Assembly (NCBI GenBank): GCA_963759805.1
Contig: CAVXAT010000004.1
Coordinates: 1-64,000, forward strand
Length of the DNA stretch: 64,000 nucleotides
Reading direction: 5' to 3'
Source: an uncultured bacterium
GTDB taxonomy: Bacteria > Babelota > Babeliae > Babelales > RVW-14
The notes under the pieces are model-generated. The model worked only from the letters and a program-made list of their open reading frames with translations. It had not been told where the DNA came from and did not search any database. Below, in pieces: positions 1 through 64,000 of this stretch. How positions within the stretch are numbered: position 1 is the stretch's first letter; each line of letters opens with the position of its first letter. A program made the translations under genes and the position numbers.

Positions 1-814
1 AGAATACCAAACCACCGTGCTGGAATATTGTAATCGGCTCTCCTCCGTTCAAATTCCAAAGTTTTGCAGTACCGTCAGCTGAAGCTGTTAAGATGAACTG
101 GCCATCCGGGGAAAAGACTGCTGATTCTACAAAAGAATAGTGCTGGAATATTGTAATCGGCTCTCCTCCGTTCAAATTCCAAAGTTTTGCAGTATGGTCA
201 GCTGAAGCTGTTAAGATGAACTGGCCATCCGGGGAAAAGACTGCTGATTCTACCAAAGAATCGTGCTGGAATGTTGCAATCGGCTCTCCTCCGTTCAAAT
301 CCCAAAGTTTTGCAGTATCGTCACCTGAAGCAGTTAAGATGAACTGGCCATCCGGGGAAAAGACTGCTGATTCTACCCCAAAATCGTGATGGAATGTTGC
401 AATCGGCCCTCTGTTCAAATTCCAAAGATTTGCAGTGTTATATGAAGCAGTTAAAATGAACTGGCCATCGGGGGAAAAGACTGCTGAGGATACTGCATTA
501 TTATGTTGGGATATTTGTTTTATTTTTGGATAACCATCAACTTTAGGAAAGAAAAGAGTAGAATTTTTTGTTATTAAGGCTTTAGAAATTTCGTATGCAA
601 TTTCTTGGGGTAGGGCTTTTTCACCTCTGGCTAATTCAATAAGTTGTTCTGGGGTGTAATTTAAAATATGTTTACTGTAATCATAGAGACATAGCTCATA
701 TAATGTTGGAAAATTACGCACAATTGTTTCTTTTGGCGCCATTGCACAAAAAACATATGATGGTACCTGAAAAAACAGCGTCGCCAAAGGTATTAAAAAT
801 AAACTCTTTTTCAT
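1..814 (-). CDS. Secreted WD40-repeat protein, paralog 3 (3' end runs off the window)
   Basis: Not in the ORF track; translated by hand from ATG at 814 (AGGAGGT RBS upstream): MKKSLFLIPLATLFFQ...HILNYTPEQLIELARGEKALPQEIAY...DGYPKIKQ, then 123-bp repeats HxxxVxSAVFSPDGQFILTASxDxTAKLWNLNGGEPI. Confidence 0.9.
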   Translation of the reverse strand, partial: MKKSLFLIPLATLFFQVPSYVFCAMAPKETIVRNFPTLYELCLYDYSKHILNYTPEQLIELARGEKALPQEIAYEISKALITKNSTLFFPKVDGYPKIKQISQHNNAVSSAVFSPDGQFILTASYNTANLWNLNRGPIATFHHDFGVESAVFSPDGQFILTASGDDTAKLWDLNGGEPIATFQHDSLVESAVFSPDGQFILTASADHTAKLWNLNGGEPITIFQHYSFVESAVFSPDGQFILTASADGTAKLWNLNGGEPITIFQHGGLVF

Positions 815-1036
815 GATATAACCTCCTAAATATAAACTCACATTTGCAATAAAAAACTTTATTTAATTCTTATTATTTTCAATTTTAACAATAAAAAACA
901 GGTTGTGCAACCGCTCCCTCAAAAAATCAAAAAAATAGATTAAAAATAGATTAAGATTTCAGGCTGAAACAGATTGGGTGATATTTGAATTGGGTACGTT
1001 TCTATGTGAAACTTTAACGCTAAATTTTTTGTTGTT

Positions 1037-1141
1037 CTAAGCAGCCAACTTCAACACCAGATCTTTAAACACCTGACCACCTGGGCGAGAACAGAACCTG
1101 GTTGCCAGGCTGCATTTTTTGGTCATAAGATGTTTTTTCAT
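1037..1141 (-). pseudogene. Relic 5' end of another WD40 paralog (MKKHLM..., 34 codons)
   Basis: Leader and start gaaagactaacATGAAAAAACATCTTATG closely match gaaggactaacATGAAAAAACATATAATG of the 1176..2657 gene; sequence then diverges and stops. Confidence 0.55.
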
Positions 1142-1175
1142 GTTAGTCTTTCACGTTCGTAATGCATCTTTTCTT

Positions 1176-2657
1176 TTAAGCATTCAAAAACCATTCAAAA
1201 AAATTTTGAATATGTCTTTGTTCCTCAGGTATATCTGCAGGTCCATCGATTTGATTAAGAACTTCGTAAATAATGGCCGAGACCTTCGGATTTGACTCAA
1301 CAAAGCCTTTGTGCTTCAAAATAAGTAAAATTGTAGCAAGCTCTTGCAAAGAAAGTTGGCCGTTGCGATATTTTGCGGAATTCCAAAGCGGATGAATTTC
1401 CCATAGTATTGCTGATTTACCTGAAACAGTTAAAACATTCAAGCTATTCGGGGAAAAGACTGCTGAGTTTACCTCTCTATCATGATGGAATGTTGCAATA
1501 AGCTCTCCGTTTAAATTCCAAAGTTTTGCAGTGTTGTCAATTGAAGCAGTTAAGATAGATTGGCCATCCGGGGAAAAGACTGCTGAATATATAACACCAC
1601 TGTGGTTGAATGTTGCAATCGGCTCTCCTTTCAAATTCCAAAGTTTTGCATTATAGTCAGCTGAAGCAGTTAAGATGGATTGGCCATCCGGAGAAAATAC
1701 TGCCGAGTTTACTGGATAATCGTGATGGAATGTTACAATCGGCTCTCCGTTCAAATTCCAAAGTTTTGCAGTACCGTCATTTGCAGTACCGTCATATGAA
1801 GCAGTTAAAGGGTTGTCAACCGGAACAGTTAAGATGAATTGGCCATCAGGGGAAAAGACTGCTGATTTTACCAAATCACCATGCTGGAATATTGTAATCA
1901 GTTTTCCGTTCAAATTCCAAAGTTTTGCGGTATGTTCAAACGAAACAGTTAAGACGGATTGGCCATCCGGGGAAAAGACTGCTGATTTTACCAAATCACC
2001 GTGCTGGAATATTGTAATCAGTTTTCCGTTCAAATTCCAAAGTTTTGCGGTATGTTCAAACGAAACAGTTAAGATGAATAGACCATCGGGGGAAAAGACT
2101 GCTGGTTTTACGCAACCACCGTGCTGGAATGTTGCAATAGGCTCTCCTCCGTCGTTCAAAGTCCAAAGTTTTGCAGTGTAGTCACCTGAAGCAGTTAAGA
2201 TGGATTGGCCATCAGGGGAAAAGACTGCTAAGTATACCCAATCACCGTGATGGAATGTTGCAATCGGCTTTCCTCCGTTCAAATTCCAAAGTTTTGCAGT
2301 ATGGTCACCTGAAGCAGTTAAAATGGATTGGCCATCAGGGGAAAAGACTGCTGACTGTACCCAATCATCATGTTGGAATACTTGTTTTATTCTTGGATAA
2401 CCATCAATCTCAGGAAAAAAAAGAGTAGGTTTATCTGATATTAAAGTTTTAGAAATTACATAGGCAATATCTTGCGGTAGCGCCCTTTCTCCTCTGACTA
2501 ATTCAAGAAGTTGTTCTGGCTGGTAATTTAAAATACGCTCACGGACATTTTTTAAAGATATTTCGGCCAGGGGCATGACTCCATTTACGTTTTTTAAAAA
2601 AGTACTCAGGAGTAGGGCAATCACAAATAAATTTTTGAGCATTATATGTTTTTTCAT
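1176..2657 (-). CDS. Secreted WD40-repeat protein (about 8 repeats), paralog 2
   Basis: Signal-like N-terminus; repeats SAVFSPDGQSILTASxDxTAKLWNLNG; C-terminal NGQLSLQELATILLILKHK shared with paralog 1. Confidence 0.93.
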   Translation of the reverse strand: MKKHIMLKNLFVIALLLSTFLKNVNGVMPLAEISLKNVRERILNYQPEQLLELVRGERALPQDIAYVISKTLISDKPTLFFPEIDGYPRIKQVFQHDDWVQSAVFSPDGQSILTASGDHTAKLWNLNGGKPIATFHHGDWVYLAVFSPDGQSILTASGDYTAKLWTLNDGGEPIATFQHGGCVKPAVFSPDGLFILTVSFEHTAKLWNLNGKLITIFQHGDLVKSAVFSPDGQSVLTVSFEHTAKLWNLNGKLITIFQHGDLVKSAVFSPDGQFILTVPVDNPLTASYDGTANDGTAKLWNLNGEPIVTFHHDYPVNSAVFSPDGQSILTASADYNAKLWNLKGEPIATFNHSGVIYSAVFSPDGQSILTASIDNTAKLWNLNGELIATFHHDREVNSAVFSPNSLNVLTVSGKSAILWEIHPLWNSAKYRNGQLSLQELATILLILKHKGFVESNPKVSAIIYEVLNQIDGPADIPEEQRHIQNFFEWFLNA

Positions 2658-2672
2658 GTTAGTCCTTCGTGT

Positions 2673-3869
2673 TTAAGAATTTAAAAAACCTTCAAAAAAG
2701 TTTTTGATATGCCTTTGTTCGTCAGGCACATTCCCATCGATTTGATTAAGAATGTCATGAATAATGGCCTGGATATTCGGATCTGAATTAACAAATTCTT
2801 TGTGTTTCAAAATAAGTAAAATTGTAGCAAGCTCTTGCAAAGAAAGTTGACCGTTGCGGTATTTTGTGGAATTCCAAAGTGTACCAACTCCCCAAAGTAT
2901 TACCTCCCTTAAGTCTACATCACTGTGTTTATATGAAGTAGCTACGATGAATTGACCATCTGTGGAAAAAACTGCTACGTCTACATCACTATCGTGTTGT
3001 AATGTTGTAATCAGTTCTCCATTCAAATTCCAAAGTTTAACCTCAAAATCTGAAATAGTTAAGATGCGTTTGCCATTCGGGGAAAAGATTGCTGATTTTA
3101 CCGAATAACCGTGATGGAATGTTACAATCGGTTCTCTATTCAAATTATTCAAATTCCAAAGGCATGCAGTGCCATCCCCTGAAGCTGTTAAGATGAATTG
3201 GCTATTATGAGAAAATACTGCTGAGTTTATAGCATCGCCGTGGGTGAATGTTGCAATAAGCTGCCCATTCAAATTCCAAAGTTTTGCAGTGTTGTCATCT
3301 GAGGCTGTTAAAATGGATAGGCTATCTGGGGAAAAGATTGCTGAGTTTACCCGCGCATCATGTTGTAACGTAATAGTTTGCCCTTTCCAATGCTTAAGTT
3401 CCGCAGTATCGCCATTATATATAGTAATTAATACGAATTCGCCATCTGGGGTTGCTGAATTTATCTGCTGATGGAATGTTGTAATCAGTTTTCCTTTCAA
3501 AGTCCAAAGTTCTGCGGTGGGGGCCAGGAACTCCATGAAGATGAATTGGTCATTCGGGGCCGCTGAATGTAGCCACCGATTATCTTGGAACTTCGCTATG
3601 ATTTTGGGATAACCATCGATGTTGGGAAAGAAAATATCAGGGTTATCTGTTATCAAGGCTCTAGAAAGTTTATATTCACAGTCTAGTGAGTAGACCGCAT
3701 CTTCACTTGCTAATTGTAAAAGCGCTTCCGGAGAATAATCGAGAATATGTTCATAGACATTCTTTAAAGATATTTCAGCCAATGGTATGGCTCCACTTAC
3801 GTTTTTGAAAAATGTGATTATAAGTAGAGCAATAACAAAGATGTTTTTGAAAATAATATGTCTTTTCAT
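2673..3869 (-). CDS. Secreted WD40-repeat protein, paralog 1 (more degenerate repeats)
   Basis: Same N- and C-terminal domains as 1176..2657; SAIFSPD..ILTASDDNTAKLWNLNG repeats. Confidence 0.92.
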   Translation of the reverse strand: MKRHIIFKNIFVIALLIITFFKNVSGAIPLAEISLKNVYEHILDYSPEALLQLASEDAVYSLDCEYKLSRALITDNPDIFFPNIDGYPKIIAKFQDNRWLHSAAPNDQFIFMEFLAPTAELWTLKGKLITTFHQQINSATPDGEFVLITIYNGDTAELKHWKGQTITLQHDARVNSAIFSPDSLSILTASDDNTAKLWNLNGQLIATFTHGDAINSAVFSHNSQFILTASGDGTACLWNLNNLNREPIVTFHHGYSVKSAIFSPNGKRILTISDFEVKLWNLNGELITTLQHDSDVDVAVFSTDGQFIVATSYKHSDVDLREVILWGVGTLWNSTKYRNGQLSLQELATILLILKHKEFVNSDPNIQAIIHDILNQIDGNVPDEQRHIKNFFEGFLNS

Positions 3870-3912
3870 GTTAGTCCTTCGTGTTTAAGAGTTTAAAAAA
3901 GATACAAAATTT

Positions 3913-5379
3913 TTATTTTAAAAGCTTTGTAAATATATCATTCAAGAGCTTTGGATTGGCTTTGCCTTGTGTTTCTTTCATGGCCTGACCAACAAAGAAT
4001 CCGAAAAGTCTTAGATTGCCGGCTTTGTATTTTGCAACTTCATCAGGATTGCTATCTACTATCTTCTTGGCGATTGTTTCCAGTAAATCAGTAGAATCAA
4101 CTTGCCCTAAGTTCTTTTCTTTTATTATCTCTTTGGCTGTTTTTCCGGATGTTATCATTTCGCTGAATATATCTTGAGCGACTTTGCTGTTGATATTGCC
4201 GGCTTCGATTTCATTAACAAGCCCGGCCAAATTTTCAGGTGTCATTTTGGTGTTATTTATGTCGACTTTATGTTCGTTCAGATAAGCCAGTAAATTACGC
4301 AAAATCCAGTTACAGGCTGATTTTGGATTTTTACAAGTTGATTTGCATGTTTGTTCAAAAAAGTTGGCGAATGGAATGGATTCGATCAAGATTAACGCGT
4401 CGTCATAGGGTAGGCCATAGGTTTTTTGGAATCTTAGCAGTTTTTCGCCTGGAAGTTCGGGAATAGTTTTTTTGATAGCATCGATCCAGTTTTGATCGAT
4501 TTCGATAACCGGTAGATCCGGTTCAGGAAAATATCGGTAATCATCGGCGCCTTCTTTGCGGCGCATCATAACGGTCTTTTGATTTTTGCGGTCCCAAAGT
4601 CTTGTCTCCGGATAAATCTTTTCACCGGATTCTAGTGCTTCAATTTGGCGTTTTGTTTCATACTCAATTGCCTGAGTAATAAATTTAAATGAGTTGATGT
4701 TTTTCAGCTCAATTCTTTGCCCAAGCTGTTCTGAAGTTTTTTTCTTTACCGATATATTAACGTCCGCTCTGAATGAACCTTCTTCCATGTTGGCATCACT
4801 TATCCCAAGATACTGGACAATGGTGTGCAGACGCATCAGATAGGCTTTGGCTTCGTATGCGCTCTGCATATCAGGTTGGCTTACAATTTCAACAAGTGGA
4901 GTGCCAGCACGGTTCAAATCAACAAGGCTGAAGCCCAGTGATGTATGAATATTTTTACCGGCGTCCTCTTCCATATGAATTCTGATTAATCTAATTTTTT
5001 TCTCAGAGCCGTCTTCAAGTTCGATTGAAATATAGCCGTCTTGGCAGATTGGATTTGCATCCTGAGTTGTCTGATAGTTTTTGGGCAAATCGGGATAATA
5101 ATAATGCTTGCGCGCAAAGTCTGTCAAGGGAGTGATTTTGCAATTTGTTGCAAGTCCAAGCATTATTGCATTGTCCACAACCTTTTTGTTCATTACCGGC
5201 AGTACCCCCGGATGGCCGGTGCAGATTGGACATATGTTTTTGTTTGGTTCTTGCCCAAACTCATTTTGGCAGCTACAAAAGACTTTTGATTTTGTTTTTA
5301 ACTGTAAATGAACTTCAATTCCGATTGTGGCCTGATAATCTGCAGAATTAACCACAGCATTTTTTATCTGCTCTGACAT
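3913..5379 (-). CDS. gatB: Asp-tRNA(Asn)/Glu-tRNA(Gln) amidotransferase subunit B
   Basis: IGIEVHLQL, RKHYYYPDLPKNYQ, HMEEDAGK, DLNRAGTPLVEIV, YRYFPEPDLP. Confidence 0.98.
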   Translation of the reverse strand: MSEQIKNAVVNSADYQATIGIEVHLQLKTKSKVFCSCQNEFGQEPNKNICPICTGHPGVLPVMNKKVVDNAIMLGLATNCKITPLTDFARKHYYYPDLPKNYQTTQDANPICQDGYISIELEDGSEKKIRLIRIHMEEDAGKNIHTSLGFSLVDLNRAGTPLVEIVSQPDMQSAYEAKAYLMRLHTIVQYLGISDANMEEGSFRADVNISVKKKTSEQLGQRIELKNINSFKFITQAIEYETKRQIEALESGEKIYPETRLWDRKNQKTVMMRRKEGADDYRYFPEPDLPVIEIDQNWIDAIKKTIPELPGEKLLRFQKTYGLPYDDALILIESIPFANFFEQTCKSTCKNPKSACNWILRNLLAYLNEHKVDINNTKMTPENLAGLVNEIEAGNINSKVAQDIFSEMITSGKTAKEIIKEKNLGQVDSTDLLETIAKKIVDSNPDEVAKYKAGNLRLFGFFVGQAMKETQGKANPKLLNDIFTKLLK

Positions 5380-5412
5380 GGAATCACCTTACTTTTTGTA
5401 GACCTGTCGGCC

Positions 5413-5463
5413 ATGGTTCGACAGGCTCACCATGAGCGCTCATCCTGAGCTTGTCGAAGGACG
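5413..5463. repeat. Palindromic element family A (REP/RPE-like), compact copy
   Basis: Arms ttcgacaggctcaccatgagc / gctcatcctgagcttgtcgaa; related copies at 16121, 23732 and 25816. Confidence 0.85.
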
Positions 5464-5481
5464 GCTGAAACTTGATTCAGG

Positions 5482-5511
5482 CCTGCCCGCCATAGCTTTA
5501 GCGACGGCTGG
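5482..5511. repeat. Palindromic element family B
   Basis: cctgcccgccatagctttagcgacggctgg; 22/30 identical to the reverse complement of 23751-23780. Confidence 0.7.
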
Positions 5512-5521
5512 GATCTATTTT

Positions 5522-7051
5522 TTAAGAATTCTTTCGAACGCTGAACTGGTCGTCATCATACTGTTCAAAACTTTCAAGTGTAATTTTGCAACCAAGTTCT
5601 TTTTCTTGTGCTAGAATAGCATTATATTCATTTTGAACAAGATAATCAAAAACTTTATTGGATACGTCCAAAACGATGTTTCCGGACATGTTTTTTCTGA
5701 TAAATTCTTCTTTAAATTCGCGTAAAAGCTTAAAACTCACTGTTTGTACTGATTTTGCATAACCTTTGCCCAAGCAGCAGGGACATACATTTGTGAGCTG
5801 GTTGACCAGGGTTTTTCCTGAACGCTTACGTGTCATCTGGACAAGCCCAAATTCAGAGATCTTTAATGCAACTGACTGAAACTTATCCTTTTCTTTGAGA
5901 GTCTTTTCCAAAAATCTTGAGAGTTTTTGGCGGTTGTGCATTGTTGCCATATCAATGAAGTCTATTACAATTAATCCGCCAATATTGCGTAAGCGAAGTT
6001 GAGTTACAATCTCTTCTGCCGCTTCAAGATTTGTTTTTAAAATTGTCTCTTCTTGATTGTCAGAGCCAGTGAACTTGCCTGTATTCACGTCAATTACAGT
6101 CATCGCCTCGGTTGATTCAATAATCACTGAGCCGCCGGATCGTAACAAAACCTTTTTGTCCAAAGCCTTTTCAATCTGTTTATCAATTTCAAAACGGTCA
6201 AAGAGCGATGGAGGGCCTTGATAGAAACGAATTTTGTTTAGATTATCAGGTGAGATATATTTAACATATTTATATATCGCACTTTGATTCTCTTTTGAAT
6301 CGGTTATTACCATCTCAACATCTTCATCAAGATGTTCACGTACGACGCGTAATGAAAGGGGAAGATCTTCGTAAAGTTTTTCGCCCGGAACTGCCTTTTT
6401 GAATTTTTTCTGGATTGAATGCCAGGTCGAAATAAGAAAAGCTACGTCTTTTTTTAAATCTTTATCTGATCGGCCCTCTGCCGTTGTGCGTACGATTACT
6501 CCCATGCCTGCCGGAAGGCTCTTTTGCATTATTTCACGCAGTCTGGAACGCTCTTCGCGATTATCAATTTTTTTTGAAACACCAATTTGTGGAATATTTG
6601 GCATTAAAACTAAGAATCGTCCGGGTAGGGTAAAACAGGTTGTTAATTTTGCCCCTTTTTCGTGAATAGGCTCCTTGATTACCTGAACAAGAATCTCTTC
6701 ACCTTCATTGAATATTTTATCAATACTGATTGAACTTTTTAACTCAAAATGAGTGATCTCTTCACGATCTTCTTCTTGAATCGAATCCAAAACTTTTTCT
6801 GTTGCCAGTGCCCGGTCAACTTCACTTATGTGTAAAAAACCGGCCTTGGTTTGATTAATGTCTACAAATGCCGTTTGAATTCCGGGGAGAACTTTGCAAA
6901 CTTTGCCTTTGAAAAAACAACGCTCCAGCTCTTCTTTAGTTTGTGTGTCAAAATACATGTCTTGCAAGCGGTTGTCCCTCAAGACAGCGGCTCTTGTTTG
7001 CCAAATTTCATTGTTAATAAGTATTTTTTTCACAAGGATTGCCTTTACCAT
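5522..7051 (-). CDS. rng: Ribonuclease E/G family (RNase G-sized)
   Basis: S1 domain VLPGIQTAFVDI...GFLH; TEAMTVIDVNTG; LRLRNIGGLIVIDFIDM; CPCCLGKG zinc link. Confidence 0.95.
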   Translation of the reverse strand: MVKAILVKKILINNEIWQTRAAVLRDNRLQDMYFDTQTKEELERCFFKGKVCKVLPGIQTAFVDINQTKAGFLHISEVDRALATEKVLDSIQEEDREEITHFELKSSISIDKIFNEGEEILVQVIKEPIHEKGAKLTTCFTLPGRFLVLMPNIPQIGVSKKIDNREERSRLREIMQKSLPAGMGVIVRTTAEGRSDKDLKKDVAFLISTWHSIQKKFKKAVPGEKLYEDLPLSLRVVREHLDEDVEMVITDSKENQSAIYKYVKYISPDNLNKIRFYQGPPSLFDRFEIDKQIEKALDKKVLLRSGGSVIIESTEAMTVIDVNTGKFTGSDNQEETILKTNLEAAEEIVTQLRLRNIGGLIVIDFIDMATMHNRQKLSRFLEKTLKEKDKFQSVALKISEFGLVQMTRKRSGKTLVNQLTNVCPCCLGKGYAKSVQTVSFKLLREFKEEFIRKNMSGNIVLDVSNKVFDYLVQNEYNAILAQEKELGCKITLESFEQYDDDQFSVRKNS

Positions 7052-7238
7052 AAAAATTTGTGTTACTTGTTGGATTTTTTATATTATTTAGTATTATTAT
7101 AAACAATCCGAAAAATAATGAGTAGGAAATTTAAATAAAATGTGCTAAAGTGTATTAACAAAAGCGAAAGAGTAATTGTTTTTGTGTAGTTGAAAGCAAA
7201 TAATTCAGATTATTAATTTATTACCAGGAGGCAGGGTT

Positions 7239-7916
7239 ATGAAAAAGTTGTCTTTGATGGCGTTAGCTCTAGTTATTCTTGTTTCAGGTTGTGGAAAAAA
7301 GAAAGAGGCGCCAAAGGGGAAAGAGTTGGTAGATAATACTGATATCCCAGTGATGTCAGAGGAGAATGAGAGGTTTGTTGATAATAATGGGGTTGCGGAT
7401 TTTGCATTTGTGGATGATGAGACTGCAGCGGATAAAACTGATGCGGATAAATTAGCAGAAGCTGCACCGGTTGCAACATCACAGCCTGAATTTGCTTGGG
7501 TTGACAATGAGAACCCAGAGGAAGAGGCAAAGCCTGAAACAGACGAAGTTGAGACTAAGGCATTTGAATTTAAGACAGTTAACTTTACATTGAACAAGAA
7601 TGATATCAGAAAAGATCAAGTTGAAAAAATTGAACAAGACAGCGAAGTTGCAAAGGCTGCTGTAGAAAAAGGAAAGAAACTAGTTGTTCAAGGGCACTGC
7701 TGCCAACTTGGTTGTTACAGCTACAACATGGCACTTTCACAAAGACGTGCTGATGCAATCAAAAAAGAGCTTGTAAAGCGCGGTGTTGATGAAAGCGTGA
7801 TCAAGACAGTTGGTTATGGAAGCGAAATGCCACTTGTCTGGTCAGACAAAACAGATCGCAAGTCTTTGATTGATGAGCTTGCAGTTAACAGAAGAGCAGA
7901 AGTAGTTGTTAACTAA
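7239..7916 (+). CDS. OmpA/Pal-family peptidoglycan-associated lipoprotein
   Basis: Lipobox LVSGC; OmpA_C-like VQGH..LG.YSYNMALSQRRA...VGYGSEMP...NRRAE. Confidence 0.9.
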   Translation: MKKLSLMALALVILVSGCGKKKEAPKGKELVDNTDIPVMSEENERFVDNNGVADFAFVDDETAADKTDADKLAEAAPVATSQPEFAWVDNENPEEEAKPETDEVETKAFEFKTVNFTLNKNDIRKDQVEKIEQDSEVAKAAVEKGKKLVVQGHCCQLGCYSYNMALSQRRADAIKKELVKRGVDESVIKTVGYGSEMPLVWSDKTDRKSLIDELAVNRRAEVVVN

Positions 7917-8939
7917 CCTGAGTTCGACGTTATAAAAAGTTAAGCATGGGCTGGTAAATTAAGCATAAACTTGCTTCGAAGTGATGGCTTTTTTGGCAAG
8001 AAACAATATGCAACAAGTCCGGCAATAAGATTGACAACAAAGTTTGTTGGGCTGCGATGTCGAGAGTGCTCTATTTGACAGGTTTCTTTGAGTATACAGT
8101 TGACTGATTCTATGATTCCACGCTTACTAAGGCCAAGTCTATCTTCCATTTCCATGATTTGAATTTTCATTTTTTTCTTCAATTTTGTAATGAGTTTTAT
8201 GCCTTTTGCAAAAAGCGCGTCAAAGAGCTTCTTTGAAATATATCCTCGATCTCCCCAAAGCTTTCCGAAGCACTTTCGGGCAAGGTTGGTTACTACAGAT
8301 GCGTTGTTGTCGGCAACATTACCAGGTGTGAGCATGAAAGATACTATCTCTCCGCACTCATTGATAATCAGATGAAGTTTAAATCCATAAAACCATCCAG
8401 TAGACGTTTTTCCGCGTGCAGCAATTCCAGAAAACACCTTGTTTCTGTTGATTCGCAAATTATGACATACCTGAAGCTTTGTTGAATCGATAAATCCAAA
8501 GCCTGTACATTTGTTTTTACAACACAAATTCATAAAAATTGTTAACGGCACAAGAGCCTGCGGAACCAGCTCTATAAAGCGATTATAGCTGACGATCCCG
8601 TCGAATGCGCCCTTCAAATCGCCACATTCTTTATAATATTTTTTAAAAGTACGATATCCAGAGTGATGAAAATAAATGAGTATCGTCAGAATGTCACTGA
8701 GAGACATTCTTTTCTGTTCTCTTTTTACCAATGCCGATAAATCTGCAGAAATTGAATGTGCATCTAGATGTGTTTTAAAATCTTTACAAAAATTGTCTAC
8801 GTCATAAAAAATTTGAGTTAAAATCATTTTACTTCCCTTTTTGAAATCCTTTTTTAGATTGGTTTTAACATTCTAAATCTATAGAGGATTTGCTTTAAGG
8901 GAAGTCCTTTTCAAAGAATTTTAATTGTCGAACTCAGGT
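7916..8939 (-). mobile_element. IS982-family insertion sequence
   Basis: 13-bp perfect terminal inverted repeats ACCTGAGTTCGAC (7916-7928 and 8927-8939); 6-bp direct repeat TAACTA (7910-7915 and 8940-8945). Confidence 0.93.
7940..8827 (-). CDS. IS982-family DDE transposase
   Basis: FIDSTKLQVC, GWFYGFKLHL, LWGDRGYISK, KRGIIESV, IEHSRHRS. Confidence 0.95.
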   Translation of the reverse strand: MILTQIFYDVDNFCKDFKTHLDAHSISADLSALVKREQKRMSLSDILTILIYFHHSGYRTFKKYYKECGDLKGAFDGIVSYNRFIELVPQALVPLTIFMNLCCKNKCTGFGFIDSTKLQVCHNLRINRNKVFSGIAARGKTSTGWFYGFKLHLIINECGEIVSFMLTPGNVADNNASVVTNLARKCFGKLWGDRGYISKKLFDALFAKGIKLITKLKKKMKIQIMEMEDRLGLSKRGIIESVNCILKETCQIEHSRHRSPTNFVVNLIAGLVAYCFLPKKPSLRSKFMLNLPAHA

Positions 8940-8996
8940 TAACTAAATTTAAGTTAATAAATTTCTGATCTGATCTAAGATCAGTAAAAATTAAAG

Positions 8997-9020
8997 AGGG
9001 CCCGGTTTACCGGGCCCTTT
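8997..9020. terminator. Intrinsic terminator, probably bidirectional
   Basis: agggcccggt-tt-accgggccct followed by tt, between convergent genes. Confidence 0.8.
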
Positions 9021-9053
9021 GCTATGCGCATCTACATATTTATCAAATCTTTG

Positions 9054-11165
9054 CTATTTATTTCCATGTGGCGCCCAATAACTAGCAGCGGCAATTCCTT
9101 CTTTTTGTGTTTCTTCCAACCCAATCTTTTTAGCGGTAATATTGCTAAGCTTTTTTACTTCGTTTGCTTGTTTTTCAAAGGATGTTTTTAATTTTTCATT
9201 TAAGTCATTTATTTTTTTAGTTAGAGCTTGTTTTTTAGATTCTGTAAGTGTAGAACTTTCGAGTTGTCCTGAATATTTTTTTATGTCGGATTTCAATTTA
9301 CTAAGCGTCTTTGCCATTTTTTTATTTATTTTCTCCTGAGCAGCAATTTGTTTGTTGGTTTCCTTCAATTTAGTGGTTGCTGTTTTTACTGATTGATTTG
9401 CTTCGTTGATGAGATCTTGCGGTTTTTTACCTTCTAATAAAGTGTTTAATTTTTTGGTTGTGCTATCTAATTCAGTCTTTGCTGCTGTGATTTTGCTATT
9501 TGTATCGCTTAGTTCTTGTGTTTTTGTTTTTAATTCGTTTTGTAACTCTTTGTTGACAGGATCTGTTACAAGGCCTTTTTTTAGGGCGTCTATTGCTATC
9601 TGTATGGGTTTGAGCTTTATTTCTCCTGCCCCAATTTTACCTTCTAATGTCACTTCTTTAGTTGTAAGTTCTTGATGTATATCGGTAATTTGTTTAGGGA
9701 GATCTCCAGCTGCTTCAACATTCCCTTTAGCAATCTGTGATTTAGTCATTTCATAAGATTTAGTAAGAGTATCTAATCTTGTGGATCCAAGGGTCTCCAG
9801 TTTTTGGTTTGCATCTCCAAGTTCTACTTGTACCTGGTTTTCATTATTTGTTGCCTTTTTTAATTTTGCGTTTGCTTCAGCAAGTCTTTCTTCAGCAGTT
9901 TTGGCTGTCTCACTCTTTGGATCGAGGGTTGCTAATTCTTTTTTGATTTTTTCATATGCAGCCTTACAGATTTCTTTTTCTTGTGCTGCTTTATTTGATT
10001 TGTTCATTGTTTTAAGAGCTTCGGTTTGCGCTTCTTTAATTTGGCTATCTAGCGTAGTTATTTTGGTCTTTAACGTAGTAGGCGTTTCTTTAGTCTGAGA
10101 TGAAGTTTTCTGTGTTTGGGGTTTTTGCTCTGGTTCTTGGCTTACAACAGTTCTGGCAACAGTTCCATCTGGTTTAGTCTTTGCAGCTCTATCAGGGATA
10201 GCAGGCAAAGGTTTTGAGGGAGGTTCATGCATTTTAGCGGGTTCAGTTTTTGGTTGAGCAACTTCGCTGACAACTTTAGTGCTTTGACCTACGCCAGGTT
10301 CTTCAGGTTTACTTGGGCCTACTCCACGTTCTTCTGATAGACCAATTTCTTCCGGTGTTACTGGTTTTGTTTCAATGGGTTTAATTTGGGAGGTGGATTC
10401 CTCTGGCAATCTTATAAGTTCAGTAGGGAGTTCAACTGGAACTGATGGAACTGATACGTTTGTTGGTTTTGCAACCTCAAAGACAGGCTCTAGTAGTTTA
10501 GCTTCGGATTTGGGGGCTTCGAGAGATTCTCCTGGCGCTTGTGGTGTTCCAGCCGGAGCTGCAGTATTTTTTTGAGTTGCTTTAGTTGTAACGTCTTGTA
10601 CAAATTCGCTAAATGCCTTTTCATGTACTGATGGTTCCGGAGTTGATAACGAGACCCCTTTATCTATAGGTGTAAACTTTGGGGCTTCTGTCGCAGGTCC
10701 TGAGGGTATTTTTGGTCCATGTTCACTCCCTGGTGCTTGTGGCGGTGCAACCAATTTTGGAACTTCTTTTCCTATTCCAATTGGTAGAAACTTAGCCGTT
10801 TTCTCTTTTGTTATTTCTTGAGCTGCAGCCTTTTCTCGAACATCGAGAGGATGTGGAATGTTTTGCGTAGCTTCAATGTATGGTTGAGCTTGTTTCTTTT
10901 CGCTCTCTAATGGTGCTTCATATCCTATCGTAGGTTTTGGGGTAATAGATTCCACCGGCCTCTTTACTGTAGCTTCAAATCCTTTGGGAACGGTCAATGC
11001 GGCTGGTTTTTCCATTGGTTTTGCGGATGTTTCTGGTCTCGAGGTCTGTTTGGGAGATTCGTAGATATGCTCGGGCATTCTTTCTCTTGGAAATTCAGCC
11101 CACACACGGGAGCCACTTAATAATGTCATAATCAAAATGGCTCTAATAAAAAATATATTTTTCAT
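9054..11165 (-). CDS. Secreted P/E/K/T-rich protein with a C-terminal coiled coil
   Basis: Likely start MKNIFFIRAIL at 11165 (GAGG RBS); signal peptide, disordered middle, heptad-rich C-half. Confidence 0.75.
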   Translation of the reverse strand: MKNIFFIRAILIMTLLSGSRVWAEFPRERMPEHIYESPKQTSRPETSAKPMEKPAALTVPKGFEATVKRPVESITPKPTIGYEAPLESEKKQAQPYIEATQNIPHPLDVREKAAAQEITKEKTAKFLPIGIGKEVPKLVAPPQAPGSEHGPKIPSGPATEAPKFTPIDKGVSLSTPEPSVHEKAFSEFVQDVTTKATQKNTAAPAGTPQAPGESLEAPKSEAKLLEPVFEVAKPTNVSVPSVPVELPTELIRLPEESTSQIKPIETKPVTPEEIGLSEERGVGPSKPEEPGVGQSTKVVSEVAQPKTEPAKMHEPPSKPLPAIPDRAAKTKPDGTVARTVVSQEPEQKPQTQKTSSQTKETPTTLKTKITTLDSQIKEAQTEALKTMNKSNKAAQEKEICKAAYEKIKKELATLDPKSETAKTAEERLAEANAKLKKATNNENQVQVELGDANQKLETLGSTRLDTLTKSYEMTKSQIAKGNVEAAGDLPKQITDIHQELTTKEVTLEGKIGAGEIKLKPIQIAIDALKKGLVTDPVNKELQNELKTKTQELSDTNSKITAAKTELDSTTKKLNTLLEGKKPQDLINEANQSVKTATTKLKETNKQIAAQEKINKKMAKTLSKLKSDIKKYSGQLESSTLTESKKQALTKKINDLNEKLKTSFEKQANEVKKLSNITAKKIGLEETQKEGIAAASYWAPHGNK

Positions 11166-11186
11166 AACGGTTGGTCCTCTCTTTTT

Positions 11187-11222
11187 TAACACAGATATTT
11201 GGACATCCAAATATCTGTGTTA
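11187..11222. promoter_or_regulatory. Perfect 17-bp inverted repeat between two co-oriented genes
   Basis: taacacagatatttgga-ca-tccaaatatctgtgtta. Confidence 0.6.
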
Positions 11223-11233
11223 TTTACCATTTA

Positions 11234-14056
11234 TTACTTTGCTTTTATTCCAAGAAACTCGGGTGAAAAGCCTAAAGCATCACTAAACGACTCGTATTCG
11301 CTTGCTATAATGCTATCTACATATTTACTGTTTTTCCTCAAATCTGCTAATCTCTTTTTAATTAATTCTGCAGGAGTTTGTGTTGATTTGTCATCTTGTG
11401 CCACTGGTAGATACACGGCAAACATGCATCTAAATTTGATTTGATCTGCAACAAGAGACTTGGATGCATCATTTATATCTGTCATTGCTTTTTCATATGC
11501 ATCTTCTAGTTGAGCATTACTTGGATCAGCTTTTAATTTGAGTATGGTGTTAGTAAGATTTGTTTGTGCTTGAATTAATTTTAAGCTTGATTTGTTACAG
11601 ATTTTAGAAAATTCTTGATCAGGATTAATTGCTGAATCTTTACCATCTGCCATTCGTAGGGTTACACTTCCTTTTGCTGCACTTAAAATCTGATTTGCTT
11701 GCAGTGTTTCGCTTAAACATCTGAAAAATATAGATTGTAGTGCATACTTAGTTGCGTTTTTACCAAGCAGAACGTTGGAATATAAATAACCTTTATCACC
11801 TTTAATTTTTGCGTAATATATTTTAGAAAAATTTTTAAACAAAATTTTTAAGACATCGTTCAATGACACATTCTTGCTGTAAATTTTTGTTGATATTTCA
11901 AACTCCGGTTTTTTTGTTAGAACAGTGATCTCTTCTTTTCCGTCTCTAACATCTTTAACCTTTTTCAAAAGAGTTTCAATTTTTGCTACCGTTGTTTTGT
12001 CAATTTTTGCTTTTACCATGCTTTTTTTCACATCCGTTAACATTGAAATGAGTTGGTCTAAATGTAGCCATAAATCTCTGCCTGTTTTAGGCGGGCATTC
12101 AGACAGATGTTTTTGCAGGGAATAAATTAAAATGTGTTTTTCCGTATGCGTCATATCTTTCTTAATAGCCGGAGTAATTTTTTCTTTTATGAACTTTGTT
12201 ATCTTGAGATAATCTTTGAGCTTTTGCGCCTCGCCTATTTGTTTAATTAACACGGTGTCTTCCGGATCGCTTACATTGTAAACCAGGTCTCCGTAAATTT
12301 TAAGTGATATGGCGCCAATAATTTGTTGGAATTTCTCAGGCATTTTTGATATGAGTATGTCAGGAGTTGGGTCTTGAGTTGGTGTTAAAATTAATCGGGA
12401 GTAAAGTTTGGTTGCTTCATCAATTATAAAATTAATTTTTTCGACATCTTTTTTAGAGTTATCTCTTAATGTTGTGTTAACGAGCAAGATAATTTTTATC
12501 ATGAAAATAAAGCCGGCAGTCGGTTGTATCAAAGTAGCAAATAATTCCCTTGCAGGTCCGTCTGGTAAAAGATTTTTAATTTCATCTGAATTTAATGCAA
12601 TTCCGTTAATCCCTTGAGGAATCATTGTGACTAAAAATGGGGTAAATGGTGAGCCCAGTTCTCCCGCATCTCCTTTTACAAAGTCATATTCAAGGCGGAT
12701 TGTTTCGGTTGAATCTCCAATTTTGGCTTCTCCTTCGATTACAAATTTTTGATCGGAGTAATTGGATTCTTCCAACGCTTTTGCAAATTTTTCTTCAATA
12801 TCTGTGTAAAAGCTTGCAACATTTGCAACCACTTGTTGATGGTCAGGGTCGTCTTGTGGAGCGGGAGGGTAAGGAGAAGGTATAACCACACCTGAATCAG
12901 GTTGAATGTTCGGTATTGGGGATGGAATTGGCGTTGGGGATGGCGTTGGAGAAGGCACTATGTCCGTTTGAGCGGCCGTTTGCCCAGAATCTTTATTTAA
13001 AGTTGCGCCAAGTATTGCACCCAATATTCCGCCCAAAGCCAAGAGTCCTGCGCCGATTGCGCCTCCCGCAATCAATAGTTTTTTATTTTTTTCTAAAAAA
13101 CTTTGAGATTGTTCTTTTGGGGTTTCTGTAGATTTAAGCGCTTTGGTTAATTCGTTTAAACTTTCGACGACATTGTGTCCTGCGGCTAAAACTGGTTCAA
13201 TTGTGCCTGTTGGTGTTTTTTCTTTTGGTACTTGTACTGTGATTGGGGGTTTTGCGGCTTCCAGTTGTTGGGGCTCTAACAGTTTGGATACTGCTTCGTT
13301 AACTTTTAATGCTTTGTCTCTTATTCGTGTTTCCTCGGCAGGCAATTCAGCGGGTTTTAAGCTAGATGCCTGTTTGACTTTTTGTTCTTCTATGATTACA
13401 GGGATTTGTTTTTGCTCTTCAACGGTGGTTGTTGTGGAAGTTCTTCTTGCGGCTTCGGTTTCTAATTGCTCTTTATTTGCGGTTTTGAGCATGTCAGTTG
13501 CTTGCTTAAATGCTTCTCCAACATTTACGGCGCTTTCTCTTATTGGCGTTAGCTCTGCAGGAAGTTTAGTTGCTTCGCCAAGAGGCTTCCCCTCTTTTAC
13601 TTCTAACGGTTTAAATGAGGGTTTTACAGCAGCTACTGCTGGTGCATGAGAGGTTGTTGTAGCAGGTTGAGCAGTGCCAGGTTGGGTTTCAGGTTTTGGC
13701 GTTTCAGATTTTGGAGCGGTCGAAGTTGGTTGTGCTTTAGCTTGTTCAGCTAATCTTTCTTGTACCCTTTCTTCGGCGGGCGTTTTTGCTTCTGCGACTG
13801 GGCGTTCTTCTTGTTGATATTCTGGAGTGCGTGCCTTTTCGGCTAGATGTTGTTCTGGTGCTGCAATTTGATGAACAGGATGAACTTCGAGGGGCTTGAG
13901 GGCTTCATGCTCGACAGCACGTATGGGTTCAATTGGCCGTTCCATTCGCTCCGGTCGCGGTTCTCGTAATAGGTGCGGTTCTGCTCCCCAGATATTCGAA
14001 TATCCTAAAAATATAGCCACAGTCAAAATGGCCCTAATTAGAAATTTATTTTTCAT
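11234..14056 (-). CDS. Large exported protein with a central Gly/Ala-rich hydrophobic segment and a Pro-rich linker
   Basis: Signal MKNKFLIRAILTVAIFLG; LLIAGGAIGAGLLALGGILGAILGATL; PSPTPSPTPIPSPIP. Confidence 0.8.
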   Translation of the reverse strand: MKNKFLIRAILTVAIFLGYSNIWGAEPHLLREPRPERMERPIEPIRAVEHEALKPLEVHPVHQIAAPEQHLAEKARTPEYQQEERPVAEAKTPAEERVQERLAEQAKAQPTSTAPKSETPKPETQPGTAQPATTTSHAPAVAAVKPSFKPLEVKEGKPLGEATKLPAELTPIRESAVNVGEAFKQATDMLKTANKEQLETEAARRTSTTTTVEEQKQIPVIIEEQKVKQASSLKPAELPAEETRIRDKALKVNEAVSKLLEPQQLEAAKPPITVQVPKEKTPTGTIEPVLAAGHNVVESLNELTKALKSTETPKEQSQSFLEKNKKLLIAGGAIGAGLLALGGILGAILGATLNKDSGQTAAQTDIVPSPTPSPTPIPSPIPNIQPDSGVVIPSPYPPAPQDDPDHQQVVANVASFYTDIEEKFAKALEESNYSDQKFVIEGEAKIGDSTETIRLEYDFVKGDAGELGSPFTPFLVTMIPQGINGIALNSDEIKNLLPDGPARELFATLIQPTAGFIFMIKIILLVNTTLRDNSKKDVEKINFIIDEATKLYSRLILTPTQDPTPDILISKMPEKFQQIIGAISLKIYGDLVYNVSDPEDTVLIKQIGEAQKLKDYLKITKFIKEKITPAIKKDMTHTEKHILIYSLQKHLSECPPKTGRDLWLHLDQLISMLTDVKKSMVKAKIDKTTVAKIETLLKKVKDVRDGKEEITVLTKKPEFEISTKIYSKNVSLNDVLKILFKNFSKIYYAKIKGDKGYLYSNVLLGKNATKYALQSIFFRCLSETLQANQILSAAKGSVTLRMADGKDSAINPDQEFSKICNKSSLKLIQAQTNLTNTILKLKADPSNAQLEDAYEKAMTDINDASKSLVADQIKFRCMFAVYLPVAQDDKSTQTPAELIKKRLADLRKNSKYVDSIIASEYESFSDALGFSPEFLGIKAK

Positions 14057-14262
14057 AACGACAAACCCTTTCCTCTTAGTTAAAAAACTACTTACTTTTT
14101 GTAACTTAGCACAAATTACGCTGCGAATATGAGTTTTTTAAAAAAATAAAGATTTTATCTACGCCTTAGCCCAAATCTATGTTATCAAAATATTGCTGTA
14201 CTATCTTTGCTTTGCTAAGCTTCATTCAATCTGGATATTTTTAAACAAGGATTGCTCATTAA

Positions 14263-14353
14263 TCCATGGATCCTGAAACGAGTTCAGGATGACACAGGGC
14301 TCTGGTGAAAGCAATCTGACGCTTCGGCAGTTATGAACTAAATTCAGGATGAC
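14263..14353. repeat. Palindromic element family C (RPE-4-like), one full and one degenerate copy
   Basis: 35-bp tccatggatcctgaaacgagttcaggatgacacag identical to 56440-56474; partial copy tgaactaaattcaggatgac ending at 14353. Confidence 0.85.
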
Positions 14354-14379
14354 TTAAACTCGGAATTCGAGGAGTTGAG

Positions 14380-16089
14380 ATGTTAAAAAAGAAAGTAGGC
14401 GAAATTCTTGTTGAGCTTAATTTGATTACCCAAGATCAATTAAAAGATTGTTTAGAAGAACAAAAAACCAGCGGGAAAAATTTAAGCCAAATTTTGCTGG
14501 AACGAAAACTTGTTTCCAATGTCGACCTTGCAAGAGCTCTGGCCAAAGAGGTATCTGTTCCATTTATTGAGCGTATCACTGAGCAGATGGCTGACGCAAC
14601 GCTCCTTGGCAAAGTACCTTTGAAATTTTTGCGTCAACACTTCGTTATCCCAATAATGTTTGAAGGTCGTAAGACAATTGTTACAGCAAACCCACGTGAT
14701 TTGCAGCCACTAGATGATTTATCCCTACTTTTGGGTGGCGAGGTTAATTATGCGGTTACCGTTGAAGAGGTTATAAATGAGGCCATAAATCGCTATTATC
14801 CGCTGGAGAGTAGCAAGGAGATGATGGAGGAGCTTTCTGAGGGAGAGAAGGCGGAGGAACTTGAATTTGATGTTGGGGCACTTGATGAAAAAGATATAAT
14901 GCAGCAAGCCAATGAAGCTCCAATTGTTAAGCTTGTTAACCACCTAATTGTTCAGGCCGTTAAAGAAGACGCATCTGATATTCACATTGAACCGTTTGAA
15001 AAAGAGCTCAGTGTTCGTTATAGAATTGATGGCGAGATGTACCAGCGCGTTATCCCACCTAAACGATATCAAAGTGCAATTGTTTCGCGAATAAAAATTA
15101 TGGCGAATTTAAATATTGCTGAAAAACGTATTCCACAGGATGGAGCAATTCAGATAAAAGTCGGAGACAAACCACTCGATGTTCGTGTATCTATACTCCC
15201 ATGTAGCTTTGGAGAGCGAGTTGAAATGCGTCTCTTGGATAAATCTCGTGGCGCTGTGGAGTTTGATAAGATTAATTTAAATCCGCGGGATTTTGCTCTT
15301 TTGAAAAAAAATATCGAAAGACCAAATGGTATAATTCTGGTCAGTGGTCCGACCGGATCAGGTAAAACCACAACGCTGTATTCGATTTTAAGTAGATTAA
15401 ATCGCTCGAATGTTACAATAATTACAGTTGAAGATCCTGTTGAATACACCATTCATGGAATTAGTCAGGTGCAGGTTAACGAAAAAGCCGGGCTCACATT
15501 TGCATCCTCCTTACGCTCAATTTTACGACAGGATCCGGACATTGTGCTGATCGGAGAAATTCGTGATTCAGAAACCGCTAAAATAGCAACTCAAGCAGCC
15601 CTGACCGGACATCTTGTTTTAAGTACAATTCATACAATCAGTGCTCCTGCTACAATTACTCGATTGATTGATATGGGTGTTGAGCCCTTTTTGATTGCAT
15701 CGTCTTTGATCTGTGTTGTTTCTCAACGCTTGGTAAGACGTTTGTGTGATAAGTGTAAACAGAAGTATGAGCCCGAGGCCGGAATGTTTGGGCGGCTTGG
15801 GTTAAGCGCGCAGGATGCCAAGAAAATTACATTTTATAAAGCTGTTGGGTGTGCCGAGTGTTTGAATACCGGATACAAAGGCCGAATGGCTATTTTTGAA
15901 ATTATGGAAATTAATGATGAGATTGCAAAACTTATTGTTCAACGTGCAGATGCTTCGGTTATTCGACAAAAGGCATTACAGCAGGGTTTTACTTTACTGG
16001 GAGCCGATGGCGTTCGAATGATTATTGCCGGTGCTACTTCAATTGAAGAGGTGTTATCAGTGGCTTATGTTGAGGGGGTTGTGGAGTGA
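14380..16089 (+). CDS. pilB: Type IV pilus/T2SS assembly ATPase (PilB/GspE)
   Basis: ASDIHIEP, GPTGSGKTTT, TVEDPVE, LRQDPDIVLIGEIRD, TGHLVLSTIH, CxxC...CxxC. Confidence 0.93.
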   Translation: MLKKKVGEILVELNLITQDQLKDCLEEQKTSGKNLSQILLERKLVSNVDLARALAKEVSVPFIERITEQMADATLLGKVPLKFLRQHFVIPIMFEGRKTIVTANPRDLQPLDDLSLLLGGEVNYAVTVEEVINEAINRYYPLESSKEMMEELSEGEKAEELEFDVGALDEKDIMQQANEAPIVKLVNHLIVQAVKEDASDIHIEPFEKELSVRYRIDGEMYQRVIPPKRYQSAIVSRIKIMANLNIAEKRIPQDGAIQIKVGDKPLDVRVSILPCSFGERVEMRLLDKSRGAVEFDKINLNPRDFALLKKNIERPNGIILVSGPTGSGKTTTLYSILSRLNRSNVTIITVEDPVEYTIHGISQVQVNEKAGLTFASSLRSILRQDPDIVLIGEIRDSETAKIATQAALTGHLVLSTIHTISAPATITRLIDMGVEPFLIASSLICVVSQRLVRRLCDKCKQKYEPEAGMFGRLGLSAQDAKKITFYKAVGCAECLNTGYKGRMAIFEIMEINDEIAKLIVQRADASVIRQKALQQGFTLLGADGVRMIIAGATSIEEVLSVAYVEGVVE

Positions 16090-16120
16090 AGTGTTTTACG
16101 CGAAACTAAAAAAAGAATAA

Positions 16121-16246
16121 GCGTCCCTCGATACAATTTACTTCGCAAATCACTCGGGATGAGCGGGGTAGACAGGCCCGCTCGTGGTGAGTGCGCACGT
16201 AGTGCGCGTATCGAACCATCGCCCAAAGGGCGGCGGGCAGAGTTTT
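16121..16246 (-). repeat. Palindromic element family A, expanded copy in reverse orientation
   Basis: Same scaffold as the reverse complement of the prs copy, with extra hairpins inserted in both arms. Confidence 0.8.
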
Positions 16247-16382
16247 AGGAGATGTCTGGTAAAATCCTTTTAATTTCAGCAAAAAACTCATTTATTTCAA
16301 AAATATTGAAATTTGAGTGGCCGACAAGTTATACAAGACTTGTGAATTTTAGTTGAACAAGTTTTGATGGGGGGGCCTTCAA

Positions 16383-16934
16383 ATGCCGTTTTGGTGCAAT
16401 GACACATTGGTAATTTCGTTAATTCGACAGACCTCAACGGTTCAACGATTTATCTCTTCTTTTATATTAATTTTTTTCCCAACTTTTTTTCTCTTTTTAT
16501 TTTTTTATCTTCCCTCAGCCTCCCAAATCAAAAAATTAAACGCCGATTACAATAATCTGTCGCAGCAAAAAGAGAAATTGGATCAAATTTATTCCCGATT
16601 AAAAATTTTTGAATTGGAAAATGATAAATTATTGGCACAGTTGAATTTAAAATTAAGAAAAAATAATCCGTCTGAATTTATGATGGATTTGATCCAGAAA
16701 CATAAACTATCCTGTTCCAGTATTAAACCAATCAAATTTAAGAAGAATAATTTGATTAAAAAGGACTATTTTACTGTTTGTGTGAAGGGACTGTTTAATG
16801 ATTGTCTTGAGTTGTTTGGGGATTTGAGTAAAAGTGATCAAATTATCAAGATTTGTGATCTTAAAATTTATAAGTGGAAAGAAAATAGAATTAAATTTGA
16901 TTTGGTGTTTAGATATGTATCGCTTGCAAGTTAA
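16383..16934 (+). CDS. PilO/GspM-like inner-membrane protein
   Basis: N-terminal TM, coiled coil, C-terminal VKGLFNDCLELFGDL ferredoxin-like pattern; upstream of a secretin. Confidence 0.6.
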   Translation: MPFWCNDTLVISLIRQTSTVQRFISSFILIFFPTFFLFLFFYLPSASQIKKLNADYNNLSQQKEKLDQIYSRLKIFELENDKLLAQLNLKLRKNNPSEFMMDLIQKHKLSCSSIKPIKFKKNNLIKKDYFTVCVKGLFNDCLELFGDLSKSDQIIKICDLKIYKWKENRIKFDLVFRYVSLAS

Positions 16935-17265
16935 ATGGTTGTTTTTACTATTATTTTTTGGGGATGGTCTATTTTGCGTAACCGGCAAAAGTAATGGGCT
17001 TGCCAAAAAAATTCTAAGAGACCCGTTTAATTTGCCATTAAAATCGTTGGCAAAATCTTCAACCAAAGAGCGCAGAGAGAACCGGATTAATCTTTTGGGA
17101 ATAGTCCACAGCGCTGTAGAATATGGGGCGGTACTTGAGCTTGATGGCAAAGTGGAGACAGTATTTTTAAATGATGATTTTTACGGATTCAAAATTTTAG
17201 CAATTAAAACTACCAGTGTTGAACTAAGCAGAGGGAAAATTAAGAAAAAGCTTTTTATTGAATGA
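16915..17265 (+). CDS. PilP/GspC-like protein
   Basis: RDPF motif, LLGIV...GAVL...GFKILAI...VEL; sits between pilO-like and pilQ. Confidence 0.6.
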   Translation: MYRLQVKWLFLLLFFGDGLFCVTGKSNGLAKKILRDPFNLPLKSLAKSSTKERRENRINLLGIVHSAVEYGAVLELDGKVETVFLNDDFYGFKILAIKTTSVELSRGKIKKKLFIE

Positions 17266-19006
17266 TCTTTATTTTGAAGGGGGAGTTGTGTTTTATCTCA
17301 TTTTTTTACTGCAATTAATTTTGAGTACAAGTTTGATTACAAATTTTTTATTTGCCGATAGTGTTGTTTTGCCAACCGAAAAATATGATACATTGCCCTT
17401 GCCTCCGATGATACATGATTTAATTAAACAAGAGTACAGTAAGCAGAAAGAGGATACTCTGAATAAAATTGAAGAAATTGTTAAAAAAGAGTTAAAAGAA
17501 GAAGAGGGCAATGAAAAACACACAGTAAAAAAAAGAAAAAAGAGTTCTGGAAATAAAACAAAAACAGGCGAAGGGGGTATTTCCAGAGCATCATCGAGTA
17601 ACGGTTTTTGGGATGCATTGAAAAATCCACAACTTGAAAGAGTATTGCGGACTTTGATTGATGATCAGTATAAAGATTTGGATAAATACGATAAAACTGT
17701 CTCTTTAAAGCTGAAGAATGTAGATATAAAAAAGGCTTTTGAGTTAATAAGTAAAACATCCGGAATTCAAATTTTCGTTGACAGTGATGTGCATGGTACG
17801 ATTGAAAATATCGATTTGAAAAATGTTCGAATCTCGTCAGCATTACGGTTACTGACAACGTCAAACAACCCTGTTCTTGCGGCATTGTGGGAAAATGAAG
17901 CAGTTCATATTGCAAAACTTTCAACAGCTGTTGAGTTACTCAAAACAAAAGCCATGGACCTCCTTGATAGTGATTATAAAAATGTATGCATAACAATTTA
18001 TCATGCGAAGTGGAATGAGGAGCTAAAGAAGCGCTTAACTGCACTCTGGAAAGGTATTGTCGGAGACGGAAATGACAAAAATTGTGCATATTTGGTTTTT
18101 GATGATGAAAGTAAAAAAATCCTGTGTCATGCTCGTCAAGCTCAAATCAATTCGTTCAAAGAGTTTATTAGCAAGATAGATATCGAAATTCCTCAGGTTA
18201 AAATTGATGCTCGAATTGTAATTGCCAGCAAAGACTTTGAGGAGGCTTTGGGGTTTGATTGGTCAGGATATTATGATAAACGTGGCATGGTAACACATTC
18301 TGAATTTGCTAGTTTTGGTGCGAAGAAAAATGATTCGGATGATGATGCGTTTAAAACGGCAGTTAATTGGGCTATGAATTTTGTTCCAGGTTTATCAATG
18401 AAATGTCTCCCAATTAGGCTGCCATTTATCTGGGGTAACAAAAATTTTGATAGCAACAGAGTAAATTTGATACTGCAGGCGGCAGAGAACAAAAATCAAA
18501 TTAGAACAATACTAAAACCGTCTTTACTTGTTAACAACGACGAATTGGCTGAGATTTTGGTTGGACAGCAGATGCCGCATGAGACAAAAATTGAAGAAAC
18601 AGTTGAGGGCCAGCCTTCAAATGTTACCACAACTCAGTATAAAGATATTGGAATGAACGTAAAAATTAAATCAATTATAGCGCCTGATAGAGATTCGGTG
18701 TTTATGGATGTTTTTGTAGAGTACTCATATATCGCCAGACCAAGAATCGAATTTGATACCTTGCCCGGTCCCGGGAGTAAAAATTTTAATTACATAATTG
18801 AAACATCGCGATCTAAAAATCGTGTTCTTCTAAAAAGTGGGCAAACTACAATGATTGGTGGGTTGATTGTAAATGTGGAAGAAAGGATACAGACAGGGGT
18901 TCCGTTTTTACAAGATATTCCCGTTCTGGGCTTTCTGTTTAAAGCTCGACGAAAGACAGTGATTGAAAAACAGCTTCTGATCTTTATTACGCCAACTATT
19001 TCTTGA
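17258..19006 (+). CDS. pilQ: Secretin (PilQ/GspD family)
   Basis: STN-like VSLKLKNVDIK; QVKIDARIV; LKSGQTTMIGGL; GVPFLQDIPVLGFLF; LLIFITP. Confidence 0.92.
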   Translation: MNDLYFEGGVVFYLIFLLQLILSTSLITNFLFADSVVLPTEKYDTLPLPPMIHDLIKQEYSKQKEDTLNKIEEIVKKELKEEEGNEKHTVKKRKKSSGNKTKTGEGGISRASSSNGFWDALKNPQLERVLRTLIDDQYKDLDKYDKTVSLKLKNVDIKKAFELISKTSGIQIFVDSDVHGTIENIDLKNVRISSALRLLTTSNNPVLAALWENEAVHIAKLSTAVELLKTKAMDLLDSDYKNVCITIYHAKWNEELKKRLTALWKGIVGDGNDKNCAYLVFDDESKKILCHARQAQINSFKEFISKIDIEIPQVKIDARIVIASKDFEEALGFDWSGYYDKRGMVTHSEFASFGAKKNDSDDDAFKTAVNWAMNFVPGLSMKCLPIRLPFIWGNKNFDSNRVNLILQAAENKNQIRTILKPSLLVNNDELAEILVGQQMPHETKIEETVEGQPSNVTTTQYKDIGMNVKIKSIIAPDRDSVFMDVFVEYSYIARPRIEFDTLPGPGSKNFNYIIETSRSKNRVLLKSGQTTMIGGLIVNVEERIQTGVPFLQDIPVLGFLFKARRKTVIEKQLLIFITPTIS

Positions 19007-19029
19007 TTTTTCTCAAATTTTTTTTGATA

Positions 19030-19058
19030 TTGACACCAAAGCGATTAACAGCTATGTT
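19030..19058 (+). promoter_or_regulatory. Sigma70-type promoter of the LRR gene
   Basis: TTGACA-17 nt-TATGTT. Confidence 0.6.
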
Positions 19059-19118
19059 ATCGGGATATTCACCAAAATTCTTATAATTTTTTTAATAATA
19101 TTTTTTAGGCGTTTATTT

Positions 19119-20000
19119 ATGAATAAAAAAACAAAGTTATTTTTTCCTGCAATTTTTTTTGCATCAGTTGTTTCATGTTATTGTATGGTACGGAGTGTTG
19201 CACCGCGCGCACCTATGGACGATATGGATGATATGGAAAATATTGAACATGGCGTATGCAATAGTGTAAATTCTTTTCGCGCCCCTGACTTTGCCCCTGC
19301 CTTTACGTCATGCGAGTCAAAAGTAGCCCTAACTGATTATTCAAATGTCCCATGTGTTGGTTTATATAGTGATAGCATCAGAATTAATAATTGGATGCTT
19401 ACCACTGATGAATTTCCTAAACTTCTAAATCATCTTGCCGCGAATGTTCAATTTATCACACACATTGATTGCTCTTATTCATCCATAACTGATGAACAAC
19501 TGACTGCGGTCTGTAAAAATTGTCCTGAATTTCGAGAGCTTAATCTTTCTTATTGTCGGCGATTGGTCAAGTTCAATATCAGTTCTCTTCGTAATCTAAC
19601 AAAACTTGATGTAAGTGACACAAATATCATTGATAAACAATTAACCGCAATTTGTGAAAATAATTCTGGAATAAGAGAACTTAATCTTTGTAGTTGTATG
19701 AATCTCATGCAATTTAATCTTGATCCTCTTTGCCAGTTAGTAATACTTAATTTAGGTAATACAAGTATCACTGATGAGCAATTAACTACAATTTGCAAAA
19801 ACAATACTTGCATTATCGAACTTACCCTTTGTTTCTGCCGGAATTTATTCAAAGAATTGGAATCTAGACAAAGCAAATTTGATATCAGCCCACTTCGATG
19901 TTTAAGAAAACTTGAGGTAGAATGCACAAATATTAATGGTAAACAAATCGAAATTATTAAGCAGCAAAGTCCGGGGGTGGATATTGTGTGTTACTTTTAG
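19119..20000 (+). CDS. Secreted Cys-containing leucine-rich-repeat protein
   Basis: Repeats ITDEQLTAVCKN...ELNLSYC / LTKLDVSDTNIIDKQLTAICEN; signal-like N-terminus. Confidence 0.85.
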   Translation: MNKKTKLFFPAIFFASVVSCYCMVRSVAPRAPMDDMDDMENIEHGVCNSVNSFRAPDFAPAFTSCESKVALTDYSNVPCVGLYSDSIRINNWMLTTDEFPKLLNHLAANVQFITHIDCSYSSITDEQLTAVCKNCPEFRELNLSYCRRLVKFNISSLRNLTKLDVSDTNIIDKQLTAICENNSGIRELNLCSCMNLMQFNLDPLCQLVILNLGNTSITDEQLTTICKNNTCIIELTLCFCRNLFKELESRQSKFDISPLRCLRKLEVECTNINGKQIEIIKQQSPGVDIVCYF

Positions 20001-20157
20001 TTGAATCAATTGTCAACAAAAGCCAATAATTTTGCAAGTACAGCATCAAGCGCAACATATTGTATTCTTGTATAACGCAAAATATTGTGTTATAAGTATC
20101 TTTGCATTGCAAAAAGTGGGTTTTTATTCGAAATTAATGGGTTTTTCGGGGGGGGGT

Positions 20158-21681
20158 ATGCATTCGAAAATTTATTCAGCGACTACTGTTGGCATCAACG
20201 CACACATGGTTGAGGTGGAAGTCGATTTATCATTTGGCATGATACAGTTCTACATTGTTGGCCTTCCTGACAAAGCGATCAAAGAGAGTAAAGATCGAAT
20301 TCGGGCTGCACTTAAAAATAGTGGGTTCAGACTTCCCGAGCGGTTGATAACAGTTAATCTTGCTCCCGCCTCACTCAAAAAAGAAAATATACTGTTCGAT
20401 GTGCCAATCGCAATTGCAATCTTGCAAGCTGCCAAGCTCGTCGATATTCCTGAAGACTTTATTAACGAGACAATTTTTTTAGGCGAAGTTTCGCTTGATG
20501 GCAAGATTCGTCCGGTTCGTGGGGTGCTGTCGATTGCCCATAGTGCATTAAAGTTCGGCAAAAAAAGATTAATTTTACCCAAAGCAAACACAGATGAGGC
20601 AAGTTTAATCAAAGGACTTGAGCTGATTGGCGTTGAATCTTTGGTTGACCTGGTCGCATACCTACGTGGTGAACAAAAAATTGAACCTACTCAATCCAGA
20701 TTTGATCTTTTTTCCAGGCAGATACACAATCATCCGTTAGATTTTGAAGATGTTAAGGGTCAGTTTCAGGCCAAGAGAGCGTTGCAGATAGCGGCGGCAG
20801 GCAGACACAACATTTTGTTTATAGGCCCACCCGGCTCGGGAAAAACAATGTTGGCCAAACGACTTGCAAGCATCTTGCCTCCAATGTCTTTTGATGAGGT
20901 AATTGAAACAACCAAGCTTTACTCTGTTGCAGGGCTGTTAAATCAGGAATCTTTGATCGCGCATAGACCATTTCGCAGTCCACACCATACTATTTCACAG
21001 GCAGGGCTTGTTGGCGGTGGCTCGTCTCCAAGACCGGGTGAGATAAGCTTGGCCCATAATGGTGTTTTGTTTTTAGACGAACTTACGGAATTTAAACGAA
21101 GCACGCTTGAAGTTTTGCGTGAACCTCTTGAAAATAAGCGTGTTTTAATTTCGCGTGCAAGCAGTGCGGTTGAGTATCCGGCTTCATTTCTTTTAATTTC
21201 AGCGCTCAACCCTTGTCCGTGTGGCTATTACGGTGATAAGAAAAAATGTGTATGTAGCGAACAACAGATAATAAAATATATTGGTAAGCTCTCCGGACCG
21301 CTGCTTGATCGCATAGATCTGCATGTTAATGTTCCTTCAATTAATTATGAGGAGCTAAAAGACAAAAAAGTTCAAAATAAAAATTCTGTGCAGATGTATG
21401 AAGAGGTAAAAATTGCCGTTCAGATGCAAGAAAAAAGGCTGGGGGCTGTTCGCAATGCATATATGGCCTCAGATCAGGTTGAAAAATACTGTATTCTCTC
21501 GGTTGCCGCAGAACAGGCAATGAAGTTTGCTTTTGAAAAACTTAGTCTCAGTATGCGCGGTTATCACAAAATCCTTAAAATTGCCAGGACGATTGCAGAT
21601 TTGCAATCTGCTGATATTATTGAAAGAGTGCATATTCAAGAAGCAATCGGGTATCGGTCTCTTGACCAAAAACTGCAGTAA
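20158..21681 (+). CDS. comM: YifB/ComM Mg-chelatase-like AAA+ ATPase
   Basis: IVGLPD..KES, GPPGSGKTMLA, PFRSPHHT, GEISLAHNGVLFLDE, NPCPCG, SGPLLDRIDL. Confidence 0.95.
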   Translation: MHSKIYSATTVGINAHMVEVEVDLSFGMIQFYIVGLPDKAIKESKDRIRAALKNSGFRLPERLITVNLAPASLKKENILFDVPIAIAILQAAKLVDIPEDFINETIFLGEVSLDGKIRPVRGVLSIAHSALKFGKKRLILPKANTDEASLIKGLELIGVESLVDLVAYLRGEQKIEPTQSRFDLFSRQIHNHPLDFEDVKGQFQAKRALQIAAAGRHNILFIGPPGSGKTMLAKRLASILPPMSFDEVIETTKLYSVAGLLNQESLIAHRPFRSPHHTISQAGLVGGGSSPRPGEISLAHNGVLFLDELTEFKRSTLEVLREPLENKRVLISRASSAVEYPASFLLISALNPCPCGYYGDKKKCVCSEQQIIKYIGKLSGPLLDRIDLHVNVPSINYEELKDKKVQNKNSVQMYEEVKIAVQMQEKRLGAVRNAYMASDQVEKYCILSVAAEQAMKFAFEKLSLSMRGYHKILKIARTIADLQSADIIERVHIQEAIGYRSLDQKLQ

Positions 21682-21690
21682 AGGCATAAA

Positions 21691-22110
21691 ATGATTTTGG
21701 GTGTTGGTGTAGATATTGTACAAATAAATCGTTTCAAATTTTGGGTTGAATACCCTGTAAAACAGTTATCTCACGTCTTTTCACAAGACGAGTTGGCATA
21801 TATTTTTTCCGGTACACAAGAGCTTGCAATGCAACGCATGGCATCACGCTTTGCTGCAAAAGAGGCTTTTTACAAGGCTTTTAGTGCTGCTCTAGCCAAA
21901 TTTAAAACGACAGAAGAAACGATTTTATTTTTATCTTCGTGCAAAGCGGTTTGGGTAATGGCGGGGAAGTGGGAAGTTCCGCAGCTTGTTATTGACTGGA
22001 GTTTCTTTGCAAAAAGATTGGCAATCAAATTGCCTAATTTAGAGGCTAATCTTTCGCTATCACATGAAAAAGATTATGCTGTTGCTTATGTGTTAATTCA
22101 GGAAAAGTAA
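21691..22110 (+). CDS. acpS: Holo-[acyl-carrier-protein] synthase
   Basis: GVGVDIV, RFAAKEAFYKA, LSLSHEKDYAVA. Confidence 0.93.
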   Translation: MILGVGVDIVQINRFKFWVEYPVKQLSHVFSQDELAYIFSGTQELAMQRMASRFAAKEAFYKAFSAALAKFKTTEETILFLSSCKAVWVMAGKWEVPQLVIDWSFFAKRLAIKLPNLEANLSLSHEKDYAVAYVLIQEK

Positions 22111-22126
22111 GCATGTGGAAATCTTA

Positions 22127-23721
22127 ATGCGTAAGTGTCTTGGTCATATTCTTTCCGGCTCACTAGTTGAAGGCCTAGCCATGCGCCTTGGGCCGCAAGG
22201 TTCTCTTGAAGATATTAAAACCGGTAAGTTTGTTTCTATTGTTGGCGAGCATTACACATTTTTTTCATTAATTACAGATCTTGAGTTACAAGTTACAAAT
22301 CCTGATATTCTACTTTTTCCTCCGTCTGAAGACGAAAAAATTCTTACAAGTATGCTTAAAAAGCGCGATATTTACGCGAAAGTTATGCTGCGTCCCATGC
22401 TGATGCTTGACGCTCAAAAACATCGTATGCCGGTAAAAACGATTCCATCACACTTTGCAGCAGTTTATGAAGCCAGCGCAAGTGAAGTAGCTGAAATTTT
22501 TGGCGATGAACAGAAAGATAAAAAATATTTTAACATTGGTTTTCCACTTGATATGACAACTCCCGTGTGCATGGATCTGGATTTATTAGTTGAGCGTAGC
22601 AATGGAATTTTTGGTAAAACAGGTACGGGTAAAACGTTCATCACACGGCTCATCCTTGCAGGTTTGATTAAAAATGAGAAGGCGGTGAATCTGATTTTTG
22701 ATATGCACAGTGAGTATGGTTTTCAGGCTCGCAAAGAGGGAACAGGGGAGTCTTTTGTAAAAGGCCTAAAAACACTATTTCCAAACCAGGTTGCTATATT
22801 TTCACTCGATCCGGATTCTACCAGACGTCGAGGCTGCACTCCGGATTTTGAAGTTGTGCTCAATTATCAAGACATACGCGTTGAAGATGTTCTAACTTTG
22901 CAGGATGAGCTTAATCTACATCCGACAGCGCTTGAAGCAGCTTATTTGATAGCAGGGAAGTATAAAAACAATTGGCTAAAAGTCTTACTTGCTCAGGAGG
23001 GAACGTTAAAAGAGTTTGCAGAAGATATTGGTGCACACGCAGAATCTATTGCGGCATTGTATCGTAAACTTAAACGTATTGAACGGTTTCCGTTTATTAA
23101 AGATATGGGTTCTTCAACTTCAGTTGTTGACCGCATGATTGAATATCTTGATCGTGGAATCAATGTTGTTCTTGAGTTTGGTAATCATACGTCAATGCTA
23201 AGTTATTTGCTTGTGGTAAATATTTTGACCAGAAGAATTCACGATGAGTATGTTGCGAAAACTGAGCGTTTTTTGCTTCACAGAAGAAATCCGACGAGCC
23301 ACGCAAGCTTATGATTACCATTGAAGAAGCCCATAAGTTCCTAAATCCAAATGCGGCAAAACAGACAATTTTTGGTGTAATTGCACGTGAGATGCGTAAG
23401 TATTATGTTTCATTGCTTGTTGTTGACCAACGCCCTTCGGGGATAGATCAAGAAATTTTGTCCCAGATTGGAACTAAAATTGTAGCATTACTTAACGATG
23501 AAAAAGATATTCAAGCAATTTTAACAGGTGCAAGCAATTCAAGCGGGCTGCGATCAATTCTTGCAACGCTTGATACCAAAAAACAGGCGCTTGTTCTTGG
23601 GCATGCGGTTCCAATGCCGGTGGTTATCAAAACACGTGAGTATGACAGGGAATTTTACAAGGCCATGGGGCTGGATTTAAAAGCGATAGACGTTAAAAAG
23701 AGCATTGAAGAGATCTATTAG
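22127..23721 (+). pseudogene. HerA-like ATPase (HAS barrel + DUF87), split by a -1 frameshift near 23269-23275
   Basis: Walker A GKTGTGKT and IFDMHSEYG in ORF 1; Walker B ITIEEAH, IAREMRKY and DQRPS in ORF 2; adding one base at cgTTTTTTgct restores ERF(L/F)ASQKKSDEPRKLMITIEEAH. Confidence 0.8.
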
Positions 23722-23731
23722 ATTTTTTCTG

Positions 23732-23815
23732 AAACTCTGCCCGCCGCCCTTCCGCCTTCGTTAAAACTACGGCGGACAAGACGGGCGATGGTTCGACAAG
23801 CTCACCACGAGCGGG
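23732..23815 (+). repeat. Family A half-element with a nested family B hairpin
   Basis: aaactctgcccgccgccct[tccgccttcgttaaaactacggcggacaag]acgggcgatggttcgacaagctcaccacgagcggg. Confidence 0.8.
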
Positions 23816-23841
23816 GTGAATATATAATCGCATATTTAAAT

Positions 23842-23870
23842 TTGACGATATTTGCGAAAAAAGCTAGTCT
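23842..23870 (+). promoter_or_regulatory. Putative sigma70 promoter of skp-lpxD-prs-pth
   Basis: TTGACG-17 nt-TAGTCT. Confidence 0.5.
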
Positions 23871-23927
23871 GTTCGTGTAGTAATGTTGAAAGTAGTCAAG
23901 TATATAAAATATTTTGAGGAGTCTTTT

Positions 23928-24458
23928 ATGAAAAGAATTTTAACAGGTATTGTTGCAGCATCAGCTTTGAGTATATCACTTGCCAGCGCAAAAGAACTTG
24001 TCTGTTTTGATAGCATGAGAATTTTGCAGGAAGCAAAAGAGAATCAGAAAATTGCCGGCGAGTTGAATGGTAAAATTGAAGAACTACAGAGCTTTGTAAA
24101 AGAGTCGCAGCAAAAACTTGTTGATATGCAATCTGAATTAGATAAAAAAACATCAGTGTTAAGCAAAGAGGCTGTCCAAGAGAAGACCGAAGCGATTGTA
24201 CAAAAGAAAAAGGATTTGGAACGTACAATCGGCGACAAAAAAGAAAAGCTTGAAAAGCTTATACAACAAAAACAGGTTGCTCTTCGTTCCAAGCAAATTG
24301 GGGTAATTAACGAAGTTTGCAAAAAAGAAGACTGGGGTGTATTGGTAGACAAAAATGCGCCCGGTGTGGTTTTTGCGTCAGATACACTTGATAGAACCGA
24401 TATTTTAATTAAGGCTATCGATAGTGCATATGATGTCAGAAAAATCTACAAAAAATAA
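23928..24458 (+). CDS. skp: OmpH/Skp periplasmic chaperone (C-terminal tail may be frameshifted, to 24513)
   Basis: Signal peptide, long coiled coil, VVFASDTLDRTDILIK; precedes lpxD. Confidence 0.8.
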   Translation: MKRILTGIVAASALSISLASAKELVCFDSMRILQEAKENQKIAGELNGKIEELQSFVKESQQKLVDMQSELDKKTSVLSKEAVQEKTEAIVQKKKDLERTIGDKKEKLEKLIQQKQVALRSKQIGVINEVCKKEDWGVLVDKNAPGVVFASDTLDRTDILIKAIDSAYDVRKIYKK

Positions 24459-24526
24459 TAATTTAGAAAAAACAGCCAAAGCAGCCAAAACTACAGAAAC
24501 AAAAACTGCCTAATTTTGGGAATTAA

Positions 24527-25607
24527 ATGGAAGTTAATTTAACCCTTGGCAAAGTATTAGAGATAGTCGACGGAGTTTGTAGCTCCGTCGACTCTAGATT
24601 TTGTGATAAAAAATATTAAATCTTTGGAAACTGCTGAATCGCAGGATTTGGCCATAATTGTTGAACGAGGCGATGCCTCTGTTTTTGATTCAGTTAGCTT
24701 AGATAAGATTAAAAACAGTAAAGCAGGACTGCTACTTTCAAGTAACGCAGATGTGCCTGAGAAAAATTATATTATTGTTAAAGATGCAGTTGGCGCGTTT
24801 CAAAAATTAGTTAATTATTTAAATCAGCAAGTTATCAGTAATCTTGGTAAAAATAGTAACGTTGGCAAAATTATAGATCCAACGGCTTTTGTTCATCCAT
24901 CTGCTATTGTGTGCGACGGTGCGAAGATTGGTGCTGGCACAGTCATAAATGCATTGGCGTTTGTTGGTAAAAATTGTGTTATTGGTGATCGCGTTACTCT
25001 TCATCCCGGAGTAAAAATTCTGGACAGATGCATCATTGGATATGGTACGGAGATTCATTCCGGTGCTGTTATTGGTTCAGATGGTTTTGGGTATAAAGTT
25101 ACAACGCAGGGCATGCAAAAAATTCCACATATTGGAATTGTCAGAATTGGAAAAATGGTTGAAATAGGGGCTAATACTGCCATAGATCGATCTTCGTTTG
25201 ATGAAACCGTTATTGGTGACGGTGTAAAAATAGATAATCTTGTTCACATTGCTCACAATGTTAAAATTGGAGCTTCAACTGCAATTTTGGCGCATACTGC
25301 TATAGGAGGTAGCACTCAAATTGGAATCGGCTGTCAAATTAGTGGACATGTCGTTATAAAAAATGACATAAAAATTGGTAATGGTGTAAAAATTGTTTCA
25401 ATGAGTGGGGTGATGCATAACTTAGCAGATAACGAGGTTGTTTGTGGAGTTCCAGCTATTCCATTTACCAAGTGGAAAAGAATATCAGTTTTGCAGCTAA
25501 GACTTCCTGAGTTTGCAAAATTTATTGCAGAAATCCAACGATTCATAAAAGATAGTAATCAGTCTTGGTTCAAAAGAACTTTATTTAAATTTTTTAAAAA
25601 AGGATAA
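24527..25607 (+). CDS. lpxD: UDP-3-O-(3-hydroxyacyl)glucosamine N-acyltransferase; 5' end out of frame (+1 between 24567 and 24602)
   Basis: Hexapeptide repeats, [31 protein letters not shown]; upstream ATG 24527 encodes a typical N-terminus [16 protein letters not shown] in another frame. Confidence 0.9.
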
Positions 25608-25610
25608 AGC

Positions 25611-26666
25611 GTGAGTTTGCTGGTTGTAAGTTGTTTAAAGTCTCAACTTGCAAGCGATTTTGCAAAAACTCTTGATGTACCCCTGATTCAACTTGGTGGT
25701 GGATTCTTTGCAGATACCGAAGTTTATGTTGATGCGAAAAACACTGACCTTATAGCAGGATCTGAAGTTTTATTTGTACATCAATTTTTTCTTAACACAA
25801 CGTTCGAACCCGGCGCGTCACCCAAGGGTGATGGTTCGACAAGCTCACCACGAGCGCGCCTACTTAATGGCGTTCGTCCTGAGCCTGTCGAAGGATGCGA
25901 GTTTAATAAACCACTAAATAGTTCTTCTCTTAATGACCAGCTTGTTAGTTTTTTGGTTGCCTGTGATCTTTTGAAAAATATTGGGGCAAAAAAAATTACC
26001 GTGATTTTGCCATATCTTGCATATTCACGACAGGATGAAAGTTTTGATGGTAAATTTGTTGGCTCCATAAAACTTTGGGGCCGTTTTTTTAAAGAGGCAG
26101 GTATAAACAGAGTTTTTGCCTGCGATCTTCACTCTGAAAAACTTTTAAACTTATTTGATGTTGATCTTGAAGAGATAAGCCTTGTTAATTTTTGGGCTGA
26201 TCACATAAAATCTAATTTTAGTGATGAGATTAATAAAAACCTAGTTTGTATCGTTTCTCCGGACAGGGGTGGTTTTAATAGGGCAAGTGCTGTTGCTAAA
26301 ATATTAAACGTTCCGGTTGCTTGTGTTGATAAAAAAAGAGTATCTCCGGACAACCCTGTGGCGCTTTGTTTGCATGGGGATGTCAATTCTAAAGTAGCCA
26401 TAATAGTCGATGATATAATTGATACTGGTAAAACATCGATTCAGGCTAGCCTTATGCTGAAAATGCACGGATCTACAAAGATTATTGGAGTTTTTACTCA
26501 TGCAATATTTTCGCAGGGTGCAATGGATAGACTAATGAAGAGTGAATTTTGTAAAATTTATGTATCGAATTCTCTACCCGATTTATCCGCTCAGTCGCAT
26601 GACAAGATTTCAATTTGCTCGATAAATAAGTACTTAATTCAAAAAATTTCTGAAAAATTAAGTTAA
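25611..26666 (+). CDS. prs: Ribose-phosphate pyrophosphokinase with a ~40-aa repeat-derived insertion
   Basis: FADTE, LPYLAYSRQD, DLHS, VSPDRGG, IVDDIIDTGKT, THAIFS. Confidence 0.93.
   Translation: MSLLVVSCLKSQLASDFAKTLDVPLIQLGGGFFADTEVYVDAKNTDLIAGSEVLFVHQFFLNTTFEPGASPKGDGSTSSPRARLLNGVRPEPVEGCEFNKPLNSSSLNDQLVSFLVACDLLKNIGAKKITVILPYLAYSRQDESFDGKFVGSIKLWGRFFKEAGINRVFACDLHSEKLLNLFDVDLEEISLVNFWADHIKSNFSDEINKNLVCIVSPDRGGFNRASAVAKILNVPVACVDKKRVSPDNPVALCLHGDVNSKVAIIVDDIIDTGKTSIQASLMLKMHGSTKIIGVFTHAIFSQGAMDRLMKSEFCKIYVSNSLPDLSAQSHDKISICSINKYLIQKISEKLS
25816..25899 (+). repeat. Family A palindromic element inserted in frame in prs
   Basis: cgtcacccaagggtgatggttcgacaagctcaccacgagcg...cgttcgtcctgagcctgtcgaaggatgcg, read as ASPKGDGSTSSPRARLLNGVRPEPVEGC. 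Confidence 0.9.
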
Positions 26667-26683
26667 TATTATAAGTTAGTATT

Positions 26684-27238
26684 ATGCAGGGTAAAAATAT
26701 GCCAAGCCTCGTATTTGATCCGAACAAATTTAATCCAAATTTAATAAGAGCAGTAATTGGACTGGGCAATCCAGGGCCGTCTTATTATAAAACTCGGCAC
26801 AGCATAGGATTCAGAATAATAGATAAAATTGCTGAGCAATCCGGCGTGTCATTTAATCAGTCTGATAACAAAGAGTACACAAAAACAGACTCCGTCTATC
26901 TAATCAAACCGCTTACATTTATGAATAAATCCGGCGAAGTTATTCCATTTCTTCAAAAAAAAGGGATAAAGCCCGAAGAGATTTTGGTTATTCATGATGA
27001 GCTTGAAAAACCGTTTGGACATACTTCAATTAAATTTGGGGGCAGCGCAAAGGGTCACAACGGTCTTAAATCTATTATTGGTTTTATGGGACAAGGCTTT
27101 TGGCGCTTAAGATTTGGAATTGGCAGACCGGGCGATAATTCTGATGTTGGGTCCTATGTTCTTACCTCTTTCTCAAAAGATGAAGAGTCTGAAGTTGAAA
27201 ATTTGATTCAAAAGGCAATTTCTCTGATAATGGGATAA
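26684..27238 (+). CDS. pth: Peptidyl-tRNA hydrolase
   Basis: GLGNPG..Y.KTRH.IGF, KPLTFMNKSG, HDEL, GHNGLKS, RLRFGIGRP. Confidence 0.96.
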   Translation: MQGKNMPSLVFDPNKFNPNLIRAVIGLGNPGPSYYKTRHSIGFRIIDKIAEQSGVSFNQSDNKEYTKTDSVYLIKPLTFMNKSGEVIPFLQKKGIKPEEILVIHDELEKPFGHTSIKFGGSAKGHNGLKSIIGFMGQGFWRLRFGIGRPGDNSDVGSYVLTSFSKDEESEVENLIQKAISLIMG

Positions 27239-27255
27239 TTATAAAATAATAAGCA

Positions 27256-28341
27256 TCAGCTTTTTGCCAACCATGCTATCGTGTTATTGTGAATTATCTG
27301 CAGCCCGCATGCTTGGTACTCAAGCATCTTAGTCGGCCTTGAAACCCAGTTGATGACATCAGGCTCACGAAGCAAAAATCCAAAATTTGCAGCGCACATG
27401 TATCTGTAAAGTTCTTCCGGTTTAACATGCATGATTTTATAATTTGATTTGGGGATTTTTAGTTTTTTCAGTTCTTTTTCAAATGGCTCTTGATCTTGTG
27501 TCAGCACAAGCATAAAACTTTTTGGATCTTTAAAATATTGGAAAGAAAAGCTTTCTATAGTTTCTTTGGCGCATTGCCATGGTTTGAATGATCCGCTGTA
27601 GCAGTAAACAGTGTAATCATCCGGTATGCCCAACTCATCTCGAACTTGAGTTCGCCACACGACAACTTGGTATTTATCGATAGTTTTTGGAATGTCATTT
27701 ATTGCGATAATTATTTTTACAGGATCAGCTCCAAATTCTTGAATTAAATAATTTTTAAGCGCGGGGCTAACAGCCTCGATTTTTAAGTTAAATAAAGATG
27801 ATGTTTGGGCTTTATAAACAGTTTTTTCGATTCTTTGCAAACTTTTAAATATCAATTTGTCCCAAATTATTTTAACTCCCAGATTTTTGATGTTGGCCAA
27901 TATGTTTTTTTGATTCGAATAACGATACTCTTGTGCGCACAAGCCTCGAGCTTGTATCAAAACATGCGTATCAAAATTTTTTATATTAGAAAGTGCTTTC
28001 AATGTTATGTAGCCTGCCAGTGGCCCACGTGCTGTAATCTGATCGAATGTGAATGTTTTTAAAAACTTAGTTAAACAGGATATTGCGTGGGTTAGGCTTA
28101 ATTTCCCTAAAAATGAGTATCTATGTAAAAATATATATTTTAGACGTTTATGTTGCCCGAAAATTTTTATGGCATCTTCGTTTTTAGGAATATGCCTTTC
28201 GAAACAGACAAATGTGACATGCAAATTTTCGTTCTGATTAATCTCATTTAAAATTGGGCTTAAAACTTGGCTTTGAAAGACGGAATTTTCAATTCCGTCA
28301 TAAACAACAAATGCTAACTGTTTTGTTTTATTTTTAATCAT
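27256..28341 (-). CDS. GT-B (GT4-like) glycosyltransferase
   Basis: YCYSGS..PWQ, SRPTKMLEYQACG. Confidence 0.75.
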   Translation of the reverse strand: MIKNKTKQLAFVVYDGIENSVFQSQVLSPILNEINQNENLHVTFVCFERHIPKNEDAIKIFGQHKRLKYIFLHRYSFLGKLSLTHAISCLTKFLKTFTFDQITARGPLAGYITLKALSNIKNFDTHVLIQARGLCAQEYRYSNQKNILANIKNLGVKIIWDKLIFKSLQRIEKTVYKAQTSSLFNLKIEAVSPALKNYLIQEFGADPVKIIIAINDIPKTIDKYQVVVWRTQVRDELGIPDDYTVYCYSGSFKPWQCAKETIESFSFQYFKDPKSFMLVLTQDQEPFEKELKKLKIPKSNYKIMHVKPEELYRYMCAANFGFLLREPDVINWVSRPTKMLEYQACGLQIIHNNTIAWLAKS

Positions 28342-28666
28342 TAGAGTCCTTTGCGCCTTTTAAAAGTTATTCTTAAGCGCCCATGCAGTTTACTGCGTGG
28401 AAGCGAAATCTCGCCACTCGCCTCTGCGTAGCCTTAAGTTCTACAATACCTTTCGAATTCAGGCTACGGCGAAGCGGGGTAGCCGAATTTGTTACCAATT
28501 TGCAATCATGGAATTTTCTGGCGACGGCGGATTAAAGCTATTGTATGATGATGCTGGGCAAAGTGCAAGTTACGCGGATGTTCTCGACTTCAAGTAAGGC
28601 AAAAACTCGTATATTCGTCCGCAGAAAATTAGAATTTGTTAGAAGAAAAGAAGTCTCGACTTTTTA

Positions 28667-28689
28667 CAGATCGAGACTTCTTCTTTTTT
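28667..28689. terminator. Right arm and T-tract of an intrinsic terminator (stem agaagtctcga/tcgagacttct, 28650-28681)
   Basis: agaagtctcga-ctttttacaga-tcgagacttct then tctttttt; A-tract on the other side. Confidence 0.65.
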
Positions 28690-28700
28690 GTTAGTTAATT

Positions 28701-29636
28701 TTAACGTCTAAAATATTTCATTAGTCTCTCAGACAATTCATTAACTCCGCATTCGGCATTTTTCCTAAATTCTTCATAATTTTTCTGAAAGAAGCTTCTG
28801 TCTTCGCTACCGCCAAAACCAGGTTTTTCGGTATCTATAAAAGCCCATTTCAAAATCCCATTTTCGTCGATCAAAACAACATTGGTTTCACCCAAGTCCC
28901 ACAAACCGGCATAAGTTATAACTTGTACCAATTCGGTTAATAATTCATCGTAAACTGATTTTACTGCTAAAATATCGGCTGCTGATTTATCTCTCAGGCC
29001 GCTTGATTCCATGAAATCTGCGAATTGTCTATTTCTGTTTGTGGCAAGTAATCTAGAGATATCTTCGACTACAACAACATAGTTGTCATCACATAAAGCT
29101 GCAGGTTTTCCTGGAATATGATAAAGATATTTCTCTATTATTCTTACGTGATTGAGGTGATTTTCTTGCACACATCTTTTAATCTTTTGATTATAAAAAA
29201 CTCTACTTATATTTTGATATGGTGTTACAGCTGCTCTAAAATCAGCGGCGATTGGAGTTTTAAAATAATCATAAATGCCTGGAAGAGATGGCAGTTTCAT
29301 ATGTTGAATTTTAAGCAAGAATCCGGGAATTAAATTTTGTATTAAGAAAAGCTTGCTGTTAACATTGAGGCCAATTCTATATTTTTGTACGATTTGCTGA
29401 AGTATGGGTTGATAATGCTGTGCAAACATTGGTTGTTGTCTATCTATAAACACTTCTCTTACAATTGGATCTGAGAAGAAGGCATCTAATCTGGGCGCCA
29501 TTTCGAAAGGCATTTGGCATTCAGCCAAAATTTGACTGGCCTCCGCTTTGGATAGATCTGCTTTCAAATGTGTGCTACAGGATAGAAATAAACAGAGGGC
29601 CATGAGGCTATTTCTTAAAAATATGCGACTATTCAT
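28701..29636 (-). CDS. Secreted hypothetical protein, protein-kinase-like fold candidate
   Basis: Signal peptide; FLLK, YVVVVEDI, GLWDLGETNVVL, AFIDTE. Confidence 0.65.
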   Translation of the reverse strand: MNSRIFLRNSLMALCLFLSCSTHLKADLSKAEASQILAECQMPFEMAPRLDAFFSDPIVREVFIDRQQPMFAQHYQPILQQIVQKYRIGLNVNSKLFLIQNLIPGFLLKIQHMKLPSLPGIYDYFKTPIAADFRAAVTPYQNISRVFYNQKIKRCVQENHLNHVRIIEKYLYHIPGKPAALCDDNYVVVVEDISRLLATNRNRQFADFMESSGLRDKSAADILAVKSVYDELLTELVQVITYAGLWDLGETNVVLIDENGILKWAFIDTEKPGFGGSEDRSFFQKNYEEFRKNAECGVNELSERLMKYFRR

Positions 29637-29884
29637 AAAATCTCCTAAAGTGTTAAAAAATACTGTAAATTATTATCTATTTTCATTATATTGCCAAACT
29701 GCAAAAAAATCAAGAGGAATTAAAAATCGATAAAAACACTAAAAAATGAGCAGGAAACCAGCTGAATTCTGCAGAAGATGTGCATTTTTAAAATTGAACT
29801 TTGAAAACGCACAAAATTGTTGTATGCTATTATCAAATCAATTGTTTCGTGTTTTATCCCAATCTAAACTATTAGGATTGTACA

Positions 29885-31072
29885 ATGTTTTCAAGAGATA
29901 TAGAAAAAATATTGCCGGATTATATGCCGTTTCCAGCATTGGTCATACAGGGACCACGTCAGGCTGGAAAAACATTCTTTGCTCAAGCAATGTTCAAAGA
30001 ACATTTATATACGTCTTTTGAGGATCCCGATACCCGATCTTTGGCTAAAAATGATCCACGCAGATTTCTTCAGATCAATGAAAACCAACATGGAATAATT
30101 ATCGATGAATTCCAGTATGTCCCGGAAATACTTTCTTATCTGCAATTGGAAATTGATGCGAAAGATCGACCCGGGTATTTTGTTCTTACCGGATCCCAAA
30201 ATTTTTTAATGAATCAGGCAGTTACGCAGACGTTGGCAGGACGCGTTGGCATTCTCACACTTTCACCAATGTCATTGCACGAGATTAGTTCAAATGCTCT
30301 TGGTAGCGATGATATCGATATGAATATTTTTAATGGAGGATACCCGCGGCTTTTTGCAAAAAATATCCAACCATCAAAATTTTATCCACCATACATTCAG
30401 ACGTACGTTGAACGTGATGTCAGGCAGCTTGTTAATGTTGGGGATCTACATGCATTCCAGCAATTTATTGGGCTTTGTGCCGGTCGTGTTGGCCAATTGC
30501 TCAATCTTTCTGAGATTGGCGGTGTTTGTGGAATCAGTCAGCCAACAGCACGTAGCTGGATTTCTATCCTGGAGGCCAGTTATATACTTTTTTTTCTGCA
30601 ACCATACTCAAAAAATTACAGTAGGCGTCTGACTAAATCACCTAAGCTTTATTTTTATGATTCTGGTCTTATCTGCGCTCTTTTGGGAATAGAGTCTCAT
30701 GCAGTACTTGCCAAGCACCCGCTAAGAGGGAATATTTTCGAAAACTTTATCATTGCTGATCTCTATAAACAGTATCTCAATATTGGACGGCGACCGCCAT
30801 TGTATTTTTGGCGTGATCTGAATGGAAGGCTTGAAGTTGATTGCATAATAGACGAGGGAGGAAAAATTTTCCCGGTTGAAATCAAATCGTCGACAACGGT
30901 TGCTCCTGATTTTTTTTATGGCATCAATCAATGGAACATCATGGCTGGGGTTCCTTCAAAAAATTCTTATATCATTTATGGTGGTTCACTTAAACAAGAA
31001 CGATCGGCGGGAAATATTGTTGGCTGGAAGGCTGCGGGTACATTTGTTGAAGACATTATCAAAGAATCTTAA
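29885..31072 (+). CDS. AAA_14 ATPase with a DUF4143 C-terminal domain
   Basis: GPRQAGKT, IIDEFQ, LTGSQ, KSPKLYFYDSGL, YFWRD...EVD, VEIKS. Confidence 0.92.
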   Translation: MFSRDIEKILPDYMPFPALVIQGPRQAGKTFFAQAMFKEHLYTSFEDPDTRSLAKNDPRRFLQINENQHGIIIDEFQYVPEILSYLQLEIDAKDRPGYFVLTGSQNFLMNQAVTQTLAGRVGILTLSPMSLHEISSNALGSDDIDMNIFNGGYPRLFAKNIQPSKFYPPYIQTYVERDVRQLVNVGDLHAFQQFIGLCAGRVGQLLNLSEIGGVCGISQPTARSWISILEASYILFFLQPYSKNYSRRLTKSPKLYFYDSGLICALLGIESHAVLAKHPLRGNIFENFIIADLYKQYLNIGRRPPLYFWRDLNGRLEVDCIIDEGGKIFPVEIKSSTTVAPDFFYGINQWNIMAGVPSKNSYIIYGGSLKQERSAGNIVGWKAAGTFVEDIIKES

Positions 31073-31093
31073 GTGGGTATTAAGGATTGTCAT

Positions 31094-33511
31094 ATGAAGT
31101 TTATAAAATTATTTGAAGAGATAGGCATAAAGGACATTGCTTCTGTGGGGGGGAAAAATGCGTCGCTTGGTGAAATGATTCGGAATCTGAGTTCTAAGGG
31201 TGTTCTAATCCCTTCAGGTTTTGCAATTACAGCTCAGGCTTACTGGCACCACATTAGAAGTAATAATTTGGAAGAAAAAATTAAAGCATTGCTGCACAAA
31301 GTTGATAAAAATAATCTTGAGGCGTTTGCAACAATTGGCCATGAAATTAGGTCATTAATTCGGTCTGCCCCACTTCCACAAGACTTGGCTGCCGAGATTA
31401 AAGAAGCATATAAAGCTCTTGAGAAAAAGTATGGAATAGCATGTGATGTTGCCGTACGCTCGTCTGCAACGGCAGAGGATCTGCCAGAGGCGTCTTTTGC
31501 AGGGCAGCAAGAAACTCTTTTAAATATTCGTGGTGAAGTAGAATTACTGAAAGCCTGCCCTGAAATATTTGCCTCACTTTTTACAGACAGATCAATTTCG
31601 TATCGAATTGACAATGGTTTTAATCATATGAGTGTCGCACTTTCAATTGGCGTGCAGAAAATGGTAGAATCCGGAGATGCAAGCTCCGGCGTTGTTTTTA
31701 CGCTTGATACTGAGAGCGGTTTTAAGGATGTTATTTTTATAACAGCTTCTTACGGTCTTGGTGAAAATATAGTGCAAGGTACGGTAAATCCGGATGAGTA
31801 TTATGTTCATAAGCCCACTTTGAGCCAGGGATTCAAATCTTTGCTCAAAAAACGCTTGGGTAGCAAGCGGTTTAAGATGGTCTATTCGCAGAATAGTAAA
31901 AACGGAACACAAAACACAACACAAAATATTGCTACAAACGAATCCGAACAGAAATCATTTGCACTTAGCGATGCAGAAATCATCGATCTTGCACGTCAAT
32001 CTTTAATTATCGAAAATCACTACTCTGAACTGAAAAAAGAGTGGTGTCCGATGGATATTGAATGGGCAAAGGACAGCATAGATGGAAAGATTTATATCGT
32101 TCAGGCGCGTCCTGAAACAGTTCATTCTCAGCAGACAAAGAATCTGTTTTTTGAAGAGTATATTTTATCTTCGGGTTCTGATAAAGCTGGCCCTGATAAA
32201 AAAGATTTGATTATTGCCGGAAGAAGCATTGGGCGAAAAATCGTAACAGGTAAAGCCAGGCTTGTTGAGTCTGCCAAAAAAATGCACCAGATTGAGCAGG
32301 GTGAGATTCTTGTGACAGATATGACTGATCCAGACTGGGAACCAATCATGAAGCTTGCAGGTGGAATTATAACCAACCGGGGAGGAAGAACGTGTCATGC
32401 TGCAATTATTAGCAGAGAGATCGGAATTCCTGCAATAGTTGGAACGGGTAATGCGACACAAAAAATAAAAAATGGGCAGGTTATTACGCTGGATTGTAGT
32501 AGCGGTGAGATTGGATCTGTCTACAATGGCAAAATTCCGTTTGATATTAAAAGAGTCGAATTAAGTGACATCAAAAAGCCACCGGTGGACATTATGATGA
32601 ATGTTGGAAATCCGGATGAGGCTTTTAATTTTGCACTGTTGCCCAACAGTGGAGTAGGGCTTGCAAGGCTTGAATTTATAATTAATAACTCTATCAAAAT
32701 TCATCCAATGGCATTGGCTTGCCCTGAAAAGGTTACAGATGTTGATGAAAATAAAAAAATTCAAGATTTGACCTATGGGTATAGTGACAAAAAACAGTTT
32801 TTTATCGATAAACTTGCGCAAGAGGCTGGAACAATTGCTGCGGCATTTTATCCAAAGCCTGTGATTATCCGTATGTCAGATTTTAAGAGCAATGAGTACA
32901 GATCTCTTATTGGGGGGATTTATTTTGAGCCTGAAGAAGAAAACCCAATGCTTGGATTTCGTGGTGCATCACGGTATTATAACGAAAAGTATAAGGCAGG
33001 TTTTGAGCTTGAATGTCTTGCCATGAAAAAAATTCGTGGCGAGATGGGAATGAAGAATGTTAAGCTTATGATCCCATTCGTGCGGACAATTGATGATGCC
33101 AAATCTGCGATTTCTGAGATGAAACGGCATGCGTTAGAGCAGGGTAAAGATAATCTCGAGATTTACATGATGTGCGAGATTCCGTCTAATGTTTTGCTGA
33201 TTGATCAATTTTCCAAAATATTTGATGGCTTTTCGATAGGGTCAAATGATTTAACGCAAATGGTCTTGGCTGTAGATCGTGATTCAGACTTTGTTGCAAA
33301 TATTTTTGATGAGCGCAATGAAGCTGTGAAAATTATGCTTGAAATGGCGATCAAAGGGGCTAAAAAAGTCGGGAAGAAGATTGGAATCTGCGGGCAGGCT
33401 CCCTCAGATTATCCTGAAATTGCAGAATTTCTAATAAAACTTGGTATTGACTCAATTTCATTAAATCCCGACTCTGTGCTAAAAGAAATCTTGTTGCTCG
33501 CAAAGAAATAA
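31094..33511 (+). CDS. ppsA: Phosphoenolpyruvate synthase
   Basis: VGGKNASLGEM, AVRSSATAED, GGRTCHAAI, EENPMLGFRGA, FSIGSNDLTQ, GICGQAPSD. Confidence 0.98.
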   Translation: MKFIKLFEEIGIKDIASVGGKNASLGEMIRNLSSKGVLIPSGFAITAQAYWHHIRSNNLEEKIKALLHKVDKNNLEAFATIGHEIRSLIRSAPLPQDLAAEIKEAYKALEKKYGIACDVAVRSSATAEDLPEASFAGQQETLLNIRGEVELLKACPEIFASLFTDRSISYRIDNGFNHMSVALSIGVQKMVESGDASSGVVFTLDTESGFKDVIFITASYGLGENIVQGTVNPDEYYVHKPTLSQGFKSLLKKRLGSKRFKMVYSQNSKNGTQNTTQNIATNESEQKSFALSDAEIIDLARQSLIIENHYSELKKEWCPMDIEWAKDSIDGKIYIVQARPETVHSQQTKNLFFEEYILSSGSDKAGPDKKDLIIAGRSIGRKIVTGKARLVESAKKMHQIEQGEILVTDMTDPDWEPIMKLAGGIITNRGGRTCHAAIISREIGIPAIVGTGNATQKIKNGQVITLDCSSGEIGSVYNGKIPFDIKRVELSDIKKPPVDIMMNVGNPDEAFNFALLPNSGVGLARLEFIINNSIKIHPMALACPEKVTDVDENKKIQDLTYGYSDKKQFFIDKLAQEAGTIAAAFYPKPVIIRMSDFKSNEYRSLIGGIYFEPEEENPMLGFRGASRYYNEKYKAGFELECLAMKKIRGEMGMKNVKLMIPFVRTIDDAKSAISEMKRHALEQGKDNLEIYMMCEIPSNVLLIDQFSKIFDGFSIGSNDLTQMVLAVDRDSDFVANIFDERNEAVKIMLEMAIKGAKKVGKKIGICGQAPSDYPEIAEFLIKLGIDSISLNPDSVLKEILLLAKK

Positions 33512-33513
33512 TA

Positions 33514-33546
33514 AAACTCAGGGAGGCGCCAAGCCTCCCTGAGTTT
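33514..33546. terminator. Bidirectional intrinsic terminator
   Basis: aaactcagggaggc-gccaa-gcctccctgagttt. Confidence 0.85.
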
Positions 33547-33565
33547 GTGATGAGATGTCTGTTGG

Positions 33566-34231
33566 TTATTTTACATTCCAGTGACTTAAGACATTTGTGT
33601 GAGCCGGAACATAATTTTGTGGAGGAGACAACCGTGGTGGCGTTATCAGGCCCGAATTTGTTGTGCCTGGGAGTATCAGACCCCAATTTGTTGCGCCTGG
33701 ACAAGGGTCTGTGATATAGAGTTTATAAGTTTGCCCATTTACTGGACTTACTGCGTTAAAGTAAAGCATGATCTTTGGAAAGTTGTTCGAAAGACTCTGC
33801 AGAAATGTTTTAAGCTGAGTAAGCTGAGTAGCGAGCTGAGCATTTTGTTTGGATGCGTTTGAAATAGCTTTTGCCAGAGTCGACATAACTGAGGCATTTG
33901 GCAAAACGCCACGTTTAATCAAATTTTGGACTTGATTTGGATCCTTAACCAATGTAACGGAAGTTGGGTTATTTTGTGCCCACTCTGTAGTAAAGCCAAG
34001 CCTTCCTGCACTATAAGAGTTAATTCCATCCGGTGTGTATATAAAATTTGAACTAAGCATTGGATTGTTGGCGTTTATAAGAGCAAAAAGTTGCGCTATT
34101 GTGTAAGTCGTCCCTGCTTGTGGAGTCTTAATTGGAGACTGAATAGGTGCAGCATGTACTGCAGCACGGTAGCTTGTGATCAAAAGTGTTACAAGCAAAC
34201 AGAATGTTAGAAATCTTAAACTTATCTTCAT
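33566..34231 (-). CDS. Secreted hypothetical protein
   Basis: Signal peptide (AVHA); GGAGG RBS; no recognised domain. Confidence 0.7.
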   Translation of the reverse strand: MKISLRFLTFCLLVTLLITSYRAAVHAAPIQSPIKTPQAGTTYTIAQLFALINANNPMLSSNFIYTPDGINSYSAGRLGFTTEWAQNNPTSVTLVKDPNQVQNLIKRGVLPNASVMSTLAKAISNASKQNAQLATQLTQLKTFLQSLSNNFPKIMLYFNAVSPVNGQTYKLYITDPCPGATNWGLILPGTTNSGLITPPRLSPPQNYVPAHTNVLSHWNVK

Positions 34232-34462
34232 AAAACCCTCCCTTTCTCCCCCTCAAAAACGGTAAACATGTTAAATTTTATGTTTTTTTTATAATATTAT
34301 ATATTTCAAGCTGTAAATACATCATCAATTATCATATTACCGACTTATTTAAATTAAATGCAAGAAAAATATTATTTTGAATATTTATGTGGAAAGAATG
34401 GCAAAACCGGATGAATGCCAAAAGTTGGCGTAATCAAGATTTGGGGTGTTTTTTGATGTTGG

Positions 34463-35113
34463 CTATAACCAACCAAAGTATTTAACGATCTGTTTGATCA
34501 GATCAAATGAAAAATAGAGGCCTAGGATAATAAATGCGATTGACGTAGCGTAAGTTGCAAAATGAAGCTGTTTCTGCCCAAGAGTTTTGCGCAAGCTACG
34601 TGCAAAAATAGCAACTGTTGAAAATGTTGTCAAAGACCCAAGAGCAAGCATTATGCTGGCAGTTAAAGAATCAATGCGCGAAATTGTCACGATGTTATCC
34701 GGAATAACTTTGACACTGATAAACATAAAAAAGAAAATGGTAATTGGATTTATAAGGGTTAAAGCAAAAGATTTGGCAATTGTAACGAGTGCCGGCTCTT
34801 TGCATTCAATTTGATCTGAGTCATAAGACTGTTGTTTTATGAGCATTCGAATGCCTATAAAAATAAGAAGCATGCTAACAACTAAATCCATCGCCATGAC
34901 GACTTTACGGGATGTTTCTAAAAAACCAAGTATACCGACAAAGCTCAGCCCAAACAGTAACCCATCACCCATAGCGGCACCAAGGGCTGTTATGAAACCC
35001 TTTCTAAAGCCATATAGGGCTCCACGGTTAAATACTAATACAAAAATTGGGCCTATTGCGGCCGCAGCTGAAAGCCCTACCAGAAAACAATTTCGATATA
35101 AAATTAAATTCAT
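34463..35113 (-). CDS. LysE-family translocator
   Basis: IGPI...RGALYG...GAAMGD; LTLINP. Confidence 0.9.
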   Translation of the reverse strand: MNLILYRNCFLVGLSAAAAIGPIFVLVFNRGALYGFRKGFITALGAAMGDGLLFGLSFVGILGFLETSRKVVMAMDLVVSMLLIFIGIRMLIKQQSYDSDQIECKEPALVTIAKSFALTLINPITIFFFMFISVKVIPDNIVTISRIDSLTASIMLALGSLTTFSTVAIFARSLRKTLGQKQLHFATYATSIAFIILGLYFSFDLIKQIVKYFGWL

Positions 35114-35233
35114 TTGGGACCCCTCTTACTTTTTAAAATCTTTCCATTATTCTAGATTTTAACACATAAAGAAGCAAAAAAGCCATTTGTAGATATTATA
35201 ATTCAAAATTAACACTTTTAAAAACGGGATTAC

Positions 35234-36592
35234 ATGAGAAATTCAATATCCTTTGGAACCGATGGGGTAAGAGGCCATTCAGATAGGCATCCTTTCACCA
35301 AAGAGGCGTTAAAGGCTTTTGGCATGGCAATTGCCCGTTGGGCAAACGAAAAATATGATAAAAATTGCTCCAAGGCTTTTACTGGGCCAAAAGTTCTAAT
35401 TGGATACGATACCCGCCTTTCAGGCATAAGAATAAAAAACGAGCTGATAGAAGGCTTAAATTGCTTTCCTGTTGAAATTGTTGATGGGGGAATTTTACCT
35501 ACACCTGCTGTGTACCGTTTAATCAGCATTGATGATACATTTGATTTCGGAATATCTATATCTGCTTCACATAATCCGTTTCATGATAACGGAATTAAGC
35601 TGTTTGATGCCCAAAAATGTAAATTGAGCCGTCAGGATGAAGAGAAAATTGAACAGTACTTTGATATTTATTTTAATAAAGCGGAATCTTTGGGCCAAAA
35701 TTCAGATAAGCGAGTCGAATGGGTGGATGCCGGACAAGCATATATCGATGCTATCTATTCAAAATTTACACCAAACTACTTATCAGGCATGAAAATTACT
35801 CTGGATTGTGCCAATGGAGCAACCTGCGAAATTGCACCTCAGCTTTTCAAAAAGCTTGGTGCGTCAGTTATCACTATCGGGTCAATGCCGTCCGGGCTTA
35901 ATATTAATGAAAATTGTGGATCAACTCACCCGGAAAGAATCAAAAATACTGTTATTGGAAATAAGTCGACATTAGGGTTTGCATTTGATGGGGATGGTGA
36001 CAGAGTCATTGCAATTAATAGTCTTGGCCAAATTAAAGACGGAGATGATATTTTAACAATTCTAACGCAGCATCCTGATTATAAAAGCGTTAATGATATA
36101 GTTGGAACCATCACAACAAACCAAGGATTTGAGGCCGAACTGCACAAATTAAACAAAAATCTGATTCGTACGCAGGTTGGGGATAAATATGTTGCGGCAG
36201 CGCTGGAAGAAAAAAACCTTTCATTGGGCGGGGAGACCTGTGGCCATATTATAATTAAAGAGTATATGCCGACAGGCGATGGCATTTACGTGGCACTCAA
36301 AACACTAGAATCGATTATTGCAAATCAAAACTTAGAGATGAAAACTTTTGATAAATATCCCCAAATTTCGCTAAATATTTCAGTCAAAGAAAAACGTGAC
36401 CTATCAAAACAACCATATTCAGATATAATCAAAAAGGCGCAGGAATCAATACAGGATGGACGAATTGTTGTCAGATATTCCGGAACGGAGAATCTTTTGC
36501 GTATAATGACTGAAGCAAAAACTGATAATATTGCGAGAGGCGTTGCTCAAAATCTTGCAAATGATCTTACGCAAGCTCTTGGACAAAAATAA
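35234..36592 (+). CDS. glmM: Phosphoglucosamine mutase
   Basis: FGTDGVRG, ISASHNP..DNGIK, FDGDGDR, VGDKYV, VRYSGTE. Confidence 0.95.
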   Translation: MRNSISFGTDGVRGHSDRHPFTKEALKAFGMAIARWANEKYDKNCSKAFTGPKVLIGYDTRLSGIRIKNELIEGLNCFPVEIVDGGILPTPAVYRLISIDDTFDFGISISASHNPFHDNGIKLFDAQKCKLSRQDEEKIEQYFDIYFNKAESLGQNSDKRVEWVDAGQAYIDAIYSKFTPNYLSGMKITLDCANGATCEIAPQLFKKLGASVITIGSMPSGLNINENCGSTHPERIKNTVIGNKSTLGFAFDGDGDRVIAINSLGQIKDGDDILTILTQHPDYKSVNDIVGTITTNQGFEAELHKLNKNLIRTQVGDKYVAAALEEKNLSLGGETCGHIIIKEYMPTGDGIYVALKTLESIIANQNLEMKTFDKYPQISLNISVKEKRDLSKQPYSDIIKKAQESIQDGRIVVRYSGTENLLRIMTEAKTDNIARGVAQNLANDLTQALGQK

Positions 36593-36620
36593 CCTAATTT
36601 TAAAATGAAAGGGTGGGTAT

Positions 36621-37280
36621 ATGTTTTTGGATACACTTAAAAAAATAATGCACGAGTTTAAAAGTTTGTTTATTAGTGGCTTATTTACTATCATTCCAAT
36701 TGCAGCAACCGTATTTTTTATTAGCTTTACATACAATTTTTTACTTCGTTGTCTTGAACCGCTTTATAAAATAGAACCCCTAATTCTACATAAAATTCCC
36801 GGATCGCAATTTTTTTTAATAATAACTTTGATTATTTTGATGGGCATATTTTTAAAGATTTTCATAGCAAAAACAGTTATTCATTATTTTGAAAATATGG
36901 TTGATAAAATACCTCTTATCAGAGTTGTATATTCTGCGGCAAAAATATTGGTCGATTTCTTTAAATTCCCAAGCTCAACAGCTAAACCTAAAAAGGTTGT
37001 TCTAATTCCTTATCCCAGAAACGGACAGTTTCACTTAGCTTTTTTGCTTGAATCGGCGGATGATACATACAAAAAACTCCTTCCGCCATCTCACTGTCAA
37101 GATCCAAAAGAAAAGTATTATAAAGTTTTTATGCCAAATTCACCAAATCCGACAAGCGGATACTTTTTTATAATGCCTGAAAGAGATATAATTCACACGG
37201 ACATTACATTTGAGGAAGCAGTTAAAACACTTGTTTCTTGTGGACTTATAACCCCGGAATCGTTAAAAAATCTTGAATAA
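36621..37280 (+). CDS. DUF502 membrane protein
   Basis: IPLIRVVYS, VFMPNSPNPTSG. Confidence 0.9.
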   Translation: MFLDTLKKIMHEFKSLFISGLFTIIPIAATVFFISFTYNFLLRCLEPLYKIEPLILHKIPGSQFFLIITLIILMGIFLKIFIAKTVIHYFENMVDKIPLIRVVYSAAKILVDFFKFPSSTAKPKKVVLIPYPRNGQFHLAFLLESADDTYKKLLPPSHCQDPKEKYYKVFMPNSPNPTSGYFFIMPERDIIHTDITFEEAVKTLVSCGLITPESLKNLE

Positions 37281-37306
37281 TTCTCATAACTCATGAATAA
37301 AAGATA

Positions 37307-38359
37307 ATGGTTCTTATAAAATATTTTTTAAAAAGATTTTTTAAATACGTTTTTGTTGTTGGATTTTTTTTGGCTTTTTTGATCAATTTTATAGAATTTT
37401 TTGAAAAAATTGTACATGCAAAAGATGCAGGATTAAATACTATTTTAATGTTTGTTTCGCTTAATTTTATTCCATCCTTTTTTGATCTGCTTGGTGTCAG
37501 TTGTTGGCTTGCTACATGTTTATTAATTAAAGAGTTTTACCAGCAAAATGAGTGGGAAGCTTTTTCATTGCTTAACATAGGTTATAATAACATTGTGAAG
37601 TTATTTGTTTGGGCAAGTTTTTGTCTAATGCTTTTTAGTTTTGTTCTTAGAGAATCTTTCGTCGAGAGGCTAACTTCCTATGCAGAACAGTATAAAATGG
37701 AGAAATTTAAGCAAAAGTCGTCTCAAAAACTGCTCGGAAAATGGTTAATGTTAAACAAAGAGACAATTGCTTATTTGGGGGTCCTTGACCTTTCCACTAA
37801 CTCAGGGACGGATATGCTTATGCTTTATCTGAACCCCGACTTTACAATTAAAAAAGTGCTAAATTCAAAAAATTTTTACATAATTCCAGAAAAACAGGAG
37901 CTATGTATTCCGGCTGGTACTGAATTTGATATTGAAAATAACGTACCTGAAGCGATTAACGACTTAAAGTTGGTTGTGCCAACTCTGTTTTCTCAAGTTA
38001 AAATTAATCTGGATATTCCAACAATTTCTAATCTTTGTCAAAGCCTTTTAAATAGAAGTATCCTACCGGTTTCAGTTCAGAATGAATTGGTATACGCCAC
38101 AATTAGCCGATTGATTTCATATCTAAAGCTTATGTTTTATCCAATCCTCACATTTATGCTATTTATGCTTTTTAGCAATTTTATTATTTTGAAATGGGTT
38201 GCCATTCTGATGCCCTACGTTTTGTTTACATTTATTCCATTGCTTACTGATTATTTATTTACAATGGGTATTAACCCATTAATATTTTTATTTATTTATT
38301 TATTTATAGTTCTTTTAATGTTTTATCTACATCGCAGGATAGTTGTTCGGGAACAGTAG
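37307..38359 (+). CDS. LptF/LptG-family permease
   Basis: 3 TM + periplasmic beta domain + 3 TM layout; QNEWEAF motif. Confidence 0.7.
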   Translation: MVLIKYFLKRFFKYVFVVGFFLAFLINFIEFFEKIVHAKDAGLNTILMFVSLNFIPSFFDLLGVSCWLATCLLIKEFYQQNEWEAFSLLNIGYNNIVKLFVWASFCLMLFSFVLRESFVERLTSYAEQYKMEKFKQKSSQKLLGKWLMLNKETIAYLGVLDLSTNSGTDMLMLYLNPDFTIKKVLNSKNFYIIPEKQELCIPAGTEFDIENNVPEAINDLKLVVPTLFSQVKINLDIPTISNLCQSLLNRSILPVSVQNELVYATISRLISYLKLMFYPILTFMLFMLFSNFIILKWVAILMPYVLFTFIPLLTDYLFTMGINPLIFLFIYLFIVLLMFYLHRRIVVREQ

Positions 38360-38472
38360 ATCGTAGAATTTAATCTTTTTTAAAAATAATTCGTTGAAAA
38401 AAGCTGTTATTATACTAGACTGAGAGCTGGTGTTCGATAGTATAATTAGTGTGTTTTTTACCGGGGATTATT

Positions 38473-39432
38473 ATGAATTTTCTTTTTCGCAAGTTATTAC
38501 AGGCAGCAGTTGTTGCTGGTATAATGTTAAATCTTGCATCTGCATATGATTTAAGCAAGAAGACATCAACTTCCATTTTTAAAGGTTTTGGAAAATATCC
38601 TTATCAACAGAAGTTCAATCCGTTTCGTAATGAGGTTGATTTGATACTTTATGGATGTCTCGATGAAAATTCAAATGTAAAGGTGGTTAAATCTGCTGAT
38701 GATTATGCAAACCTTGTTCCGGTTCAGATCACAATGAACTTCCCTGATAACGGCATAAAAATGAAAAGGACATATCATGGGTATTATGAAACGGCTACAA
38801 CAAAAATTGCAGATTCAACATTGAGATTTTTCGGAATGCTTCCGGGCGAAGATTACAAAAAAGACTTTAAAAACGATTTTTTAATGGCGGAATACGAAGC
38901 TGGAATGCCAATTAAAATGGTTTTTGCAAATTTAGATCAATTCAAGGCCGTAAAAAAATATCTTCAGGAGAAATTCGAAGGCCCAGAGGGTGTTAGTTCA
39001 GACCAAGTCTCAAAAAAGCCTCTTTTGCTTATCGAAATCGAAAGTGGAGAAGCAATTGAACAAGTGGATCTTGTTTTCCTGAATAATTATTTTGAGGTTG
39101 CAGATACAAGCGATGTCGCTGTTCAAGCATTCTTTGATAAAGTTGGAGAAAATATTGCAAATATCGGCTACATGAGAGAATTGGCTCAAGTTGGTAAGTC
39201 ATTTGGAGATATGATTATGGAATTGATTGACAAAGACTTTGATAGTGGAGATGTAAGCAAATTAACAATAAAAACTGTAAAGTGGCTTACCTTTGTGGCG
39301 TTGACTGCAGCCGCAATAAAGGTGGTAGATAAATTGGCAGATGCTTATATCACAAAGCCAATTGCGGTCAGACTTGGGGTGGAACCGGTCAAGGAAGTAT
39401 CAAAGCCGGCACTGCCAGCTCCTTCTAATTAA
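38473..39432 (+). CDS. Exported hypothetical protein with a C-terminal hydrophobic segment
   Basis: Signal peptide; WLTFVALTAAAI; followed by a terminator. Confidence 0.7.
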   Translation: MNFLFRKLLQAAVVAGIMLNLASAYDLSKKTSTSIFKGFGKYPYQQKFNPFRNEVDLILYGCLDENSNVKVVKSADDYANLVPVQITMNFPDNGIKMKRTYHGYYETATTKIADSTLRFFGMLPGEDYKKDFKNDFLMAEYEAGMPIKMVFANLDQFKAVKKYLQEKFEGPEGVSSDQVSKKPLLLIEIESGEAIEQVDLVFLNNYFEVADTSDVAVQAFFDKVGENIANIGYMRELAQVGKSFGDMIMELIDKDFDSGDVSKLTIKTVKWLTFVALTAAAIKVVDKLADAYITKPIAVRLGVEPVKEVSKPALPAPSN

Positions 39433-39451
39433 TAATTTAAAATACTAAGTC

Positions 39452-39487
39452 AAAAAGCCTCTTTCGAATTCGAAGGAGGCTTTTTTT
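39452..39487 (+). terminator. Intrinsic terminator
   Basis: aaaaagcctctttcg-aatt-cgaaggaggc followed by ttttttt. Confidence 0.8.
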
Positions 39488-39549
39488 ATATGTTATAATT
39501 AAGTTTGGTAAATGGTAAAAAGTATTCAAATTAAAATTAGGAGCCGGGA

Positions 39550-40068
39550 ATGAAAGCATTAATTCTATATAAAAGCAAATATGGCCACACAAAACAGTAT
39601 GCCCAGTGGCTTAATCAAGAGATTAAAAGCGATATCTTTGAGCTTGATAAATGTCCGTCGCTTGAAAACTATAATTTAATAATTCTGGGCGGTGGGGTTT
39701 ATATGGGCAAGATAAATGGCGCAGATTTTATTTCAAAAAATTGGAATATATTTAAAAACAAGAAAGTAATCTTATTCTCTACATCAGGAGCTGAGCCCCA
39801 CGATCCTGAAATTAAGGGCTTTTATGAAAAAAGTCTTCCGCAAGGCATTCGTACGCAGGTCAGATATTTTCCACTCAGTGGTGGTTGCGCTTACGAAGCT
39901 TTAACGTTTGTGCATAAGATTTTTTCGTTCATTGGATCTTTATTTCAGAAAAATCCACAAAAAAAATATGAAATGCGCCATGGTTTTAATCGTGTAAAAA
40001 AAGAGAATATAAATCCAATTTTGGATTATATAAAAACGTTACTCATGGAAAACATTTCCATATCTTAA
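39550..40068 (+). CDS. Flavodoxin-domain protein (Flavodoxin_5/HemG-like)
   Basis: YKSKYGHTKQYAQW, LGGGVYMG. Confidence 0.88.
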   Translation: MKALILYKSKYGHTKQYAQWLNQEIKSDIFELDKCPSLENYNLIILGGGVYMGKINGADFISKNWNIFKNKKVILFSTSGAEPHDPEIKGFYEKSLPQGIRTQVRYFPLSGGCAYEALTFVHKIFSFIGSLFQKNPQKKYEMRHGFNRVKKENINPILDYIKTLLMENISIS

Positions 40069-40077
40069 CGCTTGGGT

Positions 40078-40746
40078 TTACCCCAATCTTTGGTAGCGAT
40101 GAATAACTTTGCCAATTACTCTGAAATTATCTTTTCCTTTTACAAGAGCAACGGGTGAAGTTTTATGATTGATAGATTCAAGAACAATAAAGTCATCCGC
40201 ATAAGTGATTTGCATGATTGCCTTTATTGGATCATTTCCATACTCAACTGCTGCTATATCTCCTGAGCGGGTCCAAACTTCGGGTGATATTATAAGATAA
40301 TCACCTTTAATAAAATTTGGTGCCATCGTGTTGTTTTCAATGCACAGGCAGAACATCGAATCATCACTGCTATTCAAGACCGGGACAAAGATATCTTTGT
40401 ATCCGGTTGTTACCTGCATAACTTGATTGTTGTAAGGTGATGGATTTGCCGGAATATCTCCAACAACAGGAACAATTTTCAATTGCAAGTCAACGGAGGT
40501 TGTTTCGGGCATTTTCAGTGCGGTATCAAGGTTGTCCGTTCGTCCCTTACGTTGTGCAAATAATTCAATTGGATGTTTGCCAAATGCGGTTGAGAGTTTT
40601 TTTAGAGCATCCTCATTCCAGCGTCTTGTCCCATTTTTGATATGGGTGAGATAACTTTCGGATAGGCCGGTTTTTTCTGCTAAAACTTTGGTTGTCCATC
40701 CCATTTCGCGAAGTAATTCCTTTACTCTTAGCTCCGTTGAAGACAT
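40078..40746 (-). CDS. XRE HTH + S24 (CI/LexA-like) transcriptional regulator
   Basis: LAEKTGLSESYLTHIKNG; VPVVGDIPA; MAPNFIKGD; LESIN; VIGKV. Confidence 0.88.
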   Translation of the reverse strand: MSSTELRVKELLREMGWTTKVLAEKTGLSESYLTHIKNGTRRWNEDALKKLSTAFGKHPIELFAQRKGRTDNLDTALKMPETTSVDLQLKIVPVVGDIPANPSPYNNQVMQVTTGYKDIFVPVLNSSDDSMFCLCIENNTMAPNFIKGDYLIISPEVWTRSGDIAAVEYGNDPIKAIMQITYADDFIVLESINHKTSPVALVKGKDNFRVIGKVIHRYQRLG

Positions 40747-40959
40747 AGAAATTCCCTTCTTGGTTAATTCGAATTTTAAATTTTTATTCTCCGAATAATA
40801 TAAACCATGTCAAATTGAAATGCTACTAAAATTTCAAAAAAAATTATAGAAAATAATTTTTTCATTAAAAATAGTAGCTGAGTATGATTATTTTTGGAAT
40901 TCGAAATGTTTCAATGAGAAAGAAAGAAGATTATTTTGGCGGGACTTCGGCGAGCGCAT

Positions 40960-41646
40960 TTACTTCTTTGAGAGTTTTTTTAGTACAGCTTCAGCTTGGT
41001 GGTAGTTATCTATGGCCTCATAAACCTTATCCAGATGTTTTGCATTTAACTCGTTTTTGATTCCTATGCACTTCATGCCTGCGGCTTGTGCAGCATTAAA
41101 ACCATAAATAGAATCCTCAAAAACTATGCAATCTGTAGGTTTTACGCCCATCTTAGATGCGCTGTGCAAAAATAATGCAGGATCAGGTTTTGGGACAAAG
41201 TTTACGTCTGCTACGCAGTACATGTGTTTACCAAAAAAATGTTCCAAGTTAAGTTTTTGTGCAATGCGTTGTAGGCTTTTTGCATCGGCGTTTGTGGCAA
41301 TGCTTGTTGGAATGGAATTTTGTGTAAGTTTAGCGTGAAATTCTGCAAAGCCTTCGATAAACTCAAGTTGTTTTTCAAAGTATTCATGAGCCAAGGCGAT
41401 TTTCTTTTCAATAATCTCTTCAGTTGTATGTGGTAAATCAAATGTTTTCTTTAGCAAAAGAGACGATTGGTTTAGTCCGATCCCCGACATTGTTTGTATG
41501 ACTGCTTGTTGTTCGACCGTTAACTCTTTTACTCCACAGTATGCAAGGGTATCCAATGTGACTTTTTCCCAAATATGCTCAGTTTTGACAATGGTCCCAT
41601 CCATGTCAAAAATAATGGCTTTTACTGTTTTTTTGATTTCGTTCAT
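40960..41646 (-). CDS. HAD-family phosphatase (beta-PGM-like)
   Basis: IFDMDGT, KPDP, VFEDS. Confidence 0.93.
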   Translation of the reverse strand: MNEIKKTVKAIIFDMDGTIVKTEHIWEKVTLDTLAYCGVKELTVEQQAVIQTMSGIGLNQSSLLLKKTFDLPHTTEEIIEKKIALAHEYFEKQLEFIEGFAEFHAKLTQNSIPTSIATNADAKSLQRIAQKLNLEHFFGKHMYCVADVNFVPKPDPALFLHSASKMGVKPTDCIVFEDSIYGFNAAQAAGMKCIGIKNELNAKHLDKVYEAIDNYHQAEAVLKKLSKK

Positions 41647-41940
41647 TACATTCTCCCCACCCTAACCAGAATTGTCCATGCCAGATGTATTTTAATCCCT
41701 GAGCATGTTAAAAGTATAGAATTTAAGTAAATTTTGTTCATATAAACAAGTTTAGCAGAAACGACAAACATGTCAAATGGAAATAAATAGGCGAAAAAAG
41801 AGCAAAAGCTTGGGGCGGTTGCCATTTTTATGATAATGGCTTATAATGTTATTTGTAATGGGGTTTTTTAAATAATCAAAACTCTCGTAATTTGTAAATA
41901 GTAATATTTGGGGGTTATTTTTATATAGGAGGTTTATCTT

Positions 41941-42528
41941 ATGAAAAGGATTATTTTGGGGCTTCTATTTTTAATGGGGACGTGTTTCAGCCAGTGTTTG
42001 GCATGGAGAATTCTTGGAATTAATAACGAATCAAATGAGGTTGTTGGCGTGCAGTTGGTAAAGGGATACGCTCCTTCGTTTAAAGCGATGATCCCTGCGC
42101 ATACCCTTCAGCAATTTGATCCCAGTGCTCAATTTGAATGCCCAAAATGTGAGTGGTTTATCAATCCGTTTAAAGATGTTGAGGACTACCTACTTGTCAC
42201 GGCCGGGGAAAAAAGTTTTATGATATTTGAAGGTGGCCATGTGGAGTCTTCGTCTGAGTTACAAAGTTGCCTTACCGATGTGTATGGGCATACTTATTGC
42301 GAAAAGATAAAACGTCATCAAGGACCATATGCGATTTGGGTATGCGAAGTTATGCGAAATCAAGGTTTGGAAGTTCAAAATTTAAAAATTTTGGCATGGG
42401 TAACGGGTCTTTCTGGGATGATACGTTCCCAAGATAGTGTTTTGAAGATAGGCCTGATAAAAACCAGGAAAAAACTATCTGCGAAATATCCTGATGGCTT
42501 CAGAGAAGATATAGTTTTAAGTTTGTAG
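41941..42528 (+). CDS. Secreted hypothetical protein
   Basis: AGGAGG RBS, signal peptide, several Cys. Confidence 0.7.
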   Translation: MKRIILGLLFLMGTCFSQCLAWRILGINNESNEVVGVQLVKGYAPSFKAMIPAHTLQQFDPSAQFECPKCEWFINPFKDVEDYLLVTAGEKSFMIFEGGHVESSSELQSCLTDVYGHTYCEKIKRHQGPYAIWVCEVMRNQGLEVQNLKILAWVTGLSGMIRSQDSVLKIGLIKTRKKLSAKYPDGFREDIVLSL

Positions 42529-42556
42529 TAACTTGTCGTAATTTTAATTGATCTTT

Positions 42557-42589
42557 ACAAAAGCACACCAAGTCTTGGTGTGCTTTTGT
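42557..42589 (+). terminator. Intrinsic terminator
   Basis: acaaaagcacaccaag-t-cttggtgtgcttttgt. Confidence 0.8.
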
Positions 42590-42725
42590 CTTGAAAAGAT
42601 TCGCGTTTGCAAGTTGTGAATTTTAGGTTACTATTAGGTTTGTTTGCAAATCTTTGCAGACCAGTGTTAATCGCGAATTAGCGTTAATTTGTAGGGGCAA
42701 ATTTGCGCAATGAATAAGGGTTTTT

Positions 42726-43412
42726 ATGCAGCATTTAGCAATAATTCCTGATGGGAATCGTCGTTGGGCTAAACAGAATAAACTTAAAACGGTTTTAGGG
42801 CATAACAAGGGTGGACAGGCTATTAAGGCTGCAATTGCTGTCTGCCTGAAAAACAAGATCAAATATCTCTCTATTTATACGTTTTCACTCGAAAATTTCA
42901 ATCGCAGTGATTTAGAAAAAGAGTATCTTTTTAAGATGATTCCCGATCAGATAAGGGAAAATAGACAGGATTTGCTGAAAAATCATGTACGAGTGCAATT
43001 TCTTGGTGACAGAACAAAATTCCCATCCGGCACACTTGATGTTATAAATTCTATCGAAGAAGAGACCAAAAAATTTGATAATCTTACCGTGAGTTTTCTT
43101 TTTTGTTATGGCGGACGTCAAGAGATTTTGCATGCTGTAAAAGACCTTTGCAAAGATGTTGCCAGTGGCGCGCTGAGTGCTGACAAAATAGATGAACAGA
43201 TTTTACGTAATTATTTATGGGCATCCAGTTTGCCTGACCCCGATTTAATAATTAGAACCAGCGGAATTTCAAGATTAAGTAATTTTTTTACATTTCAGGC
43301 AGCATACAGCGAACTTATGTTTCTTGACTGTTTTTGGCCTGAAGTTGATCAGGCGCGTTTACAGAAATGCATCGATGATTACACGAATATCTCAAGAAAT
43401 TTTGGTAAATAA
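42726..43412 (+). CDS. uppS: Undecaprenyl-diphosphate synthase
   Basis: HLAIIPDGNRRWA, FSLENFNR, YGGRQE, PDLIIRTSG..RLSNF. Confidence 0.96.
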   Translation: MQHLAIIPDGNRRWAKQNKLKTVLGHNKGGQAIKAAIAVCLKNKIKYLSIYTFSLENFNRSDLEKEYLFKMIPDQIRENRQDLLKNHVRVQFLGDRTKFPSGTLDVINSIEEETKKFDNLTVSFLFCYGGRQEILHAVKDLCKDVASGALSADKIDEQILRNYLWASSLPDPDLIIRTSGISRLSNFFTFQAAYSELMFLDCFWPEVDQARLQKCIDDYTNISRNFGK

Positions 43413-43447
43413 CTTTTAAGTTTTGATAATTAAGGATATCTTTGAGT

Positions 43448-44452
43448 ATGGAAAAAATTGTTACGGTACTCGGTTCCGGAGCTTGGGGGACGGCTCTTTC
43501 TCATTTGTTGGCTGAAAATGGCTACGATGTTATCTTATGGTGCAATGAATCTAATGTTGTCAAAGACATAACGCTAACAGGGATTAATAAAGATTTTTTA
43601 CCCGGCGTTAAGCTTAATTCAAAAATCAGACCTACCAATGATCTTCAAGCGGCAATTCAATCAAGCGAATTTATCTTCGAGGCCATTCCGGTCAAGTATA
43701 TCCGAACTGTTTTTACTTCTGCCAAAACTTATGTAACCCAAAACCATAAATTTATTGTTTCCAGCAAGGGGATTGAACAGGACACCTCGATGCTTGCAAG
43801 TCAGGTAGTCTGTGATATTTTGGGCGCGGATACTCAAGTTGTAGCTTTTGGTGGGCCTAATTTTGCAAAAGATATAGCAGCCAAAACTGTCACGGCAACA
43901 GTTGTTGCATCCAATGATGTGCAAATTGCAACCCAAATTGCACAAACGCTTAGCAATAATTACTTCAAATCGTATATATCAAGTGATATCAATGGGGTTC
44001 AGGTTGGCGGTGCAATTAAAAATATTTTTGCGTTAACGATTGGCATGGCTCATGGCCTTGGGTACAGTGAGAATACAATTGCGTTTTTAATGACAAGATG
44101 TTTATTTGAATTGAGTGTTTTGACCAAACATTTTGGCGGTAGGCAAGAGACTGTTTATGGGCTGTCGGGGTTTGGAGATCTGTTTTTAACTTGTAGTTCG
44201 TCTGTGAGTAAGAATTTTAAGTTTGGAAGATTGTTTGGACAGGGAATACCATTAACTGAATTATCAAGTCAGTATGCAGCGATTCCCGAAGGTGTGAATA
44301 CTCTTCAAGCGATAAAAAAATTAGTTGATCATAATAACTTAAATCTTCCGATTTGTATGGGGACTTATGACGTCATTTTTCAGGGTATGGCTTTTAAAAA
44401 TATAATTAATAGGGTGATTGCTCAGCCCTTGAATCACGAGATTGAGTTCTAA
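43448..44452 (+). CDS. gpsA: NAD(P)H-dependent glycerol-3-phosphate dehydrogenase
   Basis: GSGAWGTAL, SKGIE, GPNFA, GGAIKN, GLSGFGDL. Confidence 0.96.
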   Translation: MEKIVTVLGSGAWGTALSHLLAENGYDVILWCNESNVVKDITLTGINKDFLPGVKLNSKIRPTNDLQAAIQSSEFIFEAIPVKYIRTVFTSAKTYVTQNHKFIVSSKGIEQDTSMLASQVVCDILGADTQVVAFGGPNFAKDIAAKTVTATVVASNDVQIATQIAQTLSNNYFKSYISSDINGVQVGGAIKNIFALTIGMAHGLGYSENTIAFLMTRCLFELSVLTKHFGGRQETVYGLSGFGDLFLTCSSSVSKNFKFGRLFGQGIPLTELSSQYAAIPEGVNTLQAIKKLVDHNNLNLPICMGTYDVIFQGMAFKNIINRVIAQPLNHEIEF

Positions 44453-45290
44453 CAAACCCAATCCCCTTCTCCTGCAACAACTCCTCCAACTTGAAGAATT
44501 CACGCCAAGCGGCTTTGCTCAACTTTTTTTCAAAAAATGGCAGCGTGACCTTTTTTACCTCTATTCTCGAACAAAGTTCTTGTGTAGCCTTAAATGTTCT
44601 GCACCCGGGCTTGAGTAGGATAACGTTTTGCAGCTCAGTTTTTCCTATATTTTTAATCAAATACTGTTTAAGTTCGTAGTTTATCGTTTTTTCCGGAGAT
44701 GATTTGGTGTTGAAAAATCCGTTATCGACCAATGTTATATTTTTATCAGCATCAAAATTTATTATTAACTTGCCGTCATAAAATGTGCTTGATGCCGGCT
44801 GTTTGTGAAAAAAAGTTGGAATTATACTTAGACAAAAAATTGATAAACAACAGAATCCGAACAGGCTCAAGAATTTTGTTTTAGAGCTTTTAGTTTTAAT
44901 AAAAAGCAGAATTAAGAATGCAACGGCCGGTATCAAAAATAAAAAAAACGTTGTTGGCTTGCAAAATCCCCATAGCCACTCTTTTTTCCCAAGTGATAAT
45001 ATGATATCCCAAAATATCGTTACGAACTCCAAGCTTTTTATTACAAATAAGTTTGGTATACCGATAAGTTCAGTAAAAAATACAAGTGAGCTTAAAATTA
45101 AAAAAATAGTAAGAATTGGTGCAAAAATCAGGTTTCCAATGAGTGTCATCATTGAGATTTGCAATCCCCACCCCACAAGAATTGGGATGGAGACAAGTGT
45201 TACTATCAGCTGAGACTGCACAAAATTTGTTAAGTATCTTTGTATACTCTTTGCTACGCCGGATATGTTCATGACTATCTGATCTGACAA
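44406..45290 (-). CDS. Membrane protein resembling the C-terminal half of ComEC
   Basis: SIPILVGWGLQISMMTLIGNLIFAP (ComEC-like P...N..P); degenerate MBL-like LVDNG...LKQYL. Confidence 0.55.
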   Translation of the reverse strand: MSDQIVMNISGVAKSIQRYLTNFVQSQLIVTLVSIPILVGWGLQISMMTLIGNLIFAPILTIFLILSSLVFFTELIGIPNLFVIKSLEFVTIFWDIILSLGKKEWLWGFCKPTTFFLFLIPAVAFLILLFIKTKSSKTKFLSLFGFCCLSIFCLSIIPTFFHKQPASSTFYDGKLIINFDADKNITLVDNGFFNTKSSPEKTINYELKQYLIKNIGKTELQNVILLKPGCRTFKATQELCSRIEVKKVTLPFFEKKLSKAAWREFFKLEELLQEKGIGFVRTQSRDSRAEQSPY

Positions 45291-46015
45291 AAATCAAGAT
45301 ATAAAAGCTTTAGAAACATGCTTGAGCTGCCAGGACATGGCGGCTTATGTAGCCGTTTTTGTAATATTGCAAGCCTGTTGGCTGTAGATTTATCCTCGCA
45401 TCGCGCTTTGTCTTTTAAAAAATACTCCATTAAATCGTAACACAGCTCCACGCATTCCTGTTCTGACAGTGTGGTTTTTTTTAGCTCCTGATCAAAAACA
45501 ATTGGATCCGGCAGATTTTCCGGTGCTTTAAAATATTTAAAAAACACATGTTGAGCCGTTTGTTCATTTTCACCGGAAATTTTTATTATATGTGATCGTG
45601 AAACAATTGTTGTCGGCAGAGTATTAATATTTTCGGCTAGCAAGATAAATTTATAGCCGGCGGGTGGTTCTTCTAGAACTTTGAGCAGTTTATTTGCCGT
45701 TGCGGCGTTAAGCGATGATGCTTTATCAAGAACGAAAAAGCATGTTTGCCCGGTGTCCAGGGCAAATTTTGTGCGGTCAAAGATTATTTCGACATCATCG
45801 ACGGAGTAATTTTTCTCCGGACTTATCCAGACTAAGCAGGGATGCTGGTGATTTTTTATCCTGCGGCATTCAAGGCAAAAGCAATTTGCTACTTTTTGTT
45901 CACAGAAATGCGATCTGATTGCAAGCTCGACCAAATTTTGTATTTGTTCAAGTTGGCCAACGACCAACCGTGTTGGAACGCTTGCATTCAATATTTCGTT
46001 TATTATTTGGTTCAT
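45275..46015 (-). CDS. holB: DNA polymerase III delta' subunit
   Basis: CFCLECR, ANKLLKVLEEPP, LPTTIVSR; follows tmk. Confidence 0.88.
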   Translation of the reverse strand: MNQIINEILNASVPTRLVVGQLEQIQNLVELAIRSHFCEQKVANCFCLECRRIKNHQHPCLVWISPEKNYSVDDVEIIFDRTKFALDTGQTCFFVLDKASSLNAATANKLLKVLEEPPAGYKFILLAENINTLPTTIVSRSHIIKISGENEQTAQHVFFKYFKAPENLPDPIVFDQELKKTTLSEQECVELCYDLMEYFLKDKARCEDKSTANRLAILQKRLHKPPCPGSSSMFLKLLYLDFCQIR

Positions 46016-46650
46016 TATAAAGCCCGGCATTTGGCCACCGCCTGCCGTAACAGTTCTTCCTGTGTCATCTTTCCATCAAGCACGACAACGCTTTTATTAT
46101 TCATAAAAAGCTCTTCATACCCGTGTTCAACACGCTTCCAGAATTCTATTTTTTCTTTTTCAAGTGTCCAGGGTTCCGATATTCTTTTTTTGATTCTATC
46201 CAACGCCGTTTGTGCGTCAATTCGAATATAAAAAATTAAATCGGGTTTTAAATTTTGCGTTGCCCAGGCGTTTACAGTTTTGATCATTTCAACGTCAAGC
46301 CCTCGTCCATATCCCTGATAGGCAACCGAAGAGTCGGCCCAACGGTCAGAAATAACTATTTTGCCATTTAGCAATTCCGGTTGGATTACCTGCTTGAAGT
46401 GTTGAGCTCTGTCTGCAGCAAACAGTAAATATTCTGCTTTGTCGCATACAGGTTCCCTTTGCCCTTGTAAAATTTTGCGCAAAGACTTGCCCAGTTCTGA
46501 TCCGCCCGGTTCTTTGGTCAGAACAATAGAGGCACCTGTTTTATCAAGCGCGGCCGTTAAATTTTCGGCTAAAGTAGATTTGCCGCAACCGTCTATCCCT
46601 TCGATGGTAATAAATTTACCTCGTGTAACGGAATTATCTTGTGGATGCAT
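46015..46650 (-). CDS. tmk: Thymidylate kinase
   Basis: FITIEGIDGCGKST, EPGG, LFAADRAQH, DRWADSSVAYQG. Confidence 0.97.
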   Translation of the reverse strand: MHPQDNSVTRGKFITIEGIDGCGKSTLAENLTAALDKTGASIVLTKEPGGSELGKSLRKILQGQREPVCDKAEYLLFAADRAQHFKQVIQPELLNGKIVISDRWADSSVAYQGYGRGLDVEMIKTVNAWATQNLKPDLIFYIRIDAQTALDRIKKRISEPWTLEKEKIEFWKRVEHGYEELFMNNKSVVVLDGKMTQEELLRQAVAKCRAL

Positions 46651-47875
46651 GGATTTGTCCCTTTGTTCCTGAGACATTTGCATTTGCGATGTTCAACAGA
46701 CTTGCTTGCATATTTTTGATTGTATCAATAACATACTGAACTTCAGTATTTTCCATTTCAGGCCAAATTGGGAGAGATAAAATTGTATGTGTGAGCCCAA
46801 CGGAAACAGGACACGCTTCAAAAATCTCTTTTTGTGTATTCAAGAATGGAATTTGGTTTAGCGATTGAGGGTAAAATATGCGTGTCTGTACGCCGTTTTC
46901 TGCCAGATATTTTTCTACCATGTCGCGAGTTATTATGCCATTTGCGTCAACTATCTGAACTGAGTACTGGTGGTAAACATGTTTGCCAAGTACTGTTTTT
47001 GGTAATTTGAGAAACGAAACATTTGCAAGACCTTTTGTGTACATAGCTGCGATCTCTTGCCTGCGCGCATTCCACTGGTCGATGTAGTCTAGTTTTACAC
47101 TTAAAATTGTCGCTTGCATAGCATCAAGTCTGCTGTTGATGCCAAGCTCTTCATAATTGTAGTGAGATTTGCGTCCGTGGTTGCGCAGCCTGAGAATTTT
47201 TTCGGCTAGATCTGAATCATTTGTTACGCAGCATCCGCCATCACCGTATGCGCCAAGGTTTTTGGTTGGATAGAATGAAAAGCAACCGACAGTCCCAATT
47301 GTTCCTGCCTTTTGTCCTTTATATTCAGCTCCGATGCTTTGTGCAGTGTCTTCAATTATCCAGAGGTTCCAATCGTTTGCAATTTGTTTGATTGGGTCGT
47401 AATCTGCACATTGGCCAAAAATATCTACAGTAACAATGCCTTCAATCAATTGGCTTGTTTTTTTATGAAAAGTTTTGCCATTTTTTATCACGGCATTTTT
47501 CTGCAGCCAACTGCGTAGATTGTTTGGGCAGATATTCAAAGTTTTTGGATCAATATCTATAAAAACTGGGTGAGCTCTGTGTGCTGCGATTTCGCTCGAA
47601 GAAGCAATGAATGAAAATGGTGTTGTTAAAACAATTGAATCAGGTTGGGTTCCTAGGGCCTTTACTGCTATCCAAAGTGCGTCTGTTCCGGAGTTGCACG
47701 AAATCACATGTTTTACCCCCAGATGTTTAGCAAATTTTTCTTCAAATTGTGTTACAAATGTTCCACCAATAAACTGTTGGCTTGCAAGTACTGAGTCAAT
47801 AGCAGATTTAATTTTAGGTTCTAAATTTTTAACCTGTCGTGCAAGTGAGAAAAATGTAATGTTTTGCTTGCTCAT
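46634..47875 (-). CDS. DegT/DnrJ/EryC1/StrS aminotransferase
   Basis: NSGTDAL, IEDTAQSIG, FSFYPTKNLGAYGDGG, NSRLD, LSLPIWP. Confidence 0.95.
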   Translation of the reverse strand: MSKQNITFFSLARQVKNLEPKIKSAIDSVLASQQFIGGTFVTQFEEKFAKHLGVKHVISCNSGTDALWIAVKALGTQPDSIVLTTPFSFIASSSEIAAHRAHPVFIDIDPKTLNICPNNLRSWLQKNAVIKNGKTFHKKTSQLIEGIVTVDIFGQCADYDPIKQIANDWNLWIIEDTAQSIGAEYKGQKAGTIGTVGCFSFYPTKNLGAYGDGGCCVTNDSDLAEKILRLRNHGRKSHYNYEELGINSRLDAMQATILSVKLDYIDQWNARRQEIAAMYTKGLANVSFLKLPKTVLGKHVYHQYSVQIVDANGIITRDMVEKYLAENGVQTRIFYPQSLNQIPFLNTQKEIFEACPVSVGLTHTILSLPIWPEMENTEVQYVIDTIKNMQASLLNIANANVSGTKGQIHASTR

Positions 47876-48088
47876 TCGAAACTCCTTAAAAAAATTTCAA
47901 AACTCTTTACTTTTTCTGTGGTCATTTGATTTAATAAAACCACTTGATTTTTTAAGAGATAGAAATAATGATGATATTATTTGAATTTTACATTGGTATG
48001 AATACCATAAATGTAATAAATATTTTGTAAAGTAAAAATAAAAATAAAGTTTTATAAATCAATAAAAAACTGGTTTGTGGCAACAAAA

Positions 48089-48163
48089 TTGACACTTCTG
48101 AAATATAAAATTTATGATGTCTTGGGAAAATGGCCTTGACATTTATGGCATTAGGGCTAATTT
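48089..48163 (+). promoter_or_regulatory. Tandem sigma70-like promoters upstream of the giant-protein operon
   Basis: TTGACA(48089)-18-TATGAT and TTGACA(48136)-16-TAATTT. Confidence 0.5.
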
Positions 48164-48464
48164 TATCATGAATGAAGCCAGTCCAAGCGAGAGTAACAAA
48201 GGGGAGAGGATATGAAGGCATTCACTTATTCAAATTTTTCTTCTTGTTGTTTCTTTATATCTTTATGTTTCTCTTTATCAAATCAGATTTTTAGGTCGGA
48301 AGTTAGGTACGTCAGAAGACTTCTTAATGTTTTAGTTGAGGTTTTTGGTTTCAAAGACTTTAAGTAGAAGAAAGGAGGGTGCGGCATAGAAAGGTCCACA
48401 ATTTAAGGAATATTGTTTTATGTAGGTGTGTTTTTTAGGTATTTCCTAAAAAAGGAGTAGATAG

Positions 48465-51400
48465 ATGAATAGAAAACTGCGAATGTTATTGTTCTCCGCA
48501 GCGCTTTTGGGGTTAACATTTATGACCCGAGCGGTGGATAATAGTCAAGATTGGATGCCGATTGGCGATGACAAAGTCGACTTAGGTACGAATATTCTCG
48601 ATGGTACAGAAAGTAGTGAATATTACGTTGTCGAAACCGGTGGTGTTTATGTAAATGGCGATCGTATTTGGGGTGTTAAATCTGGCCATGGTTATAACGG
48701 TCATAATATAAACTTCCAGGCTATAGCCGGTGATACAAATACATTAAATATTTATGGTACCTTGTGGGATGATACCGGTTCAGCAGAAATACCCGATGAA
48801 GATGGAAATCCGTTTCAATGTTCATTAAAAATCGACGGAAATGTCCACATTGATGTTTTGGATGCGAATACTACTGCTACAGTTAATGTTGTGAAAAGTC
48901 CTTTAGCAGAAGCAAAAGACTTAGACGTTCCAACAATTATTGAACCATACATCTATGAGTATACATCATTCGCCGGAGGTACTGAAGGGTCTAATTATTC
49001 GTTGGTTGTTTTTAATGTTGCAACAGGAAACACTCTTTTCGTTAACATTGGAACAGACATAACGTTTAGAGGTCGTACAGTTGGCAAGCGCCCTGAAGAA
49101 ACCCTCAACAGTGACGGATATGTACGTGCCAAACAAATAGAAGAAACTATTTACGACATGGTAATTGTTTTCAAAGGTGCAGGCCAAACAAAGTTTGTCC
49201 TTGCCGATGGAACAATCGTCTCATTTAATGGTGGTGTTGATAAGACTCATGGAATTACAATTGACCCTGTGTCAGGCGAAATTACATGGAGTACACTTTC
49301 AAATCATGCGGCAGGAACAAAGGTATTCCTCTGTATGGACCAAGCACAAACCGATGTGAATAACGGTCAAAGCAAAGTTGTATTTGAACGTGACAACACA
49401 ACTAACCCAGATGCACGTTCGATGGTTTTTGTCGGTTATAACTCATTAATCACATATCTGTCAGACAACAAGACCGGTTTGGTTGGTGGTGGAACACAAC
49501 CTGGCGGATGTGCTGCTCTGGCATTTGATCCTTCAAATGTGGAAGGTAGCGGTCGCTTGATTCTCTTCTTAAAAGGTGCGTATGATTGGTGGTGGGATTA
49601 CGTATCAGAGGAGCCTGATTCAGAAAATCCTCACGAATATTTTTATGAAATACACAGCAAATATCCATTCAACGATGCTGCAGTTATTGTAGCAGGTCAT
49701 TATGTTCCTGACTTCTCAGATGACTCTATTCTTGACTACGATGGCTATGATCAAAGTATTACAAGCGATGTAGATTACAGTATTCCTGCAGGTATTACAG
49801 CCAAATTTAACATTATTGATAATAACTATTATAACGATCCAACAATTGTAAAACCGGTTACTGATGATCCAGAAAATAAACGTTTGCTATGGGTTATTAA
49901 CGATGTACAAAACCATGGTACTTTAGCATCCGATCCATACTGGTATTATTGGAATTCTTCAAGCTATGGTTATGATTGGGCTTGGTTCAACAATGGTAAA
50001 ACACCAACTGCAGACAGCCGTAACGTACGTCATGGATTTATCATTGGTATCAATGGTGTAATGGATATTTATGATAACACAGGGTTGGCATTTGTTGCAG
50101 GCGCGTTGAATCAAGTGGATCCACTTATAGCGCGTGATCTTGATGATGGTGGTATGTCGCTTGAAAATCAATACATAAAGGCGAGAAACCCATCGGCACT
50201 TATAATAGATAATGTTGATGAATCTTTATTTGCAGCCGGCAAGGTTGCATTTACTGCCGGTAATCCATTTATGACTGGGCCTGTGAATGGGGCTTCTACA
50301 GGCTTGATCAATGAAAACGCAGTACATGCCCAAATTCTCCTACGTGGTAATGGTGTTGCATACTTCATGGAAGCGGCTTCAAGCTGCCTCCCTGTCCTTG
50401 ATCCAAATACCTGTGCTATTACTGAGTATGCTCCGGTGCCATTTGGATATATATTCAACTTCTGGGCAAAAACCACTCATCCAGCTTCAGATGATCCTGT
50501 TGGCGATCCATTCCTTAACTATGAACAAGCATTAGCTGTTGGCCAAGGTGGTTATGGATCAGTCGTTTGTTCAACATATGATGGATGGCAGCTTAGTTCA
50601 AACGACATGACTCAACCTATTCCTCAAGCTTTAGGTGAAGGCATTGAAGGTATACATGTTCTTGATGTAGAAGGTAAGCTTTCTACGCATGGGCTATTCA
50701 ATACAACATTATATGTGGATCCTTATGCGTTTCCGCTTGTCCCTCGTAGCTATGACTCAGCATACGACAATGGTACGCTTGAAATATCACCGGTTGTAAG
50801 AGATTGGACCGGTATGGAAATTGATTCCTTGGGTAATGAGATTTCTCGTCCATTGTTAAACGACGGAACACAGTATCCTCGTTACAACAGTCCTGCAATG
50901 TACCTCAACTTTAATGCTCAACTGTTTAACACAATTTTGCGTCACGATGATGCAACCAAATATGTTGATGGAGTTCCTTCAGATTCAGATCCTGCATACA
51001 CCGGTGGCGAAGTATACTTCTTTAGCAATGAAAATCCAGTATTCGTTGTAGATTATCCATCATCTCCAGACAGATATCGTATGCCGGAACTAAGATTCTT
51101 CAACTCATCATTTGAGTTGCATGAATCTGCTTGTACATCAGGCGTACGTTTTGTATACAGAGATATTCCTACGGGAGAAATGGTCAACGGGGTTGCAGTA
51201 ACCGGCGGTGCAGATGGCAATAACCTTAGCACAGTCACATTCTTTGACCATGGTGATGTTCTTGACTCAGTTGGCAAAGGGTTTGGCCGTGCATTGGTGT
51301 TCAGCAGCACGAATGTATTAATGTCTGACGGTTCGTATAACTATGCAACAGAAAGCTCATTTGTAAATGTGTACAAAGGGAATATGCCTCTTGTTTCACC

Positions 51401-54400
51401 TGCTGTTTCATCCACTGCGCAACTCACATTGTTGCGTGCTGATGAGTATCCAGATGTTCTTGGAGTTAGCTACCTAAACCAAAATGCACACCACCTGTTT
51501 ATGCTCTCTCAGCCTGATGTAAGTGTTTCAGAGCTTAATCCGGATACAACAGGTGCACACTGCTGGATGTTGCTTGGCTGGCCAAGAATGACAACAAGCG
51601 ATACACTTGCTGGTACATCATTCTATCCTGATACTCCAGATATGGTATTCCCATTTGCTGATTCAGGAGAAATTGTAAGTGGAAATCCATTCCCAGCAAT
51701 GCCTTATGATACACGAACAATTTCTAATGCTATTCCATTTAATCCGGAAAGTGTTATTCCTCTACCTGGTCACGTGATTTTCCCTCTTGATGTAATTCAC
51801 CCAACATATCCAGCAACTCCCGGTGTACTTGCAATAGGTAATGGCGGTCAAACTCCTTCAGGTGATTCTGATGGTACCTTGATCACATTTGGTAGTTGGA
51901 ATAAAGATGGATATGCAGTTCTACCTCCAGTTACATCTTCGTCACAAGATGGCACAGAGTCAGGATTGTACGTCAGAGACGGCATAATCTATGACAGTCA
52001 TGGCGGCAAGGTAACAATAACAACAAGCGGGTTTGATCCTAATGATCCTTCAACACGCAACTACAAGACACCTGTAACATATTTTGACACAATGGTTGCA
52101 AAATTATTGTGGAATGATTGGGATTACGAAAACTATGTGAGAGATTATCAATTCAGCGGAATTTTCGATCTTCCTGCTGATCAAGTAGTTTTCTCAAAGA
52201 CCTATGCTGTTCAGCCATGGGGTCTGACAACAGAGATGATGGAAGCTCGTGGTCCAGTAGATACAAATGGTTTGATTCGTATCGATGCAGATCAAAGCCA
52301 ATATGCATTCAATACGCCTGCAAACACAAGATATTTACGCGCTGATGAAAGTGGCGTAGAAGAGATGTTGATTGGTTGGCACAACAGAGATCCACTACCA
52401 TCACTGTCACAAGCAAAAGGTTCAAAAAGAACGGCCAAAGCCGTAAGAAAAGCTCCTGCGTTTAGTCCAAAAATGCCAAACGAGATTAACAAGTTCTTAA
52501 CACGTGCAACAGAAAGTCCAGATACTCCAGTGGTACGTCCTACATACCTGTTCTACATCGGGCCTGAGGATGATATAAAACAGTTGCGTGTAGCTGGTGC
52601 AACAATGGCTGATCCATTCTGCGTTGACATAGGTGGTGATGGTGAGTGGCCAATTGCAGCTCGTGTTCGTGAAATTGTTTCACAAAAGACAGAAGCTGAT
52701 CTGTACACAGAGCACTTCATTGGTGAGGGTGCACACGCTGTTCTCTTCGGAGAAAGAGGTGGAACAATTGGTCTTGGAACCAGAGATTGGAATGAAAATT
52801 CACTCAGCGCTTGGAATCTTCTTGGCAAAGAGTATGTTTCAATTGCTCCTCTTGGTGATATGACAATTATGCTTAACTCGGATCTTATCGTTGCTGATAA
52901 TTTACCATTGATTGCAACAACGGCATTTGGTTCAGAGCAAACCAATAGATTAACATTCTACTCAGATATACCTCGTGAAATCAGAGTTCCTTCCGGATGT
53001 GTGCTTGACTTAAGCGCATTTGGACAAGGAGCGTATGGGCAAGAGATTGAATTTGCAGGACAAGTCAGACTTGTTCTTGAAGATGGTGCTGCAATTCGCT
53101 TCCCATCACGTGATGTTGCTAATGGTGGCATAGTCCTTTACTTCAATGATGATTCGCAATTTATCTTTGAAGGTCGCGAGATCCCAGGGTACTACGATTC
53201 ATTGGTTCAAACGGATTATGACTCAATCAAGTTGATTGGTAAAGGTGACATCTGGCTCAATAAGAATGCTAAGATGCTGGTCAATGGTGATGTCCGTGTG
53301 GCAGTAGAATCTGACAGGCTTACACCACAAACATCAATCACACTTAGTATGCGTCGTCAATCCGCATGCTACATTGGTGATGAAAGCATGTCAGGTGGTA
53401 TATTCCAAGTTGGTAACACAACAAATTTACAAAGTGATATACCTAATTTCTATCAAGTAAGATTTACACTTGAAATGAACGGCACTGAGGCTATGTTCCA
53501 AATCAACCGCGGAGGCTTCTTTGGCCTTGGCGCAGGTATAATCAACAATGGTAGCGAGGCTGCTTCGTATCCTAACGGTGATGCAACAGTGGTTGACAAT
53601 CCAAAAATACAGACGGATCCTTTACTTCCAAACTTCGGCAAGGCTCGAATAGGGTTGGATGGATTGCCTATGTTCACACCTGATGGTGATTACCAAACAA
53701 TAGGCGGTGGCAATGCATGGGAGGTAACTCCTCTGTACAACGTTTACAGAACATCTGTTGAAATTACAGAAGGTGTATTCCAACACAACAACATTGCTGA
53801 TGGCTCTGATTCTACAGCGTCACTTATGGCTTACGGGCCATCACAAATCCACAGACTGCGTTTGTCCAGTGGTAACCAAGCAATTGTTCGCGGCGGTGGA
53901 AACCTGATGTTTGTACCTTGGTTGAATTGGGATGGTAGCACAACACGTAAATTCTACCCAGCAAACATTTGGAATTACGCCGGCAAGCTCACAACCGGTG
54001 AAGCTTACACAATCCTTGGTTCAGCTGGTATCATCTTGAATTCATTGGTCAGCGCTGACGCATCTGCAGTTACCGACTGGAACGGTGGCCGTTCTGTAAC
54101 ATTTGATGCTACACATGTGGGCGATTGGAACTCAACCGCTTATGATATGTTCAGATACTTCGGCTTCTATCCATATGAGTATCAACAGGCTAAGAGAGTC
54201 TGCTTGGGTGCAACACAGTTTGCTCCGGTAATTGGATTTGTAAACCTTGATGTACAAAATGTTCTGTATCCGGTTACCATGAACAGAATTGTACGTCTAG
54301 ATAATCCAGGCGACATCAATGGGGATGTACGTCAATCTCTCAACCTTGGTTATGTTGATTGTCGTAGTGATGGAAATAATGATCCAGATGTATTTGGAAA

Positions 54401-54413
54401 TCGCAACTCGTAA
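48465..54413 (+). CDS. Giant (1982 aa) exported beta-rich protein; surface/adhesin/S-layer candidate
   Basis: AAGGAG RBS, signal peptide, D/G/N/T/Y/W-rich; no recognised enzyme motif. Confidence 0.85.
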   Translation: MNRKLRMLLFSAALLGLTFMTRAVDNSQDWMPIGDDKVDLGTNILDGTESSEYYVVETGGVYVNGDRIWGVKSGHGYNGHNINFQAIAGDTNTLNIYGTLWDDTGSAEIPDEDGNPFQCSLKIDGNVHIDVLDANTTATVNVVKSPLAEAKDLDVPTIIEPYIYEYTSFAGGTEGSNYSLVVFNVATGNTLFVNIGTDITFRGRTVGKRPEETLNSDGYVRAKQIEETIYDMVIVFKGAGQTKFVLADGTIVSFNGGVDKTHGITIDPVSGEITWSTLSNHAAGTKVFLCMDQAQTDVNNGQSKVVFERDNTTNPDARSMVFVGYNSLITYLSDNKTGLVGGGTQPGGCAALAFDPSNVEGSGRLILFLKGAYDWWWDYVSEEPDSENPHEYFYEIHSKYPFNDAAVIVAGHYVPDFSDDSILDYDGYDQSITSDVDYSIPAGITAKFNIIDNNYYNDPTIVKPVTDDPENKRLLWVINDVQNHGTLASDPYWYYWNSSSYGYDWAWFNNGKTPTADSRNVRHGFIIGINGVMDIYDNTGLAFVAGALNQVDPLIARDLDDGGMSLENQYIKARNPSALIIDNVDESLFAAGKVAFTAGNPFMTGPVNGASTGLINENAVHAQILLRGNGVAYFMEAASSCLPVLDPNTCAITEYAPVPFGYIFNFWAKTTHPASDDPVGDPFLNYEQALAVGQGGYGSVVCSTYDGWQLSSNDMTQPIPQALGEGIEGIHVLDVEGKLSTHGLFNTTLYVDPYAFPLVPRSYDSAYDNGTLEISPVVRDWTGMEIDSLGNEISRPLLNDGTQYPRYNSPAMYLNFNAQLFNTILRHDDATKYVDGVPSDSDPAYTGGEVYFFSNENPVFVVDYPSSPDRYRMPELRFFNSSFELHESACTSGVRFVYRDIPTGEMVNGVAVTGGADGNNLSTVTFFDHGDVLDSVGKGFGRALVFSSTNVLMSDGSYNYATESSFVNVYKGNMPLVSPAVSSTAQLTLLRADEYPDVLGVSYLNQNAHHLFMLSQPDVSVSELNPDTTGAHCWMLLGWPRMTTSDTLAGTSFYPDTPDMVFPFADSGEIVSGNPFPAMPYDTRTISNAIPFNPESVIPLPGHVIFPLDVIHPTYPATPGVLAIGNGGQTPSGDSDGTLITFGSWNKDGYAVLPPVTSSSQDGTESGLYVRDGIIYDSHGGKVTITTSGFDPNDPSTRNYKTPVTYFDTMVAKLLWNDWDYENYVRDYQFSGIFDLPADQVVFSKTYAVQPWGLTTEMMEARGPVDTNGLIRIDADQSQYAFNTPANTRYLRADESGVEEMLIGWHNRDPLPSLSQAKGSKRTAKAVRKAPAFSPKMPNEINKFLTRATESPDTPVVRPTYLFYIGPEDDIKQLRVAGATMADPFCVDIGGDGEWPIAARVREIVSQKTEADLYTEHFIGEGAHAVLFGERGGTIGLGTRDWNENSLSAWNLLGKEYVSIAPLGDMTIMLNSDLIVADNLPLIATTAFGSEQTNRLTFYSDIPREIRVPSGCVLDLSAFGQGAYGQEIEFAGQVRLVLEDGAAIRFPSRDVANGGIVLYFNDDSQFIFEGREIPGYYDSLVQTDYDSIKLIGKGDIWLNKNAKMLVNGDVRVAVESDRLTPQTSITLSMRRQSACYIGDESMSGGIFQVGNTTNLQSDIPNFYQVRFTLEMNGTEAMFQINRGGFFGLGAGIINNGSEAASYPNGDATVVDNPKIQTDPLLPNFGKARIGLDGLPMFTPDGDYQTIGGGNAWEVTPLYNVYRTSVEITEGVFQHNNIADGSDSTASLMAYGPSQIHRLRLSSGNQAIVRGGGNLMFVPWLNWDGSTTRKFYPANIWNYAGKLTTGEAYTILGSAGIILNSLVSADASAVTDWNGGRSVTFDATHVGDWNSTAYDMFRYFGFYPYEYQQAKRVCLGATQFAPVIGFVNLDVQNVLYPVTMNRIVRLDNPGDINGDVRQSLNLGYVDCRSDGNNDPDVFGNRNS

Positions 54414-54425
54414 TTTGAAATAAAT

Positions 54426-54450
54426 GCAGGGGAGTTTTTATCTCCCCTGC
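54426..54450 (+). promoter_or_regulatory. Intergenic GC stem-loop without a U-tract
   Basis: gcaggggag-tttttat-ctcccctgc followed by gtgaaaaag. Confidence 0.55.
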
Positions 54451-54499
54451 GTGAAAAAGTGTTTAACATAACACAAACATGGTAATTTTTTAGGGAGTT

Positions 54500-56422
54500 A
54501 TGATGAGAAAAAATCTAATGAAGGTAGCGGTACTTGCAGGCCTTGGGCTTGTAGGACAACTTGCTGCAACGGATTTTCGTGCTCCGATTGCTACGCAAAT
54601 GGGTCCGCTGCACTACTCATTTGATAAACTGCACAAGAAAAAATCTAATTTTACATACTTCACAACTGCACACTTCAGAGAGACAGATCAAGCTTTCATG
54701 AAGAATGGCACAGAGACGCATCCATTGGCGCAATTGATTTTCGGCAAACCTGATTTTACAATCAGTCAAGCATTAGGAAATGGCCCAATATATAATTTGG
54801 GTTTGACACAAAACTACAACCCATACCTAAATACGGTCAGACTTGCTCCCCGTGTTTCTTACTCAGAAGCAGGCGTGTTCTTTGGTGCAAACTGGGATTA
54901 TCCTGTATGGCATAACAAAGGTCGCATTGGTATTCGTGGTAGCCTTCCTATCCGTTGGGTGAGAATGGAACGCGATGATGAAGCTGAGGCAAATGCTCTG
55001 GGATTACAGGGTGATGTAATCAAGGGCGAAGTAAGAAGAGTAAATCCATTTAAGTCTGGCCCTGCCGCAGGGGTAATTGGATCAATAAGCTCTTACAGAT
55101 TGGCTTTGTTACGTGGTTTGATTTATCCAACTCCAACTGGGATAGTTTGGTCAGCGTATCAACCCCTTGGAAATAATAATGGCGTATCTTTAGCAAACGT
55201 TAATTATGTTCAACCAAGTGCTGGAGCATATGGAAGTACTACAGCTGCAATCCCATTTGCTGTTATAAAGGCCGCAAAATATGGTCAGCCTCCTATAGGA
55301 CAAGGTGGTGCAATTTTGGAAGACAAGACTAGTGGGTTTGCCGTTAACACAGAGACTGCAAATACAACTATTAACTATCCTAATGCTTCCGGCATTGGTG
55401 TAGCTAATGGGAATCTTGCAAATTTAGATCCTGATGGTAGTGGGCCAATTTCAAATAGAAATCCTAACTTGGCTGGCGATGTTGCTGCTGCATTTGTTAA
55501 TGTTGGTGATTATACTCACATGTTAAATCATGATAACAAAAATCTTTGGGCGACAACGATTAATGGCTTAAATGGCCAACCAATACAAACATCCCAAAAT
55601 GGCGTAGATTTTATTGATAATCTTTTACTTTATTACAATGGGGATGTTGAGCAATGGCTTGCAGACCGTGGATTTGTAATAGCAACTGACGAGCAAACAG
55701 GTTTGGGCGATATTCCACTTGAGCTCTTCTATGAACACTCATTTAACGACAAATGGAGAGGTGAGCTCTGCTTTGGCGTCCTGTTCCCAACAGGTAATGG
55801 TGGATCGGATTATGCAGGCAATCCATTCCGTGTACAGATGGGTGTCGGCAGTCACTGGGAAATCAAGCTCGGTGCTATGGCAGCATGGCAAGCAATACGT
55901 TGCATGAATGTCAAACTTGATCTTTCTTACAACTTTGCTCTTGAAGCCACAGAACAATGTAAGGCAGCTTACAAAGGTGCAACAGTTAAAAACTTTGGAC
56001 CTCGAGCTGATGCGAACGTTAGCTGGAGTTACTTCCTTGGCAATCTTGACTTCAACTTTACTCATCCAAAATCCAAAAAGATCAATGGTATGATCGGTTA
56101 TCAACTGTATTACAAGACAGAAGATGATATCGACTTCAAGCATGACAAGGCTTTATCCTGGCTTGGTGATGTGTGGACAGATGCTAATGGTAATGTAGCA
56201 ACTGCTACAGTCGCCGGCACACAATGGTCCCCACTGCTTCTTCCACTCGATGGAAATGTTGCTCAGGAGAATACCGAACAATGGGCTCACAGAATCCGCT
56301 TGGAAGGTTCTTACAATCTAAGCAAATACTGCACAGCCTCAGTTGGTGGTTTGTACACCTTCGCAGGTCAAAACATGCCTGTTGAAGCTGACGTCCATTG
56401 TGCATGGCAGGTTAGATTCTAA
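54500..56422 (+). CDS. Putative outer-membrane beta-barrel protein
   Basis: Signal peptide; amphipathic strands (GLGDIPLELFY, GVLFPTG, LDLSYNF, IRLEGSY); C-terminal WQVRF beta-signal. Confidence 0.7.
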   Translation: MMRKNLMKVAVLAGLGLVGQLAATDFRAPIATQMGPLHYSFDKLHKKKSNFTYFTTAHFRETDQAFMKNGTETHPLAQLIFGKPDFTISQALGNGPIYNLGLTQNYNPYLNTVRLAPRVSYSEAGVFFGANWDYPVWHNKGRIGIRGSLPIRWVRMERDDEAEANALGLQGDVIKGEVRRVNPFKSGPAAGVIGSISSYRLALLRGLIYPTPTGIVWSAYQPLGNNNGVSLANVNYVQPSAGAYGSTTAAIPFAVIKAAKYGQPPIGQGGAILEDKTSGFAVNTETANTTINYPNASGIGVANGNLANLDPDGSGPISNRNPNLAGDVAAAFVNVGDYTHMLNHDNKNLWATTINGLNGQPIQTSQNGVDFIDNLLLYYNGDVEQWLADRGFVIATDEQTGLGDIPLELFYEHSFNDKWRGELCFGVLFPTGNGGSDYAGNPFRVQMGVGSHWEIKLGAMAAWQAIRCMNVKLDLSYNFALEATEQCKAAYKGATVKNFGPRADANVSWSYFLGNLDFNFTHPKSKKINGMIGYQLYYKTEDDIDFKHDKALSWLGDVWTDANGNVATATVAGTQWSPLLLPLDGNVAQENTEQWAHRIRLEGSYNLSKYCTASVGGLYTFAGQNMPVEADVHCAWQVRF

Positions 56423-56439
56423 AAAAAGGAAGGGATTAT

Positions 56440-56474
56440 TCCATGGATCCTGAAACGAGTTCAGGATGACACAG
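56440..56474. repeat. Palindromic element family C
   Basis: Identical 35 bp to 14263-14297. Confidence 0.85.
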
Positions 56475-56494
56475 CGGAATAATCTTATACTTAA

Positions 56495-56539
56495 AATATA
56501 TTTGCAAAAAGGGTCGGTTCGCGCCGGCCCTTTTTGCAT
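56495..56539. terminator. Terminator hairpin, copy 1 of a 45-bp direct repeat
   Basis: tgcaaaaagggtcgg-ttcgcg-ccggccctttttgca. Confidence 0.8.
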
Positions 56540-56651
56540 GTTGTGGAGGATAACGCGCTAAATCTTTGATGTTTCTAGTTTTAGTTGAGATTTTGTTAAA
56601 GATTTAAGATACTTAAATTCAAAGTGAGTTGTAAAAAAGAGAAGCAGAAAT

Positions 56652-56881
56652 ATGACACCAAATATTTTTAGCTATAGAAATTACAAGTTCTTTTTCTTTT
56701 CTCGTGAGGAGTCCAGAATGCATGTGCACGTGAGATCTTCTGAAGGTGAAGCGAAGTTTTGGATATTGCGTTGGCAGATTATAGAGGATACTCGGAGCGA
56801 CAGTTAAGAGAACTTGCGAGGATTGTGGAAAAATATGAAAAAGAGATCCAAAAAGCTTGGGAAAGCTATTTCGGTTGCTGA
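56652..56881 (+). pseudogene. DUF4160 (HicA-like) toxin, frameshifted near 56764
   Basis: MTPNIFSYRNYKFFFFSREESRMHVHV...EAKFW, then IALADYRGYSERQLRELARIVE...AWESYF continues in another frame. Confidence 0.8.
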
Positions 56882-57101
56882 GATTCAAGGTATCTCAAAA
56901 CAAGGTATGTGGATTTTGGTGAAAGATCGGGAATTCTTTCTGCCGTTTGAAGAGTACCCATGGTTTGCAAAAGCAACAATTAATCAAATATATGATTTTA
57001 AGCTTTATCACGAAAAGCATCTACATTGGCCATCTTTGGATGTAGATTTGGATATTGATTCGCTTAAATATCCCGAGGCATATCCATTGAAATGTAAATG
57101 A
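56835..57101 (+). CDS. DUF2442 protein (antitoxin partner of DUF4160)
   Basis: EFFLPFEEYPWF..AT..QI, LHWPSLDVDLDIDSL..PE.YPL. Confidence 0.88.
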   Translation: MKKRSKKLGKAISVAEIQGISKQGMWILVKDREFFLPFEEYPWFAKATINQIYDFKLYHEKHLHWPSLDVDLDIDSLKYPEAYPLKCK

Positions 57102-57136
57102 TTTAAATCATGAAAAAAATTGAACAAAGTTCGGTT

Positions 57137-57181
57137 AATATATTTGCAAAAAGGGTCGGTTCGCGTCGGCCCTTTCTGCAT
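57137..57181. terminator. Terminator hairpin, copy 2 of the 45-bp direct repeat
   Basis: 43/45 identical to 56495-56539. Confidence 0.8.
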
Positions 57182-57210
57182 TTAAGCGATATTTCGATTG
57201 AATACTGAAG

Positions 57211-58479
57211 TTAAGAATTAGCGTTCTCGGGCTTATTTTCGAAAATCAAGACCTGAAACACTCTTCGTGCGCTGGCCTGTTGGACCTGAAAACAGTAGTT
57301 TTCATAAACAACACGCTCGCCCTTTCTAGGTAGATGTTGCAGCCTTTCAGCCAGAAATCCGCCAAGTGTTACTGAATCTTCAGTCATGAACTTTATTTTG
57401 AGTAGCTCTTCAAGTTCTTCAAGCCCTATACCGGCGTTGACAAGCCATCCCCCACGTTCGAGTGGAACAATGTCTGTGCTTTCGGTCTCAAGTTCGTCGG
57501 TAATTTCATCCCCAATGATCTCTTCAAAAATATCCTCAAGTGTTACAAGACCTTCAATGTTGCCATACTCATCAACAATAATTGCCATGTGCATGTGCAT
57601 TTTTAGGAGCTCGCTTAAAAGTTGATTAATCTTCTGAGTCTCCGGTACCAGAAGAACCGGTCTGACCAGTTCTTTGAGAGGTCTTTTTTTGCCTTGAAAC
57701 AGCATGTCAAAAAAGTCCTTTTGATAAACTATTCCAATGATGTTGTCATAGTTGTTTTCGTAAACGGGAATTCTTGAAAAGCGCGATTTATAAAATGTGT
57801 TAGACGCCTCTTCTGTTGATGCATTTACATCGAGAAGGATTATGTCGGACTTTGGTTTCATTATCTCTTTGACAACAGTTTGTCCAAGACTGAAAACGTT
57901 TTGTAACATCTCTGTTTTCTCACGCTCCATCAAGCCTTTTTCATCACTATAATCAATCAAAAATTCAATTTCTTTCTCCGAAACCATATCCTGTTTTTCT
58001 AAAATATGCGATCCGCCAACTGTTTTGAATATGTAGTCTGAAATTTTCAGAAGTATTGTGACCATGGGATATGTAATTTTAAAAATAGAATTTATTAGCC
58101 ACAAAAATGATGCAAACAATCTTTCGTGATGGGTTTTTGCAAAACTCTTTGGAATAATTTCACCAAAAATAAGAATTATTGCCGTTGCCAGAGCTACACC
58201 AATCGCCAATCCCAGCGGGCCAAAGCAGCGCTGCATGATATGAGAGATAAGTACGGATGTTAGAACATGTGCAAAGTTGTTTGCAATCAAAATTGTAATC
58301 AGTATTCTCTGAGGATTTTTTTCCCAGGCGGAAAACAGTGCTTTATATTTGGCAACAGAAACCTCTAACTCTTTAAGTTTAAAAAGTCTGAGTGCCGTGA
58401 ATGCCGTTTCCAAAAAAGCAAAAAGTGCTGCAAAAAACAATGAAAAGAAGAACAGCGCAAACAAAAATAAAATCGACAT
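57211..58479 (-). CDS. HlyC/CorC (CNNM-CBS-CorC) transporter/hemolysin family
   Basis: ETAF, ILIANN, FGEIIPKS, FSRIPVY, IVDEYG..EGLVTLEDI. Confidence 0.93.
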   Translation of the reverse strand: MSILFLFALFFFSLFFAALFAFLETAFTALRLFKLKELEVSVAKYKALFSAWEKNPQRILITILIANNFAHVLTSVLISHIMQRCFGPLGLAIGVALATAIILIFGEIIPKSFAKTHHERLFASFLWLINSIFKITYPMVTILLKISDYIFKTVGGSHILEKQDMVSEKEIEFLIDYSDEKGLMEREKTEMLQNVFSLGQTVVKEIMKPKSDIILLDVNASTEEASNTFYKSRFSRIPVYENNYDNIIGIVYQKDFFDMLFQGKKRPLKELVRPVLLVPETQKINQLLSELLKMHMHMAIIVDEYGNIEGLVTLEDIFEEIIGDEITDELETESTDIVPLERGGWLVNAGIGLEELEELLKIKFMTEDSVTLGGFLAERLQHLPRKGERVVYENYCFQVQQASARRVFQVLIFENKPENANS

Positions 58480-58502
58480 AAAACTCCAAATTAAAAACAG
58501 AC

Positions 58503-60107
58503 TTATATTCGTAATTGTTTTTTATCAACCTTTCCGGTTGAGTTCATGGGTAGATCTTCCACACATACAAATTTACGAGGGACTTTGTATGCAGCTAAAT
58601 TGCTTAAGCATAAATTGCGTAATGAAGATTCAATACCACGTTGTTGTGATTTAACAGCTACAAAAGCTACAGGAATCTGGCCTGAATCAGGCTCCTCTTG
58701 CCCAATTACGGCTACTTTAAAAACAGCAGGGTGACGAAGAAGAACGTTTTCTATCTCTGCAGGGTAGATATTAAAACCTTTATGTATGATTATATCCTTC
58801 ACTCGACCACAAATTGCAAGATTACCTTGTAGATCGAGTTGTCCAAGATCACCGGTGTTTAACCATTTGTCTATCATGACCTTGGCTGTTGAGGCCGGCG
58901 ATTTGTAGTATCCCATCATAATATTTCCACCACGTATCCACAAATTTCCAATGGTTCCAACCAGTAAAGATTTACCATTGTCGTCACGAATATCGCATTC
59001 GATTCCAATCATAGGTCTGCCAACAACATGTGTTGGCATTGAATGATTATAATAATTTACTGCAACGATGGGTGACGCCTCACTTAATCCGTATCCGGCG
59101 CATATTTTGCGGCCGTAAACCATTCCAAATACTTGTCTGATTTTATCCGGTAACATGTCCGCACCGGATACAAAAATTTTCACAGAATCTAATGGCGCTG
59201 TTTTCATCATACACAAAAGGCCGTACAGTGCGGGAAAGCCTAAAAACAAAGTTGGCTTGTGTTTTAGCCCTTCCAGAATTAATTTTCTATCAATTTTTTG
59301 TACAATTATAATTGATGATCCTGTGATAAGAGGCAGCCATAGGCATGTATTTTGTGCAAAAACATGGAATAATGGTAGAACACAGAAGAATCTTTCTTTA
59401 TCAGTAAGTCCCATCATGTGAAATCTTGCATAAGCCTGAATGGCATTTGTCATTATATTGCAAGAGGAGAGCATGACGCCTTTTGGAATACCTGTTGTTC
59501 CCGATGTGTAAAGTAGTAAGCAAAGCTCGTCGGTTTCAAGTCGTTCTACTTTAAAGTTTGCAAGTTGTTCAGGTACAGACGAGTCATGTATAGATGAGCT
59601 AAAATCAATATCTTGATCAGTAAATATTGGTGGTAGCTTGTCTATGTAATTTTGTGTAACCAGATCTTCCATGGTGCTTTTCAATAAACTTGAGCAAATT
59701 ATGGCTATTGGTTCAGAGTCCTTAATTATGTAAGAAAGTTCCTTGGCATGAAGAAATATGTTAACCGGAACGGCAATTGCACCTGTCTGCCAAACTGCAA
59801 AATATGTGATATAAAAAGCAATTGAATTTTCGGAAAAAATCAGGACTCTATCTCGGGGTTTAATTCCCGATGCTTTAAGTTTTTGGCTAAAAAGAATAGA
59901 TCTGAAATAAAATTCTGTATAAGTAATAGATTGATTTTGGTGTATGAATGCAATGTTATCCGGATATTTTTCATAGGCAATTTTTAATAACTCGCCGGCA
60001 TAGGCCAGGTCACCATTTTTAGTAAAATCACTTAGTATTTTATAAAAAATTGAGTTTTCAATATCGCTATGATTTAAATTACTTTCCCCAAAAAAACTGT
60101 TACTCAT
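58503..60107 (-). CDS. Long-chain fatty-acid-CoA ligase (AMP-binding)
   Basis: YTSGTTGIPKG, GYGLSE, TGDLG, GRVKD, YPAEIE, TGKVDK. Confidence 0.93.
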   Translation of the reverse strand: MSNSFFGESNLNHSDIENSIFYKILSDFTKNGDLAYAGELLKIAYEKYPDNIAFIHQNQSITYTEFYFRSILFSQKLKASGIKPRDRVLIFSENSIAFYITYFAVWQTGAIAVPVNIFLHAKELSYIIKDSEPIAIICSSLLKSTMEDLVTQNYIDKLPPIFTDQDIDFSSSIHDSSVPEQLANFKVERLETDELCLLLYTSGTTGIPKGVMLSSCNIMTNAIQAYARFHMMGLTDKERFFCVLPLFHVFAQNTCLWLPLITGSSIIIVQKIDRKLILEGLKHKPTLFLGFPALYGLLCMMKTAPLDSVKIFVSGADMLPDKIRQVFGMVYGRKICAGYGLSEASPIVAVNYYNHSMPTHVVGRPMIGIECDIRDDNGKSLLVGTIGNLWIRGGNIMMGYYKSPASTAKVMIDKWLNTGDLGQLDLQGNLAICGRVKDIIIHKGFNIYPAEIENVLLRHPAVFKVAVIGQEEPDSGQIPVAFVAVKSQQRGIESSLRNLCLSNLAAYKVPRKFVCVEDLPMNSTGKVDKKQLRI

Positions 60108-60139
60108 AAAAATTCCCATTACTTGCCGCGCCATAGTCC

Positions 60140-60340
60140 TTAAGGGACGGCGGCGGGTTCTACCTTAATTGCCTGAACAGGACAGATATCCGCAGCTTCC
60201 CTTATCAAATCTTCGTATTTTTTTATATCTGCATCAGCTTTTACATGTGCCGTTGCATTGACCTCAAATACTTCCGGACAAATTGATTCACATGTGCCGC
60301 AGGATATACATCCCGGGCTGACATAAACTTTTTTTATCAT
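60140..60340 (-). CDS. Single-cluster ferredoxin
   Basis: CISCGTCESICP...CPVQAI. Confidence 0.92.
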   Translation of the reverse strand: MIKKVYVSPGCISCGTCESICPEVFEVNATAHVKADADIKKYEDLIREAADICPVQAIKVEPAAVP

Positions 60341-60361
60341 TATTTGGTATCCCTGTGAAAC

Positions 60362-60988
60362 TTACTTGCAACAGTCGTCGTCACAATCATCATTACATGA
60401 ATCTTTGAATATATCTACACCGGAAGAGCAGCTCTTTTTTGGGGACTTGCATTTTGACTCGCAACATCCGCAATCCGATTCTTCTTCTGACTCTTCGTCT
60501 TCTTCTGCACAAAGAGCCTCTAAGAAAAGTTCGACATCGCGAAATTTACCTTCGTTTAATGCAGCTTTTAGATCGTCGATAATTGATATTAAGTTTTGTT
60601 TTGAAGAGATGCTTTCCTGTGTGACGTTTGCCTTAAAATCTTCTGTCTCCAAGATCTCTTCGTCTTCATCAATCATCATATTTAAAAGTTCGTTTGCCTT
60701 TTTCTGATCAGGAATAGCAGCGATATGTTTTAATGCTGTAAGTTGTTCAGTTAAAAACTCTATATCTTCTTGCATCTGTTCCGCAACCTTTTCAAGATGG
60801 GCTTGAATCATTGCACGAATACTTGTTAAGCTTTTTAGATCTTGGGCTTGAATATTTTTGCTTTTTAATTTCTCTTCAACGTCATTGGCCATTCCGCCAA
60901 ATATTTTTTCAGATTCTACCAAAGCTTCATTTTGTTTTTCAAGTAAAAAATCGGTTTGTTCAATTAAAGCTTCTAATCTTTTTAACAC
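60362..60988 (-). CDS. Acidic helical protein with a Cys/Asp-rich C-terminal tail
   Basis: TTG start; tail DCGCCESKCK...CNDDCDDDCCK. Confidence 0.7.
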   Translation of the reverse strand: MLKRLEALIEQTDFLLEKQNEALVESEKIFGGMANDVEEKLKSKNIQAQDLKSLTSIRAMIQAHLEKVAEQMQEDIEFLTEQLTALKHIAAIPDQKKANELLNMMIDEDEEILETEDFKANVTQESISSKQNLISIIDDLKAALNEGKFRDVELFLEALCAEEDEESEEESDCGCCESKCKSPKKSCSSGVDIFKDSCNDDCDDDCCK

Positions 60989-61214
60989 AAAATTACCTTT
61001 CAGGTGTTAGTTAGGTGTTAGATTTATTATAAATTTACGTGACATAAAACAGTATACTATATTTTCAGTATTACACAAATAATAATCCAGTCTGAAAATA
61101 TTTTTTATTAATACTTACAAATATTTTCATGAGGAATTTGTTACTTGATATTTCCACCCAATCCAGTTTTTTAGCTAAGATATTTTGTATTTGTAGTAGG
61201 CCTAAATTTATTAA

Positions 61215-61520
61215 CTAGGCATCGTTATAAACATCTTTGCGATGCTTAATGGCTAAAATAATTACTCGCTTATCTTTAATTTGATAAATAATTCGGTAAT
61301 CACCAACTCGTAATCGCCTTAACCCTTTTAAGCTGTATCTCAGCGGCTTTCCAAATCCTATTGGATCAGTAGTTAAACGTTCTTCAATTGCTTGTTTAAT
61401 TTGCACGCACGCAGATTTTGGGAGATCTGAAATGTCATCTGACACTACCTTTTGAATATATTCTACGCTGTATGAATATAAAACATGATTGCTTTTATCT
61501 TTATTTCCAGGCTTTTTCAT
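61215..61520 (-). CDS. RelE/ParE-family toxin
   Basis: GKPLRYSLKGLRRLRVGDYRIIY...IKHRKDVY; start overlaps the antitoxin end. Confidence 0.92.
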   Translation of the reverse strand: MKKPGNKDKSNHVLYSYSVEYIQKVVSDDISDLPKSACVQIKQAIEERLTTDPIGFGKPLRYSLKGLRRLRVGDYRIIYQIKDKRVIILAIKHRKDVYNDA

Positions 61521-61734
61521 GAGAAACAGTTTTTTGAGATTTTTTTTCAAATTCATTTGCACGTTGATCTGCTATAGCAGACAGGGCTACATCCTCATGT
61601 CGTGCAAGAGCATCTAAAATTAGTTCTTTTGCTAGGCCTGATATGGATTTGTGTTTTTTCTTTGCAAGCTGTGTAAGCATGTTTACCTCAAGCGGCTCAA
61701 AGGTAATATTGAAACGTGGTTTTTTTGTTGGCAT
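61501..61734 (-). CDS. RHH (CopG-like) antitoxin
   Basis: MPTKKPRFNITF...SISGLAKELI...ED..L...VSHEKAW. Confidence 0.88.
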   Translation of the reverse strand: MPTKKPRFNITFEPLEVNMLTQLAKKKHKSISGLAKELILDALARHEDVALSAIADQRANEFEKKSQKTVSHEKAWK

Positions 61735-61762
61735 GCAATGCTCCTAAATTTATCTTAATTAT

Positions 61763-61780
61763 TACACCGTTCAAAGTGTA
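61763..61780. promoter_or_regulatory. Possible antitoxin operator
   Basis: TACAC-N8-GTGTA inverted repeat just upstream of the antitoxin gene. Confidence 0.4.
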
Positions 61781-61806
61781 TCACTTTTACATCTCCGATG
61801 CAATAA

Positions 61807-62979
61807 CTATAGACCTATGTGTCTTTTTTCAAGCATCAAAGCATAGGCTTTGCACATAGCCTTTGTCATCTCTTTTTTTACCAGTTCAAAATCTTGGGGT
61901 GTAACCATTGCAGAACTTTTCCTATCTTTGTTAATATTTGATTTGTGCATTTTTGTTAATCCTCCATACTCTTCAAGCGGCATGGAAGGAAGTTTCCAGT
62001 ATGCACCTAAAAAATCAATATTGATGTTATTCATGTCATGACTCAATACAAATATTACACGCATGGTTGCATCATAATGTTTATTATCCATGAGAATAAT
62101 TTTTGATGAAATAAATTCCTCAACCAAAAAATTTTTATTTTTAGTTGAGATCCAGTATTGATATGCCGGATCATCAGGATCTAGGGTGCTTTTATCGACT
62201 AAAATTTTTTTTAACTCCCTGTCAAGCTTGATTCTTTCGACAATTATTATTCCATTGCCGCAGGATGCGTTTAATGGTTTTATTACGTATTTATCGCAAT
62301 TAAGTTTTTTTGCAATATTTCTAGCCAATTTTTTATCATAAATGCATCTGCAGATAATACTTTTGGGACGATATTTTTGGAGTTCCGGATGCTTAAACAA
62401 TTCATTCGTTTCGTATTTACTATTTACAAAAACAGCCGTTGCTTGGTCTGCAATTAAAATATTAGGATGCCGTAAATTGAATTGCGTAAGAAAACTTTTA
62501 CTAAATGATGCCTGGTTTGTGATTACAATTCCGTCATAACTTGAAATTGCACATGTGTTTATAGATGAACTGCTGCCCTTTACATATTTTTTTAAATATT
62601 GGGGATTATCTAATGCTCCAAGTGAGGTGATTAGTTGCCCACCAAATTTTTCTAGATCGTTGAGATTAAAATTGATATTTTTTTTGGCGATGGCGTAATT
62701 TCCCGGAGTTACAATCCAGAATGGTTTTTGAAATTTTGCCAAATATTCCCAAAGGGCTGTCCACGCTTTGCCTTTTCCGTATAATGCATTGTAGCCCTTA
62801 AAGCTTGACCTGGATCCTTGTCCGAATTCGCAAATTTTTATATTTTGGCCATCAAATTTTAGGTCTGCAATGCAAAAAGAGATATCTGCTTGATAATTGC
62901 ACTGGTAAGCACATTGTGCATGACATGAAAAATATGTTCCGGCATAAAGAAATAATAATATTATTACTCGAACAGTCAT
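61807..62979 (-). CDS. Secreted ATP-grasp-fold protein, apparently circularly permuted
   Basis: YRPKS, VIKPLNASCGNGI, FLVEEFI, DATMRV; N-terminal ADLKFDGQNIKICE. Confidence 0.75.
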   Translation of the reverse strand: MTVRVIILLFLYAGTYFSCHAQCAYQCNYQADISFCIADLKFDGQNIKICEFGQGSRSSFKGYNALYGKGKAWTALWEYLAKFQKPFWIVTPGNYAIAKKNINFNLNDLEKFGGQLITSLGALDNPQYLKKYVKGSSSSINTCAISSYDGIVITNQASFSKSFLTQFNLRHPNILIADQATAVFVNSKYETNELFKHPELQKYRPKSIICRCIYDKKLARNIAKKLNCDKYVIKPLNASCGNGIIIVERIKLDRELKKILVDKSTLDPDDPAYQYWISTKNKNFLVEEFISSKIILMDNKHYDATMRVIFVLSHDMNNINIDFLGAYWKLPSMPLEEYGGLTKMHKSNINKDRKSSAMVTPQDFELVKKEMTKAMCKAYALMLEKRHIGL

Positions 62980-62991
62980 TTTCCATCCTTT

Positions 62992-63960
62992 TTATGGGTT
63001 TACGCATTCACCAAACTTGAGAGTTTTAATTTTTTTGTTTTGCAAATCTTTTGAAAATTTTTTCTCTGCTTTTTCTAAAGAATTTAGCGCGGTAGCAAAT
63101 AAATCTGTTCCAAGTCCAAACGTTCCCCAGTGCATCGGAATAAATAGGTCGGCATTTAAATCGATAAATGCCTGAACGGCTTCTTCTGCGCTCATGTGAG
63201 CCTTTTTTACAATCGCTCTTGGCTCAATCGGGCCGATTGGCATTAGCGCGATGTCTATTTTTTTAAATTGTGATGCAATTTGTTTATAATGCTCGGCATA
63301 AGCAGAATCTCCTGCAAAATAAATATTTGAATGGTCTGTCTGTATCATCCAACTTCCCCAAAGATATTTATTTATGTCGAACAATCCTCTATTTGACCAA
63401 TGAATAGCGGGTAAAAAATGTAACTTAATTTGCTTATGTTCAAATTTTTCCCACCATGTAAATTCTTGAACTACATTAAAACCCTGTTTAGTGAAAAAAT
63501 GCTTACTTCCCTTCGGGGCAAGTAATATGGTGTTGCTGTTTCTCTTTTGAAGAAAAGCCAAACTTGGTTCATCGACATGGTCTCTGTGCATGTGTGAAAT
63601 AATTATAAGATCGATTTGAGGTAAATCTGCAAGCGGAATCCCAAGTTGCATTTTACGTGGATATGATGGAAATCCCATGTATGTGATATCAAAGAAAACC
63701 GGATCTGTGATAATATTTATATTTTCAACTTGAATTAGAAAAGTTGAGTGTCCTAACCATGTGATCAATGGGGTTTTGCTCGTAGCTACGATTTTTGTTG
63801 TTGTAGTCCAATCTTGGATCTGAAAATTTTCAGGAAAAAAGCTTGACGGAGAATCTACTTTTTGTTTAAAAAATATATTAATACTGTCACTAAAGTGATG
63901 AGGGTCTTCATTTTTATAGTTAAAAAACTGCTTAGAAACTGGATTAAAGTAAGGCATCAT
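62992..63960 (-). CDS. MBL-fold metallo-hydrolase (NAPE-PLD/RomA-like)
   Basis: ITWLGHST, TDPVF, ISHMHRDH, HWSNR, YFAGDS, PMHWGTF. Confidence 0.92.
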   Translation of the reverse strand: MMPYFNPVSKQFFNYKNEDPHHFSDSINIFFKQKVDSPSSFFPENFQIQDWTTTTKIVATSKTPLITWLGHSTFLIQVENINIITDPVFFDITYMGFPSYPRKMQLGIPLADLPQIDLIIISHMHRDHVDEPSLAFLQKRNSNTILLAPKGSKHFFTKQGFNVVQEFTWWEKFEHKQIKLHFLPAIHWSNRGLFDINKYLWGSWMIQTDHSNIYFAGDSAYAEHYKQIASQFKKIDIALMPIGPIEPRAIVKKAHMSAEEAVQAFIDLNADLFIPMHWGTFGLGTDLFATALNSLEKAEKKFSKDLQNKKIKTLKFGECVNP

Positions 63961-64000
63961 AAGATTTGGATTGGGGTTTGATATGGAGCTTGTGATAGGC

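Follow-up and report, generated by a model that had tools for sequence, protein, structure and literature searches.

What does a Babeliales bacterium do with a tandem array of WD40 paralogs whose repeats are alike at most codons and hypervariable at a few? In the genome analyzed here (G000), such an array of at least five to seven genes sits between gatB and eno. The reading that we favor, with a probability of roughly 0.4, is that the array may encode a recombining set of Cullin-RING substrate-receptor mimics; a motif and its context suggest this, and profile searches do not support it.

The window, a stretch of 64,000 nucleotides, starts at the first base of contig C4, which ends inside the array; four further family copies are found on contig C19, and no sequence overlap joins the two contigs. 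Three paralogs, all with Pfam WD40 matches, lie on the minus strand of the window next to gatB (3913..5379, minus strand), a conserved flank; in relatives, at most one family gene stands between it and eno. Gene C (2673..3869, 398 aa), the first gene after gatB, has about six diverged WD40 units between a signal peptide plus N-terminal helical domain and a C-terminal helical domain (2676..2888); four of the units were found by the anchor motif (C1–C4, 2898..3362) and are older and less homogenised. In gene B (1176..2657, 493 aa), eight units (B1–B8, 1401..2372) are flanked by N- and C-terminal helical domains, the latter (1179..1400) without a Pfam or PDB profile match. Gene A is truncated by the contig end, and its 5′ part (1..814, ATG at 814–812) contains units A1–A4 complete and the beginning of A5 (1..505). 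The spacer between B and A (815..1175) recurs almost unchanged on C19 (425–779) between genes D and E; it matched no Rfam family, and its promoter signal was not in excess of shuffled sequences. Given this nearly identical spacer, D and E may be second-strain alleles of B and A. An earlier note on this DNA had described three paralogs with a common signal peptide and N-terminal domain, two of them also with a common C-terminal domain. The three genes and both domains are borne out, the family is larger by the four copies on C19, and the common signal peptide is limited to B and C, that of A being unrelated in sequence to theirs.

Pfam WD40 matches above the cut-off, together with the predicted fold, place the proteins among WD40 propellers. 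The gene B protein was predicted to form an eight-blade propeller, with fold matches such as ODA16 and Tako8; searches returned propellers only, as the blades filled the match lists and the helical part was barely probed. In all full-length members, the N-terminal and C-terminal helical parts are both conserved. No NACHT or NB-ARC NTPase was present among the best 25 Pfam matches listed per protein, and there is no space for one in the N-terminal (95 residues) or C-terminal (74 residues) part, as the earlier note had held. An N-terminal cell-death effector domain is likewise absent, its place being taken by the signal peptide and a 70-residue helical segment without a Pfam match.

The start of this helical segment resembles a BC-box followed by a Cul2 box, for which the published consensus is (S,T,P)LXXX(C,S,A)XXX-hydrophobic, with the Cul2 box 8–23 residues downstream (PMC3355856). 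The BC-box-like motif of B (2544..2573, minus strand, residues 29–38) lies at the start of a predicted helix, and the Cul2-box-like motif (2454..2480, minus strand, residues 60–68) follows 21 residues past it. Gene A has both motifs (677..706, residues 37–46, and 587..613, residues 68–76, minus strand); gene C has the first (3756..3785, minus strand, residues 29–38) and is missing the proline at the Cul2-box position. The resemblance was first spotted by eye, post hoc. Among 13 family rows, reaching down to about 30% identity, the BC-box consensus is found in eight (10 when Ala is counted as hydrophobic; P0003 has Arg at the last position), position 2 is Leu and position 6 Cys or Ser in all 13, and position 1 is mostly Ser, Thr, or Pro. 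A Cul2-like box occurs at the 21-residue spacing in seven rows; the other six, among them the only orthologs in G001 and G003, have no proline there. The BC-box pattern by itself is found in 81 of the 1371 ORFs of the genome and so is weak; the motif pair at residues 19–71 is found in eight, four of which are these paralogs. With such a start, the N-terminal domain suggests a putative mimic of an E3 adaptor and not an NLR-like sensor.

Profile methods gave no such indication. The N-terminal domain matched no SOCS_box, VHL, Elongin_A, or F-box family in Pfam at E values up to 10 and no adaptor box among PDB profiles; the Atlas search was blank or noise, and hhalign to a bacterial SOCS box and an Elongin_A-like segment stayed at noise level. 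The second proline of a Cul5 box (LP-hydrophobic-P) was seen in none of the 13 rows, and G000 had no SOCS_box match. Matches to Elongin-B (E = 0.48) and to LRRC58 (E = 0.82, aligned to the wrong helix) were dismissed as chance, and the C-terminal domain has another BC-box-like word, which was set aside because distant members have a plain hydrophobic helix instead. The monomer model folds the first helix with high confidence (pLDDT 94–95), and the helix may therefore pack against the C-terminal helices instead of being free.

It is quite possible, if also tentative, that the proteins act independently of ubiquitin, as exported binders or decoys directed at the host, in which the helices would form one structural cap and each propeller would bind and block a host protein. 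The selection, recombination, and export evidence fits such decoys equally, and the joint conservation of both helical parts and the lack of an adaptor-box profile match favor them. Left unexplained are the restriction of position 6 to Cys or Ser and the bias at position 1 across the 13 rows, as well as the rarity of the motif pair in the genome.

Export, which the earlier note had proposed, was predicted from charge and hydropathy only. Genes B (2580..2657) and C (3792..3869, both minus strand) encode putative Sec-type signal peptides, and A has a signal-peptide-like N terminus of a different sequence type (743..814, minus strand), the first 80 bases of which are identical to those of pseudogene E. 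These N termini, with a basic n-region and a hydrophobic core, resemble OmpA and differ from three cytoplasmic controls. A Sec signal alone does not establish delivery to the host cytosol.

The genomic setting is one of host dependence, and the RNase G cluster carries a Babeliales label. G000 has 12 TLC and 51 ankyrin profile matches and three secretins, and it also encodes proteins combining a signal peptide with an F-box. Another genome of the phylum, G184, combines a signal peptide, a SOCS box, and ankyrins above the Pfam cut-off; the SOCS box passes that cut-off in only one of 261 phylum genomes. Babela is described as an exploiter of host ubiquitin (PMC4378268).

Signal peptides show passage through the inner membrane only, and periplasmic or surface proteins, either adhesins involved in host choice or receptors whose variability reflects phages, predators, or competitors, would be compatible with them. 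We consider this unlikely: no lipobox, transmembrane segment, or anchor domain was seen, the best 19-residue hydropathy window being the signal peptide itself, and signal-peptide WD40 proteins of the phylum are interpreted as secreted host-interaction factors (PMC4378268, PMC6561590).

The WD40 units measured 117–129 bp, close to the 117–126 bp given in the earlier note, plus B5 at 159 bp; this lengthened unit contains a 15-bp tandem duplication (1765..1795), a low-confidence loop in the model. Because whole-unit DNA identity among 12 full units is just 68–93% (82–93% within A, 74–93% within B, 75–89% for A versus B, and 68–82% for pairs with C), the earlier description of the repeats as nearly identical is restricted here to the scaffold codons, at about 92%. 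Over 23 scaffold codons, DNA identity was 0.93 within genes and 0.92 between genes A, B, F, and G, so the scaffold is as alike between genes as within them, and the repeats are indeed homogenised across several genes. It reaches 99–100% in A2–A4 and falls to 0.74–0.91 in C1–C2, gene C being more diverged than A and B. Each unit has six hypervariable codons: His+1, His+2, His+3, His+5, Asp-1, and Asp+1. All words that the earlier note listed as following His or T(A/V)S are present, every one from A or B. For units of A, B, and F, amino-acid identity was 0.86–1.0 in the scaffold and 0.19–0.33 at the six sites. In the predicted propeller these sites fall in the d-a and b-c loops, on one face as had been expected, with the helical domain attached to the opposite face.

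Young repeats whose exposed loops are under relaxed constraint, or an assembly that mixes strains, could in principle produce variable words without positive selection, and a contig break inside the array, the possible allelism of D/E with B/A, the pseudogene state of D and E, and the two blades of gene G (2 to 8 across the family) would suit such an origin. Against this, mean diversity at codon positions 1 and 2 of the six sites (0.57, 12 columns) is three times that at scaffold four-fold synonymous sites (0.18, 13 columns), a gap reached by none of 600 neutral simulations with conversion. All four letters occur at the first two bases of Asp-1 and His+2, and the third base is T in 19 of the 20 units; all 20 six-site words differ, and their reading frames are open. 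The independently deposited protein P0003 repeats units A1–A3 exactly and suggests that the number and order of units differ from cell to cell. Comparison of site models M1a and M2a, run in our own implementation and inflated by recombination, gave 2dL = 53.9 with omega2 = 6.3 on 16% of sites (20 units, all-site tree), and the signal was present separately in window genes A and B (2dL = 22.4) and in F and G of C19 (2dL = 18.6). An omega2 of 35 on a scaffold-only tree was discarded because such a poor tree inflates it. The site-specific diversifying selection proposed earlier is thus upheld, and an origin without selection is largely refuted; we regard it as very improbable. Least credible of all is targeted mutagenesis by a diversity-generating retroelement (DGR), for although adenine mutagenesis of AAT would give codons of the NNT type, to which several of the variable ones belong, five A-majority scaffold four-fold sites show almost no variation (three at 0, two at 0.11–0.21), a 4.8-kb contig carries the assembly's sole reverse transcriptase match, which resembles by eye a eukaryotic non-LTR retrotransposon enzyme, and no DGR was found in the assembly (89% complete).

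Exchange between genes has left several traces. The 5′ end of gene A is 100% E-type for 80 bases and 97–100% F/G-type thereafter, a mosaic; exact tracts of 121–172 bases are common to different genes, four gametes were seen at five of 10 scaffold site pairs, and an identical His-side word occurs with differing Asp-side words. In the same-genus relative G002, gatB and eno are adjacent with no family gene between them, and G003 has one diverged family gene at the locus. The array is expanded relative to its congeners, and its genes are mosaic. An N-terminal profile detected the family in three of 261 phylum genomes (five at a looser threshold, the two extras marginal); two related loci were found in genome contigs, and none of 588 pattern matches in JGI metagenome contigs was confirmed.

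For the Cullin-RING reading these observations suggest the following course. The repeats would exchange sequence through unequal crossing-over and gene conversion, and selection, plausibly a host arms race, would drive the six top-face codons apart; the recombination may be of the ordinary kind rather than a regulated or within-clone diversifier. The proteins would likely be exported into a eukaryotic host, probably by Sec and type II secretion; there the motif resembling a BC-box and Cul2 box would likely bring in Elongin BC and a cullin, and each propeller would select a different host protein for ubiquitination. That the whole amounts to an antibody-like library of exported E3-ligase adaptors with an Elongin BC/Cul2 box, its binding face reshuffled by repeat exchange and selected at the sites used by fungal self/non-self receptors, hence to natural programmable degraders of host proteins, is possible though less likely than not, and we offer it as a conjecture.

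The closest parallel in repeat evolution is the HNWD NLR family of Podospora anserina (het-d, het-e, het-r), in which WD40 repeats undergo concerted evolution, repeat number varies, and short-read assemblies are broken, all as here (PMC12222747). The six sites have exactly the spacing of HNWD selected sites 10, 11, 12, 14, 30, and 32, six of the seven in HET-E; the seventh (39) looks constant in this array by inspection. HNWD genes show larger differences between paralogues (PMC12222747), whereas the present repeats are equally alike between and within genes. Unlike HNWD, the array is bacterial and tandem, with a signal peptide and without a NACHT NTPase or HET cell-death domain. The bacterial HET-E equivalent proposed in the earlier note therefore stands as to concerted evolution, six-site selection, and the missing NTPase, and gives way where an adaptor-like motif points away from an NLR-like sensor.

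Nor is the variable-site pattern unique: all 21 unrelated highly repetitive WD40 proteins used as a control had it, and it is general to such proteins. The accessible text of Hu et al., 2017 (PMC5587647) describes Highly-Repetitive prokaryotic WD40 proteins whose internal identity is high and whose hotspot positions are diverse, as here, half of its 305 proteins being bacterial; it reads the identity as recent duplication and, in that text, reports no per-site positive selection, paralog exchange, or exported arrays. The present proteins belong to this class with scaffold and six-site identity as the measure, in place of the paper's 0.7 whole-repeat rule. In Parachlamydiaceae, amoeba-associated and intracellular, the PEX/NEX families likewise combine tandem expansions of a cullin-adaptor box plus repeats with pseudogenes and birth and death, but they are reported not to be homogenised and to be under purifying selection, with F-box or BTB boxes and repeats other than WD40 (PMC4209131). 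Eukaryotic VHL-box and SOCS-box receptors, including the WD40-containing WSB1, join the BC-box and Cul2-box-like pattern to a repeat domain with the potential to bind substrate (PMC3355856), whereas the present proteins are bacterial, carry the pattern behind a signal peptide, and lack detectable profile-level homology. In the same phylum, Babela and Chromulinavorax have secreted ankyrin and WD40 repertoires that combine a signal peptide with a eukaryote-like repeat; host manipulation, including that of ubiquitin, was inferred for them as it is here, and the accessible text of the three reports mentions neither a BC-box mimic nor a WD40 array that is homogenised and positively selected (PMC4378268, PMC6561590, PMC4776705). 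What is new here is the setting: a predicted-exported, NTPase-less, recently expanded array in a host-dependent bacterium, with a BC-box- and Cul2-box-like motif behind the signal peptide.

The array would show a parasite using HET-E-style repeat evolution, a homogenised frame with selected top-face codons, in conflict with its host; effectors of its phylum, the Dependentiae, are so far without tested function. If the BC-box reading is true, these proteins would be a bacterial mimic of Elongin BC/Cul2 adaptors, of which we found none in the published literature, and a natural modular scaffold in which a code of six positions per blade sets substrate choice. Even if it is false, the array still identifies a rapidly evolving host interface in Dependentiae, and the small genome makes inter-gene repeat exchange tractable to study.

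We located 33 WD40 units in genes A, B and C of the window and in their paralogs D, E, F and G on contig C19, of which 25 have a gap-free 29-codon core (His to Trp), 20 of these in open genes. Units C3, C4, B5, B8, A1, E1, E2 and E5 were left out for indels, and D1, D2, E3, E4 and E6 as pseudogene units. Across the 20 units, six codons (His+1, His+2, His+3, His+5, Asp-1 and Asp+1) each encode 5–10 different residues, whereas the 23 remaining core codons (the scaffold) encode 1–3; pN is 0.51 at the six sites; at the other core codons it is 0.05, against a pS of 0.23. Scaffold DNA is about as similar between units of the same gene (identity 0.93, 40 pairs) as between units of different genes among A, B, F and G (0.92, 113 pairs). 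The earlier note was therefore right that the repeats are alike also between genes and vary at fixed positions; its wording "nearly identical in DNA" suits the scaffold codons but overstates the likeness of whole units, which are 68–93% identical in the window.

Codon site models (our own implementation of M1a and M2a, tests that recombination inflates) favored M2a over M1a with 2dL = 53.9 and omega2 = 6.3 on 16% of sites. Support was best at His+2, His+3, Asp-1 and Asp+1; His+5 reached 0.43, and His+1 was unflagged. Separate fits to A+B+C, A+B and F+G agreed (2dL 18.6–23.8, omega2 5.7–6.5). Because of the effect of recombination, a tree-free test was added: mean diversity is 0.57 at codon positions 1–2 of the six sites versus 0.18 at 13 four-fold scaffold sites, a gap reached in 0 of 600 simulations of neutral change at those codons with gene conversion. 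At Asp-1 and His+2, all four letters occur at both first bases, and 19 of 20 units have T as the third base. We conclude that the six sites are under selection, not relaxed constraint, with variation concentrated there rather than evenly spread. A diversity-generating retroelement is unlikely, since scaffold adenines hardly vary and the sole reverse-transcriptase match in the assembly (89% complete) looks eukaryotic. This match (L011, G000:C20:3298-4818), on a 4.8-kb contig, resembles non-LTR retrotransposons; the contig probably entered the bin from the host or a contaminant, and possibly hints at which host is involved.

Eight four-stranded blades, flanked on both sides by helices, are predicted for B (model pLDDT 85.8, pTM 0.81), with the first strand ahead of the first His; the model matched solved WD40 propellers in a fold search. 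In WD40 topology, the d-a and b-c loops form the top binding face and the a-b and c-d loops lie on the opposite side. Judged by the model's secondary structure, the His-side sites would fall in the d-a loop and the start of strand a, and Asp-1 and Asp+1 in the b-c loop; the constant a-b and c-d loops would lie on the opposite face, as would the points where the helical parts attach. Blade number is lowest in G (2) and highest in B (8), and some copies therefore cannot close a propeller on their own.

The first 80 bases of gene A are identical to E, and from about base 200 to 320 it is 97–100% identical to F and G. All four gametes are present in 5 of 10 scaffold site pairs. A single His-side word is found in six units, each with a different Asp-side pair, and all 20 six-site words differ. 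P0003, a family protein deposited with another assembly and compared at the protein level alone, equals gene A exactly over ~160 residues including units A1–A3 and omits A4; its signal peptide is of the B/F type. This suggests that unit number and 5' ends vary between strains. A tract of 57 bases is identical in A3 and A4, so the missing A4 is possibly an assembly skip in that record.

In the source assembly (1.5 Mb, 21 contigs, 89% complete), whose contig C4 opens with the 64-kb window, the three window genes, all Pfam WD40, lie on the minus strand downstream of gatB: C at 3869-2673, B at 2657-1176 and A from 814 to the contig end. An N-terminal part of 95 residues precedes the repeats in all three, and a C-terminal part of 74 residues follows them in B and C. 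By tblastn of the assembly, four further copies were found at the C19 start (L001:1-4172), ahead of eno: D, a frameshifted 3' piece; E, a pseudogene broken by frameshifts and a stop; F, intact with seven units, some repeated almost exactly (exact tract 129 bases); and G, intact with two units, next to eno. Among same-genus relatives, eno directly adjoins gatB in G002, a single diverged family gene sits between them in G003, and the one copy of G001 is located elsewhere. This gene order indicates that the C4 and C19 starts are both flanks of the same array, which appears to have expanded recently at one locus; comparison of the two contigs found no overlap joining them. A nearly unchanged copy of the B–A spacer separates D from E, with identical stretches of 108, 101 and 70 bases. 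The array may comprise at least seven genes, including a duplicated block, or D and E may be alleles of B and A from a second strain, giving five genes. The N-terminal profile matches 3 of 261 phylum genomes, all of one genus, and 9 representatives among 1.84 billion. A DDE transposase (DDE_Tnp_1_3, window 7940-8827) lies 4 kb from the array, and the end of contig C10 has the same sequence.

The earlier note proposed a bacterial, exported, NTPase-less equivalent of the fungal HET-E/HET-D WD40 repeats. The mode of repeat evolution is indeed alike, and once HET-E site 10 is placed at His+1, a presumed anchor that also draws on the known HET-E unit, HET-D/E/R sites 10, 11, 12, 14, 30 and 32 coincide in offset with the six sites. 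The reported selected sites are 10, 11, 12, 14, 30, 32 and 39 (PMC12222747, Table S2). The array proteins, with neither NTPase nor death domain, are not NLRs. Among 114 unrelated WD40 hits, 59 had at least five detectable cores and 21 a scaffold identity of at least 0.8; six-site identity was at most 0.43 in all 21, and the six-site pattern itself is not very special among highly repetitive WD40 proteins. Diverse hotspot sites in such proteins, half of them bacterial, were already noted in the accessible text of PMC5587647. The setting resembles that of chlamydial F-box/BTB expansions, but those families are described, in the available portion of PMC4209131, as non-homogenised and under purifying selection. 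No array of this kind in Dependentiae was found in the open-licence literature; supplements of Dependentiae or WD40 papers could hold such genes.

The N-terminal domain carries a motif, spotted by eye, resembling the BC-box and Cul2 box (defined in excerpts of PMC3355856). In A, B, C, F and G, a helix fitting the BC-box consensus starts 2–13 residues after the heuristically predicted signal peptide, with a Cul2-box-like pattern 21 residues beyond it. The 13 family rows, which reach down to ~30% identity, all have Leu at position 2 and either Cys or Ser at position 6; 8 of them show the full BC-box (10 with Ala) and 7 the Cul2-like box. The BC-box pattern alone occurs in 81 of 1371 genome ORFs and the pair, at residues 19–71, in 8, 4 of them array paralogs. 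A signal peptide with an F-box above cut-off (L039:943-1716), and one with a weak F-box and ankyrin repeats (L040:1309-2190), support such a layout in the same genome. In G184, another genome, a Babeliales protein (L033:1423-2382) joins a signal peptide and an N-terminal SOCS box that passes the Pfam cut-off to ankyrin repeats; it would be an ASB-like mimic whose box comes first, and SOCS-box domains are reported from Endozoicomonas (PMC9743535, in part). The open-licence literature yielded no bacterial Elongin BC/Cul2 mimic. We give a probability of roughly 0.4 to the array proteins acting as Cullin-RING substrate-receptor mimics predicted to bind Elongin C. Against this, Pfam, PDB profiles and hhalign gave no adaptor-box support for the N-terminal domain, 6 of 13 rows lack the Cul2-box proline, only 1 of 261 phylum genomes has a SOCS box above cut-off, and in the monomer model of G the BC-box-like helix is well folded. 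The proteins could instead be plain binders of host proteins, a reading we hold to be a serious if tentative candidate.

Four more WD40 genes with signal peptides form a second cluster at L023:2174-6151 (G000:C2:146173-150150); by eye, a BC-box-like word starts two genes and an F-box-like LP motif ends one, neither with Pfam support. L024:205-2052 (G000:C2) encodes a signal peptide, a segment that looks by eye like BTB/Skp1 (no Pfam match), and WD40 units that resemble one another within the protein but differ in their His-side words. A WD40-like protein of G038 (L043:1495-2784) has a weak Elongin_A match near its N terminus (E=0.006). An intronless Elongin C gene on a giant-virus bin contig (L026:130-630) is ~71–75% identical to animal proteins; virus or host origin are both possible.

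RNase G, encoded in the window, belongs to a 90% cluster that includes proteins with the label Candidatus Babeliales. Profile matches in the assembly (not gene counts) include 12 TLC nucleotide-transporter, 51 ankyrin and 3 secretin matches, traits described for host-dependent Dependentiae in the accessible parts of PMC4776705, PMC6561590 and PMC4378268. Two large low-complexity proteins (718 and 940 aa; window 9054-14056) have signal peptides, similar starts and no Pfam families. Very large propeller-plus-beta-rich proteins (up to 3884 aa; G000:C1:236498-248152, C4:75441-82124, C8:98140-107803 and C5:107580-114440) form a separate family, in which blades are repeated internally and the low-complexity repeats are long. 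Given the predicted signal peptides of the array proteins, surface or periplasmic roles might be considered, but we regard them as improbable; export is likely by Sec and type II secretion, for which one of the secretins (window 17258-19006) is a candidate channel.

The most likely origin is the insertion of one exported WD40 gene between gatB and eno, followed by its amplification. Unequal crossing-over and conversion would spread scaffold and variable cassettes from unit to unit and from gene to gene, and the same exchange would make and delete blades and leave pseudogenes, while changing host targets would select for new residues at the six top-face codons.
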